Shown piece after piece: positions 1 through 45,651 of a DNA stretch of 45,651 bases. Under the pieces are notes generated by a model that made no database searches, was not told where the DNA came from, and was given only the letters and a program-made list of their open reading frames with translations. How positions within the stretch are numbered: the first letter of the stretch is position 1; each line of letters starts with the position of its first letter. Source of the DNA: a virus (lineage: Duplodnaviria > Caudoviricetes); IMG/VR virus record IMGVR_UViG_3300037478_000106, positions 1 to 45,651 of that record; one strand, written 5' to 3'. Both the position numbers and the translations under genes were made by a program.

Positions 1-145
1 TCTGGGTCAGGCATCTTCGAGGAGTCTCCGCGCATTGAGAAGTGGTGTAGTGATGATGAGGCCAGTCTGAAAATGCCACCGGAAGTAATCAAGCCCTTGA
101 TCTGTCGGCAGGCCTGTTGCGAGCATCGCCTTGTGACTCGCATAC
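1..145. repeat. Terminal direct repeat, left copy (circular overlap with 45507..45651)
   Basis: 142/145 identical to the window end; mismatches at 127, 131 and 134. Confidence 0.97.
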
Positions 146-357
146 ATGTGCTTAGACACGCCTGCCCTCGTAAAGATCGGACGGAAGATCGAAACCGCAA
201 GTCTCCACTCGTTCATGTTGGAGGTCTGATCTGCGATCTCCTTCGTGGTGATGAGGAGCAGCTCTTGTGTACGTACGTCACAAGCAGAAGGCGCATGAGC
301 AGTGATCCACTCAGGCTCATTCTTGTACGTGACTGGGAAGACAGATACGGAATCCAT
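7..357 (-). CDS. Hypothetical protein, 116 aa
   Basis: ATG follows the upstream stop directly; its end overlaps the ATG of the next gene (45155..45520) across the circular junction. Confidence 0.7.
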   Translation of the reverse strand: MDSVSVFPVTYKNEPEWITAHAPSACDVRTQELLLITTKEIADQTSNMNEWRLAVSIFRPIFTRAGVSKHMYASHKAMLATGLPTDQGLDYFRWHFQTGLIITTPLLNARRLLEDA

Positions 358-555
358 TTACTTTTCCATTAATGGAATAGGTTGAGAGATGAGACGCATG
401 TATGCTTCGTGCTCTGCAGGAGTGGTGCGGAAGAATGACCGAGGAGCTCTTGGCCATTGAGAGCTTGTCCTTCTCAACGGACTACGCATTGGAAGATGTG
501 CATACGCACTCTTCGGATGAGGTGTCGGCTTACGTAGACCATTCCAGGATTTCAC
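358..555 (-). CDS. Hypothetical basic protein, 65 aa
   Basis: GGAGG-acaa-GTG start; abuts the next gene. Confidence 0.6.
   Translation of the reverse strand: MKSWNGLRKPTPHPKSAYAHLPMRSPLRRTSSQWPRAPRSFFRTTPAEHEAYMRLISQPIPLMEK
361..380. promoter_or_regulatory. 20-bp palindromic motif, copy 1
   Basis: Reverse complement CTATTCCATTAATGGAAAAG is identical to the copies at 4456 and 5713; 3 nt before the ATG at 357. Confidence 0.75.
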
Positions 556-589
556 TTGTCCTCCTATTACAGGTTGGCCTTCACTATCA

Positions 590-637
590 CTGCTCCCGAG
601 GGACTCGAACCCTCATACCGCGCCTTCGCTAGGAGCG
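590..637 (-). ncRNA. 48-nt tRNA-like minihelix (acceptor stem plus T-arm, no anticodon arm)
   Basis: CGCTCCT-16 nt-GAGGG TTCGAGT CCCTC-GGGAGCA-G; canonical T-loop and 5-bp T-stem; intergenic after the AAA gene. Confidence 0.55.
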
Positions 638-649
638 AGCCATCCCCTA

Positions 650-2077
650 CTATACCATCAATTCCTTCATGGCCCTGTGGATGTGCTCGACCTGCTCTTC
701 CATCGTACCGAGGCCATTGCCCTTCAGCTCCTTGACCGCAGCCCTGCCCATCTCGAGAGCCATCTGCGAGGACCAGTCCGGCTTCGGCTCCTCGGGCTTC
801 TTGAGCAGGTTCTGCTGCTGCACCATCGTCCGAGCGGAGACAGCGATGTCGTCTCCGATCAGCATGGAGTCGGAGAGTCCGGTCCGAGTGATGGATGCGA
901 GCTTGGCCCGCTCGACGACCTCTCGAACCACCGCCGGAGTGAACCCTGCGAGAAGTTCTCCCGCTTCGGTGAGGTTGGACTCCTCATCGAGACGACCGCG
1001 TGCGTAGAGCTTGATGAGCCTCTGCACGGCCTCCGCATCAGGTGCCACGATGTTGAGGATGACATCGAGACGCCCCGGTCGCAGCATCGCCTGATTGATC
1101 TGATCGAGGTGGTTCGTGGTGAGAACCACCATCAGCTCGGAGGTCTTCGAGTCGATGCCGTCGAGAGTGTTGAGGATGTTGTCCATCTCCTCGGTACGTC
1201 CACCGCTCATGTGCCTGTCCACATCCTCGGCGAAGATCACCGCAGGCTGGTAGAGCTGCGCGAACCGAATGGCTTCGGGAAGCTGGCTCGCATCCTTGAT
1301 GTAGATGAAAGTCCACCCGTTGTCAGTGGCGATCTTACCGATGCCCCTGGCGAGGAGTGACTTGCCCGTCCCGTAGGGGCCAGCCGCCAGGACTCCGCGC
1401 TTGAGCGGGATCTTGGAATCTCGGCACGCCTGCGCGTGGATGATGGGAGTGATGATGTTGGTCTCGATGAGTGCGGTCAGGTCCTTGTTGTAGACCATCT
1501 CAGTGAGATCCACGGAACGAAGATCGATGAAGCGGGGCTCTCCGAGATCGTCGGACTCGAAGTCCATTTTGAGAGCCTTCCCACGGTAGATCGAGTGGAG
1601 CTTCACGAACTGCTTCACCCGAGTCGCGAGTTCGAGAATCGTGGGCATCCACTTCTTCTGGGTCTGGCCCTCGATGCAGAACGCCATCCTGCCATCATGC
1701 GGATGAACACCGCAGTGGATCTTGGTTCCCTTGTCCAGCGGGAACGCGAACTGTCCCCACGGAGCGGTGACCTTGGAATCAGGCCCCGTCTCGATGGAGA
1801 TCTGCGCGGGAGGAGTGTCACCGAAGAAGCCTCGCGTGGCCTCCTGGAGCGCCGCACCGAACATGTCAGTGAGTACCGCGTGCAGAGCGATGGCTCCCTC
1901 ATACGGGAAGCACTGGATCGTCTCATGGAACGAGACTACCTGCTCCTCCTCAAGCATCTTCCGCTTGAGAATCGAGATCGCATCGGGATAGGTCATCACC
2001 TCAGGGATGATGATCTTCTCGCCGTACTTGACGATCTCAGCTACGTGGACCTTCTCGACTTCCTTAGGCTCAGTCAT
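650..2077 (-). CDS. Classical-clade AAA+ ATPase (FtsH/Cdc48/proteasome-ATPase-like), ~475 aa; frame is open upstream to 2245
   Basis: Walker A GPYGTGKS, Walker B VIFAEDVD, sensor TTN, SRH AMLRPGRLD; GGAGAG before the ATG at 2077. Confidence 0.9.
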   Translation of the reverse strand: MTEPKEVEKVHVAEIVKYGEKIIIPEVMTYPDAISILKRKMLEEEQVVSFHETIQCFPYEGAIALHAVLTDMFGAALQEATRGFFGDTPPAQISIETGPDSKVTAPWGQFAFPLDKGTKIHCGVHPHDGRMAFCIEGQTQKKWMPTILELATRVKQFVKLHSIYRGKALKMDFESDDLGEPRFIDLRSVDLTEMVYNKDLTALIETNIITPIIHAQACRDSKIPLKRGVLAAGPYGTGKSLLARGIGKIATDNGWTFIYIKDASQLPEAIRFAQLYQPAVIFAEDVDRHMSGGRTEEMDNILNTLDGIDSKTSELMVVLTTNHLDQINQAMLRPGRLDVILNIVAPDAEAVQRLIKLYARGRLDEESNLTEAGELLAGFTPAVVREVVERAKLASITRTGLSDSMLIGDDIAVSARTMVQQQNLLKKPEEPKPDWSSQMALEMGRAAVKELKGNGLGTMEEQVEHIHRAMKELMV

Positions 2078-2235
2078 GAGCTCTCCGTCTGGTGTGAGTT
2101 GTGGAACAGGACCTTTGCGTAGAGTTTTCCACATAAAGTCGAACGTGGTTCTGTGCTCCTTAGCAAGTTGTTGCAAGTACCGTACATCTTCCGCTAGGTC
2201 TTTCTCATCCGTGCTCCTTCCAGTTAAAGGTGATC

Positions 2236-2517
2236 CTAAGCCCATCTTAGGAAATGTCCTTCGCAGCGCTTGGCTGGAAGACCTGTGAGAACAGTGGTCA
2301 TCTTATCCAGAGTCTCATGGAACTTTGAGTGATCCTGTTCCTTGAGAAACTCTACCAACTTAAGAGTCTTTTCCAGTTGGTAATGCGTAGCAGCATTAGC
2401 CATTGCGAGTGCTGCTGTAACAGTTGTCACGTCTTCAAAATCCAGATCGACAACATAGATCTGACCGTCCTTATGGGCAGTGATCCTGCACGTGAACTCA
2501 GAGCTCGAACTTGACAT
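2236..2517 (-). CDS. Hypothetical protein, ~93 aa
   Basis: Internal ATG of ORF 2236..2664 that avoids a large overlap with the upstream gene. Confidence 0.55.
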   Translation of the reverse strand: MSSSSSEFTCRITAHKDGQIYVVDLDFEDVTTVTAALAMANAATHYQLEKTLKLVEFLKEQDHSKFHETLDKMTTVLTGLPAKRCEGHFLRWA

Positions 2518-2809
2518 CAGGCTTATCCTTGACGATGAGAACATTCTTCGCGTTAGCGACAACCCACTCGTTGTAAGCCTGAATCTTATCGAACGTCTTG
2601 ATGAGAGCCTGCTTCGGAATGTGGCTGTCGAGATGCCTAAGGATCTCGTAAGACTTCTGCTCATCCCGAGCCAGGACAGAACCTATCAGCGCAGCTCCAG
2701 CGGCCATCAGCTGGATATCGTACTGGCTGAGTTCCTGCTCGTGCGTAAGATGTTCCATCGTAAGGATCAACTTACCACGCATTGAGTTGGCGTCTACCTT
2801 CCCGTCCAC
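2498..2809 (-). CDS. Hypothetical protein, 103 aa
   Basis: GGAGG upstream; start overlaps the previous stop. Confidence 0.65.
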   Translation of the reverse strand: MDGKVDANSMRGKLILTMEHLTHEQELSQYDIQLMAAGAALIGSVLARDEQKSYEILRHLDSHIPKQALIKTFDKIQAYNEWVVANAKNVLIVKDKPDVKFEL

Positions 2810-3090
2810 TAGAAATCCTCCGGTGCAAAGTGTTTGGCTTCAGAGATCATGGCATCCTCGTCGAGAGGGGCCACAGAAAAGAATGCGTCAGGATAATCCT
2901 GCCACCTGCCACCGAAGGACCTTGCCGCGTAGTGCGATGCGTCTAGACCCACAGACGTATATGCAAAGAATCCCTTACGCATGGCTGAGTCATCGCTACG
3001 TGCAGCGACAGGACCCAGCTCATGCACAAGAGACGCATCATCTACGCTACCATGGACTCGAAAGGTCCACAGCGGTAGATCATTAGCCAT
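2809..3090 (-). CDS. Hypothetical protein, 93 aa (MANDLPLW...)
   Basis: AGGAG RBS; coupled to neighbours. Confidence 0.65.
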   Translation of the reverse strand: MANDLPLWTFRVHGSVDDASLVHELGPVAARSDDSAMRKGFFAYTSVGLDASHYAARSFGGRWQDYPDAFFSVAPLDEDAMISEAKHFAPEDF

Positions 3091-3322
3091 CAGTGATCTC
3101 CTTCTGTCTCCGAGTGATGTCGGTAGCCATCGAGCTGAGAAGCTGGAGGAAGTCAAGGATCTCCATAGGTGTGAAGTGAGATGCCATCCAAGCGGCCTTC
3201 TCGTCGAGGCGATCTCCCACGTCACCGGGCTTTGCGAAGAGACTCGCCATGACAGTGCACACAAGCATGGCTTGCTTCGCTGTCATGTGAGGCTGATAGA
3301 ACAGCATGTCATCATCTCGCAT
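3083..3322 (-). CDS. Hypothetical protein, 79 aa (MRDDDML...)
   Basis: GGAGG-actg-ATG; TGATG coupling. Confidence 0.65.
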   Translation of the reverse strand: MRDDDMLFYQPHMTAKQAMLVCTVMASLFAKPGDVGDRLDEKAAWMASHFTPMEILDFLQLLSSMATDITRRQKEITDG

Positions 3323-3489
3323 CAGTCCTCCAGTGTCACGTTGAGGATGACTTCTCCACCACGGACCTTGAGGTGGCACTTGGCCGCGGCACCGTACTTG
3401 GCGCGCAGCTTGCGGATGAGCTTCATCCCTGCTTCGAGGCTTCTCGGGTAGTACGTGAGCGGAAGCCGCTTCGTGAGAGTGTTATCCAT
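3322..3489 (-). CDS. Small basic hypothetical protein, 55 aa (MDNTLTKRLPLTYYP...), absent from the ORF track
   Basis: Fills the gap exactly, with TAATG and TGATG stop/start overlaps. Confidence 0.65.
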   Translation of the reverse strand: MDNTLTKRLPLTYYPRSLEAGMKLIRKLRAKYGAAAKCHLKVRGGEVILNVTLED

Positions 3490-3716
3490 TAGAACTTATC
3501 CAAGATGGATTGTGGAGTGATGCGCTTGAGGAGGTTGGAATATCTCTCCAGACCTCCTGAGGTGATGATGATGCCGAGTGAGATCTGCGGCTGGGCGAGT
3601 TCCCCAGTGAGTGCCTGTCCATGCTGAATCGAGCTGAACACGAGAGCAAGAGCACCGCTGAGAAGCATGCGCTCTTCATCCGTGAGGAGGACAGCTGTCA
3701 TCTTATCCTCGTTCAT
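3489..3716 (-). CDS. Hypothetical protein, 75 aa
   Basis: GGAGG RBS; ATGA overlap. Confidence 0.65.
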   Translation of the reverse strand: MNEDKMTAVLLTDEERMLLSGALALVFSSIQHGQALTGELAQPQISLGIIITSGGLERYSNLLKRITPQSILDKF

Positions 3717-3955
3717 GGGGCGGAATCCTCCAAGCGCATATCAATGGAGAATGTACCTACGGAGGCCCAGTCGTAGATCGGAGTCGGAACTGGATTCACG
3801 TCTTTGTCTACGATGAGCTTGTCACCGCCAAGCATGATGCCATACTCCCACACGGAGAGATGGGTGCGCTTGAATCGTACGCGTTCGAGTTTCACGAGAC
3901 CTCCCGCGAAGGCGTCATGAACTTCATCGGCTGACAGTTCGGACAGCCAGGGCAC
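3713..3955 (-). CDS. Hypothetical protein, 80 aa
   Basis: ORF within a tightly packed operon. Confidence 0.55.
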   Translation of the reverse strand: MPWLSELSADEVHDAFAGGLVKLERVRFKRTHLSVWEYGIMLGGDKLIVDKDVNPVPTPIYDWASVGTFSIDMRLEDSAP

Positions 3956-4107
3956 TTCCCCGGAGGATCGAGCTTGTCGAGAATCTCCATGAGGCAGTCC
4001 AGACTGCAGACAGTCCCGATCTCGACGACCTGCCCAGAGAGGACATTCTGTGCGGTGATGGACTCAGTCTGATCATGAGTTGTGCCGCATGCTGGGCAGG
4101 TTGCCAT
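3892..4107 (-). CDS. Small putative zinc-binding protein, 71 aa
   Basis: CPAC...CSLDC...CPGCPNC; TAATG coupling. Confidence 0.6.
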   Translation of the reverse strand: MATCPACGTTHDQTESITAQNVLSGQVVEIGTVCSLDCLMEILDKLDPPGKCPGCPNCQPMKFMTPSREVS

Positions 4108-4361
4108 TAGAACCCCGAGGACTGAAGGTTCTTGGCTTCCAGCGCTTCATGGCAGAACGCCAGCGCGGCTTCGTTGTGGACGGTCAAGTACACCACGCCA
4201 TCGAGCACGTAGTGGACCAGTCCAGAGACCCCTTGCACCCAACCTGTGAAGTTGGGAGGGGCAGCGCTGAGGGAACGAACCTCAGGCCGGATAGCGACTT
4301 CTCGTGGCACGATAATACCTCCGGGGAGATACTCTCCCATCTTGAGTATAGATTGGGCCAT
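4107..4361 (-). CDS. Hypothetical protein, ~84 aa (start uncertain)
   Basis: First ORF after the promoter at 4377..4405. Confidence 0.55.
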   Translation of the reverse strand: MAQSILKMGEYLPGGIIVPREVAIRPEVRSLSAAPPNFTGWVQGVSGLVHYVLDGVVYLTVHNEAALAFCHEALEAKNLQSSGF

Positions 4362-4376
4362 TCCCAACCATGCCAC

Positions 4377-4405
4377 AATATACCATCAGACGAGCAACTC
4401 CGCAA
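4377..4405 (-). promoter_or_regulatory. Sigma70-type promoter
   Basis: TTGCGG-17 bp-TATATT with extended TG. Confidence 0.8.
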
Positions 4406-4455
4406 ATAAGTGTGGGAGTGGTATGGTAAGATCCTTAGACCTATCTTCCTCCCCC

Positions 4456-4475
4456 CTATTCCATTAATGGAAAAG
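4456..4475. promoter_or_regulatory. 20-bp palindromic motif, copy 2
   Basis: CTATTCCATTAATGGAAAAG. Confidence 0.75.
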
Positions 4476-4516
4476 GTATAACCCCTTCCAGAGAATCCTT
4501 CTCCCGTAGATGTCAT

Positions 4517-4778
4517 CCCTGATCAGGCTTTCCCTGGTAGGTAGGCTGTGTGTTAGCCTACCTACCTTCCCCCCCTAACCTCCATGGGTGTGTTGTTCCA
4601 AAGGTGTTAGTTAGGGTATTTGAAGTGTCGTCCTGTTGTAGGAAAAAAAATAAGAGAGAGACTCACACTTCAGAGCTTCATACTCATAACCCACGCAACA
4701 CACCTCCAAAAGGTAGGGGGGGGAGGTAGTTAGGTCAACTCCCCACCTACCTCCCTACCCCAGAAAGATTGGATCGGG
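4517..4778. repeat. Long nested imperfect inverted repeat in non-coding DNA (candidate origin, packaging site or ncRNA)
   Basis: 4557..4595 complements 4696..4734; TGAAGTGT/ACACTTCA inner pair; perfect 12-bp hairpin at 4536..4566; central A-tract. Confidence 0.7.
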
Positions 4779-4788
4779 TATAGATCCG

Positions 4789-4827
4789 AAAAAAGACCGA
4801 AGCGCGGATGTTCTCTCGCTCCGATCT
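4789..4827 (-). terminator. Intrinsic terminator after gene 4865..5305
   Basis: AGATCGGAGCG...CGCTTCGGTCT stem running into a T6 tract on the minus strand. Confidence 0.75.
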
Positions 4828-4836
4828 CTATTCCCA

Positions 4837-4864
4837 AGTGTCACATTACGATACAGTGCGGTGG
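4837..4864. repeat. 28-bp inverted repeat, left arm (3' UTR of gene 4865..5305)
   Basis: 25/28 complementary to 5346..5373. Confidence 0.9.
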
Positions 4865-5305
4865 TTACTTCGTGAGGTTCTGAGCGATATTCAGTGCGAT
4901 GTCGCTTGGCGTGCCCATGTCCACGAGCTGACCAGCGTAGGCCTGCTGGTACTCGGTCCAGTCGTCTCCGGACATCTTCGTTCCGTCCGGCAGCGGGTAC
5001 ATGGTGGTGACCTTGCCAGCACGCCGGATGCCCTTGAGCATAGCGTAGTGGGCTTCCTGGATCTCCTCGACCTTCTTACCGACCATCGCGCGGTTCAGGC
5101 CCTGGGACTTGACCCGCAGGGACGTACCGTCCGACATGGCAAGCAGGCACTCCCCGCCGAAGTGATTCAGGAAAGCAGCGAGGTCCTCGATAACGGCAAT
5201 CTGCGCATTATCGGTAACGGTGGCCTTATCGGAGTTGTTCGGCCCGTTGCGCTTGGCAACGGACTCAGTCCGAAAGACGATTCCGTACTCGTTCCAGTTA
5301 CGCAT
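4865..5305 (-). CDS. Hypothetical protein, 146 aa; paralogue of 41565..41990
   Basis: GGAG RBS before the ATG at 5305; shares the MxDGTSxRVxxQ motif. Confidence 0.8.
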   Translation of the reverse strand: MRNWNEYGIVFRTESVAKRNGPNNSDKATVTDNAQIAVIEDLAAFLNHFGGECLLAMSDGTSLRVKSQGLNRAMVGKKVEEIQEAHYAMLKGIRRAGKVTTMYPLPDGTKMSGDDWTEYQQAYAGQLVDMGTPSDIALNIAQNLTK

Positions 5306-5345
5306 GATGTTTCTCCAGTGTAGGGGATTGTATGACGTAGCTCCG

Positions 5346-5373
5346 CCCCCGCACTGTATCGTAACGCGACACT
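5346..5373. repeat. 28-bp inverted repeat, right arm (5' UTR of gene 4865..5305)
   Basis: 25/28 complementary to 4837..4864. Confidence 0.9.
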
Positions 5374-5437
5374 CAGTTGTCAATCAACGTTGTGGCTATG
5401 GACTGTCCATATGCTGCTTCGTCCATACCACACAACC

Positions 5438-5466
5438 AATGTAACACCCTGCGGGTCCGATGTCAA
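5438..5466 (-). promoter_or_regulatory. Strong sigma70-type promoter for gene 4865..5305
   Basis: TTGACA-17 bp-TACATT with extended TG. Confidence 0.85.
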
Positions 5467-5624
5467 ACTGGAAGCACCCGACACCCCCGCAGTGGGGGTC
5501 CAGCGCGTAAGGTTGTGCCCTCAACAAATCGCGGCCAACTTTTCAGTTGTGAGTGTGATCGCCCACGCTGCGCGACTGCAGCGGAGATGTAACAGATGAC
5601 GCGGCGGTGTAGCACAACGAAAAC

Positions 5625-5653
5625 TTGCGTAGAAAGGGTTCTGGTGTTATATA
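5625..5653 (+). promoter_or_regulatory. Sigma70-type promoter heading the virion operon
   Basis: TTGCGT-17 bp-TATATA with extended TG; same family as the minus-strand promoters. Confidence 0.75.
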
Positions 5654-5712
5654 TCATGGAGAGGCGGGAGCTACGTCCATATGGATCGAGAGCTCAGGGA
5701 CTGAACACCCAT

Positions 5713-5732
5713 CTATTCCATTAATGGAAAAG
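5713..5732. promoter_or_regulatory. 20-bp palindromic motif, copy 3
   Basis: CTATTCCATTAATGGAAAAG; its last G is the first base of the GTG start at 5732. Confidence 0.75.
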
Positions 5733-6289
5733 TGCCGAGACCTAACCCAGCAAGTGCGAATAGACAGCGAGTCGTCGACCTCAGACCGCGGACGAAAGCA
5801 GCGCTCCGGCTCTACGCCAGCGGAGCGGTCAAGTCTATTGCTGAAGCAGCTCGGACAGTTGGAGCTGCCCCTGGAAGTGTCTACGTCGCCCACGGAACCA
5901 TCACAGGACAGGCCCTTGTGAATAGCGTAGATCAGGCGATCGAGGAGAAGACCATCGACATGGCAGAGCTGCTCAAGCGGCTCGGGAGAGAAGCTGTCCT
6001 CAAGACCGCCACGCTGATGCGAAGCGCCGGGAGTGAGAATATCCAACTTGCCGCAGCGCGTGACCTGGCGGATAGATCAACTGAGACCAGCAAGATCCAG
6101 AAGATCCAGGTAGAGCCTTTCACACTTGATCCGGATGCCGGGAAGGCCCTGGCCGCTGCGCTGGTAGAAGCCGCACAGGTCCAGACCAAGTTTGCTGATG
6201 CGTCGACGAGAGATCTCATCAACATCGAGTCGACGAGTTACACGGCGCTTCCGCCGATGGAAGTACAACCTGTCAAGGAGGAAGGATGA
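5732..6289 (+). CDS. Putative terminase small subunit (N-terminal HTH)
   Basis: HTH-like KAALRLYASGAVKSIAEAARTVG; helical; first gene upstream of terL. Confidence 0.6.
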   Translation: MPRPNPASANRQRVVDLRPRTKAALRLYASGAVKSIAEAARTVGAAPGSVYVAHGTITGQALVNSVDQAIEEKTIDMAELLKRLGREAVLKTATLMRSAGSENIQLAAARDLADRSTETSKIQKIQVEPFTLDPDAGKALAAALVEAAQVQTKFADASTRDLINIESTSYTALPPMEVQPVKEEG

Positions 6290-6582
6290 GCTGGCTCATC
6301 AAGATCGCGGCACCGCTGATTGTGCCCTTGCTAGTCGCACCGCTGACTGTGTTGCTCGGTAAGTTGATCCTGAACGCACGGCACGAGATCGACAAGCTCC
6401 CATCGTATGTCAAGCAGGGTGTCATCGTGCTGATCGCAACGGCACTGACGGGGGCGGCGAGTTTCCTCGGAGTCGAGCTCTGTCCACCTGCGATTGAGTG
6501 CACGCTGGAGAACTTTGACCAGCAGGCACTGGTGGCCGCGCTCCTATCGTTTGCTCTCCACTCTGGCCTAAAGAAGGCTTAA
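6286..6582 (+). CDS. Membrane protein, putative holin
   Basis: 98 aa, 2-3 hydrophobic segments, basic C-terminus. Confidence 0.55.
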   Translation: MSWLIKIAAPLIVPLLVAPLTVLLGKLILNARHEIDKLPSYVKQGVIVLIATALTGAASFLGVELCPPAIECTLENFDQQALVAALLSFALHSGLKKA

Positions 6583-6584
6583 CC

Positions 6585-6638
6585 ATGGCAAAGAAGATGA
6601 GCAGCAAGTCCAAGCCTGCTTCCAAGAAGAAGTGCTAA
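6585..6638 (+). CDS. Possible 17-aa Lys-rich peptide MAKKMSSKSKPASKKKC
   Basis: AAGG upstream; TAATG coupling to the next gene. Confidence 0.4.
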   Translation: MAKKMSSKSKPASKKKC

Positions 6639-6853
6639 TGGATAAGGCCAACGGCGAGATCGGTTTCAACGAAGAGACCGAGATCAACTGGCGGAACAAC
6701 CTCCGCACGTTTCGCGAGAACGTGTGGCCTGTGTTGCAGGAAGAAGGGCTGACAGACTTCAACATCGCGTACATGACTTGGCATCTCTCCATGATGCACA
6801 ACACGCTTGAAGAGCTGCGCGAGACTGTTGACGATCGAGGATTCAATGTCTGA
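6638..6853 (+). CDS. Hypothetical protein, 71 aa
   Basis: Coupled upstream; overlaps the terL start. Confidence 0.65.
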   Translation: MDKANGEIGFNEETEINWRNNLRTFRENVWPVLQEEGLTDFNIAYMTWHLSMMHNTLEELRETVDDRGFNV

Positions 6854-8513
6854 CCAGGATATCCCTTTCATTGATGAGTCCGTGGCTCGGATGCCACAGG
6901 ATATCAGGGAAGATCTGGCTGAGAAAGGCCGGAACAACCTGTACTTCTTTGCAAAGGGTATCATGGGGTTTAAGGACATGACTGAACGTTGTCATGGTCC
7001 GATGTGCGGGTTTGCAGATTCGCATCCTGCCCGATTCAAGATGATGCTCATGCCACGAGATCATTTCAAGTCCTCAGTGATTACTATTGCTGGCGGGCTG
7101 CAGCGAGTGGTTAAGGACGCGGAGAGTCGCCAACTCATAGCGAATGAATCCGCAACGAACTCTGAACGCTTCCTTAGCGCCATTCGTCAGCACGCGGAAG
7201 GGAATAGAATCTTTAGGGCATTGTACTCCGAGCACATTCCAAAGGACACGCATCGAGTCAAGTGGAATGACAAGGAGCTGGTCTTCGTTCGTAAGGGGCA
7301 CTATCCTGAGCCGACTATCGACTCGATTGGTATGACAGGGGCGAGCACCTCACGTCACTATACTCATATCACAGTCGATGACCCGATCTCAGAAGAAGCT
7401 GTCAAGTCTGAGAAGGTTATGCAGGACACGATAACTCGCATGAGCGGATTCACAGCGTTGTTGGTGAAACCTAACACTGACAGCATCTGGGTGGTAGGGA
7501 CGAGGTGGGCCCTGTGGGATTGCTACGAATGGATGCTGCAGAAGTTCGGTAAGGAGCTCGGGAAGCATTTCCGTTCTGTGATTGAGGATGGAGAGCTTCT
7601 GTTCCCCGAACTGATCTCGCATGAGATGCTTGCGCTCAAGCGGGAGATCCTCGGGGAGTACAGATTCAGCTGCCTGTACATGAACAATCCACGGAATGTG
7701 GAAGTTCAGGACCTCAACGTAGATGACCTGAAGTTCTACCGTTGGACCGAGGACGGGGACGCCGTTGAGCTGTTCGATAAGAAGGGTTCCATTACTGGAA
7801 AAGTTCGAATCGATCAGATGGACATCATCACCACGGTTGACCTGGCACCTAGCGAGACTGCTTCGTCAGACCGCAATGCCATCTGCACAGTGGGCATCAC
7901 ACCCTACAACGACGCGATCGTGCTTGACATGTTCGCCAAGCGTTGTACTCCTCTGGAGGTGATCGAACATCTCTTCTGGGTCAAGCAGCGCTTCGCTCCG
8001 CGCGTGTTTGGGATTGAGGATGTTGCCTACCAGAAGTCGTTCAAGTACTTCCTCCGTCAGGAAGCCAACCGTCGGAATGAGTACTTTAACATCAAGCCCC
8101 TGAAGGCACTCAACAAGAAGAACGAGAAAGTCATTCGCATCCGTGGCCTCCAGCCAGTCACGGCTACTGGGCACTTGTACATCAATCCTGTGATGTCTGT
8201 CCTTCGGCAGGAGATGGCTGAGTTCCCTCTTGGCCAGCATGACGACACGATTGACTCGTTGTCTATGCAGCTCCAGCTTTGGCCTCACAGGCTTTCTCCT
8301 GAACACTGGGCACGGCTGGCCCACGAGGAACGGAAGATCATCTCAACCATCCGCTCCGGCGGTTCGGACAGGATGTCTCTCCTCCGGGCAGAACTTGATC
8401 TGGACCCTGACGAGGAGATTGATCCAGACGATGTTACGATCTACTCCTCCTCACGAGTCCTCGCCCCACCCCGCCGTTCTCGCCCCACCGCCCCCGCCTT
8501 CCCACACACGTAA
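6846..8513 (+). CDS. terL: Terminase large subunit
   Basis: Walker A variant MPRDHFKS, Walker B ITVDDP, nuclease TVDLA and FPLGQHDDTIDSLS; GAGG before the ATG at 6846. Confidence 0.93.
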   Translation: MSDQDIPFIDESVARMPQDIREDLAEKGRNNLYFFAKGIMGFKDMTERCHGPMCGFADSHPARFKMMLMPRDHFKSSVITIAGGLQRVVKDAESRQLIANESATNSERFLSAIRQHAEGNRIFRALYSEHIPKDTHRVKWNDKELVFVRKGHYPEPTIDSIGMTGASTSRHYTHITVDDPISEEAVKSEKVMQDTITRMSGFTALLVKPNTDSIWVVGTRWALWDCYEWMLQKFGKELGKHFRSVIEDGELLFPELISHEMLALKREILGEYRFSCLYMNNPRNVEVQDLNVDDLKFYRWTEDGDAVELFDKKGSITGKVRIDQMDIITTVDLAPSETASSDRNAICTVGITPYNDAIVLDMFAKRCTPLEVIEHLFWVKQRFAPRVFGIEDVAYQKSFKYFLRQEANRRNEYFNIKPLKALNKKNEKVIRIRGLQPVTATGHLYINPVMSVLRQEMAEFPLGQHDDTIDSLSMQLQLWPHRLSPEHWARLAHEERKIISTIRSGGSDRMSLLRAELDLDPDEEIDPDDVTIYSSSRVLAPPRRSRPTAPAFPHT

Positions 8514-8600
8514 TCTTCACACGCCCCACCGAATCATCCCAACATCGTAGTTCCCGACACACGCAGTTGCCGTTGCAGTTTCATCCTTCATCATAGAGCC

Positions 8601-10616
8601 ATGACAGCACCTGATATGCTATTCGAGTCAGAGGAGCCGATGTCAGACGGGCCAACGCCTAGTCCTGACTTGACTAAGGCTTATCCTGATCCGATTATTC
8701 AGCTTGATGAAGCTAAGATGCAAACCTTCAAGGGCTGGCTGGATATCTGGCTGGAGACCTTGATCTCAGAACAGCAAGCAAAGCTTCTCCAATGGGCTGA
8801 GGAGGAGCGTTCCTATCGAGCACTTTCAGATGGCCCCCGTATGGATCCTTACGAAGGCGCCTGTGGAGACGTAGTTCCCGCTATTGCTATGGCAGTGGAT
8901 CCTATCCACGCAAGACTCTCTACAGGAATCTTCAAGTCTGACCCCGTCTTTCGGCTGAAGCCTCTCCGGAAGTCCTACACGAAGATCATCGGCGGCATGG
9001 AGCGTTGGATTGAATACTACCAGAAGTATAAACTCAATCTCCGAAACATCGCTGCTCCGCGCCTTTTTGAGTTCGCTAAGCACGGCACAATGGTCTATAA
9101 GACCATTTATGACCGTGATACTTACAAGATCAAGTCCTACGATGACCAGTGGAACGTGGTTGACAAACAAGTCACGCGTTTCTCTGGACCTCGTGTTATC
9201 GGGATTCCGCTCCAGAACTTCCTCTTCCCAGCACGATACCAGACAGTCCATGAATGTCCTATCGTAGCTGAACGCTTGGTTGTGACCATGAGTGATCTTC
9301 TCCGTATGCAGGAAGCGAAGAAGATCACTAACGTGGAGAAGCTTGAAGGCCAAGAGATGCTGATGGGGAATGATCTTGAGATCGAACAGCAAGAATCATC
9401 CAACCATCAGGAAGTGGTTGAGCAGACTAAGCTCTACCTTGAACTCCATGAGATCTGGTGTGACTATGATATTGACGGAGATGGGATTCCTGAATCTCTC
9501 GTCGTTACTTATCACAAGCCCACTCAGACAATCCTTCAGCTTCGTTACAACTGGTACTTCCATCAGCGTAAGCCCTACACAGTGATTCCATATACTGTGG
9601 CTGCCGCATCTCTCTGGGGTGTTGGCATTGCTGAGATGACTCGTCCGTTCCAAGAACAACTTACTACTTGGCATCGAATCGCTACGGATAATGCGTACCT
9701 TGCAAACATCCGTATGTTCATTACCAAGAAGGAGAACGGGATTGAGAATCGACCTAAGCTCTATTCGGGCCGCGTTTTCAGAGTGGATGATCCGAAGACT
9801 GATTTCATTCCGTTTGCTGCTGCAGACATTTATAATTCGACTCTGGCCGAGCGTCAGAACTTGTTTGGTCTGGCTGAGAAACGGACTGGTATTTCTGATT
9901 ATCTTACTGGTCGTGAGTCTCCTGTTATCGGGAGCCGAGCGACTGCTACTTCCACCCTTGCGCTGATTCAAGAAGGCACTCGGCGTGTGGAAGAAGTCCT
10001 TGAAAATATCCGGCAGGGTTTTGCAGAGATCATGCAGAACTGTATTGCCATCTGGATTCAGTATGGTCTTGATGGACTGGACGATTTGGTCTTTGGCGAT
10101 GACGAGCTTGTTGGGCAGCTTCGAGAGTTCTTTGCATCAGTTCGATCTGAGAACGTTGATGGCGCTCTTGCGATTGATCTGACAGCAACCGATGCTGCGA
10201 ATAACAAAACTGCTCAACAGCAGATGCAGCTTGCCATTATTCAGGTTATGATGGGCTATCTTGAGAAGCTGGTTCCGCTTTCCCAGATGGCTCTTCAGGC
10301 TAAGATGCAGTCACCTGAAATGGCTGAGATGCTTGTTGAGATCATGAACTCCGCTCGTAACATGTTCCGAGACCTCCTCCAGAAGTACGACGTAAGGAAT
10401 CCAGATGACTACCTTCCAGATCTCGAAAAGTACCTCACCGCCACAGTCGAAACAGGACAACAGCCAGCAGGAGGACTTGAAGGACTTCTTGCAGGAACTA
10501 TTCGACCACCAGGGCTTCAAGTACCTGCAGTCCCAACTCCAGGAGTTCCTGGCGGTGGCCCAACGGAAGTTGGAGGCGGCTTCGGACCCCGTGGAGGTTT
10601 TTCGTTTACAGGGTGA
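8601..10616 (+). CDS. Portal protein (P22-like)
   Basis: 671 aa directly after terL; EKRTGISDYLTG...TAT motif; disordered C-terminus. Confidence 0.85.
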   Translation: MTAPDMLFESEEPMSDGPTPSPDLTKAYPDPIIQLDEAKMQTFKGWLDIWLETLISEQQAKLLQWAEEERSYRALSDGPRMDPYEGACGDVVPAIAMAVDPIHARLSTGIFKSDPVFRLKPLRKSYTKIIGGMERWIEYYQKYKLNLRNIAAPRLFEFAKHGTMVYKTIYDRDTYKIKSYDDQWNVVDKQVTRFSGPRVIGIPLQNFLFPARYQTVHECPIVAERLVVTMSDLLRMQEAKKITNVEKLEGQEMLMGNDLEIEQQESSNHQEVVEQTKLYLELHEIWCDYDIDGDGIPESLVVTYHKPTQTILQLRYNWYFHQRKPYTVIPYTVAAASLWGVGIAEMTRPFQEQLTTWHRIATDNAYLANIRMFITKKENGIENRPKLYSGRVFRVDDPKTDFIPFAAADIYNSTLAERQNLFGLAEKRTGISDYLTGRESPVIGSRATATSTLALIQEGTRRVEEVLENIRQGFAEIMQNCIAIWIQYGLDGLDDLVFGDDELVGQLREFFASVRSENVDGALAIDLTATDAANNKTAQQQMQLAIIQVMMGYLEKLVPLSQMALQAKMQSPEMAEMLVEIMNSARNMFRDLLQKYDVRNPDDYLPDLEKYLTATVETGQQPAGGLEGLLAGTIRPPGLQVPAVPTPGVPGGGPTEVGGGFGPRGGFSFTG

Positions 10617-10683
10617 AGTAAGGATGGCGAAGAAAATGCTGGTCCACCATAAAGAGCTGATTGAGCAGCTCTCAACCGAGTAA
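10405..10683 (+). CDS. Small helical protein between portal and scaffold, overlapping the portal 3' end
   Basis: LFDHQGFKYL...EVFRLQGEVR resembles the small gene commonly found at this position; ends 3 nt before the scaffold start. Confidence 0.6.
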   Translation: MTTFQISKSTSPPQSKQDNSQQEDLKDFLQELFDHQGFKYLQSQLQEFLAVAQRKLEAASDPVEVFRLQGEVRMAKKMLVHHKELIEQLSTE

Positions 10684-10686
10684 GGA

Positions 10687-11502
10687 GTGTTTCCCGTGGT
10701 AGATTCAGGCGAAGGTAACGAAGTCTCTATTGACGACTTCGAGGCGATGGAGACGGAGCGCCAGGCTAAGGAGACTGCTCCGGCAGTAATCACTGGGGAT
10801 GACATCCCAGAACAGTTCCGTGGTAAGAGTGCGAAGGAAATCGCAGAGACGGCTGATCGTTCGATGAAGGCGCTGCGGATTAGTGAGGAAGCTCGTCTTG
10901 CGGCGCTTGAGGCTCGTGCGAATACACCAGCTCCTGTGGCTCCAGTGGCTTCAGTCGATAATGGCCCACAGGAACTGACGGAAGAAGAGTTCGATGCGCT
11001 GTACGAAGAGGATCCAAAGCGTGCTCTTCGTATTGCAGCTGAACGGATCGCAATGACTACCGAGCGTAATGTTCTCGCACGGATGGCTCCGCTTCAGCAG
11101 GGTCAGCGTGCAAGTGCTGAGCAGGCTGCCCGACAGAAGTATGCAGATGAGTTTGAAGCCCTCGGTAAGGAAATCGATGCTGTCGTTGCAAAGATTCCTA
11201 ACCCGCAGTACTTGTCGAATCCAGGTGCTTGGGATGAAGTCATCTCTTATGTGCGTGGACAGAACATCGACAAGATCGTTGAGATGCGTATGGCGAAGGC
11301 AAGTGCTTCGAGTGAAGCAGCCGCTCGCGCCGCACAGCAGATGAACACAGGCTTTAGTGCAACTCGTCCAGTTGCTCCGGCTGCTTCGATTGGTGGAAGT
11401 GATCCTTCACATCATGGGCTGGATGATACTGAGCGCAAGGTTGCAGATACACTCAATCAGTCTTACGCTGAGTTCGCTCGGTGGAAGAAAATGGGGAACT
11501 AA
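10687..11502 (+). CDS. Capsid scaffolding protein
   Basis: Acidic, helical; C-terminal LDDTERKVADTLNQSYAEFARWKK; position. Confidence 0.7.
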   Translation: MFPVVDSGEGNEVSIDDFEAMETERQAKETAPAVITGDDIPEQFRGKSAKEIAETADRSMKALRISEEARLAALEARANTPAPVAPVASVDNGPQELTEEEFDALYEEDPKRALRIAAERIAMTTERNVLARMAPLQQGQRASAEQAARQKYADEFEALGKEIDAVVAKIPNPQYLSNPGAWDEVISYVRGQNIDKIVEMRMAKASASSEAAARAAQQMNTGFSATRPVAPAASIGGSDPSHHGLDDTERKVADTLNQSYAEFARWKKMGN

Positions 11503-11505
11503 CAG

Positions 11506-11946
11506 ATGGCAGACGACACGAAGGAAACTCCTGCCCAGGTGTTGGCACGCCTGAAGCAGCAAGAGGCTACCACTGGGCGTTCCGGTGCTATTCCTCGCAT
11601 GCCGAAGGAAATAATGTTCGATGCTTCAGAAGCCGAGGCTCGTCATCCGGATAAGCATCTCCGGTGGCTGAACCTGGCGGATAAGAACAAGATGGCCTCG
11701 CGTAAAGCTGAGGGTTATACCATCCTTCCAGAGTCGGAGGGCGGTCAGAAGCTTGGGGACGAAATGGTGCTTGCAGCAATCCCTAAGGAACAGTACGAGC
11801 AGCGTGTCGCTCATCAAGCAGCAGAGAACGAACGGCGGCTTAACTCCCACACGAAGGAGTGGGCAGAGCAGGCCGAGGGCGCTGCACGTATTCTCCGAGA
11901 CCAGTACGGTATCAAGGTCTCTCCTGAAAAACTGACACGACTCTGA
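11506..11946 (+). CDS. Head-cluster hypothetical protein, 146 aa
   Basis: ORF between the scaffold and capsid genes. Confidence 0.7.
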   Translation: MADDTKETPAQVLARLKQQEATTGRSGAIPRMPKEIMFDASEAEARHPDKHLRWLNLADKNKMASRKAEGYTILPESEGGQKLGDEMVLAAIPKEQYEQRVAHQAAENERRLNSHTKEWAEQAEGAARILRDQYGIKVSPEKLTRL

Positions 11947-11953
11947 GGTTAAC

Positions 11954-12424
11954 ATGGCTAGCAGCTTTCCGGCTGAAGTAGCACAGAGGATCGATCAGGG
12001 TTCTGATGTCCAGCCGTATACTCCTTCGCAGGAGTCCGGCGAGACGATGGTTCCTGGCGAGCTTGTGTTCTACGACACGACAAACAACTGGATGGAGCGT
12101 TGCGGAGCAGATCCTGCTCTCATCGCAGGTATCTCCGAGGGGAGCTCGGAAGCAGGTCGCGTTCTGACTGAGGATGGTAAGGTCCCGATTCGCCTTCTCA
12201 AGTCTGGCGCTGTTGTTCGATTCGCTTCTACGACGACTCCGGCAGAGTCTCATGCGGGTGATGAGTACGGAATCACTCGTGATGCGAATGGTCACTGGCT
12301 TCTCGATATTGCGAAGACCACGACCGACGCACGGTTCCAGGTGGTCCGTGTTGATATTCCTTCCGGCTCGTTCTACTGCATTCCGCTCGCGGAGTATCTG
12401 CAGTTTGACGGCGTTGACAGCTAA
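11954..12424 (+). CDS. Putative capsid decoration/cement protein
   Basis: GAGG RBS; beta-rich 156 aa immediately before the MCP. Confidence 0.55.
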   Translation: MASSFPAEVAQRIDQGSDVQPYTPSQESGETMVPGELVFYDTTNNWMERCGADPALIAGISEGSSEAGRVLTEDGKVPIRLLKSGAVVRFASTTTPAESHAGDEYGITRDANGHWLLDIAKTTTDARFQVVRVDIPSGSFYCIPLAEYLQFDGVDS

Positions 12425-12439
12425 CCGAGGAAACCTACA

Positions 12440-13339
12440 ATGGGTGTAATGAACAGAGGTGGGTTCTCGAATCTGCTGGCACCGGGCTTCCGGAAGATCG
12501 TATTCGAGACATATAAGGAACGACCCCTGGAGTATGCCAAGATCGTGAACAAGAACACCTCGAAGCGTGCTTACGAGGAAGACTTCCCGATCGCTGGCCT
12601 GGGGGCTCTGCAGCAGAAGGTTGAAGGTGGTAGCATTGTCTACCAGTCTGGTATCCAGGGTGAGATCAAGCGGTATGTCTGGTCGACTTACGCGCTTGGC
12701 TACCGCATCTCGCCGGAGATGTTCGACGATGATCTCTATGGCGTGTTCGGTAGTAAGTTCTCTCGCTCGCTTGGTCGCTCCGCTCGGAATAACGAGGAAG
12801 TGGTTGGGCACTCTCCGTACAACAACGCCTTCGATACGGCCTTCAATGGCTTTGTCGCTGGTGAGTCGCTGTGCGGTGACCACCTGACGCTTCGTGGATC
12901 TACGCAGCGTAACCGTCCTGTGACTGATGCCGACTTCGGTCTGCTGACGCTGCAGGCTGCGATTGAACACTTCCATGGCCTTACGGATGAGAGCGGGTTC
13001 CCGACGCTTTACATCCCGCGGAAGGTGATTCACTCGGTTGGGGACCACTGGATTGTCAATCAGGTGCTGAAGTCTCAGTATCTGCCGGGTGGTAACCTCA
13101 ATGACATGAACCAGATCGCGCATGAAGGTCTGATGCCGCACCTGTCGCACTACCTGACCGATCCAGATGCTTGGTTCGTTCTGTGTGAGAATCATGATAT
13201 CAACTACTTCGATCGTCGTCCGTTCACGTACAAGAACGGTGATGACTTCGACAGTGGTGATGCGAAGTTCAAGGGCACTCGTCGTAACGGCGCCGGCTTT
13301 GGTGAGTGGCGTGGTGTGTACGGCTCGACGGGGGTTTGA
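12440..13339 (+). CDS. Major capsid protein (HK97 fold)
   Basis: 299 aa; LLAPGFRKI...HYLTDPDAWF...GFGEWRGVYGS pattern; strong codon bias. Confidence 0.88.
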   Translation: MGVMNRGGFSNLLAPGFRKIVFETYKERPLEYAKIVNKNTSKRAYEEDFPIAGLGALQQKVEGGSIVYQSGIQGEIKRYVWSTYALGYRISPEMFDDDLYGVFGSKFSRSLGRSARNNEEVVGHSPYNNAFDTAFNGFVAGESLCGDHLTLRGSTQRNRPVTDADFGLLTLQAAIEHFHGLTDESGFPTLYIPRKVIHSVGDHWIVNQVLKSQYLPGGNLNDMNQIAHEGLMPHLSHYLTDPDAWFVLCENHDINYFDRRPFTYKNGDDFDSGDAKFKGTRRNGAGFGEWRGVYGSTGV

Positions 13340-13342
13340 ACT

Positions 13343-14044
13343 ATGCCACTCCCAGCGGACTATAATGGGGGTGGCAGCGCATGGCCGATCAACCTGAGCA
13401 ACCTCGGACCAGCGGCAGATCGTACGCTGACTCCGAGGCCTGCTCTGGCGGGTCTTTATAAGCAGTCCTTTGTGGCGCCGGCTGCGGCCGCACTGGATAG
13501 CTTTATCGACACGGCTGTGGCTGGCCCCGATACTGCGACGGATACGTATGTGCCAGGTGATGCTGCAATGGATGGTGCACTTGGCGCTACTGGTATCATT
13601 CCGCAGGCACGAAACGTAGTCATCACTGTAACACACGATACGAGTGTTGTTGCTCTTAGCGGTGTGATTACGGGTAAGGATCAGTACGGTAAGACGATTA
13701 CCGAAGCCTGGTCTGTGACGGCTACTGGTACGACGAAGACCTTCACGGGTGCTGTTGCCTTCAAGTCGATCGATTCGATCACTGTTGTAGCAGCTGCTGA
13801 TGCTAGCGCCGATGATATTCAGATCGGTACTGGTAAGGTTTTTGGACTTGCGTTCAAGAATCCAATGCCTGGCGTGGTGAAGGAACTGCATGCTGGTTCC
13901 ATCCTCACGAACGGTGTTGTTGTAGCCGCATCGGCATCAGCTAATGCGGACGCTCGTGGTACCTATACGCCTAACGGTACTCCTAACGGAGTGCTGACTT
14001 GGGATATCTGGTACATCGTTGACGACTTCAACGATCTCGATTAA
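13343..14044 (+). CDS. Virion structural protein (possible head decoration)
   Basis: A/T/G/V-rich beta protein after the MCP. Confidence 0.6.
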   Translation: MPLPADYNGGGSAWPINLSNLGPAADRTLTPRPALAGLYKQSFVAPAAAALDSFIDTAVAGPDTATDTYVPGDAAMDGALGATGIIPQARNVVITVTHDTSVVALSGVITGKDQYGKTITEAWSVTATGTTKTFTGAVAFKSIDSITVVAAADASADDIQIGTGKVFGLAFKNPMPGVVKELHAGSILTNGVVVAASASANADARGTYTPNGTPNGVLTWDIWYIVDDFNDLD

Positions 14045-14046
14045 CA

Positions 14047-14066
14047 GTTTTCCGGGAATGGAAAAG
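14047..14066. promoter_or_regulatory. Palindromic motif, copy 4
   Basis: GTTTTCCGGGAATGGAAAAG immediately before the ATG at 14067. Confidence 0.65.
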
Positions 14067-14348
14067 ATGGCTAACCGTCAGCTAGTGATGTTGAACTGCA
14101 AGACTTCGCATAAGACGCCACTGGTGCGCGTGAAGCCTGATTTCACCTATATCTCAGTAACTGGATTGGGTCAGGGTGATCAGGTCTGGCTTAAGATCAA
14201 GAAAAACAGTTACACTGATTTCTCTTTGAGCCTTGAGTCAGGCCTGAACCCTTTCCCAATCGAGCTTCGGGATGAGCAGTTTCAGATCGAAAAAATCGCA
14301 GGGCCTAACTCAGGCCCCACCACTATTGAAGTTTTGAGAGGTGTCTGA
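14067..14348 (+). CDS. Hypothetical protein, 93 aa
   Basis: Internal ATG of ORF 14019..14348; TGATG coupling. Confidence 0.6.
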   Translation: MANRQLVMLNCKTSHKTPLVRVKPDFTYISVTGLGQGDQVWLKIKKNSYTDFSLSLESGLNPFPIELRDEQFQIEKIAGPNSGPTTIEVLRGV

Positions 14349-14710
14349 TGTCTCGTGGAAATGAGTTGGTAGGAGCTCTAACCGTTGCCGCAGCTGGGAC
14401 GACATCTGGCCTCTTGAGTGCCATCTTGAGCAAGGGACAGATGAAGGTACTTGGGAGTGCAGTATCCCTGAGTATCTATAGTCCAGAAACGCTGGCAGAA
14501 GCTGCTACCGTTGAAGTTGCTGCTGAGTATCCTGGAACGAACTGGAGAACTCTTCAGGACGAAACAGGTGCTAACGTAGTGCCGACTGCAGATGATGTCA
14601 TCAACATTCCAGCACCGTCCTTCTTGGATATGCGGATTGTTCTTGGTGGTGCTGCAGCGGCAGGTCGGACCTTCCAGATCATGGCAAAGCTCGACTACCC
14701 TGAGAGCTAA
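14348..14710 (+). CDS. Hypothetical virion protein, 120 aa
   Basis: GAGG RBS; operon context. Confidence 0.65.
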   Translation: MSRGNELVGALTVAAAGTTSGLLSAILSKGQMKVLGSAVSLSIYSPETLAEAATVEVAAEYPGTNWRTLQDETGANVVPTADDVINIPAPSFLDMRIVLGGAAAAGRTFQIMAKLDYPES

Positions 14711-14712
14711 TC

Positions 14713-15351
14713 ATGGGTAGAATCTCTACGATGCCTAATCTGCCAGAAGCATCTTTGGCAGCTCTAGACATCATTCCTATTCTGGATGTCAGCGAACCGC
14801 TAGTAGCTGATCAGAATAAGCATGTGACTCTAGAGGATCTAGCAGCTTACATCACCGCTGGCGGTGGTAATAGTTTTGATTCTATCATCATCACTAAGCC
14901 TGATGATGCTGGGATTTTTGCAACTCTCAGTCTACCTGCGACTGGAGAGCCTGATCAGAACTTCCTCCTTGTAGAACCGACAGGTCTCATCGGAGGTGCT
15001 AAGATTCGCATGGGCACGACTGAGCTCTGGATTAACCGGAATCAGTCTGTCGATATGTACTTTGGTGCTGATCAAGATGAATATCTTATTATCCAACGAC
15101 CAGGTGCAGGTAGTATTTCACTTGATCTTGGTGTTCCTGGTGGTGGTGGTAGTGTATATGCGGATGCTGAAGGTATCCACTTGTATACTACTGATGCTAT
15201 CATCATGGATAGTGAGATGTACACTCGGAGTAACTTGTATCTCCTAGATGTTGTTGGAGGTATAGATACTTATGGCCCTGTTCAGATTGATGCTGCTGAT
15301 TCTGGCGGCGCTGGTCTTCGTAGGCTCGTTGTTCCAAACGCGGCAGTTTAA
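14713..15351 (+). CDS. Putative fibre/appendage protein
   Basis: N-terminal RISTMP...DIIPILD...NKHVTLEDL attachment-type motif; Gly-rich beta body. Confidence 0.55.
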   Translation: MGRISTMPNLPEASLAALDIIPILDVSEPLVADQNKHVTLEDLAAYITAGGGNSFDSIIITKPDDAGIFATLSLPATGEPDQNFLLVEPTGLIGGAKIRMGTTELWINRNQSVDMYFGADQDEYLIIQRPGAGSISLDLGVPGGGGSVYADAEGIHLYTTDAIIMDSEMYTRSNLYLLDVVGGIDTYGPVQIDAADSGGAGLRRLVVPNAAV

Positions 15352-15368
15352 CCTTTTCCTAACTCATC

Positions 15369-15704
15369 ATGCGCACACTGGCCTTTACCTCCGACCAAAA
15401 GACGATCTTCGATGCCCTTCACGTTGCGATCTATAAGTGTCCGATCGACTTCTCGAAGGAAGAACTTCGTCTCATCGCAAAGCTCCAGGACCTTTTTGAA
15501 GAAGCTTCTGAAGAGTCCCATGACACGAACGGTATTATGGAGAAGACTCTTAAGAAGGACGGGACTTCATTCAAGGTCGAAGAGGCCCAGTGGAAAGTCC
15601 TGAATAAGGCCTTCAAGGGAACTCCTTGGACTGCGCAGTTCGCAAAGAAGTATGTTGAGGTTGAGGACTATCTCGAACTGATCAAGGAAGAGAAGCCCTC
15701 ATGA
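15369..15704 (+). CDS. Hypothetical protein, possible fibre chaperone
   Basis: Charged, helical, 111 aa, directly after a fibre-like gene. Confidence 0.55.
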   Translation: MRTLAFTSDQKTIFDALHVAIYKCPIDFSKEELRLIAKLQDLFEEASEESHDTNGIMEKTLKKDGTSFKVEEAQWKVLNKAFKGTPWTAQFAKKYVEVEDYLELIKEEKPS

Positions 15705-15871
15705 CTGACCCATCGGCGACGACCTTTTCCTCCGTATATCCGACTCATGGGTTAGATGTTACTGACCAGACGGATATGCGTGCAGGTTTGACCCTCGCGA
15801 TTGTTCAACAGGAAGATGGGTCACCTTTTCTAACAGAAGATAACTTGCTTATCTTTGAGGAGTCGCCGTGA
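15701..15871 (+). CDS. Small virion-associated protein, 56 aa, absent from the ORF track
   Basis: ATGA and GTGA overlaps at the two ends; QEDGSPFLTEDN motif. Confidence 0.6.
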   Translation: MTDPSATTFSSVYPTHGLDVTDQTDMRAGLTLAIVQQEDGSPFLTEDNLLIFEESP

Positions 15872-16527
15872 ACCTGTCATCCTTTCGGACGGCTCTAAGA
15901 TCTCGTATCGGGAATCCTACTGCGGCAGAAGTTCCTGATACAGAGCTCACGGAGCGGATTAACGAAGCTGTAACTGACATCACAGAGAAGTACGGTTTTC
16001 ATAAGGCACGGCAAGTTGTCACCTTTCCGACAGTGGCGGATACTAACAGGTATGCGCTACCGTCGGATTGTGTCGTTATTATGAAGCTGAAGCATCCGTT
16101 GGAGAATCTACAGCTTCGTAAGCGCGATGAGACCTGGGCTGCCGAGAATGCAACGCTGGAGTCTGGTAAGCCGCTGAGTTATCTTCGGGAGCGTGACTGG
16201 ATTCAACTGTTCCCACCTCCTGATGATGTATACACGCTGGAGCTTTTCTACAAAGCATCAGCTCCAGTACTAACCCTTGATGCTGATGAGCCGATTTTCC
16301 CAACGACTTGGGATCAAGGTGCAATCTACCTTGCCCGATATAAGTATTGGGATGTTCGAGGAGATCTTCAAAAAGCGACCTTTGCTTTCAATGCGTGGCA
16401 GATGTGGGTGCGTGATAAGCCGAACGAGATCATGGAAGAGATGTTCGCCGATGATACTGAAGGTGTTCGTCTCTTGATCCCAGGTCGGAGGACTTCTCCG
16501 CGGCTTGATTTCGATGAGAGGGACTAG
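15868..16527 (+). CDS. Head-tail adaptor protein
   Basis: MNLSSFRTALRSRIG...INEA...YALPSD...LFPPPDDVY...DEPIFP pattern. Confidence 0.75.
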   Translation: MNLSSFRTALRSRIGNPTAAEVPDTELTERINEAVTDITEKYGFHKARQVVTFPTVADTNRYALPSDCVVIMKLKHPLENLQLRKRDETWAAENATLESGKPLSYLRERDWIQLFPPPDDVYTLELFYKASAPVLTLDADEPIFPTTWDQGAIYLARYKYWDVRGDLQKATFAFNAWQMWVRDKPNEIMEEMFADDTEGVRLLIPGRRTSPRLDFDERD

Positions 16528-16529
16528 TC

Positions 16530-16805
16530 ATGGCAGACAATCATCCTATAAACGGTCGAGTCGGATGGTTTCTTTCAGTGGTTCGTCAGGTTACACCACT
16601 GTCACTCGTTCTTATCGGACTGTTTATAGCACTTGGATTTAACTACACAACGCCAGCAGAGGCTATCAAGGACACAAAAGAGCGCTTAGAACGTGTTGAG
16701 CGTATGCTTGAATCTCTTGTTCGGCTTGAGTGCGCTCGTGTTAGTGATCGTGATGCTCGACTGAGTGATTTAAACTGCACATCTGTCCGGAGGATGCGGC
16801 AATGA
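16530..16805 (+). CDS. Membrane protein, lysis-associated candidate
   Basis: One TM segment plus coiled coil, just upstream of the endolysin. Confidence 0.55.
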   Translation: MADNHPINGRVGWFLSVVRQVTPLSLVLIGLFIALGFNYTTPAEAIKDTKERLERVERMLESLVRLECARVSDRDARLSDLNCTSVRRMRQ

Positions 16806-17242
16806 GAAGCAGATTCTCGACTCGGACAATGGAAAGGGCAGACTGGGGAGGGCTTCAGTTCTTCACTCCTGACGAATTTGCAAATCCTGACAAGATGGGC
16901 TATGAGTTCATGTACTGGTTGGACAGCCTGAGGCAAAAGGCTGGTGTGCCTATGTATGTGTCTAGCAGCTATCGATCCACGCTGCGAAACGAACGAGTTG
17001 GCGGGGCACATAACTCGGCACATACAGATGATATCTGCAATGCAGTAGACATCAAGAAGAAGCCCCGCCTGGATGATCCGAACTGGAATCTTTCAAGGTT
17101 CTTGATTCTAAATGCGGCAACAGCTCTCGGCTGTGTTAGGATTGGGCTGTATGCTAATGGCTCGCTTCACTTCGATCGAACAGAAGACATCAGACCGTCT
17201 CCGCGGCTCTGGGTCATGGTAAATAACCCTGCGAGGCTCTAA
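16802..17242 (+). CDS. Endolysin, peptidase M15 family
   Basis: SSYRS...N..VGGAHNSAH...AVDI...LHFD zinc-ligand pattern. Confidence 0.85.
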   Translation: MRSRFSTRTMERADWGGLQFFTPDEFANPDKMGYEFMYWLDSLRQKAGVPMYVSSSYRSTLRNERVGGAHNSAHTDDICNAVDIKKKPRLDDPNWNLSRFLILNAATALGCVRIGLYANGSLHFDRTEDIRPSPRLWVMVNNPARL

Positions 17243-17697
17243 TGCCGTACACTAACGTTTGGAGTTTGAGTCTTCCTGATGGTGATGAGCCTGCTCCGAC
17301 GATAGATGATATCATTCGGCAGCTGAAGCTTGACCTAGAGGAACGCATCAATACGATTCTTGGGTTTCCGCAGGACCAGGCTTTTGCAGATCCACTCATT
17401 GCCTATTTCGATGCTGGAAACTCAGGAACAGCTAAGGAAATCGATTGGGCTAATGGGCCGATTCAGTATGTAACAATGACAGGGAACTGTGTCTTCACTT
17501 TTGCAAATGCTGTCTCAGGACGGCCTTATGTACTGGTGATGATCCAGGGCTCTGGTGGACATACTGCATCTTTGACAGGCTTCAACTTTGGTGATGGTGC
17601 TTTCACACCGAATACGGGAGCGGGCCTCAAGAATGCTGTGACTGGTCTGTGGGACGGCACTGAATACATCGCAGGTTCGTTCGCTACTGGAGTGTAA
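17242..17697 (+). CDS. Tail/fibre-associated protein
   Basis: IDWANG...VTMTGNCVFTFAN...YVLVMIQG beta-sandwich pattern seen in fibre domains. Confidence 0.6.
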   Translation: MPYTNVWSLSLPDGDEPAPTIDDIIRQLKLDLEERINTILGFPQDQAFADPLIAYFDAGNSGTAKEIDWANGPIQYVTMTGNCVFTFANAVSGRPYVLVMIQGSGGHTASLTGFNFGDGAFTPNTGAGLKNAVTGLWDGTEYIAGSFATGV

Positions 17698-17698
17698 C

Positions 17699-18085
17699 AT
17701 GCTCCATATCTTGCCGGCACTCTGCATTAGTGACGCTGGTGGTAGCGGAGCTGCGCCAACGATTCTTACAGCTACTGCAACAGAAGTCACGCCTATCGCT
17801 TGCGGTGGTGGCTGGACGATTGATGTAGGTTGGACGCTAGATTTCTTTAACGATGTCGGATACTACATCCGCATCTTGGATAAGGATCTAGTTATGATCG
17901 CTGATGGGCTGTTGACTAGTAGTTCTCCTGAGTTGGCATCTCCGCCAGATACTGGAGATCCACTGTTCACAGGTGAGAATCACAACGCAGAGTACACAGT
18001 TGAACTCCGTCGAGTTAGCGATGATGCACTGATCGACTCAATGGTTACGAACGAACTCACTGTTGAAACAGGACCGGCTTGCTAA
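17699..18085 (+). CDS. Hypothetical virion protein, 128 aa
   Basis: GGAG RBS; TAATG coupling. Confidence 0.6.
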   Translation: MLHILPALCISDAGGSGAAPTILTATATEVTPIACGGGWTIDVGWTLDFFNDVGYYIRILDKDLVMIADGLLTSSSPELASPPDTGDPLFTGENHNAEYTVELRRVSDDALIDSMVTNELTVETGPAC

Positions 18086-19668
18086 TGGCCAGATCTATCA
18101 CTCTTCGGCAAGGGTATCAGATGGGAGGAGCTGATGCACTAGCTCCGATTCCTGTTACCCTTTGGGACACGGCAAAGGGGATTGATCTAGAAACTCCACT
18201 TAGCCGACTTGGTCCTGATAAGATTCGATATGTAGAGAACTTCAAACTCACCGTAGCAGGCCGACTGATCTCTCGCGGCGGGGTTGGAGTTATCGGAGCA
18301 CAGGCAAGTAGCGACATCACTGGGCTAGTTAATGCTAGTGATGAGTCTGCTGTGGAGTATCCTGTTCGTGTGAGAACTGATGGCGTTGAGGTATTCAGTG
18401 GAAATGCTTGGGTGGTTTGCACAGGGCCTACCCTTGCTATCCCTGAGTATGCTTTTGTTGAGTTCTCTTCGTGGGCAGGCAAGTTGATGTTCAATGATCC
18501 ACTGGTAGGTGTTTACGAGCTGAATCTTGCGACTAAGTCTTACACACTTATTGCAGATGCGCCGGCTGGTAAGCATCTTACTGTGTTCGGCGGACGAGTG
18601 ATCGTATCAAATATCTCAGGGGAACCGACCAGAGTGCAGTGGTCAGTGAAGAATGACAACACTGATTGGGCAGGCTTAGGATCTGGTAATGATGATATGC
18701 TGTCTGCGCCTGGAGGTGTGGTCGATATTCAGCATGGCATTGTTCCTCTGACAGACACTGAAGCACTGATTATCCGATCGAACTCGATCTGGATTATGCA
18801 GCTGACAGGACTTGTAGACACTCCGTTTAACTTCTTCCATCGGTTTACGGAGGGTACAGACTCGCCTGCAAGTATTGCACCTATGCCTAATCAGCAAGTC
18901 GCAATGCTTGGAAGAGAGGATGTAGTTGTTGTGAGTCCTTCTGGAATCCAGTCGATTGGTCTGCCGATTCGTAAGGAGTTGATCGGTCAGGCTTATAAGC
19001 CTCAGAACGCTGTCGGTGTGTACGACTCGAAGAATATGGAGTATAGACTCTATGTTCCTCCGACGACGGTGAGTACTGAGTCTATCGTGTGGAGGTACAA
19101 GTTCCTCACGCAGACCTGGCATAAGGATGTGTTCCCGTTTGTAGTGCGTAGGATGGCTACAGGAAATGCCCAAGCAACCCTGACGATTAACGAGCTCACA
19201 GGTACGATCAATGATCTTACCGGACCGATTAATCAGTTGGGACTTCTCGGACGTACTCCTGGGATTCTCTTTGCAAATGGGGCCAGGTACGTAGGGAGAG
19301 AGTCTGAAGCAGGCACCACTGACATGACCACTGCAGGAAGCACTCAGGTCGTTCCTGCAGAAATCTGGACAGGTTTGGTTCAGCCGGCGGGTCCGTTGAA
19401 TAGGGTCAGCATGCTGAATCTTCAGCTTGAGTATACTTCCACAAGGAGTATCGATGTCGTCATTGAGATCTCTACTGACGGCGGTGGAACGTGGGAAGGA
19501 TATGGTAGTGTTACTCTGCTGTCTACTACTGCCCCTCGTCTTGGCGTTTTTCGACGAACTGTGGAAAGACCGCAGTTCATGATTCGACTTGCTGCGACTG
19601 ATGCCGTGGGGCTTGAACTGATTGCTGTACATGCAAGCACATTGCCGGGCGCTCCGGTGAATCTGTAG
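18085..19668 (+). CDS. Tail nozzle/head-closure protein (P22 gp10-like beta-propeller)
   Basis: ~527 aa, beta-rich; FGGRVIV, VQWS...DW and STDGGGTW motifs. Confidence 0.75.
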   Translation: MARSITLRQGYQMGGADALAPIPVTLWDTAKGIDLETPLSRLGPDKIRYVENFKLTVAGRLISRGGVGVIGAQASSDITGLVNASDESAVEYPVRVRTDGVEVFSGNAWVVCTGPTLAIPEYAFVEFSSWAGKLMFNDPLVGVYELNLATKSYTLIADAPAGKHLTVFGGRVIVSNISGEPTRVQWSVKNDNTDWAGLGSGNDDMLSAPGGVVDIQHGIVPLTDTEALIIRSNSIWIMQLTGLVDTPFNFFHRFTEGTDSPASIAPMPNQQVAMLGREDVVVVSPSGIQSIGLPIRKELIGQAYKPQNAVGVYDSKNMEYRLYVPPTTVSTESIVWRYKFLTQTWHKDVFPFVVRRMATGNAQATLTINELTGTINDLTGPINQLGLLGRTPGILFANGARYVGRESEAGTTDMTTAGSTQVVPAEIWTGLVQPAGPLNRVSMLNLQLEYTSTRSIDVVIEISTDGGGTWEGYGSVTLLSTTAPRLGVFRRTVERPQFMIRLAATDAVGLELIAVHASTLPGAPVNL

Positions 19669-19687
19669 TTTTCCATTAACGGAAAAG
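19668..19687. promoter_or_regulatory. Palindromic motif, copy 5
   Basis: GTTTTCCATTAACGGAAAAG followed by TAA-ATG, the same junction as copy 1. Confidence 0.7.
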
Positions 19688-19690
19688 TAA

Positions 19691-22600
19691 ATGCAGATTT
19701 CACAACTTGTAAGTGAACGAGATATTCCGCTCAGGGTACGCCAGCTTATTCAAGCTTTCAACCAGATTGAGCAAGCGGGCCTACCCGGAGTGGGCTATGT
19801 CGTAGGTCCTGCAAGCGCTACTGATTCAGCCATTGCCAGGTGGGATGGTACATCAGGCGCGCTGTTGAAGGATAGTGGGATTCTGATTGATGCTAGTAAT
19901 AACATCGCAGGGATTAATGACCTGTCGGCTATCACAGGTGATTTCTCTGTTGGTGTAACTTCACCGTTCTTTACAGGTGATCTGATCGGCACAGCAAGTC
20001 TGGCACTTCAGGCTGCTGCATTGCAGACGGCTAGAACTATCTGGGGCCAGTCTTTCGATGGTACAGCTGATGTTCTAGGTGCATTCTCAGGAGCTACCAC
20101 AGGTGACTTCTCTGGTGCAGTTACAGCACCTAGCTTCATTGGAGATCTCGCAGGTAATGCCGATACTGTCACGAATGGGGTGTATACTACAGGGTCTTAT
20201 GTAGATCCTGCATGGCTAGCTAGTTTGGCCTGGGGTAAGATTACAGGTACTCCAACGACAATCGCTGGCTATGGGATTACTGATTTCAACTCGCTTGGTG
20301 ATGCGAGGTGGACTCAGCATGATGGCACAGGTGCAACTGGCACTTGGGCGATCTCGATTAGCGGGAGCTCTGGCTCAACTACAGGTAATGCTGCGACTGC
20401 AACTGCACTTCTTAACACACGTACTATTTGGGGTCAGAACTTCAATGGTACGGCTAATGTAAGCGGTGCTCTGTCAGGTGCTACTACAGGAGCCTTCTCA
20501 ACTTCAGTAAGCACACCGATTGTCAGTAACAGTGGTACGCTGCAACTCAATGCACTAGGTGCCAACATTATCACGATGGCAACTAACGGAGTTGTACGCC
20601 TTACCATTGCTAGTAGCGGTTCGGCGGTGTTTACTTCATTCGTTGATGCTACACAGTTTCGTGCGCCTATTCTAGATTCTGGAAGTGCGACTGATCTTAT
20701 TCTTGAGCGTAATAATGTTGTAAAGGTTACTATTGGAGATTCACTAGTTACTTTTGCAACTCCTATTACGATATCTTCAGGCTCAGGCACACGGTTTACT
20801 GCAACTGGAACATCAGCAGATTTAGCGATTCTCAACCGTGACTCATCTGCTAGTACACTACGGATCCTAAGCTTCCAGCGCTCAGGAACCACAATGTACG
20901 GATGGGGGCTAAATCCTTCTGACCATGCAGCCTTAGTTGATTCAGGCGGTGTTCAACGCTTTAATATTGATCCTGCAAACGGTAATGTGTCAGTTCTTGG
21001 CACACTTAGTGTTGCAGGACGTACTACTCTGTACGCACCTGCGTCAACAATCTTAAATCTTCGTGCGTCTGATGGGACGGTTAATCAGCGGGAGTGGTCC
21101 TTCCGTATTGATGGTACGACAGGAGCTTTGGACCTGCGTTCTGTACTGGATAATAACACCACAGTGCAGGCAATCTACAGCATCAATCACACGACTGGTG
21201 TGATAACGTTCTCACAGACGATTAGTGGTTCAATCACAGGAAGTTCTGGATCTACGACAGGGAACGCAGCAACAGCAACAGCATTGCAGAATACACGGAC
21301 AATCTGGGGTCAGAACTTTGATGGTACGGCTAATGTAATAGGTGCTCTGACAGGTGTAACTACGATCGGGATGAGTGGTTTGCTCACGTTCACGACGACG
21401 AACGCGAACAGCATTATGGTCACGCGCACCTCGTCAGCCACCAACTCGAGCATCGCGTTCGGCACTACGTCAGGCACAGTGTATATCGGCCAGGGTGCGG
21501 CGAACACCTTCGCGATTCGCGACACGGCCGATCTCGCTGACGTGCCGTGGTTCACCGTGTCTTCAAGCGCGGTGACTGCATCTCTCTTCGTCGGCGATCT
21601 ACAAGGAACAGCCGATGAAGCTCTGCTGGCTGATGTGGCATTGCTCGCTAACGAGGCAACAATACTCGAAACAACGCGTACGATTTGGGGACAGAGCTTT
21701 AATGGCTCAGCAAATGTCAGCGGCGCACTCAGTAGTGTGACGACTGGAGCGTTCTCAAGTAACGTCACGGTTGGAGGCACATTGGGCGCGACTGGAGTAC
21801 TCACTGCGTCGGGCGGAGTCGTCGGCAATCTCACAGGCAACGCATCAACAGCGACGACCCTGCAAACGTCACGTACAATCTGGGGACAGAGCTTTAATGG
21901 CTCAGCAAATGTACAGGGTTCGATCGATCTAACGCAAGACGGAAACTCTACTATTCGCGGCACGTTAGAAGGAACGAACTTTCATGAAGCTGTTACACTG
22001 GCCGTGAACTTAAAGTATGGCGGCTCAGGAAATATTGAGACTGCCTCGAACTGGACTTACATTAACGCAGCAGGTGCAAATAATAATGCTGGACATGTGC
22101 TGCTGATGAAGGGGAATGGAACAGAGTCAGGACAGTGGGCGAAGTGGAACTTTGCACCGCTGTCAACAGGTGCTGCTGCTGCGCTGACTTCGTGGACGAA
22201 CGTAATGACGATGACAGTAGCTGGCGTTACATTCTTGTCAGCTACTATTAGCAATGGCTTGACTGTAACTGCTGGAGGTGCCAGCCTGGGCGGGGGCGCA
22301 AGCATTGGAGGTTCTGTCACGGTGACGACAGGTGATCTCACGATGAGTGCTGGTCGTATCCTAACAACAGCCAGCGCTTCAGGCGGATCAGGTTTCCGGC
22401 TTCCGCATGGAGCAGCTCCAAGCGCACCAGTTAATGGAGATCTCTGGACAACGACATCAGGCCTGTTTGCTCGGATTAACGGTGCAACAGTTGGACCCTT
22501 TGCTACCTCAAGTGGTTCAGGTGACGTTGTAGGCCCAGGCTCAGCAACTGATGATGCTATTGCAACCTTTGATGGTGCAACTGGCAAGTTGATTCAGAAC

Positions 22601-23245
22601 AGCACTGCTACCATCATTGGTAACATTTTGAAGTTGAATGGATCAGCTGAACTGCTTCATCTGAATGATAATGTCTCAGGATCAGACGCAGCAATGACTT
22701 CATGGCTGGCCTTCCAGCGTGCAGGTACAAATAAGGGATGGCTTGGCTATACAGCGGCATCGTCAGGCTTGATGAATCTTGCTAACACGATTGGTGCAAT
22801 CAGTATTATTACAACTGCAAGTGCTTCAATCACGTTGTCTACAAATGGTACAACGCGACTCACGATTAGTGGTGCAGGTGTTGCTACAATCGCAGATCTT
22901 GCAGGTGTTGGTACACGAGTAGTCGGTGCAAATGCAAGTGGTGATCTAGTCATTACTACAGCAGGTTCTGGTGATGTCGTAGGACCAGGGTCTGCGACAG
23001 ATAATGCTATTGCTCGCTTCAACGGCACAGGCGGTAAAACGATCCAGAACAGTAGTGTTATTATTGATGACTCAAATAATATCACAGGTGTTGTTAACCT
23101 TACTTCCACTGGAATCATCCGCTCAGGTGCTTCAGGCTTCAATGTGAATGGTACTCCTGGAGTTAGTGCTGGCCCACTCAATGCAGCAGATTACTCGCTT
23201 ACATTCGTCGGTGGAATCTTGACCGACGCCACCTTCATCGCATAA
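19691..23245 (+). CDS. Tail fibre protein, 1184 aa
   Basis: G/S/T/A-rich; five RTIWGQxFxGxA repeats and three VVGPxSATDxAIA repeats. Confidence 0.85.
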   Translation: MQISQLVSERDIPLRVRQLIQAFNQIEQAGLPGVGYVVGPASATDSAIARWDGTSGALLKDSGILIDASNNIAGINDLSAITGDFSVGVTSPFFTGDLIGTASLALQAAALQTARTIWGQSFDGTADVLGAFSGATTGDFSGAVTAPSFIGDLAGNADTVTNGVYTTGSYVDPAWLASLAWGKITGTPTTIAGYGITDFNSLGDARWTQHDGTGATGTWAISISGSSGSTTGNAATATALLNTRTIWGQNFNGTANVSGALSGATTGAFSTSVSTPIVSNSGTLQLNALGANIITMATNGVVRLTIASSGSAVFTSFVDATQFRAPILDSGSATDLILERNNVVKVTIGDSLVTFATPITISSGSGTRFTATGTSADLAILNRDSSASTLRILSFQRSGTTMYGWGLNPSDHAALVDSGGVQRFNIDPANGNVSVLGTLSVAGRTTLYAPASTILNLRASDGTVNQREWSFRIDGTTGALDLRSVLDNNTTVQAIYSINHTTGVITFSQTISGSITGSSGSTTGNAATATALQNTRTIWGQNFDGTANVIGALTGVTTIGMSGLLTFTTTNANSIMVTRTSSATNSSIAFGTTSGTVYIGQGAANTFAIRDTADLADVPWFTVSSSAVTASLFVGDLQGTADEALLADVALLANEATILETTRTIWGQSFNGSANVSGALSSVTTGAFSSNVTVGGTLGATGVLTASGGVVGNLTGNASTATTLQTSRTIWGQSFNGSANVQGSIDLTQDGNSTIRGTLEGTNFHEAVTLAVNLKYGGSGNIETASNWTYINAAGANNNAGHVLLMKGNGTESGQWAKWNFAPLSTGAAAALTSWTNVMTMTVAGVTFLSATISNGLTVTAGGASLGGGASIGGSVTVTTGDLTMSAGRILTTASASGGSGFRLPHGAAPSAPVNGDLWTTTSGLFARINGATVGPFATSSGSGDVVGPGSATDDAIATFDGATGKLIQNSTATIIGNILKLNGSAELLHLNDNVSGSDAAMTSWLAFQRAGTNKGWLGYTAASSGLMNLANTIGAISIITTASASITLSTNGTTRLTISGAGVATIADLAGVGTRVVGANASGDLVITTAGSGDVVGPGSATDNAIARFNGTGGKTIQNSSVIIDDSNNITGVVNLTSTGIIRSGASGFNVNGTPGVSAGPLNAADYSLTFVGGILTDATFIA

Positions 23246-23249
23246 CCTC

Positions 23250-23774
23250 ATGGAAACCACTACAGAAGAAAACACTCTCATCGCGGAGCATGGACCTTGG
23301 AAGGTTCGACATTTGAGCCTAACATTAGAACGTCTCCAGCAGCTTTGGGAGAAGCTTTCAACGTACCACTCGTTGTTTAGCGACATGACTCGCGGAGATA
23401 CCAAGAACTTTGAGATCATCCTGTTGAGTCAAGATTCTTTCTGGATGGAAGTGGTGGATGAGGATGAGGAACTCATCGGTGTGATGTACCTCACTAACAC
23501 ACAAAGGCTCATCGATGCAGATGTGCACATTGTGTTCTTCGATCGAAAGCCGGCGGAGAAAGCAAGGCTCTGCCAGCTAACGATGGAGTGGATATTTCGA
23601 CAGTTTGCCTACCGACGGCTCACCGCGACGGTACCTTCGATATACTATGCAGTGATTCGACTAGCAAAGCATATCGGGTTCAAAGAAGAAGGCCGTAAGA
23701 GAGAATCACTGCTGATGGGTAATAAGTGGGTCGACGAGCAGATCCTTGGAATCCTTAGATCAGAGGTGCTATAA
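23250..23774 (+). CDS. GNAT (RimJ/RimL-like) acetyltransferase-fold protein
   Basis: RRLTATV...LAKHIGFKEEGRKRE...WVDEQILGILRSE. Confidence 0.8.
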   Translation: METTTEENTLIAEHGPWKVRHLSLTLERLQQLWEKLSTYHSLFSDMTRGDTKNFEIILLSQDSFWMEVVDEDEELIGVMYLTNTQRLIDADVHIVFFDRKPAEKARLCQLTMEWIFRQFAYRRLTATVPSIYYAVIRLAKHIGFKEEGRKRESLLMGNKWVDEQILGILRSEVL

Positions 23775-24514
23775 TGGGCGCTACAACGAAGAAGATGTCC
23801 ACGACCCCAGACGAGATCATGCCTCTGAGGGGTTCCATTCTGGACGCATTGCAGAGTGGTAACGTTGGGCCAGGCCGAGGTGGTAATCTGGGAAACAACC
23901 CTTACAACCAGTCCTGGATGAACTCAAATAGGGCTGTCACGCCTTATGATAAGCTTGCTACGAACGGGATTACTATGTTCGGTAATCTCGGCAAACAGTT
24001 GCAGGGACAGTATAAGCAAGACATGGGAGCATCGGATAACTTCCTGAACATGCTGAACTCTAACATGTTCCAGAGTGGTCCGAGCCTCGATTCTTTTGCT
24101 GATCCTAACGGAGCGTTGTTTAGCACAGTTCGTAATATGTACGATGATATGTTCAACCAGAACAGGGCTATGGCGCTGGCACAGGCCAAAGAATCCTCTG
24201 GCAATCTGACCGGAACAGGTTACGCAAATAACCTTGGAAGTGCTGTGAATAGATCGCTCGGCGAGCAGAATGCGACACTTGGTAGCCTGTTGAACCAACT
24301 CGCTATGGCACAGTATGGCCAGGAGAACTCGAACGCTCAGAATAACGCACAGCGCTTCATGCAGATGTTGCTTCAGATGTCTGGCCAGGGTGTTGGTCCG
24401 AGCCAGATTGTACAGTCAGGTGGTATTGGCGAGATCCTTGGACCGCTTGCAGGTATAGCTGGTTCATACTTCGGAGCTCGTCCAGCGGCTGCTGCTCCTG
24501 CCAAGACGGGGTGA
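23774..24514 (+). CDS. Putative DNA ejection/pilot protein
   Basis: G/N/Q/M-rich helical protein with a hydrophobic Gly-rich C-terminus; position. Confidence 0.6.
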   Translation: MGATTKKMSTTPDEIMPLRGSILDALQSGNVGPGRGGNLGNNPYNQSWMNSNRAVTPYDKLATNGITMFGNLGKQLQGQYKQDMGASDNFLNMLNSNMFQSGPSLDSFADPNGALFSTVRNMYDDMFNQNRAMALAQAKESSGNLTGTGYANNLGSAVNRSLGEQNATLGSLLNQLAMAQYGQENSNAQNNAQRFMQMLLQMSGQGVGPSQIVQSGGIGEILGPLAGIAGSYFGARPAAAAPAKTG

Positions 24515-24517
24515 TCT

Positions 24518-25726
24518 ATGACTATTCCGAGAATCGACAGTATCTGGGATTACGTTGGGGATGCTCTTCAGCGTGGTCATGGAAACTTCATGGGCGCACG
24601 AGACGATCGACTCCAGCGTGATGAAAGAGAAGCTATCCGTAAACAACAGGAAGACCTTGCGCTGCTGAACATGCTTGCTCAAGGAGTACAGTCAGGTACT
24701 GTATTCTCTAATGAGGCTAACTCTAATCCGATCGCTCAGAATCGAGGCATGGTGTTCAGGCCTTCGCAGCAAGAGCGTGCAACTCGGATTGCAGATATGC
24801 CTATGGGGGCTCCTGATATGCGTGGCATGGTAGCACCAGGAGCACCTCTGGTGATGCCTAAGCCATGGTCTGATGACCAGCGCAGACTTGCAGGAATGCC
24901 CACAGCAGATCAGATGGCTGTGGAGAGGACTGCTGGCAAGAAGGCCACTATCGAAGGTCAGGTGACAGGGTTTGAGCAGTATCAGGCTCCTATTCAGTCC
25001 GCTGCAGAACGCTATGTTGCTGATGCGATTAACTCTGGGGTGAATGTAGAAAAATTCCCCCAGCTGATCGCTACGACAGCATACAACACATGGATGGAAG
25101 AGCAGAAAGCTTCTGGTGATATGGGAGTAGATGACCCAGGCCTTCAGACATGGGCAAGGTCTCACTTCGCCAAGGCTGTACAGGATGTGATTCAGCGCCA
25201 GGTTGAACTGAGAGCTCTTACCACACGAGCAGCGAACTCTGGCGGTGGAGCAGATCAGACTGTTCAGTGGGCAAGACTGTTGCAGGCTCGTAAGGAGGCA
25301 CTGTTCAAGAATATCGACTGGGCTGAGTCGCTTACGGAAGAGACTGCAAAGACATTCACAACTCCTGGATCACCAAGTTACATGCCTGAAGTTGCTAACG
25401 CACTGATGGAGAAGTATCGACTGGAACAGGCCCTGAATGAGATCTCTGGCACTATGCCAGGTGGTCAGCTTAATCTCTCGCCAGAGTCTCAGGCATACAT
25501 CCAGAGTCTTGCGCCTAGTGCAGGTACTGGCGGTGGTGGTACACCTAACCAAGGAGGTTCAGGTGCAATGGGAACTCCTATGTCACCAGAAGATATTTCG
25601 CGTGCGGTTCAGGTTGGCAAGCAAATCCCTCAGGCGCAACGTCAAGCATGGTTTGATTCTAAGAAGGCTACTCTCACTCCGCAGGATAAAGCAACTATCG
25701 CTTCGCGGCTTGGAGTTTCCCCATGA
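24518..25726 (+). CDS. Putative DNA ejection protein
   Basis: A/Q-rich helical 402 aa between the pilot and the large internal protein. Confidence 0.55.
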   Translation: MTIPRIDSIWDYVGDALQRGHGNFMGARDDRLQRDEREAIRKQQEDLALLNMLAQGVQSGTVFSNEANSNPIAQNRGMVFRPSQQERATRIADMPMGAPDMRGMVAPGAPLVMPKPWSDDQRRLAGMPTADQMAVERTAGKKATIEGQVTGFEQYQAPIQSAAERYVADAINSGVNVEKFPQLIATTAYNTWMEEQKASGDMGVDDPGLQTWARSHFAKAVQDVIQRQVELRALTTRAANSGGGADQTVQWARLLQARKEALFKNIDWAESLTEETAKTFTTPGSPSYMPEVANALMEKYRLEQALNEISGTMPGGQLNLSPESQAYIQSLAPSAGTGGGGTPNQGGSGAMGTPMSPEDISRAVQVGKQIPQAQRQAWFDSKKATLTPQDKATIASRLGVSP

Positions 25727-28700
25727 GCCATCCGTTCTTCACAGACGCCAGTGACCATCCGTTCTTTGAGGGGACTAGCAATGAACTTCGGCAGGGCACC
25801 GCGACAGGCCGTGCGAGTGTCGAGCATGAGAACATTGCTGAGAATATCTACAAGCTTGAACAGCTAAGGGATCAGACGGCTGACCCTAAGCGAAAGGCTC
25901 ATCTCGATAATCTCATCGGGAATCTCAAGAAGCAGCAGACTGGATGGACGAGACCTGTAACCAAAGAACGCCAGGCTGAACGCGATGCTGTAAAGAAGGC
26001 TACTATCGCGGGTAGAATGCCTTGGTATGAAGGTCCAGTAGAGCCCGCAGGTTCAGGCCATGGTTCAGATCTTGTTCGAGGTGTAGGTGCTGGTATTGCA
26101 GCGGCTGGGCCTCTGGCAGCGGATATGGCTCTAACGATCCCTGATTTGATGGGGTCAGATCTAGCTGAACGAGGTAGGGCAAAGCTTCAAGAGAACGTAG
26201 CCACAACTCGAGAGTTCTTTGATCCTCAAGGCGGCACAGGCCTCATCGGAGAGTTTGCAGGCGGTATTGCTGCAGGCGCTCCGGCGTATGGGCCGGTAGC
26301 GAATCTGACAGGGAAGGCTCTTGCGAGTGCTCCTGTGATTGGTAAGGTGCTTAAGCCGATCCTCACAGGTGCAAATGCAAAGAGCACTGCTGGCCGTGTA
26401 GCATCTGGTGCAGCCGGCAACGTGATTGCAGGTGCGCCTATCAACGCGTTGCAGGCTGCCGGGATCGAAGGGACAACTGAAGACAAGCTTAAGGTGCTAG
26501 GGATTGGACTAGGCGCTGATGCTGTATTCGGTGGGGCTATGAGGCAGCCAGTGTTCAGGGATAATCCTCAGGCACCTAAGACTGCTGACATTCCTGCACG
26601 GGATGAAATGATTAAGCGTGACGCTGAGATCCTTGCAGGTAATCAGAAGGCCAAGGCTGATGCTGCAGAGCGGAAGGCCAAGACTAAGGCTAAGACGGAC
26701 GCTCGTGAGGCTTGGAAGAAGGCTAACCCTGACAAGAAGTGGAGTGATCTTAGCAACGAAGCAAAGAATGAAATCTACGCAAAGGCGGTTCCTCAACAAA
26801 CCGCTCCTGTAGAAGCTCCGCCCACCGCGACAGAAGATCAACTCAAGGCCGCGCATCAAGAACTTGCTCGGGCTAAGGCGGAGCTTGCTAAGAATCCTCA
26901 GGATGCTCAGGCCGCAGGACTGGCACAGGCAATGGAGAATATCATTGCTAAGAACACGCCACAGACTACACCGCCTAAGGCCCCTGTCGGGAAGAGTGCC
27001 ATTGCTTCGATGCAGGCAGAGGCTGCGCCTAAGCTCTCGCCTGAGGTTCAGGAGTTCATGCTGCGTAAGGATCTGCAAAAGCGTTACGCTGAAGCAGGCC
27101 TCCAGTATGATTCTTCCAAGCCTGTGCCACAGCTCACGGAAGAGCTGTCAGCGCACCTATCTAATGTCAGACCCAAGTCTCCACGCGAGGAACTGGAGTA
27201 CACCATCGGGGTGTTGAAGGGACGGATTCTCGAGTCTCCACACATGGCACCGTTGCTGACCGATCTAGAGGCTCAGCTTCGTGCGATGGGTGGTACTCCA
27301 ACATCTACGCAAGCGATCAATGCCCCCGCACCCCAGCGGAGTTCGAGGGTACCTAACCCCCCAACCGATGCCGCTCAATCGATTGTGGGGCAACCTGGGG
27401 CCATTATGGGGGGTCCTGGAGCCGATATTAACACGCCTCCAGCCATCGATCCACAGGGTTCCATTTCTGGAAAAGCGGATGCCCCGAAGTCGTCTATTGC
27501 AACCATCTTCGACGCTGTTGGTAAGGTCCTTGCAGAGGATGTAGTTAATCCTATAGACCTGGACATCAGCGGGCGGCCTAAGCTCGTGGCTCCGACAGGC
27601 ACTAAGCTCAACGAAGAACTCGTTGCACAGATTGCCAATCTCGGGTACGAGACCGTCCGCACTGCCGCCTCACCCAGCCCCACCGCAGTTGCCCCTCCCA
27701 CCCCCGCACCACTGCCAGACCCCACCGGAACACAACCGTCCAGTTCACCATCCGCACTACCCGCAATTAGTGCTAAGTATGGCAAGATGACTAAGGGTCA
27801 GCTTGGTAAGCTTGATGATAAGCTTCTGGCTAAACTGGATAATATGGACCCGAACTCTCCTGAGTACGCGGGTAAGGTTGCTGATCTGCAGGAGCTTACA
27901 GCAGAGATCAATCGGAGAGAACAGCTGGCTACGGTGAAGAAAGGTAAGAAGACTAAGGCAGAAGTTCCTGCTGAAGAACCTGTCAACACTCGACCGTATG
28001 CTGATCTTGAGGGTGGTGCTCTTCTAGACCTTCGAGACCAGACCCAGGCAGAGATCGAAGCTTTTGGTAAGAAGGTACCGAAGGAAACTCAGGCCGCTAT
28101 GGATGCTATCCTGGCGGAGATTAATGGGAGGAAGACTGGAACTCTCCAAGGACCTGACTTTCAGGCTCCTGAGGTAGCAGCACAGCCGGTAGCTACTCCA
28201 GAACCTGTGATCTCTGGTTCTGAGCCTCCTCCTATTGATCCTGTCAAGTTCCGTGCGGCACCGAGTAAGCTCTCTAACACAGACCTCGATACTCAGATCG
28301 ATCGAATCAAGTATGATATCGACGGCTCACCTGAACCGGATAAGGTAGCTGTCTTCCGTAAGCGCCTGTCAGCTCTTATCACAGAAAAGACCAAGCGAGA
28401 TGCTACTCCTCCGCAAGGTCCTGATGATATGCCTCCGACGCCTACTCAAGGGATTAAGCTTCAGTCTCATCCCGCGGTAGGTGCTTTTCTCGGTGGCTAT
28501 GCGACAGGTTACTTTGGACCAGGTTCTGAGGACATGACACATGAGGAGCGCCTCGATCGAGCTTTTATGTGGGGTCTAGGTTCAGCAGGTACAATCGCTG
28601 GAGCTAACTATCTGCGTGCTCGTCGTAATGCTCTTCGTAAGCCGAAGATTTCTAACCTCCTCCCTGGCCGTAATCAGGTTGGGATTGAGAAGGTTGTCTA

Positions 28701-31530
28701 TTCAATGGATGAGATCAATCCGCCGGATAGACCTTACATGGAACGCATGAGAGAGTTCTACAATAGTGCTGGCTCTCGTGTGCATAGGATCTATCAGAAC
28801 CTCTTCCAGTCAACAGAAGGTCTTGAAACCTTCGTCGAGCGTGTAGGTAAGAAAGAAGCACCTGCTGAGAATAATCCGTTCAAGCTCGCATCGCTCTTCG
28901 GTACTTGGATTGCTCGTACAGAAGCATTCCTTGCAGGCCATCGTCCGTTGACTTACGTAGAGAACGGAGAGCCTATTCAGATTACTAACGATATACTTCT
29001 TGCTCACGGTATTAAGGTTGATCCTGAGACAGGCGGAGCACCTCTAACCCTTGCCCAGGTTCTTGAACTTGCCGAGGGTGATAAGTATGCTCTCGGTGAT
29101 CTTGCTGTTGCATACGCAAGTCTTGAAGGTGCAGGCCGTGGACCTGTGCCTATGGATGTTGCAACAAGAGAAGCTCTTATCCGTAGCGCACATCCGAAGC
29201 TGCGGCTTGCTGTAAAGGAGCTTCGTAAGTACAACATTGCAACAGCACTTGTGCTTCATAAGGCTGGTCGGCTGTCTCTTGACGGCCTTCAGAAAATGGG
29301 TACTGAAGACTGGTACACTCCTTTCCATCGAATCGTAGAACAGCTCGACCGTATCAATGCTACGAAGAGAGGTAAGGAAAAGATCAATGCACCTAATACG
29401 CTTCATGGCCGTAAGCGTGGAAGTAAGAAGGCTGTATTGAATCCTTACGAAGTTTCAGTTGATATGACTCGAAGGATGCTTCGCGCAGCTGAGTATGGGC
29501 AGTTGGTTGAATCTCTGGTCAGTACTGTAGAGGCTCTTCCACTTGCTGCACAGCGTGAGATCCTTCGACCTGTTAACAAGTCTGGTACGAAGGCAGCTAC
29601 AATCGATCAGATGTTGTCCGGTGATGCTCTTCGTACTTTCATGAGGACAACGAAGCTTTCAGAAGCTGATGCAAAGTCATTGCTTGCTTACGTAGACGAT
29701 GATACTGTTCTCGGCAAGTCAGGGATTCTTACTGCTTATCGAAACGGACAGTTGCATAGCTACGTGATTGAAAGACCTGATATCTTCGAGGCTATGAAGT
29801 CAATGATGCCGTCTGAGATTGATATGCTTTGGAAGGTTCTTGGAGTTCCGACAAGAGTTGCAGCCCGAGGAACAGTTCTGAATCCAATCTTTGCGTGGAA
29901 TCAGGCATTCATGGATAACTTCCTCGCAGCTGTAAACTCAAAGTATGGATTTCGGCCAGGTATTGATAATATCAGAGGCTGGTACCACTCGATGTCGAAC
30001 TCTCCACAGTACCAGAAGATGATCGACGCAGGTGGTCCTGGCTCGATTGCACAGTTGGATTACACTAACCCTAACACCGCGTTGCAAGCCCTAAGGGCCA
30101 AGGGAGATAACGTTATAGATACCGCTGTGCGTAACATTAAGGAGATGTCTATTGGGCGTGCGTACAAGGCGTTCTTGTATCCGCTCATGGAAGCTCCTCG
30201 GGTAGGAGAGTATCTCCGAGCACTTGATCATGGAGAGAGCACCTTACAGGCTGTCTACGCTGCACATGAGGTTACAGGTAATCTTCGTATGCAGGGTTCA
30301 TTGAACGCAGTTCGATCCTTGCATCAGATGACTCTATTTTCTCGACCGGCACTCGCTGGTATTTTGAAGACTGTCAAGGAGCTTGGAGTTGGACTTCATG
30401 CACCTGAGTACAACAAGACTCAAACTGGAAAACTCTTTCAAGCAGCGAATAGATCAGCAGGTAAGATCGGAGATAAGACTCTTCGTACAGCAGCTCAGGC
30501 AGCCACGTCTAGCCGTGCGGCAGGTGCACTTAGCTTTATGACGAAGGGGTTTGCTTATATTGCTGTACCATCGATTGCACTGTGGCATGCTCAGAAGGAT
30601 GATGAGGAGATCAATCAGCTTCGTAGAACTACAGGTGGTCAGCGTTACTGGTTCATTCGACTTCCTGATGGTACTATTACTAAGCATCGTAAGCCTCATG
30701 TGATTGGGCAGATCTTTGGTACAACTGTCGAGAATATTCTAGATCAGCTACAGGCAGAGGATCCAGAAGCTCTCGGACGTTGGCTTGAAGGCATGTCTAA
30801 CGATGTGTCAGTTAATATGCTTCCTCAGATCGGTGTTGTACCTTATAGCCTCTGGGCAGGCAAGTCTCTCGGCCTGAACGCACCGCTGACTCCACGAGGT
30901 GATGAGGCCATGAGTCCAGCTCTCCAGGGCTATGACAAGGCATCTCTCCCCGCAAGGGTCGTGGCGGATGCGCTGGCTCCGTTGTCGAGTAGGGTGGGGG
31001 GAGACGGCGTAATCGGAACTGCTGCGAGGCGGGGGATGAGTCCGGCGGGGGCGGACTACGTGGTAGGGCAGCTGGCGGGGATGCTGGGGCAGGATGGGGT
31101 GAGGCTGATTGGTGCGGCGATGGAGTACGGCAACAGCGGGTTCTTGCCGCCCAAGGAAGAACTCCCAATCATCGGGAGATTGGTACAGGCCTATCCTTCA
31201 ATGAATGTGAGGGAGGTACAAACCTTCTACACGCGAGACGCAAAGGTCATGCAGGTTGCGGCTGATCTAAGATGGATCACTAAGAACAAGCCAGACCTGA
31301 TCGCGGACTTTGTAGAGGATAACATCACACAGATTCAGATGGCACCGGTGCATAGTAGTGCGAGGGAGGACATCGCTAATCTACGCCGTGCGATTGACGA
31401 TCTGCGAAGGATGCCGGATAAGACGACATCGAAACAGTATCAGAAGTCTGTCGAGGCGCACTTCATCAAGATGATCGAGGAGAGGTTGAGAGTTGCTAAC
31501 CTAATCACTGATGGAATGAGACCGAGATAG
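25723..31530 (+). CDS. Large internal virion/ejection protein with a C-terminal LPD38-like region
   Basis: 1935 aa; DDEEINQL...YWFIRLPDG...RKPHVIGQIFG...E pattern. Confidence 0.75.
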   Translation: MSHPFFTDASDHPFFEGTSNELRQGTATGRASVEHENIAENIYKLEQLRDQTADPKRKAHLDNLIGNLKKQQTGWTRPVTKERQAERDAVKKATIAGRMPWYEGPVEPAGSGHGSDLVRGVGAGIAAAGPLAADMALTIPDLMGSDLAERGRAKLQENVATTREFFDPQGGTGLIGEFAGGIAAGAPAYGPVANLTGKALASAPVIGKVLKPILTGANAKSTAGRVASGAAGNVIAGAPINALQAAGIEGTTEDKLKVLGIGLGADAVFGGAMRQPVFRDNPQAPKTADIPARDEMIKRDAEILAGNQKAKADAAERKAKTKAKTDAREAWKKANPDKKWSDLSNEAKNEIYAKAVPQQTAPVEAPPTATEDQLKAAHQELARAKAELAKNPQDAQAAGLAQAMENIIAKNTPQTTPPKAPVGKSAIASMQAEAAPKLSPEVQEFMLRKDLQKRYAEAGLQYDSSKPVPQLTEELSAHLSNVRPKSPREELEYTIGVLKGRILESPHMAPLLTDLEAQLRAMGGTPTSTQAINAPAPQRSSRVPNPPTDAAQSIVGQPGAIMGGPGADINTPPAIDPQGSISGKADAPKSSIATIFDAVGKVLAEDVVNPIDLDISGRPKLVAPTGTKLNEELVAQIANLGYETVRTAASPSPTAVAPPTPAPLPDPTGTQPSSSPSALPAISAKYGKMTKGQLGKLDDKLLAKLDNMDPNSPEYAGKVADLQELTAEINRREQLATVKKGKKTKAEVPAEEPVNTRPYADLEGGALLDLRDQTQAEIEAFGKKVPKETQAAMDAILAEINGRKTGTLQGPDFQAPEVAAQPVATPEPVISGSEPPPIDPVKFRAAPSKLSNTDLDTQIDRIKYDIDGSPEPDKVAVFRKRLSALITEKTKRDATPPQGPDDMPPTPTQGIKLQSHPAVGAFLGGYATGYFGPGSEDMTHEERLDRAFMWGLGSAGTIAGANYLRARRNALRKPKISNLLPGRNQVGIEKVVYSMDEINPPDRPYMERMREFYNSAGSRVHRIYQNLFQSTEGLETFVERVGKKEAPAENNPFKLASLFGTWIARTEAFLAGHRPLTYVENGEPIQITNDILLAHGIKVDPETGGAPLTLAQVLELAEGDKYALGDLAVAYASLEGAGRGPVPMDVATREALIRSAHPKLRLAVKELRKYNIATALVLHKAGRLSLDGLQKMGTEDWYTPFHRIVEQLDRINATKRGKEKINAPNTLHGRKRGSKKAVLNPYEVSVDMTRRMLRAAEYGQLVESLVSTVEALPLAAQREILRPVNKSGTKAATIDQMLSGDALRTFMRTTKLSEADAKSLLAYVDDDTVLGKSGILTAYRNGQLHSYVIERPDIFEAMKSMMPSEIDMLWKVLGVPTRVAARGTVLNPIFAWNQAFMDNFLAAVNSKYGFRPGIDNIRGWYHSMSNSPQYQKMIDAGGPGSIAQLDYTNPNTALQALRAKGDNVIDTAVRNIKEMSIGRAYKAFLYPLMEAPRVGEYLRALDHGESTLQAVYAAHEVTGNLRMQGSLNAVRSLHQMTLFSRPALAGILKTVKELGVGLHAPEYNKTQTGKLFQAANRSAGKIGDKTLRTAAQAATSSRAAGALSFMTKGFAYIAVPSIALWHAQKDDEEINQLRRTTGGQRYWFIRLPDGTITKHRKPHVIGQIFGTTVENILDQLQAEDPEALGRWLEGMSNDVSVNMLPQIGVVPYSLWAGKSLGLNAPLTPRGDEAMSPALQGYDKASLPARVVADALAPLSSRVGGDGVIGTAARRGMSPAGADYVVGQLAGMLGQDGVRLIGAAMEYGNSGFLPPKEELPIIGRLVQAYPSMNVREVQTFYTRDAKVMQVAADLRWITKNKPDLIADFVEDNITQIQMAPVHSSAREDIANLRRAIDDLRRMPDKTTSKQYQKSVEAHFIKMIEERLRVANLITDGMRPR

Positions 31531-31533
31531 ACA

Positions 31534-31553
31534 CTTTTCCGGAAATGGAAAAG
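31534..31553. promoter_or_regulatory. Palindromic motif, copy 6
   Basis: CTTTTCCGGAAATGGAAAAG overlapping the terminator arm. Confidence 0.65.
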
Positions 31554-31585
31554 GACCGGGAGCCATAGAGCCCTCGGTCCTTTTC
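31548..31585. terminator. Bidirectional intrinsic terminator between the convergent arms
   Basis: GAAAAGGACCG...CGGTCCTTTTC. Confidence 0.8.
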
Positions 31586-31587
31586 TA

Positions 31588-32730
31588 TTACTCGGCAACC
31601 GGATAGTACTTGGTACCGTTGAGACGAATCTTTCCGATGACTACCAGTGTGTCAAGCACCTCGAACATCTCTTCCATCCGTACAGAATGCTTGAACATAT
31701 TGATGAGTTCGGCTTTCGTCACACCGTCAGGCCGACTGAGAACAACAGCGAGTGTATCTTCGATGTCCACGGCGAGTGGATTCTTACCAACGTTAGCGAA
31801 GACCCTAGGCATTTTAGACTCTGCCTGATCGAACAGTTTCATTGCGGCTTCAAGGTCTTCTAGTTCTATCAAAGTCTCATCTCGCATGCTAGCAGCTACA
31901 ATCATTGCGAGTTTAATTAGATGAATAGGCTTACGTTCGTAGAATCCATTTAGCCGAGGGTCACCTGTCGGGTTAGGGTGTTGAGTGCGATCTCTATACC
32001 ATCGTGTGTAGAGATCATTTGCGTCTGGAGAGAACTTGTACTCTCCGTTAATCCTTGCGATAGCTTGAAGGTCAGTTACCAGGAGATGCCCAAGAGCGAC
32101 TTGCTCTGGACTGAGCTTCGGAATCGGATCTCGAATACGCGGAGTATCATGGTAGATAAAGATAATCCGACTGGTCAGACCAATGCCGATAGTGTCAAGC
32201 GGCATTGCCTTAGCGATCCAGTCTGGCGTGGTACCTGCGAGCATATTCAAGTAAGGTGCTTTGATCTTCTGTGTTCCTGATGCCTTGGTCTTGTGACTCC
32301 ATTCGAGGGGCGAGTCGAAGATGTCGGTAAGGAACACTACCATGTCCATACCAGAGCTTGTCAGCATTGAAGCGAACTCACTGGAGTGAACAGTTAACGC
32401 GGACTGCTCCTGCTTATGTGCCATTGAGAGGTCCTGAATAAATCTCTCTCGTGTGGTAGAATCGGCACTGAACTCGATGTCTGGAATCTGCGTGAACAGA
32501 CTCTTTCCCATGCGCATTGCAGTGGATTTCTTACACCTCCCAGCAGGGCTTACAAGGACGATGTACATGTTAGGGTACACCAAGAAGTAACCCATATCAA
32601 AGAATACACGTCGCCTAAGGACCGCAGCGATAGACGAGATACCCACCCAGGTGTGGTACTCATCCGGAGACTCACTTTCAGCTGTGTATGCTAGATATGC
32701 CTGCAGCCAGTTGGGGAGTTTACGTGTCAC
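31588..32730 (-). CDS. DUF3987-type P-loop ATPase, probable replicative helicase
   Basis: YPNMYIVLVSPAGRCKKST Walker A, SSEF Walker B-like, GLTSRIIFI; near the polymerase. Confidence 0.75.
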   Translation of the reverse strand: MTRKLPNWLQAYLAYTAESESPDEYHTWVGISSIAAVLRRRVFFDMGYFLVYPNMYIVLVSPAGRCKKSTAMRMGKSLFTQIPDIEFSADSTTRERFIQDLSMAHKQEQSALTVHSSEFASMLTSSGMDMVVFLTDIFDSPLEWSHKTKASGTQKIKAPYLNMLAGTTPDWIAKAMPLDTIGIGLTSRIIFIYHDTPRIRDPIPKLSPEQVALGHLLVTDLQAIARINGEYKFSPDANDLYTRWYRDRTQHPNPTGDPRLNGFYERKPIHLIKLAMIVAASMRDETLIELEDLEAAMKLFDQAESKMPRVFANVGKNPLAVDIEDTLAVVLSRPDGVTKAELINMFKHSVRMEEMFEVLDTLVVIGKIRLNGTKYYPVAE

Positions 32731-32972
32731 GTTGCACGCAGCTCCTCATCCAGCATAAGGGCTTCCCAAGTCCAGTCGTTCCATAGATCAGGAGTCATGT
32801 ACTCAAGTTGAATAGGATCGACCTGATAAGCCTTGTTGCAGTAGGTTCTGAACAAGCGCTTCAACTTGGTAATGTACTTATCATGGTCCTGAAGCTTTGG
32901 TGCGAAATAGTTATTCTGGAAGAACCCTACGCAGAATGCAAAGTAGAGAGCCTTCAGTTGGTCCTGCTCCAT
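32727..32972 (-). CDS. Hypothetical protein, 81 aa
   Basis: GGAGG RBS; TGATG coupling to the polymerase gene. Confidence 0.65.
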   Translation of the reverse strand: MEQDQLKALYFAFCVGFFQNNYFAPKLQDHDKYITKLKRLFRTYCNKAYQVDPIQLEYMTPDLWNDWTWEALMLDEELRAT

Positions 32973-35371
32973 CAGTCCTCCCACTTGGAAATGTCTCTGA
33001 GCCCCATCGGATTAGTGAGGCCATCCTTACTCCTGTTTCCCCAGTTGTAGCCGACCTTGGAGTCAGTGGGGATAAGGATCTGATGCCCATTGCACTCGAA
33101 CGGAATCGTCATGCACTCGGTCATCAGGTCATTGACTTCTCGTACATGTTCCTTAGGGCACTGAACCAGGATCGAGTCATGCACCTGCAACATCAACTGA
33201 GCCCTAAGATCTGCTCTACTAATCTGCACTCTTTCATAGATATTCGCGACGGCTTCGTTGCACAGCCAACCAATAGTGCTCTGAGGAATGTATGAGTATC
33301 CCTCTCTAGACAACTTGTCATCCATTCGGCTAAAGAACGTTCGCTTCCGACCAAAGGGGGTGGTAAGTGTACGGGAGTAACGGAGCTCCTTATCAACTGT
33401 TGCCCAATAAACTGATTTGTGGTTAGGGTGAAGGAGCCAGAATCCGTCGATGACTTTTCGGGCAAGAGATTCAGTGATAGTAATGCCAGTTTCTTCGGCA
33501 TCTTTATTTACAACCTCCACGAAGCGGCGAGCGTCCATGCCATAGTTAACTGCATGGCGGACTTTCTTGCCGAGGTATCGTTGAACATCAGTGACTTGAT
33601 CTAGCGGGATACCAAAGATCTTTGCCGCGGTCTCCTTGTGAATGTCTCGCGAGGGATCGGCAAAGAGTTCCAGCAGGTACCTATCGTTAGCCAGTGCTGC
33701 TACCACCCGTGCTTCAGCCTGAGAGAAGTCGCGATAGATGAAGACCATGCCAGGGTCTGCAATGAACATCTCACGTAGGTTCTCAGGAATGTTCTGCAGG
33801 TTTGTTCCCGACCCATAAATCGAAGCGCGGGAAGAAAGCCTACCACTACGAGTACCAGTAATATCAAACGAACAGCGCATCCGACCGTCGCTATCGATTG
33901 CCACATCAAGGTACGTTTCAATGAGTTTCCTCCGCTGACGGATTTTCAAGATAGTCATGAGCAGAGGATTCGGATGCTTAGCTGACAACTTAATCAGCGC
34001 ATCCTCATCTGCAGTGACTGTCTGTGTACCATTAGGCCGCTTCTTGTACTGCTTAGGCAGACCAAGCTTATCGTACACAAGCCACTTCACATCCGGTGAT
34101 GAAGCATTGATTGACTGGCCAGCGCTCTTGTCTAGGAATGACTGGAGGTTGTCAAGCTCTCCAGTGATCTTCGCTCGAATGGCATCGCGCTTAGGTATAT
34201 CAACCTTAATCCCATGCCTAGTCATCGACATGAGAGGTTCGACGAGACTCATGGAGTGCCGAAGCACACCGAGGTTTCCCATCTCACGGAGTTCTTTTTC
34301 CTGCACATCTCGGATCTCTCGTGTAACTACAGCATCGAGCGCATTATAGCGCCAGAACATCTGGAGGTCATTCGTCTTTTTCCAGATCTTGCCATCGTCC
34401 TTATACCTCGGCTCACGTGTGTAGAGAGACGTCTGGAACGCCAGCCCCTTGGCGAAGGCTGCCGTGCGTTTAGTCTTCGTGTGATTCGAGAGTTCATCCT
34501 CACCACGAGCGCACTCTGCGTACAGTGCATGGTGCCCAAGCATCGTATCCCAAGCGAAGTTGTTGACCTCATAACCTTCGTCACGAAGAACGGTCGTATC
34601 GAAGGTGCCATTCTGCATAACCTTACGAACAGGCGAAGCAAGTAAGGTGCGAATGGCATGTATCTTGAGCGGATGGTCGCAAGGGATTGTGACAGCTCTT
34701 TCTGCCGTATCTGAAAACCCAACACAAGAGAGCCTCCATCTGCCATGCCCATCTTCCACGCACTCAATATCGACTCCGAGCCATTCAGCCTGGAGGAGTT
34801 CGAGAACGAGACCATCGAGGAGTTCAACTGCTGGGTCAAGGATTAATTCCCTCTTAGGCCGGATGATCTCCGGATAGGTGGATTCCTCAGCTACACGACG
34901 AAGATCAAACTCAGCAACCGCTTTGTAATCGTATAGCCGCATGACCTGCGAAGGATGGTATGTGCCTACAGTCTTGAGCCCTGGTACAAAAGTAGACTCA
35001 AGGATAGACCCACGCCAGTTATTGATGCCTGCCTTCTTCGTCATGACACGAAGAGGTTCAGCCCCTAGTGCAGTTACGATGTTAGGCTTGATTTCTACGA
35101 GATCCTTCTTCAGCTGAAGCAAGCCACGCATCAGGTGGACCTGACCATCCTTGCTAGAGAACCACTTGAACTGTCCCCCAGGAGGCTGATGATGACAGAT
35201 ATTCGTAAGGAAGACTTCTCGGCGAGAGATGCCAGACCGCTCAAGCATACGGTCCAGCAACTCACCCGAGTACCCTACGAATGGTCTACCCTGTTTGACC
35301 TCGTTAAGGCCAGGCGCATCACCAAGGATGACAATCTTTGCATCACGAGGACCTTCAGAGTAGATAGCCAT
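32972..35371 (-). CDS. polA: Family A DNA polymerase with an N-terminal family-4-like uracil-DNA glycosylase domain and a 3'-5' exonuclease
   Basis: UDG GDAPG...E...GRPFVG.SG...TYHPS; Exo VDIE, NGTFD, YNALD; pol TRSGRLSS, DFSQAEAR, K...YG, VHDS. Confidence 0.95.
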   Translation of the reverse strand: MAIYSEGPRDAKIVILGDAPGLNEVKQGRPFVGYSGELLDRMLERSGISRREVFLTNICHHQPPGGQFKWFSSKDGQVHLMRGLLQLKKDLVEIKPNIVTALGAEPLRVMTKKAGINNWRGSILESTFVPGLKTVGTYHPSQVMRLYDYKAVAEFDLRRVAEESTYPEIIRPKRELILDPAVELLDGLVLELLQAEWLGVDIECVEDGHGRWRLSCVGFSDTAERAVTIPCDHPLKIHAIRTLLASPVRKVMQNGTFDTTVLRDEGYEVNNFAWDTMLGHHALYAECARGEDELSNHTKTKRTAAFAKGLAFQTSLYTREPRYKDDGKIWKKTNDLQMFWRYNALDAVVTREIRDVQEKELREMGNLGVLRHSMSLVEPLMSMTRHGIKVDIPKRDAIRAKITGELDNLQSFLDKSAGQSINASSPDVKWLVYDKLGLPKQYKKRPNGTQTVTADEDALIKLSAKHPNPLLMTILKIRQRRKLIETYLDVAIDSDGRMRCSFDITGTRSGRLSSRASIYGSGTNLQNIPENLREMFIADPGMVFIYRDFSQAEARVVAALANDRYLLELFADPSRDIHKETAAKIFGIPLDQVTDVQRYLGKKVRHAVNYGMDARRFVEVVNKDAEETGITITESLARKVIDGFWLLHPNHKSVYWATVDKELRYSRTLTTPFGRKRTFFSRMDDKLSREGYSYIPQSTIGWLCNEAVANIYERVQISRADLRAQLMLQVHDSILVQCPKEHVREVNDLMTECMTIPFECNGHQILIPTDSKVGYNWGNRSKDGLTNPMGLRDISKWED

Positions 35372-35586
35372 TAGACTTGATTCTCCGCACGCTTCGCCAT
35401 TGCCTTCTTAGCAAAGAACGCAGCTTCTTCCAGCTTAGTACGAACGATAGACATCTCACGACCGTCCGTACCGCAGATGTGTTCTAGGCCATCAAGAAGA
35501 ACACTGAAAGTATCTGCGATGTCAGTAGCTTTTTCCTTGCCTTGCGTGTTAAGCATGTGTACTGCAAACTCATCACGATGTTCCAT
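35371..35586 (-). CDS. Acb2/Tad1-like helical-hairpin protein (putative immune-signal sponge)
   Basis: F..H...REMSIVRTKLEEAAFFAKKAMA signature; 71 aa. Confidence 0.65.
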   Translation of the reverse strand: MEHRDEFAVHMLNTQGKEKATDIADTFSVLLDGLEHICGTDGREMSIVRTKLEEAAFFAKKAMAKRAENQV

Positions 35587-36824
35587 TACTCCTCCGGATT
35601 GGTATAGGACTTGATCTTCTGCAGTGCATGAGCACGGCGTTCAGAGTTCATCTCAACTCCGAAGAAGTCACGGCCAGTAGATGCAGCCGCCGCTGGGCAG
35701 GATCCTGAACCCACGAAGAAGTCTGCGACGATCTCGCCTGGGACAGTGAGTCGTCTGATAAGCTCGGCATAGAGCTCCACAGGTCGCTCAACCATAAGCT
35801 CAGACGCGCCCACCGGAGGGATGCGCAGCACATTCGGCTTACCTCGCTGGACTATCTGTGGAGTACCCTTGAAAGCGTGAATAGCAACATCGTAACCACG
35901 AGCGAAGTAACGATCAGGACGTAGAGTGAAAGTGCGACCCTCCGTCCTATCCCAGACGACCGGAATCTCATCAACCGTAAACCCAGCATCACGGAACGCC
36001 TCCTTGACTTCAGAGTACCATGAGATTCCAAAGAACCAGATGAGCCAGCCATCGGGCTTAAGGACACGGTAAAGATCTGGAGCCATTGTGAGAAGCCGAC
36101 GATAGTTCTCTGCATCATCCTTGTACGAGTTCATCGAAGCGGTGTCGTTCTCTCTGCGCTTATCATAGTCGATACCGAAAGGAGGATCGGTAATGATAGC
36201 ATGGAACGAGTTGTCTGGCACACGCTTGATGACTTCCACTGAGTCTCCGAGGATGATCTTCTTTTCTAGATCAGCGAAGTCCAGTGGAGTGTTCTTTACT
36301 GCATCCTTCCGAAGGATCTGCTTGGCCTTCGTATTAGCCATCGAGACAGCCTGAGTATGATTCTTTGCGTTCTTGGCAATCTCGGGAAAGAGCTCCATCA
36401 TCTTGACGAGCTTGTGCGCTTCAGAGACTTCCGCTGGCCGCACGTTAGCCAGGGCCACAGTTGCACTCTGTGTCCAGTTAGGATCTTGTGCGCGCTTGAG
36501 GTTATCAAGATCAGCAAGAGCCTTCGCGCGCTCCTGCCAGGTCATGTCTGTGCGCTGGATGTTGACTTCGAGTTCGATCTCTCGCGCAAGGAGAATAGAA
36601 ATCTCACCCTGACGAACAGCATCGATCTCGGTCCAGCCTGCTTCACGAGCCGCCGTGATTCTGTGCAAGCCATCAACCAGCTCACCATTAGCATCGAGGA
36701 TGATTGGCTGAAGCTGGCCAAACTTTTTCAGAGATTCTACGAGGCCCGAGAGGTCACTGGTTACTTCACGATATCGCTCTCGGCTGATCTGAATCTGGTC
36801 GAGAGGGACACGCTCGTAACTCAT
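35586..36824 (-). CDS. ParB-like domain fused to an N6-adenine/N4-cytosine DNA methyltransferase (beta class)
   Basis: GQLQPIIL...DGLHRITAA; HTH-like WTQSATVALANV; IITDPPFG then ADFFVGSGS. Confidence 0.9.
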   Translation of the reverse strand: MSYERVPLDQIQISRERYREVTSDLSGLVESLKKFGQLQPIILDANGELVDGLHRITAAREAGWTEIDAVRQGEISILLAREIELEVNIQRTDMTWQERAKALADLDNLKRAQDPNWTQSATVALANVRPAEVSEAHKLVKMMELFPEIAKNAKNHTQAVSMANTKAKQILRKDAVKNTPLDFADLEKKIILGDSVEVIKRVPDNSFHAIITDPPFGIDYDKRRENDTASMNSYKDDAENYRRLLTMAPDLYRVLKPDGWLIWFFGISWYSEVKEAFRDAGFTVDEIPVVWDRTEGRTFTLRPDRYFARGYDVAIHAFKGTPQIVQRGKPNVLRIPPVGASELMVERPVELYAELIRRLTVPGEIVADFFVGSGSCPAAAASTGRDFFGVEMNSERRAHALQKIKSYTNPEE

Positions 36825-37114
36825 GTCTGAGGCCGAACGATTGAGGGCTTCTCAGTGACTACAGACAGGCTCTGAGCCTTTGCCATTTCAGCCCGTGCCT
36901 CAGCATCAATCTCGATCGTGGCAACGTGAAGAACCTGTGCCATGTCGAAGCAGGCATGCGTGATAGTACCAAGCCTCGTCCGACCTTCGATGCACTTGCG
37001 GCCGGGCGAACCTTCGTTGTAAGACTCTACCACACCCATAGCAGATGCTTCATCGGTGAGGAGTTCCAGGCCTTCGACAGTCAATCCGATACGAAGCACA
37101 TGAGTAACAATCAT
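36821..37114 (-). CDS. Hypothetical protein, 97 aa
   Basis: GGAG RBS; ATGA overlap. Confidence 0.65.
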   Translation of the reverse strand: MIVTHVLRIGLTVEGLELLTDEASAMGVVESYNEGSPGRKCIEGRTRLGTITHACFDMAQVLHVATIEIDAEARAEMAKAQSLSVVTEKPSIVRPQT

Positions 37115-37131
37115 TGCATAGCTCCAAGAAG

Positions 37132-37175
37132 GGGGTGATGCCAGCGTTCCATTTATGGAAAACTGACACCACCCC
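37132..37175 (-). terminator. Intergenic hairpin (terminator or processing site) capped by palindromic motif copy 7 (37144..37163)
   Basis: GGGGUGGUGUCAG...CUGGCAUCACCCC with two G-U pairs on the transcribed strand, followed by CUUCUU. Confidence 0.65.
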
Positions 37176-37182
37176 GTAAAGG

Positions 37183-37560
37183 TTACGCGCGGAGATACGT
37201 CTTGATCTGATCCTGCTTGTTCCCGTTGTAGATCTGCTCCTCGACGACAACGTGGAACTTCTGGCCTACGAGGACATCGGTGTCGAAGGAGTGATCTGCG
37301 TTCGGGTCCTTCAGGTGGTCTGCGATCTCATCGAGATGGCAGGCGCGAAGCAGCTGGTCGAAGCTGAAAGCACCAGGACCCTCAAGGACGAGGTTCACGA
37401 TGCGATTCTTCACCTTGTCACCAACAGTGACTCCGACCTGACCCACGAGCATGGGATTACCGGCCTTGGAGGTCTTGTAGTCGCCGCTCAGCCACTCGGC
37501 TTCGTACGTACCAGGCTCGATAGGACCAATGCCAGAAAGGTCTGGGGTGATGATAGGCAT
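37183..37560 (-). CDS. DUF669-type putative ssDNA-binding protein
   Basis: PIEPGTYEA...KTSKAGNPML...LVGQKFHVVV...YNG; downstream of AAA_24. Confidence 0.75.
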   Translation of the reverse strand: MPIITPDLSGIGPIEPGTYEAEWLSGDYKTSKAGNPMLVGQVGVTVGDKVKNRIVNLVLEGPGAFSFDQLLRACHLDEIADHLKDPNADHSFDTDVLVGQKFHVVVEEQIYNGNKQDQIKTYLRA

Positions 37561-38360
37561 TACTTCTTCTCCTTGAGGTTTTGGAGTGATTTGTTGATAG
37601 CATCCCAGGTCCACTCCGTACCGTCTGGGACACCTAGGCGAGTGCCCACCTGCGAGATTCCATCAGACTGCGTCATCAGGCTACGCTTCATCTCCAAGCC
37701 TTGCTTCTGGACCTTGATGCGGTAGACCTCGCTGAACTTAAGCGGGATAAGCTGCCGCGACTTGCCAGTGAACATCGGCCCGATAGACTGGACGATACCT
37801 TCATCGTTGGAGATCACCTGCTCATGGCAGACAAGAACGAGGTGCTTGTTCGAGTCGAGACACATCTGGATGAACTGTTCAGCCATCGAACGCTCAGCTC
37901 CGAAGTCCTGCTGCTTCGGTGCGACGAGGCCAAACTTCTTGGCCATCTCCATAGTGTTGGACTTGACACCTGGCATGACGCCCCCGAGGAGGTAGATCGC
38001 CTTGTTGTTGGCGTACTCGGTAAGCATTGAACCAGAGTCGATAATCCAAGTATCGAACGTGTCACGAAGGTCAGGCTTCATGCACTTGTCAAAGTACTTG
38101 CAAGCGTCATCGAAAGCATGTGGCTCCGTGACTACACCAAGGTGGTTCTTCTTTGTCTCCTTGAACGACTCGTAGATAATCTCCTTCTCACCGAACTTCT
38201 TCTTCCACCAATCAGACGCGAGGGTCGATACGCCCTGATCGAAGTCGAGAATGTTCGGCCTTGGAAACGTAGCAGCGCCGGCGGTCTTGCCTGCCTTGAA
38301 CGAACCAAAGACCAAGACCTGTACCAGCTCAGTTGGCTTCCAATCCTTAATGCTTGCCAC
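37560..38360 (-). CDS. AAA_24/Sak4-like ATPase (single-strand annealing)
   Basis: VLVFGSFKAGKT, ILDFDQG, TWIIDS, LVCHE. Confidence 0.8.
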   Translation of the reverse strand: MASIKDWKPTELVQVLVFGSFKAGKTAGAATFPRPNILDFDQGVSTLASDWWKKKFGEKEIIYESFKETKKNHLGVVTEPHAFDDACKYFDKCMKPDLRDTFDTWIIDSGSMLTEYANNKAIYLLGGVMPGVKSNTMEMAKKFGLVAPKQQDFGAERSMAEQFIQMCLDSNKHLVLVCHEQVISNDEGIVQSIGPMFTGKSRQLIPLKFSEVYRIKVQKQGLEMKRSLMTQSDGISQVGTRLGVPDGTEWTWDAINKSLQNLKEKK

Positions 38361-38640
38361 GCTTCACCTTCTTACGTCGAGTGTACTTGCACTTCGGAGG
38401 ATCTTCTACCACCTCATCATCACCGATGAGCATGGTACGAGTGACTGAAGTCACTGACCGCTGGAGTTCCCGATGCCGCTCAAACGCGACAGCAGGCTGG
38501 TAGACTACGAGACGCTCGTAGCTATTCCAGTTCTCCTCGCACCAGTTGAGACACTCTTCCATTGAACCCTTGTACACGGGCGGGTTTCTGAAAGGGTCCC
38601 CTTCGTACACTACACAGCGTCTGTCGATTGCCTCATTCAT
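38347..38640 (-). CDS. Hypothetical protein, 97 aa
   Basis: GAGG before the ATG at 38640. Confidence 0.6.
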   Translation of the reverse strand: MNEAIDRRCVVYEGDPFRNPPVYKGSMEECLNWCEENWNSYERLVVYQPAVAFERHRELQRSVTSVTRTMLIGDDEVVEDPPKCKYTRRKKVKRGKH

Positions 38641-38815
38641 CTTGGTCCTCGTCGGCTGCGTCCGAAGGACGATCATCTCCGAAAAGATCGACTTCATCTT
38701 CATCGTCGTCCTCATCATCTAGGTCGAGGTCCAGATCGAGATCATCGTCTGGTGCGTCGGCCTGTTCTGCCCGGAGTTCAAGTTCCTCTTGCCCCGGTAG
38801 GTACTGGTCACTCAT
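38633..38815 (-). CDS. Extremely acidic 60-aa protein
   Basis: GGAG RBS; 30 of 60 residues are D/E. Confidence 0.65.
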   Translation of the reverse strand: MSDQYLPGQEELELRAEQADAPDDDLDLDLDLDDEDDDEDEVDLFGDDRPSDAADEDQDE

Positions 38816-39197
38816 GCGGGTACTCTCCATCTTGAAGGATTTTGTGCGCCACAGAGATGAAATGTCCATAGTCGTACTCGCCTATCTCGTGAGGCTGAGC
38901 ACGCTTCTTAAGGCCATAGATAACCGCATCAAGTTCCCGAGCAACATCCCAGCATTGCTTGATTCGAGTCTTGATGAGATCATTCCTGGACCTGATAAGA
39001 CGATCAACAAGTTCCATCGGTTCAACAGCTGCTTGGTGCTGTGTGACTTGTGCTACATACAGCTCGTCACCATCTTCTTCACTGAGGTGCTTTTCCCCTT
39101 CAGTCTTAATCACATCTGCCGCGAGAATTGCTGAGACCTCATCTTTACAGTAGACGATACCACGAAGAGAGATAATGAAAGGGATGAGTTCAGGCAT
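38808..39197 (-). CDS. Hypothetical protein, 129 aa
   Basis: Coupled ORF in the operon. Confidence 0.65.
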   Translation of the reverse strand: MPELIPFIISLRGIVYCKDEVSAILAADVIKTEGEKHLSEEDGDELYVAQVTQHQAAVEPMELVDRLIRSRNDLIKTRIKQCWDVARELDAVIYGLKKRAQPHEIGEYDYGHFISVAHKILQDGEYPHE

Positions 39198-39462
39198 TAA
39201 GAGTTTCCTCGATTAGTGCTTCTCCTTCTTCAGGGTGGCGAGCCGCAAGCTCATCGACGATGAACTCAATGAAAGTCTTGTGAAGTCGCTTGTCAAGGAG
39301 ACAAGTCTTCAATACATCATCAGACAGTGTATGCACCATTGATCTGATGACAGAAGGCTTAGAGCTCCCTGGGTACTTGTCCGCCAGCGCGTCGATGGCT
39401 TCGAGTGCTAGGTTCTTATAGTACTCAGGATTCATCACTCGGCGCTGGTGCTTAGTCGGCAT
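39190..39462 (-). CDS. Hypothetical protein, 90 aa
   Basis: GGAGG RBS. Confidence 0.65.
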   Translation of the reverse strand: MPTKHQRRVMNPEYYKNLALEAIDALADKYPGSSKPSVIRSMVHTLSDDVLKTCLLDKRLHKTFIEFIVDELAARHPEEGEALIEETLNA

Positions 39463-40429
39463 TTGGGACTACCTCCGTTCCGCCTCGGAGTTCGTAATCC
39501 CAAGGCTCTTGAATGTACTGTTGCTCAAGAAGCTTCTGCCGCTCGTTCTGCCGCGCCAGCTGATGGACACTGTGATACTCACACAGGCCATACAGTGTAC
39601 ACGCACCTGTGGATTTAGACCAATGGTTGAGAAGCTGAGAGGTCTTCAACTGGCAACACACCATGTAGACATTATCAAGCCACTCAGTGATCTCCTCAGG
39701 GAATCGAGAAGTGATTGAGCGCTCGAACTTGGTCTTGCCGACCTTGTACACACCGATAGCGTTGATGATCGCTCCGCCCACGGGAAGGCCAGACATCTGT
39801 GCAGCAGCCCATGCGTAACCAGTGACTTGGTTGTTCGGCTTGAACTGATTGAAGTACGAGCCGCCCAGCATGGAGGTAGACTTATGTTCGAGGACGTAGA
39901 CCGAACCACTGTACTCTACCACGCCGTCGAAGATGCCACCATACTCGATGGGCTCACAAGGACGATGGCACAAGCTGCAAACATCATCGTCCAAAGGCAA
40001 CCCCACACAGGTACGCCTCTCGGGTTCGACATCAGATTCTCCTGGCCGAGGAAGGTTACTGAGCTTACACGGCAGATACATGCCTGTATCCAGCGTGAAC
40101 GGTACCTCGATCAGCGGACCAGATGGACCCTTGACTACCTTGAAGTTTTCTTCAGGGTACTTCTTCGAGTACTCAATCATGACGGAGAGACACTTCTCCT
40201 TGGTCCGGTAGTCATCGATAGGAGAGTTCTCAGGCCATGACTTGTCGATGGCGTAGAGCGCAGCGGCAAGCCCATCACCTCGATGCCATGCAGCGAGACC
40301 TTCATGGATAGCTCCACCAAAGCCAAGAGCGCCAGAGCGCCTCATCGGAGTCCAACCCTTGTTCATCCTTAAATCGTATTTAGCTGGGCACGTTTGATAC
40401 ATTGTCAATGCAAAGTTGTCGATTTTCAA
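39452..40429 (-). CDS. PD-(D/E)XK Cas4/RecB-like exonuclease
   Basis: CPAKY, FGGAIH, GIFDGVV...LEHKS, QVTGY, C-terminal C..C; AGGAG RBS with TTG start. Confidence 0.85.
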   Translation of the reverse strand: MKIDNFALTMYQTCPAKYDLRMNKGWTPMRRSGALGFGGAIHEGLAAWHRGDGLAAALYAIDKSWPENSPIDDYRTKEKCLSVMIEYSKKYPEENFKVVKGPSGPLIEVPFTLDTGMYLPCKLSNLPRPGESDVEPERRTCVGLPLDDDVCSLCHRPCEPIEYGGIFDGVVEYSGSVYVLEHKSTSMLGGSYFNQFKPNNQVTGYAWAAAQMSGLPVGGAIINAIGVYKVGKTKFERSITSRFPEEITEWLDNVYMVCCQLKTSQLLNHWSKSTGACTLYGLCEYHSVHQLARQNERQKLLEQQYIQEPWDYELRGGTEVVPNAD

Positions 40430-40827
40430 ACTGACATCTCCTTAAGAATGGCGTGGATTTGTGACTTGCTAATCCCAAAGAGTGCAGCTAGTCGTCGAGT
40501 AGAGTATCCAGTATCTTGGAATACCTTAACAACTTCTGCTTTCTTCTCATTCGAGTACTTAGTACCAAGCCCTCGATTGAGATTCTCTTTTCTTGTTACA
40601 GGGTCTAAATGCTCTGGGTTGACACAGCGTCGAACACGACAAAGATGGTCCAAGTCTAACCCTTCTGGTACTGGACCTACCTTCAGAATGTACATCATTC
40701 TATGTGCACTCATACCATTAACAGAGCCATATCCGTTCTTGCTAATAGCACCAAGCCAAAGCCAGCATCCATTGGAATCTACTTCATACAACGTCTCCAG
40801 TGCTGTCCCTGCTTTAGCTTTGCCCAT
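40426..40827 (-). CDS. HNH homing-type endonuclease with C-terminal HTH
   Basis: CWLWLG..NGYG..AHR..DHLCRVRRCVNPEHL...EN; STRRLAALFGISKSQI. Confidence 0.9.
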   Translation of the reverse strand: MGKAKAGTALETLYEVDSNGCWLWLGAISKNGYGSVNGMSAHRMMYILKVGPVPEGLDLDHLCRVRRCVNPEHLDPVTRKENLNRGLGTKYSNEKKAEVVKVFQDTGYSTRRLAALFGISKSQIHAILKEMSV

Positions 40828-41017
40828 CTTCAGTCCTCGGCAGATTGTTTTCCTGCGCCCACTTGATAGCATTCTTTATCGCCGCAATAGTGACCTTAGT
40901 CATCGCAGCTCTGGATGGAAAGTATGCTTTGAACTCAGCCTTGAGACCAGGCGGCACCTCGACAAACCATCCAGCTTTGGGTTTTCTATTCGGTCGTCGT
41001 CGAGGACTTGACTCCAC
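40814..41017 (-). CDS. Small basic protein, possible ribbon-helix-helix regulator, 67 aa
   Basis: GGAG before the GTG at 41017; basic arm, GWFVEVP strand, two helices. Confidence 0.5.
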   Translation of the reverse strand: MESSPRRRPNRKPKAGWFVEVPPGLKAEFKAYFPSRAAMTKVTIAAIKNAIKWAQENNLPRTEDGQS

Positions 41018-41318
41018 GCTGTTGGCTCCAGTAGTTGAACATCTGCTCAAGACGCTGCTTGCGCTCAGAAATAAGAACGGCCCGAGCAGCGGACAGGATC
41101 TGCTGACGAGCAGCAAACTGGTCCGGTGTCAGGCCGAGGTGTGAGCTTCGCTTGTTGCGAATGATTGAGATGCCAGTGATCGCTTGTTGGATATCTGCGA
41201 GATCACGGATGAAGACGCTAAGCAAGGTGATGTCTGCACCTGTTGCATCTTCACGGTCACTACCCGCGTGTTCGTCTCCGAACAGCGCGACATACTCAGA
41301 CATTTTGTGCTGTGGCAT
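40986..41318 (-). CDS. Hypothetical protein, 110 aa
   Basis: First ORF after the promoter at 41367..41395. Confidence 0.65.
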   Translation of the reverse strand: MPQHKMSEYVALFGDEHAGSDREDATGADITLLSVFIRDLADIQQAITGISIIRNKRSSHLGLTPDQFAARQQILSAARAVLISERKQRLEQMFNYWSQQRGVKSSTTTE

Positions 41319-41366
41319 AGGCCCTGTTGAGTGGGAACTCAGCGGCGTGAGTCGGGGTGATGATAC

Positions 41367-41395
41367 AATATAACACGAGGCGCGGTACTACGCAA
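41367..41395 (-). promoter_or_regulatory. Sigma70-type promoter for the replication/recombination operon
   Basis: TTGCGT-17 bp-TATATT with extended TG. Confidence 0.85.
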
Positions 41396-41406
41396 TAGCG
41401 GATAAA

Positions 41407-41426
41407 GATTTCCGTTAATGGAAAAG
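41407..41426. promoter_or_regulatory. Palindromic motif, copy 8
   Basis: GATTTCCGTTAATGGAAAAG, between the tRNA-like element and the promoter. Confidence 0.7.
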
Positions 41427-41428
41427 AT

Positions 41429-41493
41429 TGGTGACGCCGAGACTTGAACTCGGATGGGTCCTAACCGGCCCTAGCGTTCCGTACCTCGTCACC
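41429..41493 (-). ncRNA. 65-nt tRNA-like element with degenerate D and anticodon arms
   Basis: Perfect 7-bp acceptor GGTGACG/CGTCACC+A; T-arm CCGAG TTCAAGT CTCGG; only 33 nt between them. Confidence 0.7.
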
Positions 41494-41564
41494 AGCTGGT
41501 TCTATCGAGAAACCAGCAAGCTCCCTAGAGAAGTACCCACGGTGCTCTAGGCCACCCCCCTGGA

Positions 41565-41990
41565 CTAACCAGCCAGAGCTTCGAGATCCGCTTCGGAGAG
41601 CTCGCCAGACGCGATCTTCTCGAGGAACTTCGAGAGCGTATCGCCCGAGACCTTCTCGGAAGCCTTCTTGGCAGAGCTGGCCGCACGAGTCGTAGGCGTA
41701 GCAGCACCAACCTGCCGCTTGCCAGGCTTGAACTCGAGCTGCTTCGTGGCGATCTCGTCATCGGTCTTGCCGGTGACCTTCAGACGACGAGCGATGGACT
41801 GAGCCGACACGCGGATGGAAGTACCATCAGCCATGTCGAGAACACCCTGCTCCCCGTAGAACTCGATCATCTTCTGGGCATTATCCCAGACGAGAATCGG
41901 AACATCTCCGAGCGACTGCGTGCCCTTGGCGGTCTTGACTTCGTCGAACTCGAAGTGTGCGCCTTCTGGGGCTTGGACGGTGAGTGGCAT
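41565..41990 (-). CDS. Hypothetical protein, 141 aa; paralogue of 4865..5305
   Basis: AGGAG RBS; own promoter; strong codon bias; MADGTSIRVSAQ motif. Confidence 0.85.
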   Translation of the reverse strand: MPLTVQAPEGAHFEFDEVKTAKGTQSLGDVPILVWDNAQKMIEFYGEQGVLDMADGTSIRVSAQSIARRLKVTGKTDDEIATKQLEFKPGKRQVGAATPTTRAASSAKKASEKVSGDTLSKFLEKIASGELSEADLEALAG

Positions 41991-42049
41991 CGAGCTGTAC
42001 TCCTGAGAATGTGGTGGCCGGAAAGTTGTTTTCCCGCCGTGGGATTACC

Positions 42050-42078
42050 AATATAACATGAGGATCGCCTCTACGCAA
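42050..42078 (-). promoter_or_regulatory. Sigma70-type promoter for gene 41565..41990
   Basis: TTGCGT-17 bp-TATATT with extended TG. Confidence 0.85.
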
Positions 42079-42097
42079 CCCCCAATATAAAAGGTGG

Positions 42098-42421
42098 TCA
42101 TCGCATAGGGATTTCCTCCTTGTGATCTTTGAGGTAGTTGGCCCAGGTCCGAGCGCCTGTGCGCCGAGCACGGATAGGTACGTGCATGTAGACGTACTGC
42201 ACGATACAGGGGAGAGTGATCAAGTTATACCTGTCCGCATGGTCTATGGCGTCAGAGAGATTATCCTCCATCACAGCCATAAGGAAGTCTCCGAGGTATG
42301 GCACCTCTCCAGAGGCCCACTTATCAATCGAGTTCTTGATGTGCGGATTAATGAAGCGCTTGGCAGGGAAATCTCGTGCGTGCTTCAGGACATCAATCGC
42401 TGCTGTGATTCTCTCATCCAT
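42098..42421 (-). CDS. Hypothetical phage protein, 107 aa
   Basis: GGAGG-cact-ATG; GDFLMAVMEDNL..A...AD..N motif. Confidence 0.7.
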   Translation of the reverse strand: MDERITAAIDVLKHARDFPAKRFINPHIKNSIDKWASGEVPYLGDFLMAVMEDNLSDAIDHADRYNLITLPCIVQYVYMHVPIRARRTGARTWANYLKDHKEEIPMR

Positions 42422-42527
42422 AGTGCCTCCCAAAGTATCGAACTGCGTGATAGATGATGAAGCCGATCAGAACAACTATCAGCCATGCAGTTGCATGAGC
42501 TGTCCAATGAGAGTCATGATTAGTCAT
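42414..42527 (-). CDS. 37-aa single-TM peptide, absent from the ORF track
   Basis: MTNHDSHWTAHATAWLIVVLIGFIIYHAVRYFGRHYG fills the gap with overlaps at both ends. Confidence 0.5.
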   Translation of the reverse strand: MTNHDSHWTAHATAWLIVVLIGFIIYHAVRYFGRHYG

Positions 42528-43029
42528 CTCGGATTGTCAAGAAGCGTTCGGCGATTTCTGCCGGGGGAAGTTCTCGGATGAGGTCCCAGTTCAGCTTGTA
42601 CCACTGGAGCCATGCAGCGATGGTCTCAAGGGACTGTCGCCCTGCGATACGCGCAGATTGACGATCCATAGGTAAGTGCTTGGCAGAGCTTGCAATGATG
42701 GATGACTTGTTGACTACGAAGAGTGCAGCCAACTGATTCCACGAGGCACCAGCGAGCCATGCGGCAGCGGTGAACAGACGCCTGCGGTGGTGGAGATCTT
42801 GCTTGTCCTGATAAGAAGACGATGCAGCGATGATCTCATGTGCGATCTTGAGATCATCATCTATCGTGTCCTCATCAGTACCAAGCTCGATGATGAGAGC
42901 GCGCTCGGCGTCAGAGAACCCTGACAAGTCTATGTTGGACAGGGTTGCCTTTGACAAGCGCCGATAGGCCACGATGTTCTTTACTCCCACACGGGAGATC
43001 AGATCATCTGGCCAAGGAGAAGAGCCCAT
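42520..43029 (-). CDS. Hypothetical protein with a possible HTH, 169 aa
   Basis: GASWNQLAALFVVNKSSI; TAATG coupling. Confidence 0.6.
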   Translation of the reverse strand: MGSSPWPDDLISRVGVKNIVAYRRLSKATLSNIDLSGFSDAERALIIELGTDEDTIDDDLKIAHEIIAASSSYQDKQDLHHRRRLFTAAAWLAGASWNQLAALFVVNKSSIIASSAKHLPMDRQSARIAGRQSLETIAAWLQWYKLNWDLIRELPPAEIAERFLTIRDD

Positions 43030-43259
43030 TATCTAAGGTCCCTCCACCAGTCTTGGATAGCCCACTTAGTATCCTCATAAGTGGCGATGATCTTCTCGAA
43101 GAATGAACTATACGTCCAGCGCATGATGGTACAACCTTCGGTAGAGCTTGTCACCCGCATGACATCCTTGGTGAGGATAACGTACTTGCCCCTCGACTCA
43201 GGCTCGAAGGGAATCTCTGAGAGGAGAGGAATCCGAGGCTTGTCTGTTTCGTTAGTCAT
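43029..43259 (-). CDS. Hypothetical protein, 76 aa
   Basis: GGAGG before the ATG (MTNETDKP...). Confidence 0.6.
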   Translation of the reverse strand: MTNETDKPRIPLLSEIPFEPESRGKYVILTKDVMRVTSSTEGCTIMRWTYSSFFEKIIATYEDTKWAIQDWWRDLR

Positions 43260-43491
43260 CCCGCCCCTCCCGTCTCGCCACCGGGGGCGCGGCGTGGAGC
43301 GTGGCGTAGATGCGACCACACGCGGCGCACGCCGACCCGACTATGCGATTGATGTGCCCGCACTCGCACAGCCAGTTGGTTCGCGCCACCGCCTCCCCGG
43401 GGCCCCCGGCGTGAGATGGGTAGCACTTTACGCACCACTCACTTCCCGGCACTGCGAGGCGTGAACACGCTGAACATTTACGGCCGCTCAT
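43252..43491 (-). CDS. Double zinc-finger protein, 79 aa
   Basis: CSAC...CVKC and RanBP2-like WLCECGHIN...CAAC. Confidence 0.65.
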   Translation of the reverse strand: MSGRKCSACSRLAVPGSEWCVKCYPSHAGGPGEAVARTNWLCECGHINRIVGSACAACGRIYATLHAAPPVARREGRDD

Positions 43492-43853
43492 AACTCCCCT
43501 CCGGCGCTCGGCGGGACGCGGGAGGCGCTGAGGTGCCGCGTCTCCTGCACCACGTAGGTCAGCATCGCCTCGTCCACGTCGCGCAAGACGGGACGCGACC
43601 GAAGGTCCTGCACGATACGGTGGACCTCCGAGGACTCATCACCCACCGCCTGCACGAACTCGGCTTCCGTCTCGTGTGGCGGGACGCGGGAAGCGAGAAC
43701 GGCGGTGAGGATGTCGCGCACGAGGCTATCGCACGCCTCAGCGGTTGCGATGTGTACGCCATTCAGAGCAGTCTCGGTCACAACGCGCATCCCTGCGGCG
43801 TGCATCCGTGAGAACTGCTCCCCCTCCGTGCGGTCGCGCTCAGGGTTAGACAC
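43488..43853 (-). CDS. Hypothetical protein, ~121 aa
   Basis: GGAGG before the GTG at 43853. Confidence 0.55.
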   Translation of the reverse strand: MSNPERDRTEGEQFSRMHAAGMRVVTETALNGVHIATAEACDSLVRDILTAVLASRVPPHETEAEFVQAVGDESSEVHRIVQDLRSRPVLRDVDEAMLTYVVQETRHLSASRVPPSAGGEL

Positions 43854-44187
43854 TGGGGGCCTCCGTCGCGCGGCGTTGAAGTCGCTCAATCTCTGCCACG
43901 ATGAGTGCACCCGCCTTCACCAGCTCGCGCACGCGATTGCGGGGCTTCGGCTTCCACCAATACCAGTGCCAGCTACTCGGCCAGAGGGCATGAGCCAGCG
44001 TCTCGTCGAGTACCTTCTGCCTGCGTGTCGCTGGCGGAAGTGCGTATAGTGCGGCCACGATAGCCAGTGAGTTGTCATCGTGCTCGTCGTCGTGGTCGTC
44101 GGTCCACCCCTCGACTGCCTTCTGCCGCGCGCGCTCCGCGACGATGAGCCCTACGGCGTCCGTCCGGTCGCGCTCAGGCGGGGTCAC
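43846..44187 (-). CDS. Widespread phage helical protein (possible MazG-like fold), 113 aa
   Basis: AERARQ..EGWT..HDD.H...WP...WWKP...LVKAGALIVAEIERL; GGAGG before the GTG. Confidence 0.7.
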   Translation of the reverse strand: MTPPERDRTDAVGLIVAERARQKAVEGWTDDHDDEHDDNSLAIVAALYALPPATRRQKVLDETLAHALWPSSWHWYWWKPKPRNRVRELVKAGALIVAEIERLQRRATEAPSV

Positions 44188-44288
44188 TTGATACCTCCAA
44201 AGCGTGTAAGGTGAAAGATCCATACAGCAAGAACCCACAAGAACGCAAGTCCTGTCATGATATCTACTACTACATCTGAGTTCTTCAT
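44184..44288 (-). CDS. 34-aa single-TM peptide, absent from the ORF track
   Basis: MKNSDVVVDIMTGLAFLWVLAVWIFHLTRFGGIK; ATGA/GTGA overlaps. Confidence 0.5.
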   Translation of the reverse strand: MKNSDVVVDIMTGLAFLWVLAVWIFHLTRFGGIK

Positions 44289-44536
44289 AGCACGCTCGGA
44301 TGAAGTTTCATTCCGTTAGGGAAGACAACGAAGAAGAACTTGTCATCAACTACATGGCGCGAAGCACTGACTAGCTCTGTATGAGACAGTCCAGTGCTTT
44401 CAAGAAACCGACATTCGATTGAGACAACAGTCTTACCTACAGGTTCTGCGATGATCTGCCGTGGCCGCAGAGGGAACATGCAGTTTGCGCAGAAGCCCTT
44501 CGGTGCATTCTTGTCGATGTGCGAGCAGCAAGCCAT
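44285..44536 (-). CDS. Hypothetical protein, 83 aa
   Basis: TAATG coupling; CANC motif. Confidence 0.6.
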   Translation of the reverse strand: MACCSHIDKNAPKGFCANCMFPLRPRQIIAEPVGKTVVSIECRFLESTGLSHTELVSASRHVVDDKFFFVVFPNGMKLHPSVL

Positions 44537-44763
44537 TAGGTAAGTACCGTTGAGGTTTCAGCGTAGGCCTTCAAGTGTGCTCTTGCCATGCGGCAGTCCT
44601 TGCCGAGTGGAAGGATCTTTCCTTCAGGAGTCTCCAGGACGTAGCGGTTCTTGTCCTGAAGGTATGGATAGAACCGAATCTTGTGAGTCGTGCTGTAGCC
44701 CAACGTCCTCATCAAACGACGGAGTCGGCTTAGGGATCGAGTGTCGATGCTTTCGGATGGCAT
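44536..44763 (-). CDS. Hypothetical basic protein, 75 aa
   Basis: AAGG RBS; coupled to the next gene. Confidence 0.55.
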   Translation of the reverse strand: MPSESIDTRSLSRLRRLMRTLGYSTTHKIRFYPYLQDKNRYVLETPEGKILPLGKDCRMARAHLKAYAETSTVLT

Positions 44764-45073
44764 AAGGTACCTTTAGATGTGGAACATCAGTGAGAAATCC
44801 GCACTTAGGACAAAGCATTTCAAGGAACAAAGCACCATCAAGCTTTGTTCCTTGTCCAGTGAGGATTAGAGGTGTCTCGCAGAACGTCGACTCAGATTCA
44901 CGCCCGATAGACATAAGGAGTCGCACTTGTGTCTTCGTCTGTGGGAGATCAGATAACCCACAGCCTGCACAGAGAGCCTTGACTTGGGTACGGCCATCAG
45001 GGTAGGTTAGATGCCAGTACCCCGAAGCCATAGACCTGTGACAGCGCTGGCAGGACAGTTGATTGCTAGACGT
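44624..45073 (-). CDS. Zinc-finger protein; probable ACG start at 45073 (first ATG is at 45031)
   Basis: GGAGG-tact-ACG in frame; the extension adds CQRC, partnering CAGC; CPKC later. Confidence 0.55.
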   Translation of the reverse strand, partial: TSSNQLSCQRCHRSMASGYWHLTYPDGRTQVKALCAGCGLSDLPQTKTQVRLLMSIGRESESTFCETPLILTGQGTKLDGALFLEMLCPKCGFLTDVPHLKVPYAIRKHRHSIPKPTPSFDEDVGLQHDSQDSVLSIPSGQEPLRPGDS

Positions 45074-45118
45074 AGTACCTCCAGAGGATGATGTGCCGAA
45101 CGCACTGGTGGATGATTC

Positions 45119-45147
45119 AATATAACACTAGACGACCCGCTACGCAA
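45119..45147 (-). promoter_or_regulatory. Sigma70-type promoter
   Basis: TTGCGT-17 bp-TATATT with extended TG. Confidence 0.85.
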
Positions 45148-45154
45148 TGGCGGG

Positions 45155-45520
45155 TCAGAAGTGCTCCTCCTCAGGCTGATTGAAGATCTCATGATAGTCA
45201 ACAGCCGGAAGGACTAGCCACCTGGTGCCCTCATAGAGGACTGCGCGACTCCCATCGGCCCAGATGTAGAGATCACCTTTTATGTAATCGTTATCTCGCG
45301 CGACAGTAAACGCTTCGATTACAGCCGTGAGCGGAGGACGATAAGGTTCTGGCTGTATTATAACTGGAGAGCTATCTGGGCCTTTCCAAGGAACTGCCTG
45401 TCCCGGTTTCCAAGGAACAAACTTCTTACAGTTGCACAACAGCGACATACAATCATCTGTCATGCCTACATGGACACCTGCACGACAGCCGCAGGTACAA
45501 AGATAATCTGGGTCAGGCAT
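45155..45520 (-). CDS. Hypothetical protein with an N-terminal Cys/His cluster, 121 aa
   Basis: MPDPDYLCTCGC...H...C....CNC; the ATG overlaps the end of gene 7..357 in the circle. Confidence 0.65.
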   Translation of the reverse strand: MPDPDYLCTCGCRAGVHVGMTDDCMSLLCNCKKFVPWKPGQAVPWKGPDSSPVIIQPEPYRPPLTAVIEAFTVARDNDYIKGDLYIWADGSRAVLYEGTRWLVLPAVDYHEIFNQPEEEHF

Positions 45521-45651
45521 CTTCGAGGAGTCTCCGCGCATTGAGAAGTGGTGTAGTGATGATGAGGCCAGTCTGAAAATGCCACCGGAAGTAATCAAGC
45601 CCTTGATCTGTCGGCAGGCCTGTTGCGAGCATAGCCATGAGACTCGCATAC
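45507..45651. repeat. Terminal direct repeat, right copy
   Basis: Matches 1..145. Confidence 0.97.

What the first reader, a model, noticed from the sequence alone, without database searches (positions are those of the whole stretch)
590..637. Second, even smaller tRNA-like minihelix just after the AAA+ ATPase stop
Seen: a canonical T-arm GAGGG-TTCGAGT-CCCTC stacked on an acceptor-like stem CGCTCCT/GGGAGCA (C-A mismatch at the top, as in bacterial initiator tRNA). The linker is only 16 nt with a 3-bp GCG/CGC hairpin, and there is no anticodon arm. A competing TCGCT/AGCGA hairpin exists. Two sequence-unrelated elements that both keep only the top half of tRNA, both in the sense orientation after a stop codon, suggest tRNA-like punctuation of early transcripts (inference). 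An attP remnant is possible, but I see no integrase.
Basis: partly seen in the sequence, partly recalled or inferred. Interest (0 to 1): 0.7.

Follow-up and report, generated by a model that had tools for sequence, protein, structure and literature searches.

The report
tRNA top-half mimic between phage genes
A 48-base stretch between two genes of an uncultured sediment phage has the paired layout of only the upper half of a tRNA, recurs with unrelated letters across the phage's relatives and in mycobacteriophage L5, and likely marks where host tRNA-trimming enzymes set the ends of phage messages.

Summary
Window 637-590 (minus strand) has a canonical T arm stacked on a 6-bp acceptor-like stem under a C·A mismatch. 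The linker is 16 nt and there is no anticodon arm. The rule it meets gave 8 hits in 1000 shuffled genomes.

The window is a complete 45.6-kb podovirus-like phage. In 21 related records plus the window, 22 such elements occur against 1.15 expected. Their stems are unrelated, their linkers run 0-108 nt, and none of the 20 tabulated encodes CCA. An attP origin is unsupported: the 3' 24-mer has no exact match in 185,579 genomes.

Close look-alikes lie in cultured Cluster A mycobacteriophages. A longer one in L5 (51,227-51,133) lies at the unexplained 3' boundary of the abundant Pleft RNA (PMC5712189).

Best reading (0.55): a phage 't-element' read by host RNase P/RNase Z to set mRNA ends. The cleavage is inferred. 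No RNA data exist for this phage, its host is unknown, and no close orthologue of this copy was reachable. The scan noted this kind of element, and the L5 link, before on other DNA.

The parts
590..637 (-). tRNA top-half mimic (the finding): acceptor-like stem, 16-nt linker with 3-bp hairpin, T arm, base 73; no anticodon arm, no encoded CCA
   Evidence: ARAGORN finds nothing; best Rfam hit mascRNA 24.6 bits against a gathering score of 42.5
598..614 (-). Canonical T arm (5-bp stem, 7-nt TTCGAGT loop)
620..629 (-). 3-bp hairpin with GG-containing loop, in the place of a D arm (or the remnant of a class II variable arm)
   Evidence: phage tRNA-Leu genes dominate the weak BLAST matches over 598-627
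650..2245 (-). AAA+ ATPase gene upstream (531-aa ORF; the database gene call is 475 aa), related to ATPases of N4-like and KPP25-like phages
560..565 (-). AGGAGG ribosome-binding site 24 nt after the element's 3' end
   Evidence: read directly
358..555 (-). 65-aa ORF downstream, no homologue found; its gene status rests on the ribosome-binding site only
41429..41493 (-). Second top-half mimic of this genome (7+5 bp, 33-nt linker), preceded by a hairpin and followed by an operator-like palindrome and a promoter-like repeat
41565..41990 (-). Conserved 141-aa gene of unknown function; its homologues are followed by a top-half mimic in 14 of 15 IMG/VR loci
   Evidence: no Pfam, PHROG or Foldseek match

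Best explanation
The element is a cut-down tRNA top half lying between two genes of the phage's leftward gene block, and it likely serves as a cis signal that host tRNA-maturation enzymes read to set mRNA ends. Shown: the anatomy, the position 12 nt after a stop and 24 nt before a ribosome-binding site, and family-wide retention of the acceptor/T-arm stack while the lower half varies from 0 to 108 nt. Inferred: (1) it folds so in the transcript; (2) RNase Z, or 3' exonucleases stopped by the fold, make an end after base 590, leaving the ATPase message with a protected tRNA-like 3' end and freeing the downstream message; (3) RNase P may also cut at 637 or 636 and release a 47-48 nt RNA; (4) the result is a step in RNA level between upstream and downstream genes without a terminator. 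It probably descends from a tRNA gene that lost its decoding half.
For: Recurrence: 22 elements in 780,408 bases of 21 related records plus the window, against a mean of 1.15 (maximum 4) in 20 shuffles. Present in 16 of 22 records, including all 7 relatives at least 90% complete; the 6 without are partial. What is kept: only T-loop letters are invariant; stems are unrelated yet paired; 17 of 20 fold to the top half at minimum energy. Those are the features RNase P measures (12-bp stem plus T loop; PMC10731613 passages; acceptor/T hairpins are cleaved, PMC11143913 passages) and RNase Z binds (T arm and acceptor, D and anticodon arms dispensable; PMC7479834 passages). Trailers: CCA 0 of 20; base 74 is A/T in 17 of 20 (p=0.0004 against locus composition); C at 75 in 0 of 20. 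Cytidines there suppress RNase Z, and CCA-less ordinary phage tRNA genes had C74 in 9 of 14. Position: the only relative holding this ATPase (G012) also has an element 37 nt after its stop. Analogue with RNA data: L5 has an element at 51,227-51,133, kept with compensating T stems in 6 of 6 fetched Cluster A phages. PMC5712189 puts the over-90% drop of the Pleft RNA at 51,140-51,190, with no terminator and no explanation (sections 7 and 11).
Against: No cleavage or RNA end is shown for this element, and the host and its RNases are unknown. This copy is the weakest of the family hits with an acceptor (6 pairs, one G·U) and folds no better than shuffles. No close orthologue of this copy was reachable: of the 26 viral records searched or fetched as relatives in full by handle that could be checked with the ATPase profile, only G012 matched (1 of 33 viral records, 0 of 5), and of 160 distant ATPase loci only G012's had a non-tRNA element just downstream. 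The pairing counts are partly by construction, since elements were picked by a pairing rule. The anti-C trailer does not generalise: all 5 short mycobacteriophage elements have C74. The short L5-type element was absent at the fetched spot in 5 of 11 hand-picked Cluster A phages, D29 among them, so that copy is dispensable. An upstream protective hairpin is only weakly enriched (p=0.015) and this copy has none (-9.8 against a background of -9.2 kcal/mol). The L5 boundary was read from RNA-seq and Northern blots, not mapped to the base, and its authors favour termination.
Confidence: 0.55

Rival explanations
1. The released small RNA is the functional product: a stable top-half mimic that titrates host proteins binding tRNA elbows or 3' ends (tRNA-targeting defence toxins, SmpB, T-box leaders, CCA-adding enzyme). 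Processing would then be only the means of making it.
For: One or two copies are kept per genome, and one sits behind the same conserved gene in 14 of 15 loci. Precedents: the TLD-only RNA of phage DS6A, suggested to titrate SmpB (PMC4131195 passages), and T4 RNAC/RNAD of unknown role (PMC3014915, PMC9697503 passages). In L5, the two deletions that could not be purified remove the element's 5' strand and the viable one does not (PMC5712189 section 10; coordinates).
Against: No shared identity elements: base 73 is T 8, A 6, C 5, G 1 and acceptor sequences are unrelated. There is no own promoter or terminator around 590-637 by consensus scan. Without an anticodon loop it cannot decoy anticodon nucleases such as PrrC. 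The L5 deletions remove 200 or more further bases.
Confidence: 0.2
2. This copy is a decaying relic of a phage tRNA gene with no present function, or it acts only as a generic stable hairpin at a gene boundary.
For: The family shows a series from a near-complete tRNA (G012, called tRNA-Ala by ARAGORN, with a non-canonical anticodon loop) down to a zero-linker hairpin (G003). This copy has a mismatch and a G·U. The short L5 copy is missing in D29. Non-family phage loci also hold such pieces, 15 in 2.47 Mb.
Against: Random decay would not spare both stems and the T loop while removing only the middle in 20 cases with unrelated stems. Density in the family (22 in 0.78 Mb) is several times that of control loci.
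Confidence: 0.15
3. It is an aminoacylated minihelix or a tmRNA tRNA-like domain that enters the translation machinery.
For: It has tmRNA-like geometry (acceptor, T arm, no anticodon arm). One relative's element (G006) has G3·U70 and A73.
Against: This copy has C3-G70, G73 and no encoded CCA. ARAGORN and Rfam call no tmRNA. Identity elements are not conserved in the family.
Confidence: 0.04
4. It is an attP remnant, a copy of a host tRNA 3' end.
For: The T arm resembles those of tRNA-Leu genes.
Against: The 24-nt 3' half has 0 exact matches in 185,579 GTDB genomes and 0 in IMG/VR. The 5' acceptor strand is present and co-varies across the family, which attP does not need. None of 72 ORFs scanned matched an integrase family. 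L5 has its integrase elsewhere and still carries two such elements.
Confidence: 0.03
5. It is a chance fold or an assembly artefact.
For: Folding z-score is only -1.39.
Against: 8 of 1000 shuffles give one hit anywhere in the genome. It is intergenic and on the sense strand. It is identical in a second run.
Confidence: 0.03

Closest known systems
t-elements of plant mitochondria (Forner et al. 2007, PMC1920247; passages read)
   Same: tRNA-like folds with a conserved T arm and a non-canonical lower half lying at mRNA ends, proposed or shown to be cut by RNase P and RNase Z; no encoded CCA.
   Different: Here they are in bacteriophages and use host enzymes. This copy is far smaller (48 nt; the cox1 element is 74 nt). 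Cleavage was mapped there and is not shown here.
mascRNA/menRNA (Rfam RF01684; processing by RNase P and Z recalled, PMC8457004 seen as a search listing only)
   Same: Best Rfam hit: 7+5 top half, 3-bp D-like hairpin, T loop.
   Different: Score 24.6 bits against a gathering score of 42.5, E 0.24. No small anticodon-like arm. The host is bacterial, and no upstream stabilising element was seen.
3' end of the Pleft non-coding RNA and the gene 89-88 spacer of Cluster A mycobacteriophages (PMC5712189; sections 7, 10, 11 read)
   Same: Unannotated top-half mimics in an early transcript. The short L5 copy (47 nt, 15-nt linker) shares the T stem and G at 73 with the finding. The long copy has a top C·A mismatch in 5 of 6 phages.
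   Different: The paper's text that I read does not describe them as tRNA-like. The phages are unrelated. Short copies have C at 74. Common ancestry with the finding is not established, since T arms converge.
TLD-only tmRNA relative of mycobacteriophage DS6A (PMC4131195; passages)
   Same: Phage-encoded tRNA top half without an anticodon arm.
   Different: The finding lacks G3·U70, A73 and CCA, and is not called as tmRNA.
T4 RNAC/RNAD (PMC3014915, PMC9697503; passages) and bacterial Y RNA YrlA (PMC4201824; passages)
   Same: Small stable phage or bacterial RNAs; YrlA mimics tRNA, and one YrlA is cut by RNase P and given CCA.
   Different: T4 RNAs come from a tRNA cluster (their tRNA-likeness is recalled, not seen in the passages). 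YrlA needs a Ro60 partner and a permuted fold; neither is seen here.

Membership tests
t-element (tRNA-like mRNA processing signal) | T arm with GTTCRANYC consensus stacked on an acceptor-like stem | tested here: met
t-element (tRNA-like mRNA processing signal) | Non-canonical cloverleaf, not a decoding tRNA, no encoded CCA | tested here: met
t-element (tRNA-like mRNA processing signal) | Lies in sense orientation at a gene boundary of a longer transcript | tested here: inconclusive
   Sense and intergenic; co-transcription inferred from the lack of a consensus terminator or promoter nearby
t-element (tRNA-like mRNA processing signal) | RNA ends coincide with the element's borders; cut by RNase P or RNase Z | not testable with these tools
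   No RNA data for this phage; only an approximate published boundary for the L5 analogue
canonical tRNA gene | D arm plus anticodon arm with a 7-nt loop | tested here: not met
   16-nt linker; ARAGORN 0, Rfam tRNA 0
bacterial initiator tRNA | C1·A72 mismatch with A73 and a CAU anticodon (features recalled) | tested here: not met
   Mismatch present, but G73 and no anticodon
mascRNA-menRNA (RF01684) | Score at or above the gathering threshold of 42.5 bits | tested here: not met
   24.6 bits
tmRNA TLD / DS6A-type RNA | Alanine identity G3·U70 with A73 and CCA (features recalled) | tested here: not met
   C3-G70, G73, no CCA
attP core of a tRNA-targeting integrative element | Identity to a host tRNA 3' end | tested here: not met
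   0 exact matches in 185,579 species genomes; the true host may be missing from that set
attP core of a tRNA-targeting integrative element | Integrase gene in the element | tested here: not met
   No integrase family among 72 ORFs scanned against PHROGs, of 264 listed
Y RNA (YrlA) | Adjacent Ro60/TROVE gene and YrlA model match | tested here: not met
   No Rfam match; no such family among the ORFs scanned

The most novel reading that the evidence does not exclude
Many unrelated phages, from this sediment podovirus family to mycobacteriophage L5, use anticodon-less tRNA top halves as a general terminator-free punctuation code read by host RNase P/RNase Z. The released or 3'-terminal mimic is itself needed for lytic growth, and it would explain the unexplained 3' end and the apparent essentiality of the L5/D29 Pleft RNA.
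Probability: 0.35. Interest if true: 0.8.

Novelty: new variant of a known kind. Interest (0 to 1): 0.6.

Why it matters
tRNA punctuation of messages is known from organelles and from MALAT1. I found no report of it as a phage gene-expression device in eight literature searches (the library lacks most subscription journals). These elements are missed by ARAGORN and Rfam, so annotation overlooks them. If host RNase P or RNase Z sets phage mRNA ends, phage expression depends on core host tRNA enzymes in a new way. The L5/D29 analogue turns a stated open question (how the Pleft RNA 3' end is made; PMC5712189) into a direct experiment in a laboratory strain.

Tried and rejected
ARAGORN and Rfam on the window: nothing at threshold; weak mascRNA hit only; no relevant hit at the 41,429-41,493 element.

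attP test: 0 matches.

Close ATPase relatives: the single-protein scan of IMG/VR found none. The alignment scans returned only loci at 35-49% identity; the metagenome scan covered 22 of 64 parts.

Expression: no RNA holder listed. Laying DNA contigs gave no variant of the element.

Host: not identified. The GTDB terminase scan gave 5 distant loci.

The 141-aa protein: model pLDDT 85 but no fold match in PDB or BFVD; 107 unnamed relatives; the ESM Atlas did not answer.

A degenerate pattern for orthologues of this copy gave 1 IMG/VR locus in an unrelated phage. A sequence alignment of the short elements misregisters the acceptor strands, so its pair counts were not used and no covariance model was built.

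Rows dropped between (22 hits; 20): G025 at 17,597 (antisense within the structural genes, probably chance) and G037 (identical to G038). For G003 I chose the zero-linker register by hand instead of the script's 127-nt one. Seventeen short family fragments scanned gave no paired element and were not included.

The supplement search of PMC5712189 gave only a primer table. Its figures and the supplements of the D29 preprint were not seen and may bear on the boundary.

Full report
Setting. The window is a whole viral record of 45,651 bases with a 145-base terminal repeat. PHROGs matches give a terminase, portal, major head protein, tail fibre, DNA polymerase, primase, exonuclease and methyltransferase, and no integrase among 72 ORFs scanned. 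The genes on both sides of the finding run leftward. Sequencing runs that hold this DNA are labelled sediment metagenomes. The host is unknown.

The observation. It begins 12 nt after the stop of an AAA ATPase gene and ends 24 nt before an AGGAGG site. The fold is the energy minimum but not exceptional (z -1.39). Significance comes from the T-loop consensus plus the stacked stems: 2 hits in the window against 0.008 per shuffle. A second run holds the same letters. ARAGORN and Rfam do not call it; the best weak hit is mascRNA. The top mismatch can be read as C1·A72 on a 7-position stem, or as a leader C opposite A73 on a 6-bp stem, so the 5' border is uncertain by one base.

attP test. The 24-base 3' half has no exact match in IMG/VR or in 185,579 GTDB genomes. 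BLAST against cultured phages gave only T-arm-sized matches, mostly to tRNA-Leu.

The family. A terminase alignment recovered related IMG/VR records. I fetched 21 of them; the 16 tested by tblastn share 7-22 proteins with the window. One rule (5-bp T stem, TTCRANN loop, at least 6 acceptor pairs, linker 0-130) gave 25 T arms, 22 of them with an acceptor, in 780,408 bases. Twenty shuffles gave means of 5 and 1.15. Elements were found in 16 of 22 records, including all 7 relatives at least 90% complete; the 6 misses are partial records. In 203 non-family phage loci (2.47 Mb) the rule gave 15 distinct non-tRNA hits, so the family is enriched and other phages have some too. One element sits within about 260 nt behind a conserved 141-aa gene in 14 of 15 IMG/VR loci; the fifteenth contig ends 127 nt after the stop. 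The only relative with the ATPase, G012, has a 67-nt element 37 nt after that stop.

What is conserved. In the 20 elements kept (two rows dropped, one register hand-chosen; see Tried and rejected), linkers run from 0 to 108 nt and stems are unrelated in sequence. Base 73 is T 8, A 6, C 5, G 1. CCA is encoded in 0 of 20, base 74 is A or T in 17 of 20, and base 75 is never C. Only T-loop letters are invariant in an alignment of 15. The most tRNA-like member, called tRNA-Ala by ARAGORN, has a non-canonical anticodon loop. Selection therefore appears to act on shape, not on decoding or amino-acid identity (inference). That shape is what RNase P measures (PMC10731613 and PMC11143913, passages) and what RNase Z binds, and cytidines after the discriminator suppress RNase Z (PMC7479834, passages). 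CCA-less ordinary tRNA genes in the control loci had C74 in 9 of 14.

Cultured analogues. A weak BLAST hit led to an unannotated look-alike between genes 89 and 88 of mycobacteriophage L5, with a 15-nt linker, the same T stem and G73. Of 11 hand-picked Cluster A loci, 5 pass the rule with different paired acceptors (L5, Zolita, Bowtie, Bactobuster, SororFago). Adzzy has a version with an 8-nt T loop. Five show none at that spot (D29, Artemis2UCLA, Alma, First, EagleEye). All 5 that pass have C74, against my trailer argument. A second, longer element lies just before gene 89, at L5 51,227-51,133. It is present in 6 of 6 fetched phages, with four different, fully paired T stems and a C·A or A·A top mismatch. 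ARAGORN calls none of these in 11 loci and Rfam none in 6. [quoted passage not shown] Deletions 51,195-51,619 and 51,195-51,407 could not be purified, while 51,407-51,619 was viable (section 10). By my coordinates the first two remove the element's 5' strand and the third spares it. This fits a 3' end made at the tRNA-like fold, but the boundary is approximate, the authors favour termination, and the deletions remove much else.

Mechanism. Most likely (0.55), the element is a cis processing and end-protection signal for host tRNA enzymes, like plant mitochondrial t-elements (PMC1920247, passages). Anatomy, position and conservation are shown. Folding in vivo, cleavage and the effect on expression are inferred. 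Rivals are a trans-acting decoy RNA (0.2), a relic or generic hairpin in this copy (0.15), a charged minihelix or tmRNA-like domain (0.04), attP (0.03) and chance (0.03). Against the main reading: this copy is the weakest family hit, has no upstream hairpin, has no close orthologue at hand, and the short L5 copy is dispensable.

Membership and novelty. It works like a t-element, but the defining test (mapped ends and cleavage) could not be run. It fails membership of tRNA, initiator tRNA, mascRNA, tmRNA TLD, Y RNA and attP. Eight searches found no paper on such signals in phages. The nearest were candidate tRNA-like RNAs without function (PMC10690425, passages), DS6A's TLD-only RNA, T4 RNAC/RNAD and YrlA. 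A D29 preprint confirms the RNA peak upstream of gene 89 and does not mention tRNA (10.1101/2025.11.21.689395, passages). Earlier notes of this scan describe the same kind of element in other phages and the L5 link. I had reached both readings before those look-ups, and they are not independent evidence. Verdict: real, a new variant of a known kind, interest 0.6.

Noticed in passing
window 364-377, 4459-4472, 5716-5729, 6249-6262, 7787-7800, 14050-14063, 19671-19684, 27459-27472, 31537-31550, 37147-37160, 41410-41423: Eleven copies of a palindrome TTCC-N6-GGAA (0.55 expected), several at gene boundaries and one 5 nt after the second top-half element; likely a binding site for a phage regulator.
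   Followed up: partly
window 5625-5651 (+), 41369-41395, 42052-42078, 45121-45147 (-): Four copies of a promoter-like repeat TTGCGTA-N16-TATA (0.01 expected); a possible clue to the host's sigma factor.
   Followed up: partly
window 41565-41990 (-) and 4865-5383 (-): A 141-aa protein conserved at 53-63% across the family and a 172-aa paralogue (E 1e-7). No family or fold match. The first is almost always followed by a tRNA-like element.
   Followed up: partly
L286:5450-5550, L296:5445-5545, L275:1785-1885 (-): A conserved structured RNA between the 141-aa gene and the tRNA-like element in G025, G035 and G037/G038: 6 of 19 pairs covary, with a likely pseudoknot seen by eye and no Rfam match. 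Possibly an undescribed ribozyme or regulatory RNA.
   Followed up: partly
L305:296-484 (-) (G038): Two top-half elements in tandem, 2 nt apart, followed by a hairpin and a ribosome-binding site, like a dimeric tRNA precursor.
   Followed up: no
L245:7677-7708 (G003): A zero-linker version: acceptor-like stem continuous with the T arm, the same shape as model hairpin substrates of RNase P.
   Followed up: partly
L325:1133-1227 (-) (L5 51,133-51,227) and L317:927-1033 (D29): An unannotated tRNA-like fold at the published 3' boundary of the Pleft RNA; 154 phage records match the D29 region.
   Followed up: yes
L023:11557-11643: An initiator-like tRNA with encoded CCA and an enlarged anticodon loop of about 21 nt, behind a distant ATPase homologue.
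   Followed up: no
window 4440-4790: An ORF-poor region with long G/C-run hairpins and a 60-nt inverted repeat; a possible origin or structured RNA.
   Followed up: no
L313:1501-1535 (-): A very short look-alike just after a stop codon in an unrelated 79.8-kb IMG/VR phage; it fails my acceptor rule.
   Followed up: partly

What the first reader, a model, noticed from the sequence alone, without database searches (positions are those of the whole stretch)
4837..5373. Stand-alone gene whose mRNA is clamped shut by a 28-bp 5'UTR-3'UTR duplex
Seen: gene 4865..5305 has its own near-consensus promoter (5438..5466) and terminator (4789..4827). It is bracketed by a 28-bp inverted repeat whose left arm begins at the first base after the stop codon. 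Two of the three DNA mismatches become G-U pairs on the transcribed strand only (5' AGUGUCGCGUUACGAUACAGUGCGGGGG with 3' UTR CCACCGCACUGUAUCGUAAUGUGACACU), giving 27/28 pairs. Inference: selection acts on an RNA stem that loops out the whole ORF. Possible roles are an RNase III-type excision or circularisation substrate, an mRNA stabiliser, or a hok-like translational switch. A DNA-level invertible cassette is less likely because I see no recombinase.
Basis: partly seen in the sequence, partly recalled or inferred. Interest (0 to 1): 0.85.

Follow-up and report, generated by a model that had tools for sequence, protein, structure and literature searches.

The report
Phage mRNA built like pre-rRNA
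This phage gene is laid out like a bacterial ribosomal-RNA precursor: a promoter, the rRNA 'boxA' signal, and two complementary UTR arms that bracket the coding sequence. The same layout recurs in its relatives and in cultured E. coli and Pseudomonas phages, and it likely lets the host's rRNA-maturation machinery fold and cut out a single-gene mRNA with paired ends.

Summary
The 28-bp repeat brackets a 146-aa gene and pairs better on the transcribed strand.

It is a conserved RNA feature. 12 of 13 orthologous loci keep a 5'UTR–3'UTR helix with mostly unrelated sequences (G·U 18, A·C 2). None of 10 paralogues and none of 61 other genes in the window has one.

This is the layout of 16S leader-trailer helices (23 of 23 checked). 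BoxA plus clamp also occurs in 18 of 52 viral promoter+boxA loci, against 0 of 84 controls. It occurs in tandem, like 16S/23S, in cultured phages K1E and O4.

The ribosome-binding site lies outside the helix, so the mRNA is not 'clamped shut'. No inversion was seen in four DNA runs.

Most likely (inferred, about 0.55), Nus factors tether the leader, the helix closes, and RNase III releases an end-paired monocistronic mRNA.

The protein has no known family or fold and is a predicted homodimer. No RNA data were available, and nine literature searches found no description.

The parts
5438..5466 (-). sigma-70-type promoter-like site (TTGACA-17-TACATT, TG extension)
   Evidence: 10 of 12 matches; similar sites seen by eye upstream of orthologues L015-L018, L022, L025
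5372..5388 (-). rRNA-type boxA motif (GTTGATTGACAACTGAG)
   Evidence: scores 17.1 on a matrix from 29 unselected 16S leaders (training range 16.9-25.9; best elsewhere in the locus 3.4); core motif lies before 16S genes
5346..5373 (-). 5' (leader) arm of the long-range helix
5313..5316 (-). Shine-Dalgarno-like GGAG, 7 nt before ATG, inside the loop and about 30 nt from the helix
   Evidence: sequence; partly unpaired in the ensemble
4865..5305 (-). 146-aa protein P0001; conserved phage family of unknown function; predicted homodimer
   Evidence: 192 clusters at 50% identity, E<=0.001; pLDDT 91
4837..4864 (-). 3' (trailer) arm of the long-range helix, directly after the stop codon
4789..4828 (-). 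terminator-like hairpin followed by a U run
   Evidence: fold; not listed by the scan
5732..6289 (+). divergent neighbour, likely small terminase subunit (by position before terL; no PHROG hit); conserved neighbour of the cassette
41565..41990 (-). paralogue P0008, with neither boxA nor clamp (internal control)
   Evidence: (hhalign probability 98.8)

Best explanation
The gene sits in a unit with the layout of a bacterial pre-rRNA (promoter, boxA, leader arm, looped-out ORF, trailer arm, terminator-like hairpin), which likely recruits the host's rRNA transcription and processing machinery to release a monocistronic mRNA with base-paired ends. Shown: the layout, its conservation, RNA-strand bias, and identity of the motif and its spacing with rRNA leaders. 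Inferred steps: (1) NusB/NusE bind boxA and hold the leader arm at RNA polymerase while the ORF loops out. (2) The trailer arm pairs as it emerges. (3) RNase III cuts the helix, which frees the ORF from the Nus tether and leaves short paired ends that would slow exonucleases. (4) The product is a long-lived, well-translated message for what is probably the first early gene, placed divergently from the packaging genes. What the protein does is not known.
For: Helix in 12 of 13 orthologue loci (score >=29, median 44), against a maximum of 22 in 10 paralogues and 24 in 61 other window genes. G·U 18 vs A·C 2 under strand-symmetric scoring, p 4e-4. Promoter plus TTTGACAACTGA precedes a 16S 5' end in 61 of 120 GTDB loci. 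BoxA is at rRNA-level score in 8 of 13 orthologues and 0 of 10 paralogues. In 23 of 23 rRNA operons the leader-trailer helix starts 0-11 nt after the boxA core begins; in 7 phage loci it starts 0-25 nt after. Viral promoter+boxA loci carry a clamp in 18 of 52, controls in 0 of 84 (p 3.5e-9); 17 of 32 with the fuller boxA against 1 of 20; G·U 30 vs A·C 3. Cultured K1E and O4 use the gamma-proteobacterial boxA form and place a fresh boxA right after the first gene's trailer arm, as rrn operons do before 23S and as cutting the helix would require. Precedent (passages read): boxA-anchored looping and 25-40 bp leader-trailer helices (PMC10250234); a Nus loop represses translation of suhB and lambda N (PMC5725501); RNase III double cuts up to 1080 nt apart (PMC6212723).
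Against: No RNA data: binding, cleavage, stability and expression are all untested, and no RNA run was listed. 5 of 13 orthologues have the clamp but no boxA, and L037 has only a 12-13 bp helix (score 18). Many helices have a core of about 18 bp, shorter than the 25-40 bp of enterobacterial rRNA helices, so cutting on both strands is uncertain. Among gamma-type boxA viral loci only 5 of 59 are clamped, with no G·U bias (9 vs 6). T7 and VpV262 have boxA without a clamp, so boxA does not require one. The loci are not independent (L015/L025 and L026/L036 share arms; several viral hits are relatives), so the p-values are optimistic. The control set was not matched for GC content. The host is unknown.
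Confidence: 0.55

Rival explanations
1. The helix stays uncut. It closes the mRNA ends as a stabiliser, or brings the stop codon next to the start for ribosome re-use (closed loop). BoxA serves only ordinary antitermination.
For: Clamp without boxA in 5 of 13 orthologues; many cores of about 18 bp; 3' arm always 0-14 nt after the stop and the RBS left free; boxA without clamp is common in T7-like leaders.
Against: Tight boxA-arm adjacency matches rRNA; clamp frequency tracks boxA quality, 17 of 32 vs 1 of 20; a second boxA directly after the trailer arm in K1E and O4; the window's 25-bp near-perfect helix is in the size range of rRNA helices that RNase III cuts (PMC10250234 passages).
Confidence: 0.27
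2. The unit is a translational switch. Either the helix (hok-like) or the boxA-Nus loop (suhB or lambda N-like) keeps the gene off or delays it, and processing or an antisense RNA flips it.
For: [quoted passage not shown] In L037 the arm ends 9 nt before ATG, touching the SD.
Against: The arm ends 28-78 nt before ATG in 12 of 13 loci; no antisense promoter-like site faces the leader; the product is a 146-aa globular protein, not a short hydrophobic peptide. Transient co-transcriptional repression is already part of the best model.
Confidence: 0.09
3. The helix is cut and the ends are joined, giving a covalently closed circular mRNA.
For: The geometry brings both ends together around one ORF.
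Against: No RNA ligase among the 36 window proteins scanned (not all genes were scanned). No bulge-helix-bulge-like pattern was noticed in the helices (not formally tested). RNase III leaves staggered ends (PMC6212723 passages).
Confidence: 0.05
4. The arms are DNA sites: an invertible segment or the ends of a small mobile element.
For: A 28-bp inverted repeat around one gene with a promoter outside it.
Against: Strand-specific G·U bias; arm sequences unrelated between orthologues; fixed position beside the terS-like gene in 12 of 12 testable loci; no joints or reversed pieces in contigs of 4 DNA runs, one possibly the source (contigs drop rare variants); no recombinase among 36 proteins scanned.
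Confidence: 0.02

Closest known systems
Bacterial rrn operon leader-trailer helix with boxA (rrnTAC, RNase III processing stem)
   Same: Promoter, then boxA, then a helix arm starting within a few bases, a looped-out RNA and a complementary trailer arm. Tandem units with a second boxA in K1E and O4. Same boxA sequence forms.
   Different: The looped-out RNA is a protein-coding ORF with its own RBS, in a phage. Helices are often shorter. The 3' arm lies 0-14 nt after a stop codon. BoxA is missing in 5 of 13 orthologues.
T7 early region: boxA plus RNase III sites that cut the early transcript into single-gene mRNAs (processing recalled from memory; boxA seen at T7 position 813)
   Same: Host-polymerase early promoter, boxA, and likely RNase III-made monocistronic mRNAs; K1E carries both designs side by side.
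   Different: None of 8 T7 early genes is bracketed by a UTR-UTR helix (scores <=21). T7 sites are local hairpins between genes (recalled); here the helix spans the whole ORF.
lambda nutL-N leader and E. coli suhB boxA
   Same: BoxA in the 5'UTR of a protein-coding gene; a Nus loop acting on an mRNA (PMC5725501 passages).
   Different: No boxB or N-like protein was looked for or noticed here. suhB has no 3'UTR partner arm described in the passages read.
hok/sok fbi-tac long-range pairing (recalled from memory)
   Same: 5' end pairs with 3' end of one mRNA.
   Different: RBS not sequestered by the arm, no antisense promoter-like site, product not a small membrane toxin; boxA present.

Membership tests
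rrn-type boxA / leader-trailer processing unit | boxA motif downstream of a sigma-70 promoter | tested here: met
   window site 17.1 (training 16.9-25.9); 8 of 13 orthologues
rrn-type boxA / leader-trailer processing unit | long helix between leader (just after boxA) and trailer, supported by sequence change that keeps pairing | tested here: met
   12 of 13 loci; arms too divergent to align, so no per-column covariation count was made
rrn-type boxA / leader-trailer processing unit | looped-out RNA is an rRNA | tested here: not met
   no Rfam match at the locus; the loop is a conserved ORF
rrn-type boxA / leader-trailer processing unit | NusB/NusE binding and rrnTAC formation | not testable with these tools
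   needs binding or genetic assay
rrn-type boxA / leader-trailer processing unit | RNase III cleavage in the helix | not testable with these tools
   no RNA run held the locus
T7-type early RNase III processing site | local intergenic hairpin rather than a helix spanning a gene | tested here: not met
   arms are 481 nt apart; T7 early genes lack such helices
hok/sok type I toxin-antitoxin | short hydrophobic toxin ORF | tested here: not met
   146-aa globular alpha/beta protein; no Pfam match above cut-off
hok/sok type I toxin-antitoxin | antisense RNA promoter facing the leader | tested here: inconclusive
   none in a consensus scan, which misses weak promoters
hok/sok type I toxin-antitoxin | end-to-end pairing silences the RBS | tested here: inconclusive
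   arm does not cover the RBS in 12 of 13 loci; predicted unpaired fraction 0.34-0.66; indirect effects not excluded
site-specific DNA inversion cassette | both orientations present in the population | tested here: inconclusive
   one orientation in contigs of 4 runs; contigs drop rare variants
site-specific DNA inversion cassette | strand-symmetric, sequence-conserved recombination sites | tested here: not met
   G·U 18 vs A·C 2, and arms differ between orthologues

The most novel reading that the evidence does not exclude
Several unrelated phage groups disguise their first early genes as pre-rRNA. A host-matched boxA loads the rRNA Nus complex, a leader-trailer helix closes round the ORF, and RNase III matures the message as it matures 16S and 23S rRNA. 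This would be an undescribed, widespread class of 'rrn-mimic' mRNA cassettes, present in lab phages K1E and O4, and the first case of the rRNA looping machinery acting on protein-coding genes as a maturation pathway.
Probability: 0.45. Interest if true: 0.9.

Novelty: new variant of a known kind. Interest (0 to 1): 0.8.

Why it matters
The boxA / leader-trailer / RNase III unit is regarded as specific to rRNA. Finding it wrapped round protein-coding genes in several phage groups suggests a general way for phages to make stable single-gene mRNAs in the first minutes of infection.

It also makes an open question directly testable: whether boxA tethering promotes long-range helix formation (the looping model discussed in PMC10250234). 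A small translatable reporter from K1E or O4 can test this without the confounding of ribosome assembly.

The cassette also marks a set of unannotated early proteins as likely high-output products, and may be a compact design for stabilising mRNA in bacteria.

Tried and rejected
Protein function:
- No PHROG hit and no Pfam match above cut-off for 136 members.
- No PDB sequence match better than E 0.046, no Foldseek match at E<=0.001, and best VIA Z 4.1 on the C-terminal part only. No usable ESM Atlas hit.
- The fold of the N-terminal domain alone and the viral-structure library remain unsearched.
- Apparent likeness between this family and the proteins of other cassettes was not significant (hhalign probability 4.3 and 1.0).

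Host and expression:
- No relative in GTDB contigs, no organism names and no cultured homologue. The host stays unknown. The boxA variant matches two leaders of the one phylum sampled (L185, L187), which cannot identify a host.
- No RNA holder was listed, which says nothing about expression.

Searches and dropped rows:
- Viral scans with single proteins or A1 found nothing.
- L040 and L041 were false positives; L034 and L035 duplicate L026 and L025; L038 and L039 lack one flank. All were dropped before the count of 13.
- BoxA as a second -35 hexamer was rejected: no -10 at 16-18 nt in any of 13 orthologues.
- No clamp in T7, LUZ19, VpV262, ICBM2 or the MW202554 stretch.
- The idea that the protein binds the 10-copy palindrome is unsupported: 0-2 sites in each of 5 relatives. 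One search used a pattern one base too long and is uninformative.
- Earlier scan findings: nothing.

Full report
CONTEXT. The window is a near-complete phage record of 45,651 bases. It encodes a large terminase, portal, major head protein, primase and DNA polymerase. Its closest cultured terminases are from Zobellviridae such as PA11, O4, VpV262 and ICBM2, at only 22-25% identity. The host is unknown.

OBSERVATION. The repeat is as described: arms 4837-4864 and 5346-5373, 28 nt, 89% complementary, round an open 146-aa ORF at 4865-5305(-). On the transcribed strand 27 of 28 positions pair (-48.6 against -40.1 kcal/mol for the other strand). 25 pairs have probability >=0.99 and the three positions next to the stop codon are mostly open. 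The transcript folds at z -6.5. A promoter-like site lies at 5466-5438. A hairpin with a U run follows the 3' arm in the fold, though the terminator scan did not list it.

CONSERVATION. The protein has 5 close relatives and 192 clusters at 50% identity. It also has a paralogue in the same genome at 41565-41990. I found related phages through the paralogue and searched 10 records. All 10 hold an orthologue and 9 also show the paralogue. A metagenome scan gave 8 loci, of which 2 were usable and new; 2 were duplicates, 2 lacked a flank and 2 were false positives.

I scored 110 nt before the start against 60 nt after the stop, with G·U and A·C weighted equally. The 13 orthologue loci score 18-61 (median 44; 11 at >=35, one at 29, one at 18). 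The 10 paralogues reach at most 22, and 61 other hand-picked window genes at most 24. Arm sequences are mostly unrelated between loci, except L015/L025 and L026/L036. Non-Watson-Crick positions are G·U in 18 cases and A·C in 2 (p 4e-4; 14 vs 2 without the window), so the pairing is selected on the mRNA strand. The 3' arm begins 0-14 nt after the stop. The 5' arm ends 28-78 nt before ATG in 12 of 13 loci, and 9 nt before it in L037, where the boxA itself pairs through 3-4 G·U. The RBS is therefore not covered. The divergent neighbour is a homologue of the window's terS-like gene in all 12 loci with enough upstream DNA. Contigs from 4 DNA runs, one possibly the source, show one orientation and no joints; contigs drop rare variants.

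BOXA. A motif TTGACAAYTGA sits just before the 5' arm in many orthologues. A scan of GTDB genomes for promoter plus TTTGACAACTGA returned 120 of about 340 stretches. 61 have a 16S 5' end 55-163 nt downstream, 39 have under 400 nt held and no hit, and 20 have no hit; many hits are related Nitrospira. To avoid circularity I took 16S loci by Rfam from 61 genomes of one phylum (Gemmatimonadota by the record title of L116). I used 29 of the 30 loci returned, leaving out one unpublished genome. A matrix from these scores 8 of 13 orthologues at 15.8-24.8 (training range 16.9-25.9; best background 12.9) and 0 of 10 paralogues. L026, L029, L032, L033 and L036 have the clamp without boxA. None of the orthologue sites has a -10 at 16-18 nt. 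In all 23 rRNA loci with a trailer, the leader-trailer helix starts 0-11 nt after the boxA core begins (scores 36-63); in 7 phage loci it starts 0-25 nt after. The phage unit thus has the pre-rRNA layout.

GENERALITY. Promoter plus this boxA form occurs at 78 viral loci. Of 52 non-redundant ones with an ORF, 18 are clamped (score >=35; one is orthologue L022), with G·U 30 vs A·C 3. 17 of 32 with the fuller boxA are clamped, against 1 of 20 without. A promoter-plus-SD control (121 loci, 84 usable, not GC-matched) has none above 21. Their proteins match no PHROG or Pfam family convincingly and are not detectably related to P0001. Of 14 such loci scanned, 6 (L209, L217, L223, L243, L272, L277) lie beside terminase genes.

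Cultured phages have the unit too. In Pseudomonas phage O4 the first two genes at the right end each have a gamma-type boxA and a clamp (scores 61 and 54; fold z -9.9), and the second boxA directly follows the first trailer arm. HHBS14_1 and HHBS51_1 have one unit (score 46). In E. coli phage K1E genes 2.5 and 2.8 form the same tandem (50 and 44; the other 7 early genes <=21), followed by a third boxA-like site before ocr.

Against generality: T7 and VpV262 have boxA without a clamp; LUZ19, ICBM2 and the MW202554 stretch have no clamp. Among 59 usable gamma-type viral loci only 5 are clamped, with no G·U bias (9 vs 6).

MECHANISM. From passages of PMC10250234: NusB binds boxA, the nascent RNA is proposed to loop out so that the trailer can pair with the leader, the helices are 25-40 bp, and a second boxA lies before 23S. 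From passages of PMC5725501: a boxA-Nus loop represses translation of suhB and lambda N. From passages of PMC6212723: RNase III double cuts occur 16-1080 nt apart. Putting these together (inference), the Nus complex holds the leader arm, the trailer closes the helix, and RNase III cuts, releasing a monocistronic mRNA with paired ends and a free RBS. The fresh boxA after each trailer arm in K1E and O4 fits a cut that severs the tether. By analogy with Zobellviridae, whose terminal repeat lies between packaging and early genes, this is probably the first early gene. I put this model at 0.55. The rivals are an uncut stabiliser or closed loop (0.27), a translational switch (0.09), circularisation (0.05) and DNA inversion (0.02).

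PROTEIN. The AlphaFold2 model has pLDDT 91 and pTM 0.59, with no significant structural match. The N-terminal domain was barely tested. A homodimer is supported by the model but not shown: score 0.50, best of 3 controls 0.00; the mark was reached by 20 of 30 solved homodimers and 1 of 23 monomers; runs agree in >=54% of contacts; pLDDT >=78. The interface (residues 57-65) covers the conserved DGTS motif. Its function remains open.

NOVELTY. Nine completed literature searches (listings and abstract starts, plus passages of three papers) found no report of boxA plus a leader-trailer helix round a phage ORF. The library lacks most older subscription papers, including the original SP6, K1-5 and K1E genome papers, which may mention these stems. 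T7 early processing and hok/sok details are recalled, not read. Each part is known; their use round protein-coding genes appears new, so I file it as a new variant of a known kind, interest 0.8.

Noticed in passing
window 363, 4458, 5715, 7786, 14049, 19670, 27458, 31536, 37146, 41409: Ten copies of a palindrome like TTCCATTAATGGAA spread over the genome, several inside genes (shuffled mean 0.07). Only 0-2 loose matches in each of 5 relatives. A ParB-like/methyltransferase gene lies at 35586-36824; parS- or operator-like sites are a guess.
   Followed up: partly
window 4480-4790: Non-coding, strongly structured stretch after the terminator (60-nt inverted repeat; z -4.5). Relatives have repeat-rich non-coding DNA at the same place (L018, L022). 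Possible replication origin or RNA.
   Followed up: partly
window about 41430-41500 (-): tRNA-like sequence ending in CCA after the paralogue, not called by ARAGORN or Rfam. Paralogue loci in relatives are also followed by T-arm-like motifs.
   Followed up: no
L210:2550-2900(+), L237:2550-2890(+), L271/L200, L253: BoxA plus a long helix enclosing a 100-300 nt RNA with no clear ORF and no Rfam match, inside phage tRNA arrays. Candidate new non-coding RNAs processed like rRNA; L210 and L237 are homologous.
   Followed up: partly
window 5625-5652, 41368-41395, 42051-42078, 45111-45153, 4369-4411: Repeated promoter-like motif TTGCGTAG...TTATAT (D5, I24, I25), distinct from the TTGACA promoter of the clamped gene; probably a second promoter class.
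   Followed up: no
window 5330-5345 and 5663-5680: The leaders of the clamped gene and of the divergent terS-like gene share a short GAGCTACGTC motif.
   Followed up: no
window 1-145 and 45507-45651: 145-nt terminal repeat, 98% identical, inside coding sequence; more likely an assembly overlap than the virion end.
   Followed up: no
L401:544 (VpV262): Consensus boxA 490 nt before ORF1, followed by unannotated DNA with weak structure (z -1.2).
   Followed up: partly

Follow-up and report, generated by a model that had tools for sequence, protein, structure and literature searches.

The stretch of DNA analysed here (the window) is a whole phage genome of 45,651 bp with a 145-nt terminal repeat, whose genes include those for terminase, portal, capsid, PolA, primase, a Sak4-like protein, and an exonuclease. 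The public DNA runs that contain this genome are sediment metagenomes, no RNA run was listed as containing it, and the element described below is covered without variant letters in the DNA contigs of run X2. INPHARED gave no relative by DNA or protein, no cultured relative was found, and the GTDB genomes gave no match for the 141-aa gene in front of the element or for a neighboring 22-nt motif. A TTCC..GGAA palindrome recurs at gene boundaries of the window in about ten operator-like copies (at 364, 4459, 5716, 7787, 14050, 19671, 27459, 31537, 37147, and 41410); a loose pattern gives 12 matches. Elsewhere in the genome, an ORF on the minus strand (35371–35586) resembles the Pfam Acb2/Tad1 hairpin domain (E 1.5e-8), and its product is, by this resemblance, likely an anti-defense nucleotide sponge.

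The locus of interest is read on the minus strand. It begins with a sigma70-like promoter, TTGCGT-17-TATATT (42050–42078), that would serve both the element and the 141-aa gene in front of it (41565–41990), a conserved phage gene to which no protein family or fold could be assigned. The stop codon of this gene is followed by a first predicted stem-loop (41519–41564, ends approximate), by a hairpin that ends 1 nt before position +1 of the element (41495–41517), and then by the element itself (41429–41493), which starts 71 nt past the stop. Behind the element come the 3' trailer A74-U75, which carries no CCA (41427–41428), a short U-run, and, 3 nt after the discriminator, a copy of the TTCC..GGAA palindrome with a presumed operator role (41409–41426, without strand). 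The next promoter-like site, for the downstream genes, lies at 41367–41395 (minus strand) and begins 34 nt after the element.

The element has the fold of a tRNA top half. Its acceptor stem (41493–41487 with 41436–41430) is formed by 7/7 Watson-Crick pairs, its canonical T-arm (41453–41437) has a 5-bp T-stem and a TTCAAGT loop, its discriminator is A73 (41429), and 33 nt lie between the 5' acceptor strand and the T-arm. RNAfold predicted the acceptor, the T-arm, and a bulged GGGCC/GGACCC hairpin (z -1.95), and the D-region was unpaired in the centroid, with no stable D-stem. A 7-nt anticodon loop with U33 is absent, and the acceptor pair 3:70 is U3-A70, not G3:U70. The bases after the discriminator are A74, U75, and C76, and hence no CCA is encoded, as is expected of an RNase Z substrate. 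Measured against a canonical tRNA, a 7-bp acceptor and a 5-bp T-arm with a TTCRANY loop are present, and a D-arm, a 5-bp/7-nt anticodon arm, and any ARAGORN or RF00005 call are absent. ARAGORN called neither a tRNA at the element nor a tmRNA in the window, the Rfam tRNA model (RF00005) gave no match up to E 10 on the 201 nt around the element, and the best Rfam resemblance was mascRNA with 22.3 bits (cut-off 42.5). The combination of a 7/7 acceptor and a T-arm with an interior of 25–60 nt occurred in 0/200 dinucleotide shuffles of the window. Lone T-arms numbered two in the window versus a mean of 0.12 per shuffle; two relaxed T-arm matches within window ORFs had no trailer U and were taken to be due to chance. 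These results agree with the first-pass annotation, which had described the acceptor, discriminator, T-arm, and 33-nt interior, the missing D-stem, the irregular hairpin, and the hairpin and palindrome on either side from the letters alone, and which had expected a pseudogene call or no call from tRNA finders.

The 141-aa protein has 123 homologues and no match among Pfam, PHROG, PDB-sequence, or Atlas families. Its AlphaFold model is confident (pLDDT 90), and the best fold match was the peptidyl-tRNA hydrolase domain 1j26 (Z 4.0, rmsd 4.3 over 80 residues). We rejected this likeness as within noise, and the GGQ motif is absent; a BFVD structure search with the protein gave no match at E<=0.001. 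The first-pass annotation had spoken of this gene as a paralogue, and the profile of the 141-aa family does match a second gene on the minus strand (4865–5383, E 1.5e-10), which tblastn had missed. No T-arm element lies behind this paralogue. As a side aspect, a 28-nt inverted repeat (4837–4864 and 5346–5373, 89% complementary) flanks the paralogue gene, and since it encloses the gene, the ends of the paralogue mRNA could pair into a long stem. The region behind the paralogue (4480–4870, minus strand) is non-coding and strongly structured (z -4.7, 0/100 shuffles); among its features are a 60-nt inverted repeat and a hairpin with a U-run behind it.

The window holds a second top-half element on the minus strand (590–637), which begins 13 nt after an AAA ATPase gene and has a 16-nt interior, a C1.A72 mismatch, and U74. 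Its best Rfam resemblance was again mascRNA (24.6 bits, cut-off 42.5). Five unselected viral contigs (L109, L132, L137, L166, and L079) also carry very small elements, about 40 nt long, each made up of a 6-bp acceptor, a GGTT-type linker, and a T-arm; these resemble the second element of the window.

For a comparison across relatives, an alignment of 111 homologues of the 141-aa protein was used to retrieve 70 loci, of which 52 remained, plus the window, after the removal of duplicates and of loci with fewer than 150 nt downstream. Such alignment-based scans succeeded, whereas single-protein locus scans of viral contigs had returned nothing for the 141-aa gene or the AAA ATPase. A T-arm lies within 700 nt of the stop of the 141-aa gene in 48/53 non-duplicate loci, the window included, and the scan found none in the other 5/53 (L011, L022, L024, L041, and L059), although L011 has an atypical T-arm that is also followed by U74. 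Omission of five near-duplicates (L026, L037, L040, L052, and L065) left 43 non-redundant elements. The position is highly specific: the first 250 nt past the stop (13.2 kb covered) contain 37 strict T-arms, versus 6 in 299 kb outside 0–1500 nt and 0 in 366 kb of the antisense strand. ARAGORN made calls in 5/60 loci, three of them at the position of the element and each of these with an abnormal anticodon or T arm, and Rfam at the gathering threshold gave no match in 40 loci; these blanks are weak evidence, as the same filter missed a tRNA-like match in L028. Elements also occur behind other genes, namely the orthologue of the AAA ATPase gene (L011), an SSB-like gene (L058), and a 250-aa ORF (L050).

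Among these relatives, the acceptor and T stems covary freely. An acceptor score of at least 6.5 was reached by 18/43 elements versus 2.2 expected from shuffled upstream sequence, and a score of at least 6 by 36 of the 43 versus 11.5 expected. Acceptor pairs 2–6 were paired in 179/180 cells, with several Watson-Crick types per column, and pair 7:66 was mismatched in 13/36; the column counts are inflated by the selection, in each case, of the 5' strand that paired best, a choice that the shuffle control for the scores applies equally. The 5' strand of L002 used in the acceptor, column, and trailer analyses is wrong, as it falls in an ORF, and this locus probably carries a minihelix. Mean identity of the top halves is 52%. 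The interior is free, with a length of 0–108 nt: at one end, L018 has a bare 12-bp minihelix at the position of the element (0-nt interior), as L050 has at another place, and at the other, L066 carries a near-whole tRNA whose anticodon loop has 8 nt (59.6 bits to the Rfam tRNA model), and the anticodon loop of L028 contains a long insert (51.8 bits). tRNA-type D-arms are retained in L058, L021, and L053; that of L058, which lacks normal anticodon and variable arms, is presumably of the leucine type. The likely origin of the elements is therefore in tRNA genes, in which selection on the D and anticodon arms probably ceased later.

Neither decoding nor amino-acid identity is under selection, given the free interior, the varied discriminator (A20, U13, C9, and G1 among the 43), the rare G3:U70 (4/36), and the lack of an encoded CCA (0/43); G is found at +1 in 25/36. 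In the window itself, a tRNA top-half fold without decoding capacity lies beside an mRNA end, as in a t-element. Top-half folds as such are not rare in viral contigs, since 24/245 T-arm matches from unselected contigs were uncalled, lacked CCA, and had a 6–7 bp acceptor, although some of these stems may be due to chance.

The strongest signal lies in the 3' trailer. U is present at position 74 or 75 in all 43 elements (positions 74–75 read CT in 12, AT in 11, TA in 7, TT in 6, TC in 4, and TG in 3), and U75 is commoner than U74 (29 vs 20). Two-base windows from position 77 onward contained U in only 13–20/43. As a control, we used 245 T-arm matches from unselected viral contigs, collected with two T-arm patterns, in which U74/75 occurred in 59/97 CCA-less tRNAs called by ARAGORN (Fisher p 6e-8 vs 43/43) and in 14/24 uncalled elements (Fisher p 8e-6). 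The trailer U is hence more strictly kept in the phage elements than in viral CCA-less tRNAs. The rule is of the either/or type, as the other U was always present when one was missing (p 5e-7). When mapped onto the protein tree, in which many branches are weakly supported, the U74/U75 states required 12 changes versus 14.4 for shuffled labels, and this scatter argues against a single inherited base. A -1:73 pair, which the window element also has, was commoner in elements with U75 only (14/21 vs 5/16, p 0.049), suggesting that the helix end sets the position of the U. Seventeen further T-arms in the same loci had the U in 11/11 cases with 5-bp stems (including one duplicate and one probable chance match) and in 4/6 with 4-pair stems. 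Shuffles showed more pairing at the first trailer bases than the elements did.

This trailer rule is consistent with selection for cleavage on the 3' side by a tRNA maturase of the host, and another U-preferring nuclease could also explain it. In work by Pellegrini and colleagues from 2012, RNase Z of B. subtilis was reportedly stimulated by a trailer uracil, a finding that concerns U74, whereas U75 prevails in the phage elements. Cleavage of CCA-less precursors by RNase Z, at a site after the discriminator, is described in two sources (PMC10424219, PMC8943300), and in one of them the B. subtilis enzyme was crystallized on a precursor with U74 (PMC8943300).

To judge whether the element is part of a longer transcript, we consider promoter-like and terminator-like patterns, all counted without a shuffle control. 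A promoter-like pattern lies upstream of the 141-aa gene in 30/43 loci, a terminator-like site lies between the stop and the T-arm in 4/43 and within 400 nt after the T-arm in 8/43, and a promoter-like site follows within 400 nt in 3/43, the window among them. Such sites being few, the element is situated inside a predicted read-through transcript in most relatives. The upstream 60-mers were slightly more stable than shuffles (22/34, p 0.03) and the downstream 60-mers were not (p 0.36).

The intergenic region behind the 141-aa gene often holds other structured RNAs in the relatives. L057 contains a GOLLD-like RNA (1948–2521, 100.8 bits, E 2e-25, below the 150-bit cut-off) that is situated in a 1.3-kb non-coding array alongside three T-arm elements, of which one falls within the match. 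A hammerhead-like core with a long stem III (weak Rfam match, E 1.6) was found about 160 nt past the stop in L022 and about 90 nt past it in L024, where it occupies the place of the canonical T-arm element of the relatives and is followed by a degenerate T-arm-like hairpin. An unannotated two-stem motif, whose loop reads GATA(C/T)AA and whose bulge reads ACTCCC, lies in most cases just upstream of the tRNA-like element, within 300 nt past the stop (L001, L003, L013, L015, L022, L026, L027, L029, L038, L049, L050, and others); 15 examples were aligned, and Rfam gave no match for it. A second unannotated motif has an invariant 16-nt core within a predicted fold of about 150 nt, 200–340 nt past the stop (L001, L003, L015, L026, L027, L050, L052, and L065), and an exact search of the GTDB genomes did not find it. 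The Twister L4 motif does not occur in the downstream regions.

The fold, position, covariation, free interior, and trailer rule of the element are observed in the sequences themselves. As the top half is kept while the middle varies, the element likely marks cut sites for tRNA trimming by the host and does not serve codon reading. On balance, we favor the reading that it is a punctuation mark similar to a t-element, at which the host's RNase P and its RNase Z, or a comparable maturase, would cut. A transcript started from the promoter at 42078–42050 would extend through the 141-aa gene into the element, host RNase P would cut at +1 and give the upstream mRNA a defined 3' end, which the hairpin at 41495–41517 would then cap, and RNase Z or a similar maturase would cut after the discriminator and free the downstream RNA. 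In most relatives, this downstream RNA would comprise structured non-coding RNAs or replication-gene mRNA. An RNA of about 65 nt would be released and would receive CCA. For the 5' cut, extensive truncation of the substrate is tolerated by bacterial RNase P according to a review (PMC4919922).

In several points, this reading takes up the first-pass annotation and amends it. Its view of a non-decoding element that keeps the acceptor/T-arm stack, being neither a normal tRNA nor a decayed copy of one, is supported by the covariation, the free interior, and the lack of amino-acid identity among the relatives. It had proposed a signal that matures the 3' end of the upstream mRNA, and this part may stand, but a 5' cut is not the whole matter; with the strongest signal on the 3' side, the 3' cut matters too. 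The hairpin abutting +1 is real in the window, whereas a protective hairpin as a general feature of the relatives was not supported, as pairing at -1 to -5 upstream of +1 was no higher than in shuffles.

The main rival reading accepts the cuts and takes the released, CCA-ended small RNA as the selected product. It could act as an uncharged top-half decoy or sponge for host proteins that bind the acceptor end or the elbow, with acceptor-end toxins or tRNA-processing enzymes as possible targets, or as a ligand of the 141-aa protein. The invariant trailer U shows that the 3' end of the element itself matters, and the trailer rule fits a decoy equally well and does not separate it from punctuation. 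Moreover, a strong promoter pattern of its own in 30/43 loci and a place among other non-coding RNAs would suit such a product. In this genome, the promoter right behind the element also favors a decoy: with a new promoter 34 nt away, a 3' cut is not needed for the expression of the downstream genes, and punctuation would gain little. Against a decoy, the elements share no sequence beyond the T-loop, as their mixed discriminators and rare G3:U70 illustrate, and a size from a minihelix to about 140 nt makes an unstable target. Anticodon nucleases cannot be decoyed without an anticodon arm, and the presence of elements behind an AAA ATPase gene, an SSB-like gene, and a 250-aa ORF shows that no single protein goes with all of them. 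Punctuation is favored by the free size, by the missing shared identity, and by the spread behind unrelated genes, and we regard a selected small RNA as the less likely of the two.

An uncut barrier or protein-binding site in the 3' UTR, for example an exonuclease block or a non-canonical terminator, would agree with the stable closed fold, with the rarity of terminator-like sites before the element, and with the short U-run behind it in the window. Most relatives have no U-tract, and such a role would not call for a canonical T-loop, a 12-bp stack, or a fixed U74/75, which makes it improbable. Still less probable is that the elements are decaying tRNA pseudogenes without present function. The near-whole bodies of L066 and L028 and the retained D-arms would be expected of pseudogenes, but under neutral decay one would not expect stems preserved by compensatory change at an identity of 52%, a U74/75 in every element, or clean minihelices, and the pseudogene reading appears largely refuted by the covariation. 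A miniaturized working tRNA, as the perfect acceptor and T-arm and the GTT in the middle hairpin might suggest, or a tRNA 3' fragment of an attP site is least probable of all, since a 7-nt loop with U33 is missing and the interior is unconserved and can be absent, and since a covarying 5' acceptor strand would not be retained in an attP copy and the scan of 60 window ORFs revealed no integrase.

Punctuation by degenerate tRNA folds is already known from organelles and vertebrate lncRNAs. According to Forner et al. (2007, PMC1920247), the t-elements of plant mitochondria are tRNA-like folds, degenerate but with the T-arm intact, that lie at the ends of mRNAs, are cut by RNase P and/or RNase Z, and receive a non-encoded C or CCA. 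The phage element likewise combines a tRNA-like fold and an intact T-arm with a place at an mRNA end. t-elements, as described there, are organellar and lineage-specific, with mapped ends, whereas the phage element belongs to a bacterial host, is conserved in position across diverged genomes, and is known from sequence; a genome with terminase, portal, capsid, and PolA genes is no mitochondrial setting. The mascRNA/menRNA family (RF01684) is, according to PMC4919922, a shortened tRNA-like unit at an RNA 3' end that is processed by RNase P and then RNase Z. It was the closest Rfam resemblance of both window elements, far below the cut-off in either case, but it belongs to a vertebrate lncRNA and has a fixed size and sequence, whereas the interior of the phage element is free. 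Canonical CCA-less tRNAs (RF00005) share the 7/5 acceptor-T stack, the T-loop, the G+1 bias, and near-whole forms such as L066 and L028, and differ in their D-stem, 7-nt anticodon loop, and identity elements, which the phage element lacks.

YrlA Y RNA is a tRNA mimic of bacteria and phages, and the RNA of M. smegmatis undergoes RNase P cleavage and obtains CCA (PMC4201824). The acceptor of YrlA is an internal stem-loop between T and D, whereas that of the phage element is formed by its two ends and is open. YrlA adjoins a Ro60 gene, and no TROVE match was found among 60 window ORFs and 68 ORFs from six related loci. The tRNA-like domain of tmRNA consists of an acceptor and a T-arm with a stemless D region, a layout that the phage element shares. 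PMC3985003 may be compared on this point. The window element has no G3:U70, tag frame, or pseudoknot region. By analogy, the element would work like t-elements and mascRNA, and it is, as judged from these comparisons, a member of neither, nor of tRNA, tmRNA, or YrlA. Searches of the open-licence literature in PMC and bioRxiv brought up no description of such tRNA-punctuation elements in phages, and the accessible parts of PMC8549757, PMC5449637, and PMC4810235 had nothing on a phage top-half element.

Standard tRNA finders miss these top-half elements. The trailer rule offers a sharp and cheap test in the form of a one-U mutation, and the trailer U might serve as a sequence signature of the 3' maturase in the host. 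The orthologous series amounts to a natural deletion scan of tRNA, in which only the 12-bp acceptor-T stack, the T-loop, and the trailer U were kept. Tentatively, this phage family may run a natural bacterial system of tRNA punctuation, in which a single strong transcript would combine the message for a protein of no known fold with a variable set of non-coding RNAs (GOLLD-like, hammerhead, and unannotated motifs), and tuned tRNA halves, reduced down to a 12-bp minihelix with a host-matched trailer U, would recruit RNase P and RNase Z to release the individual units.
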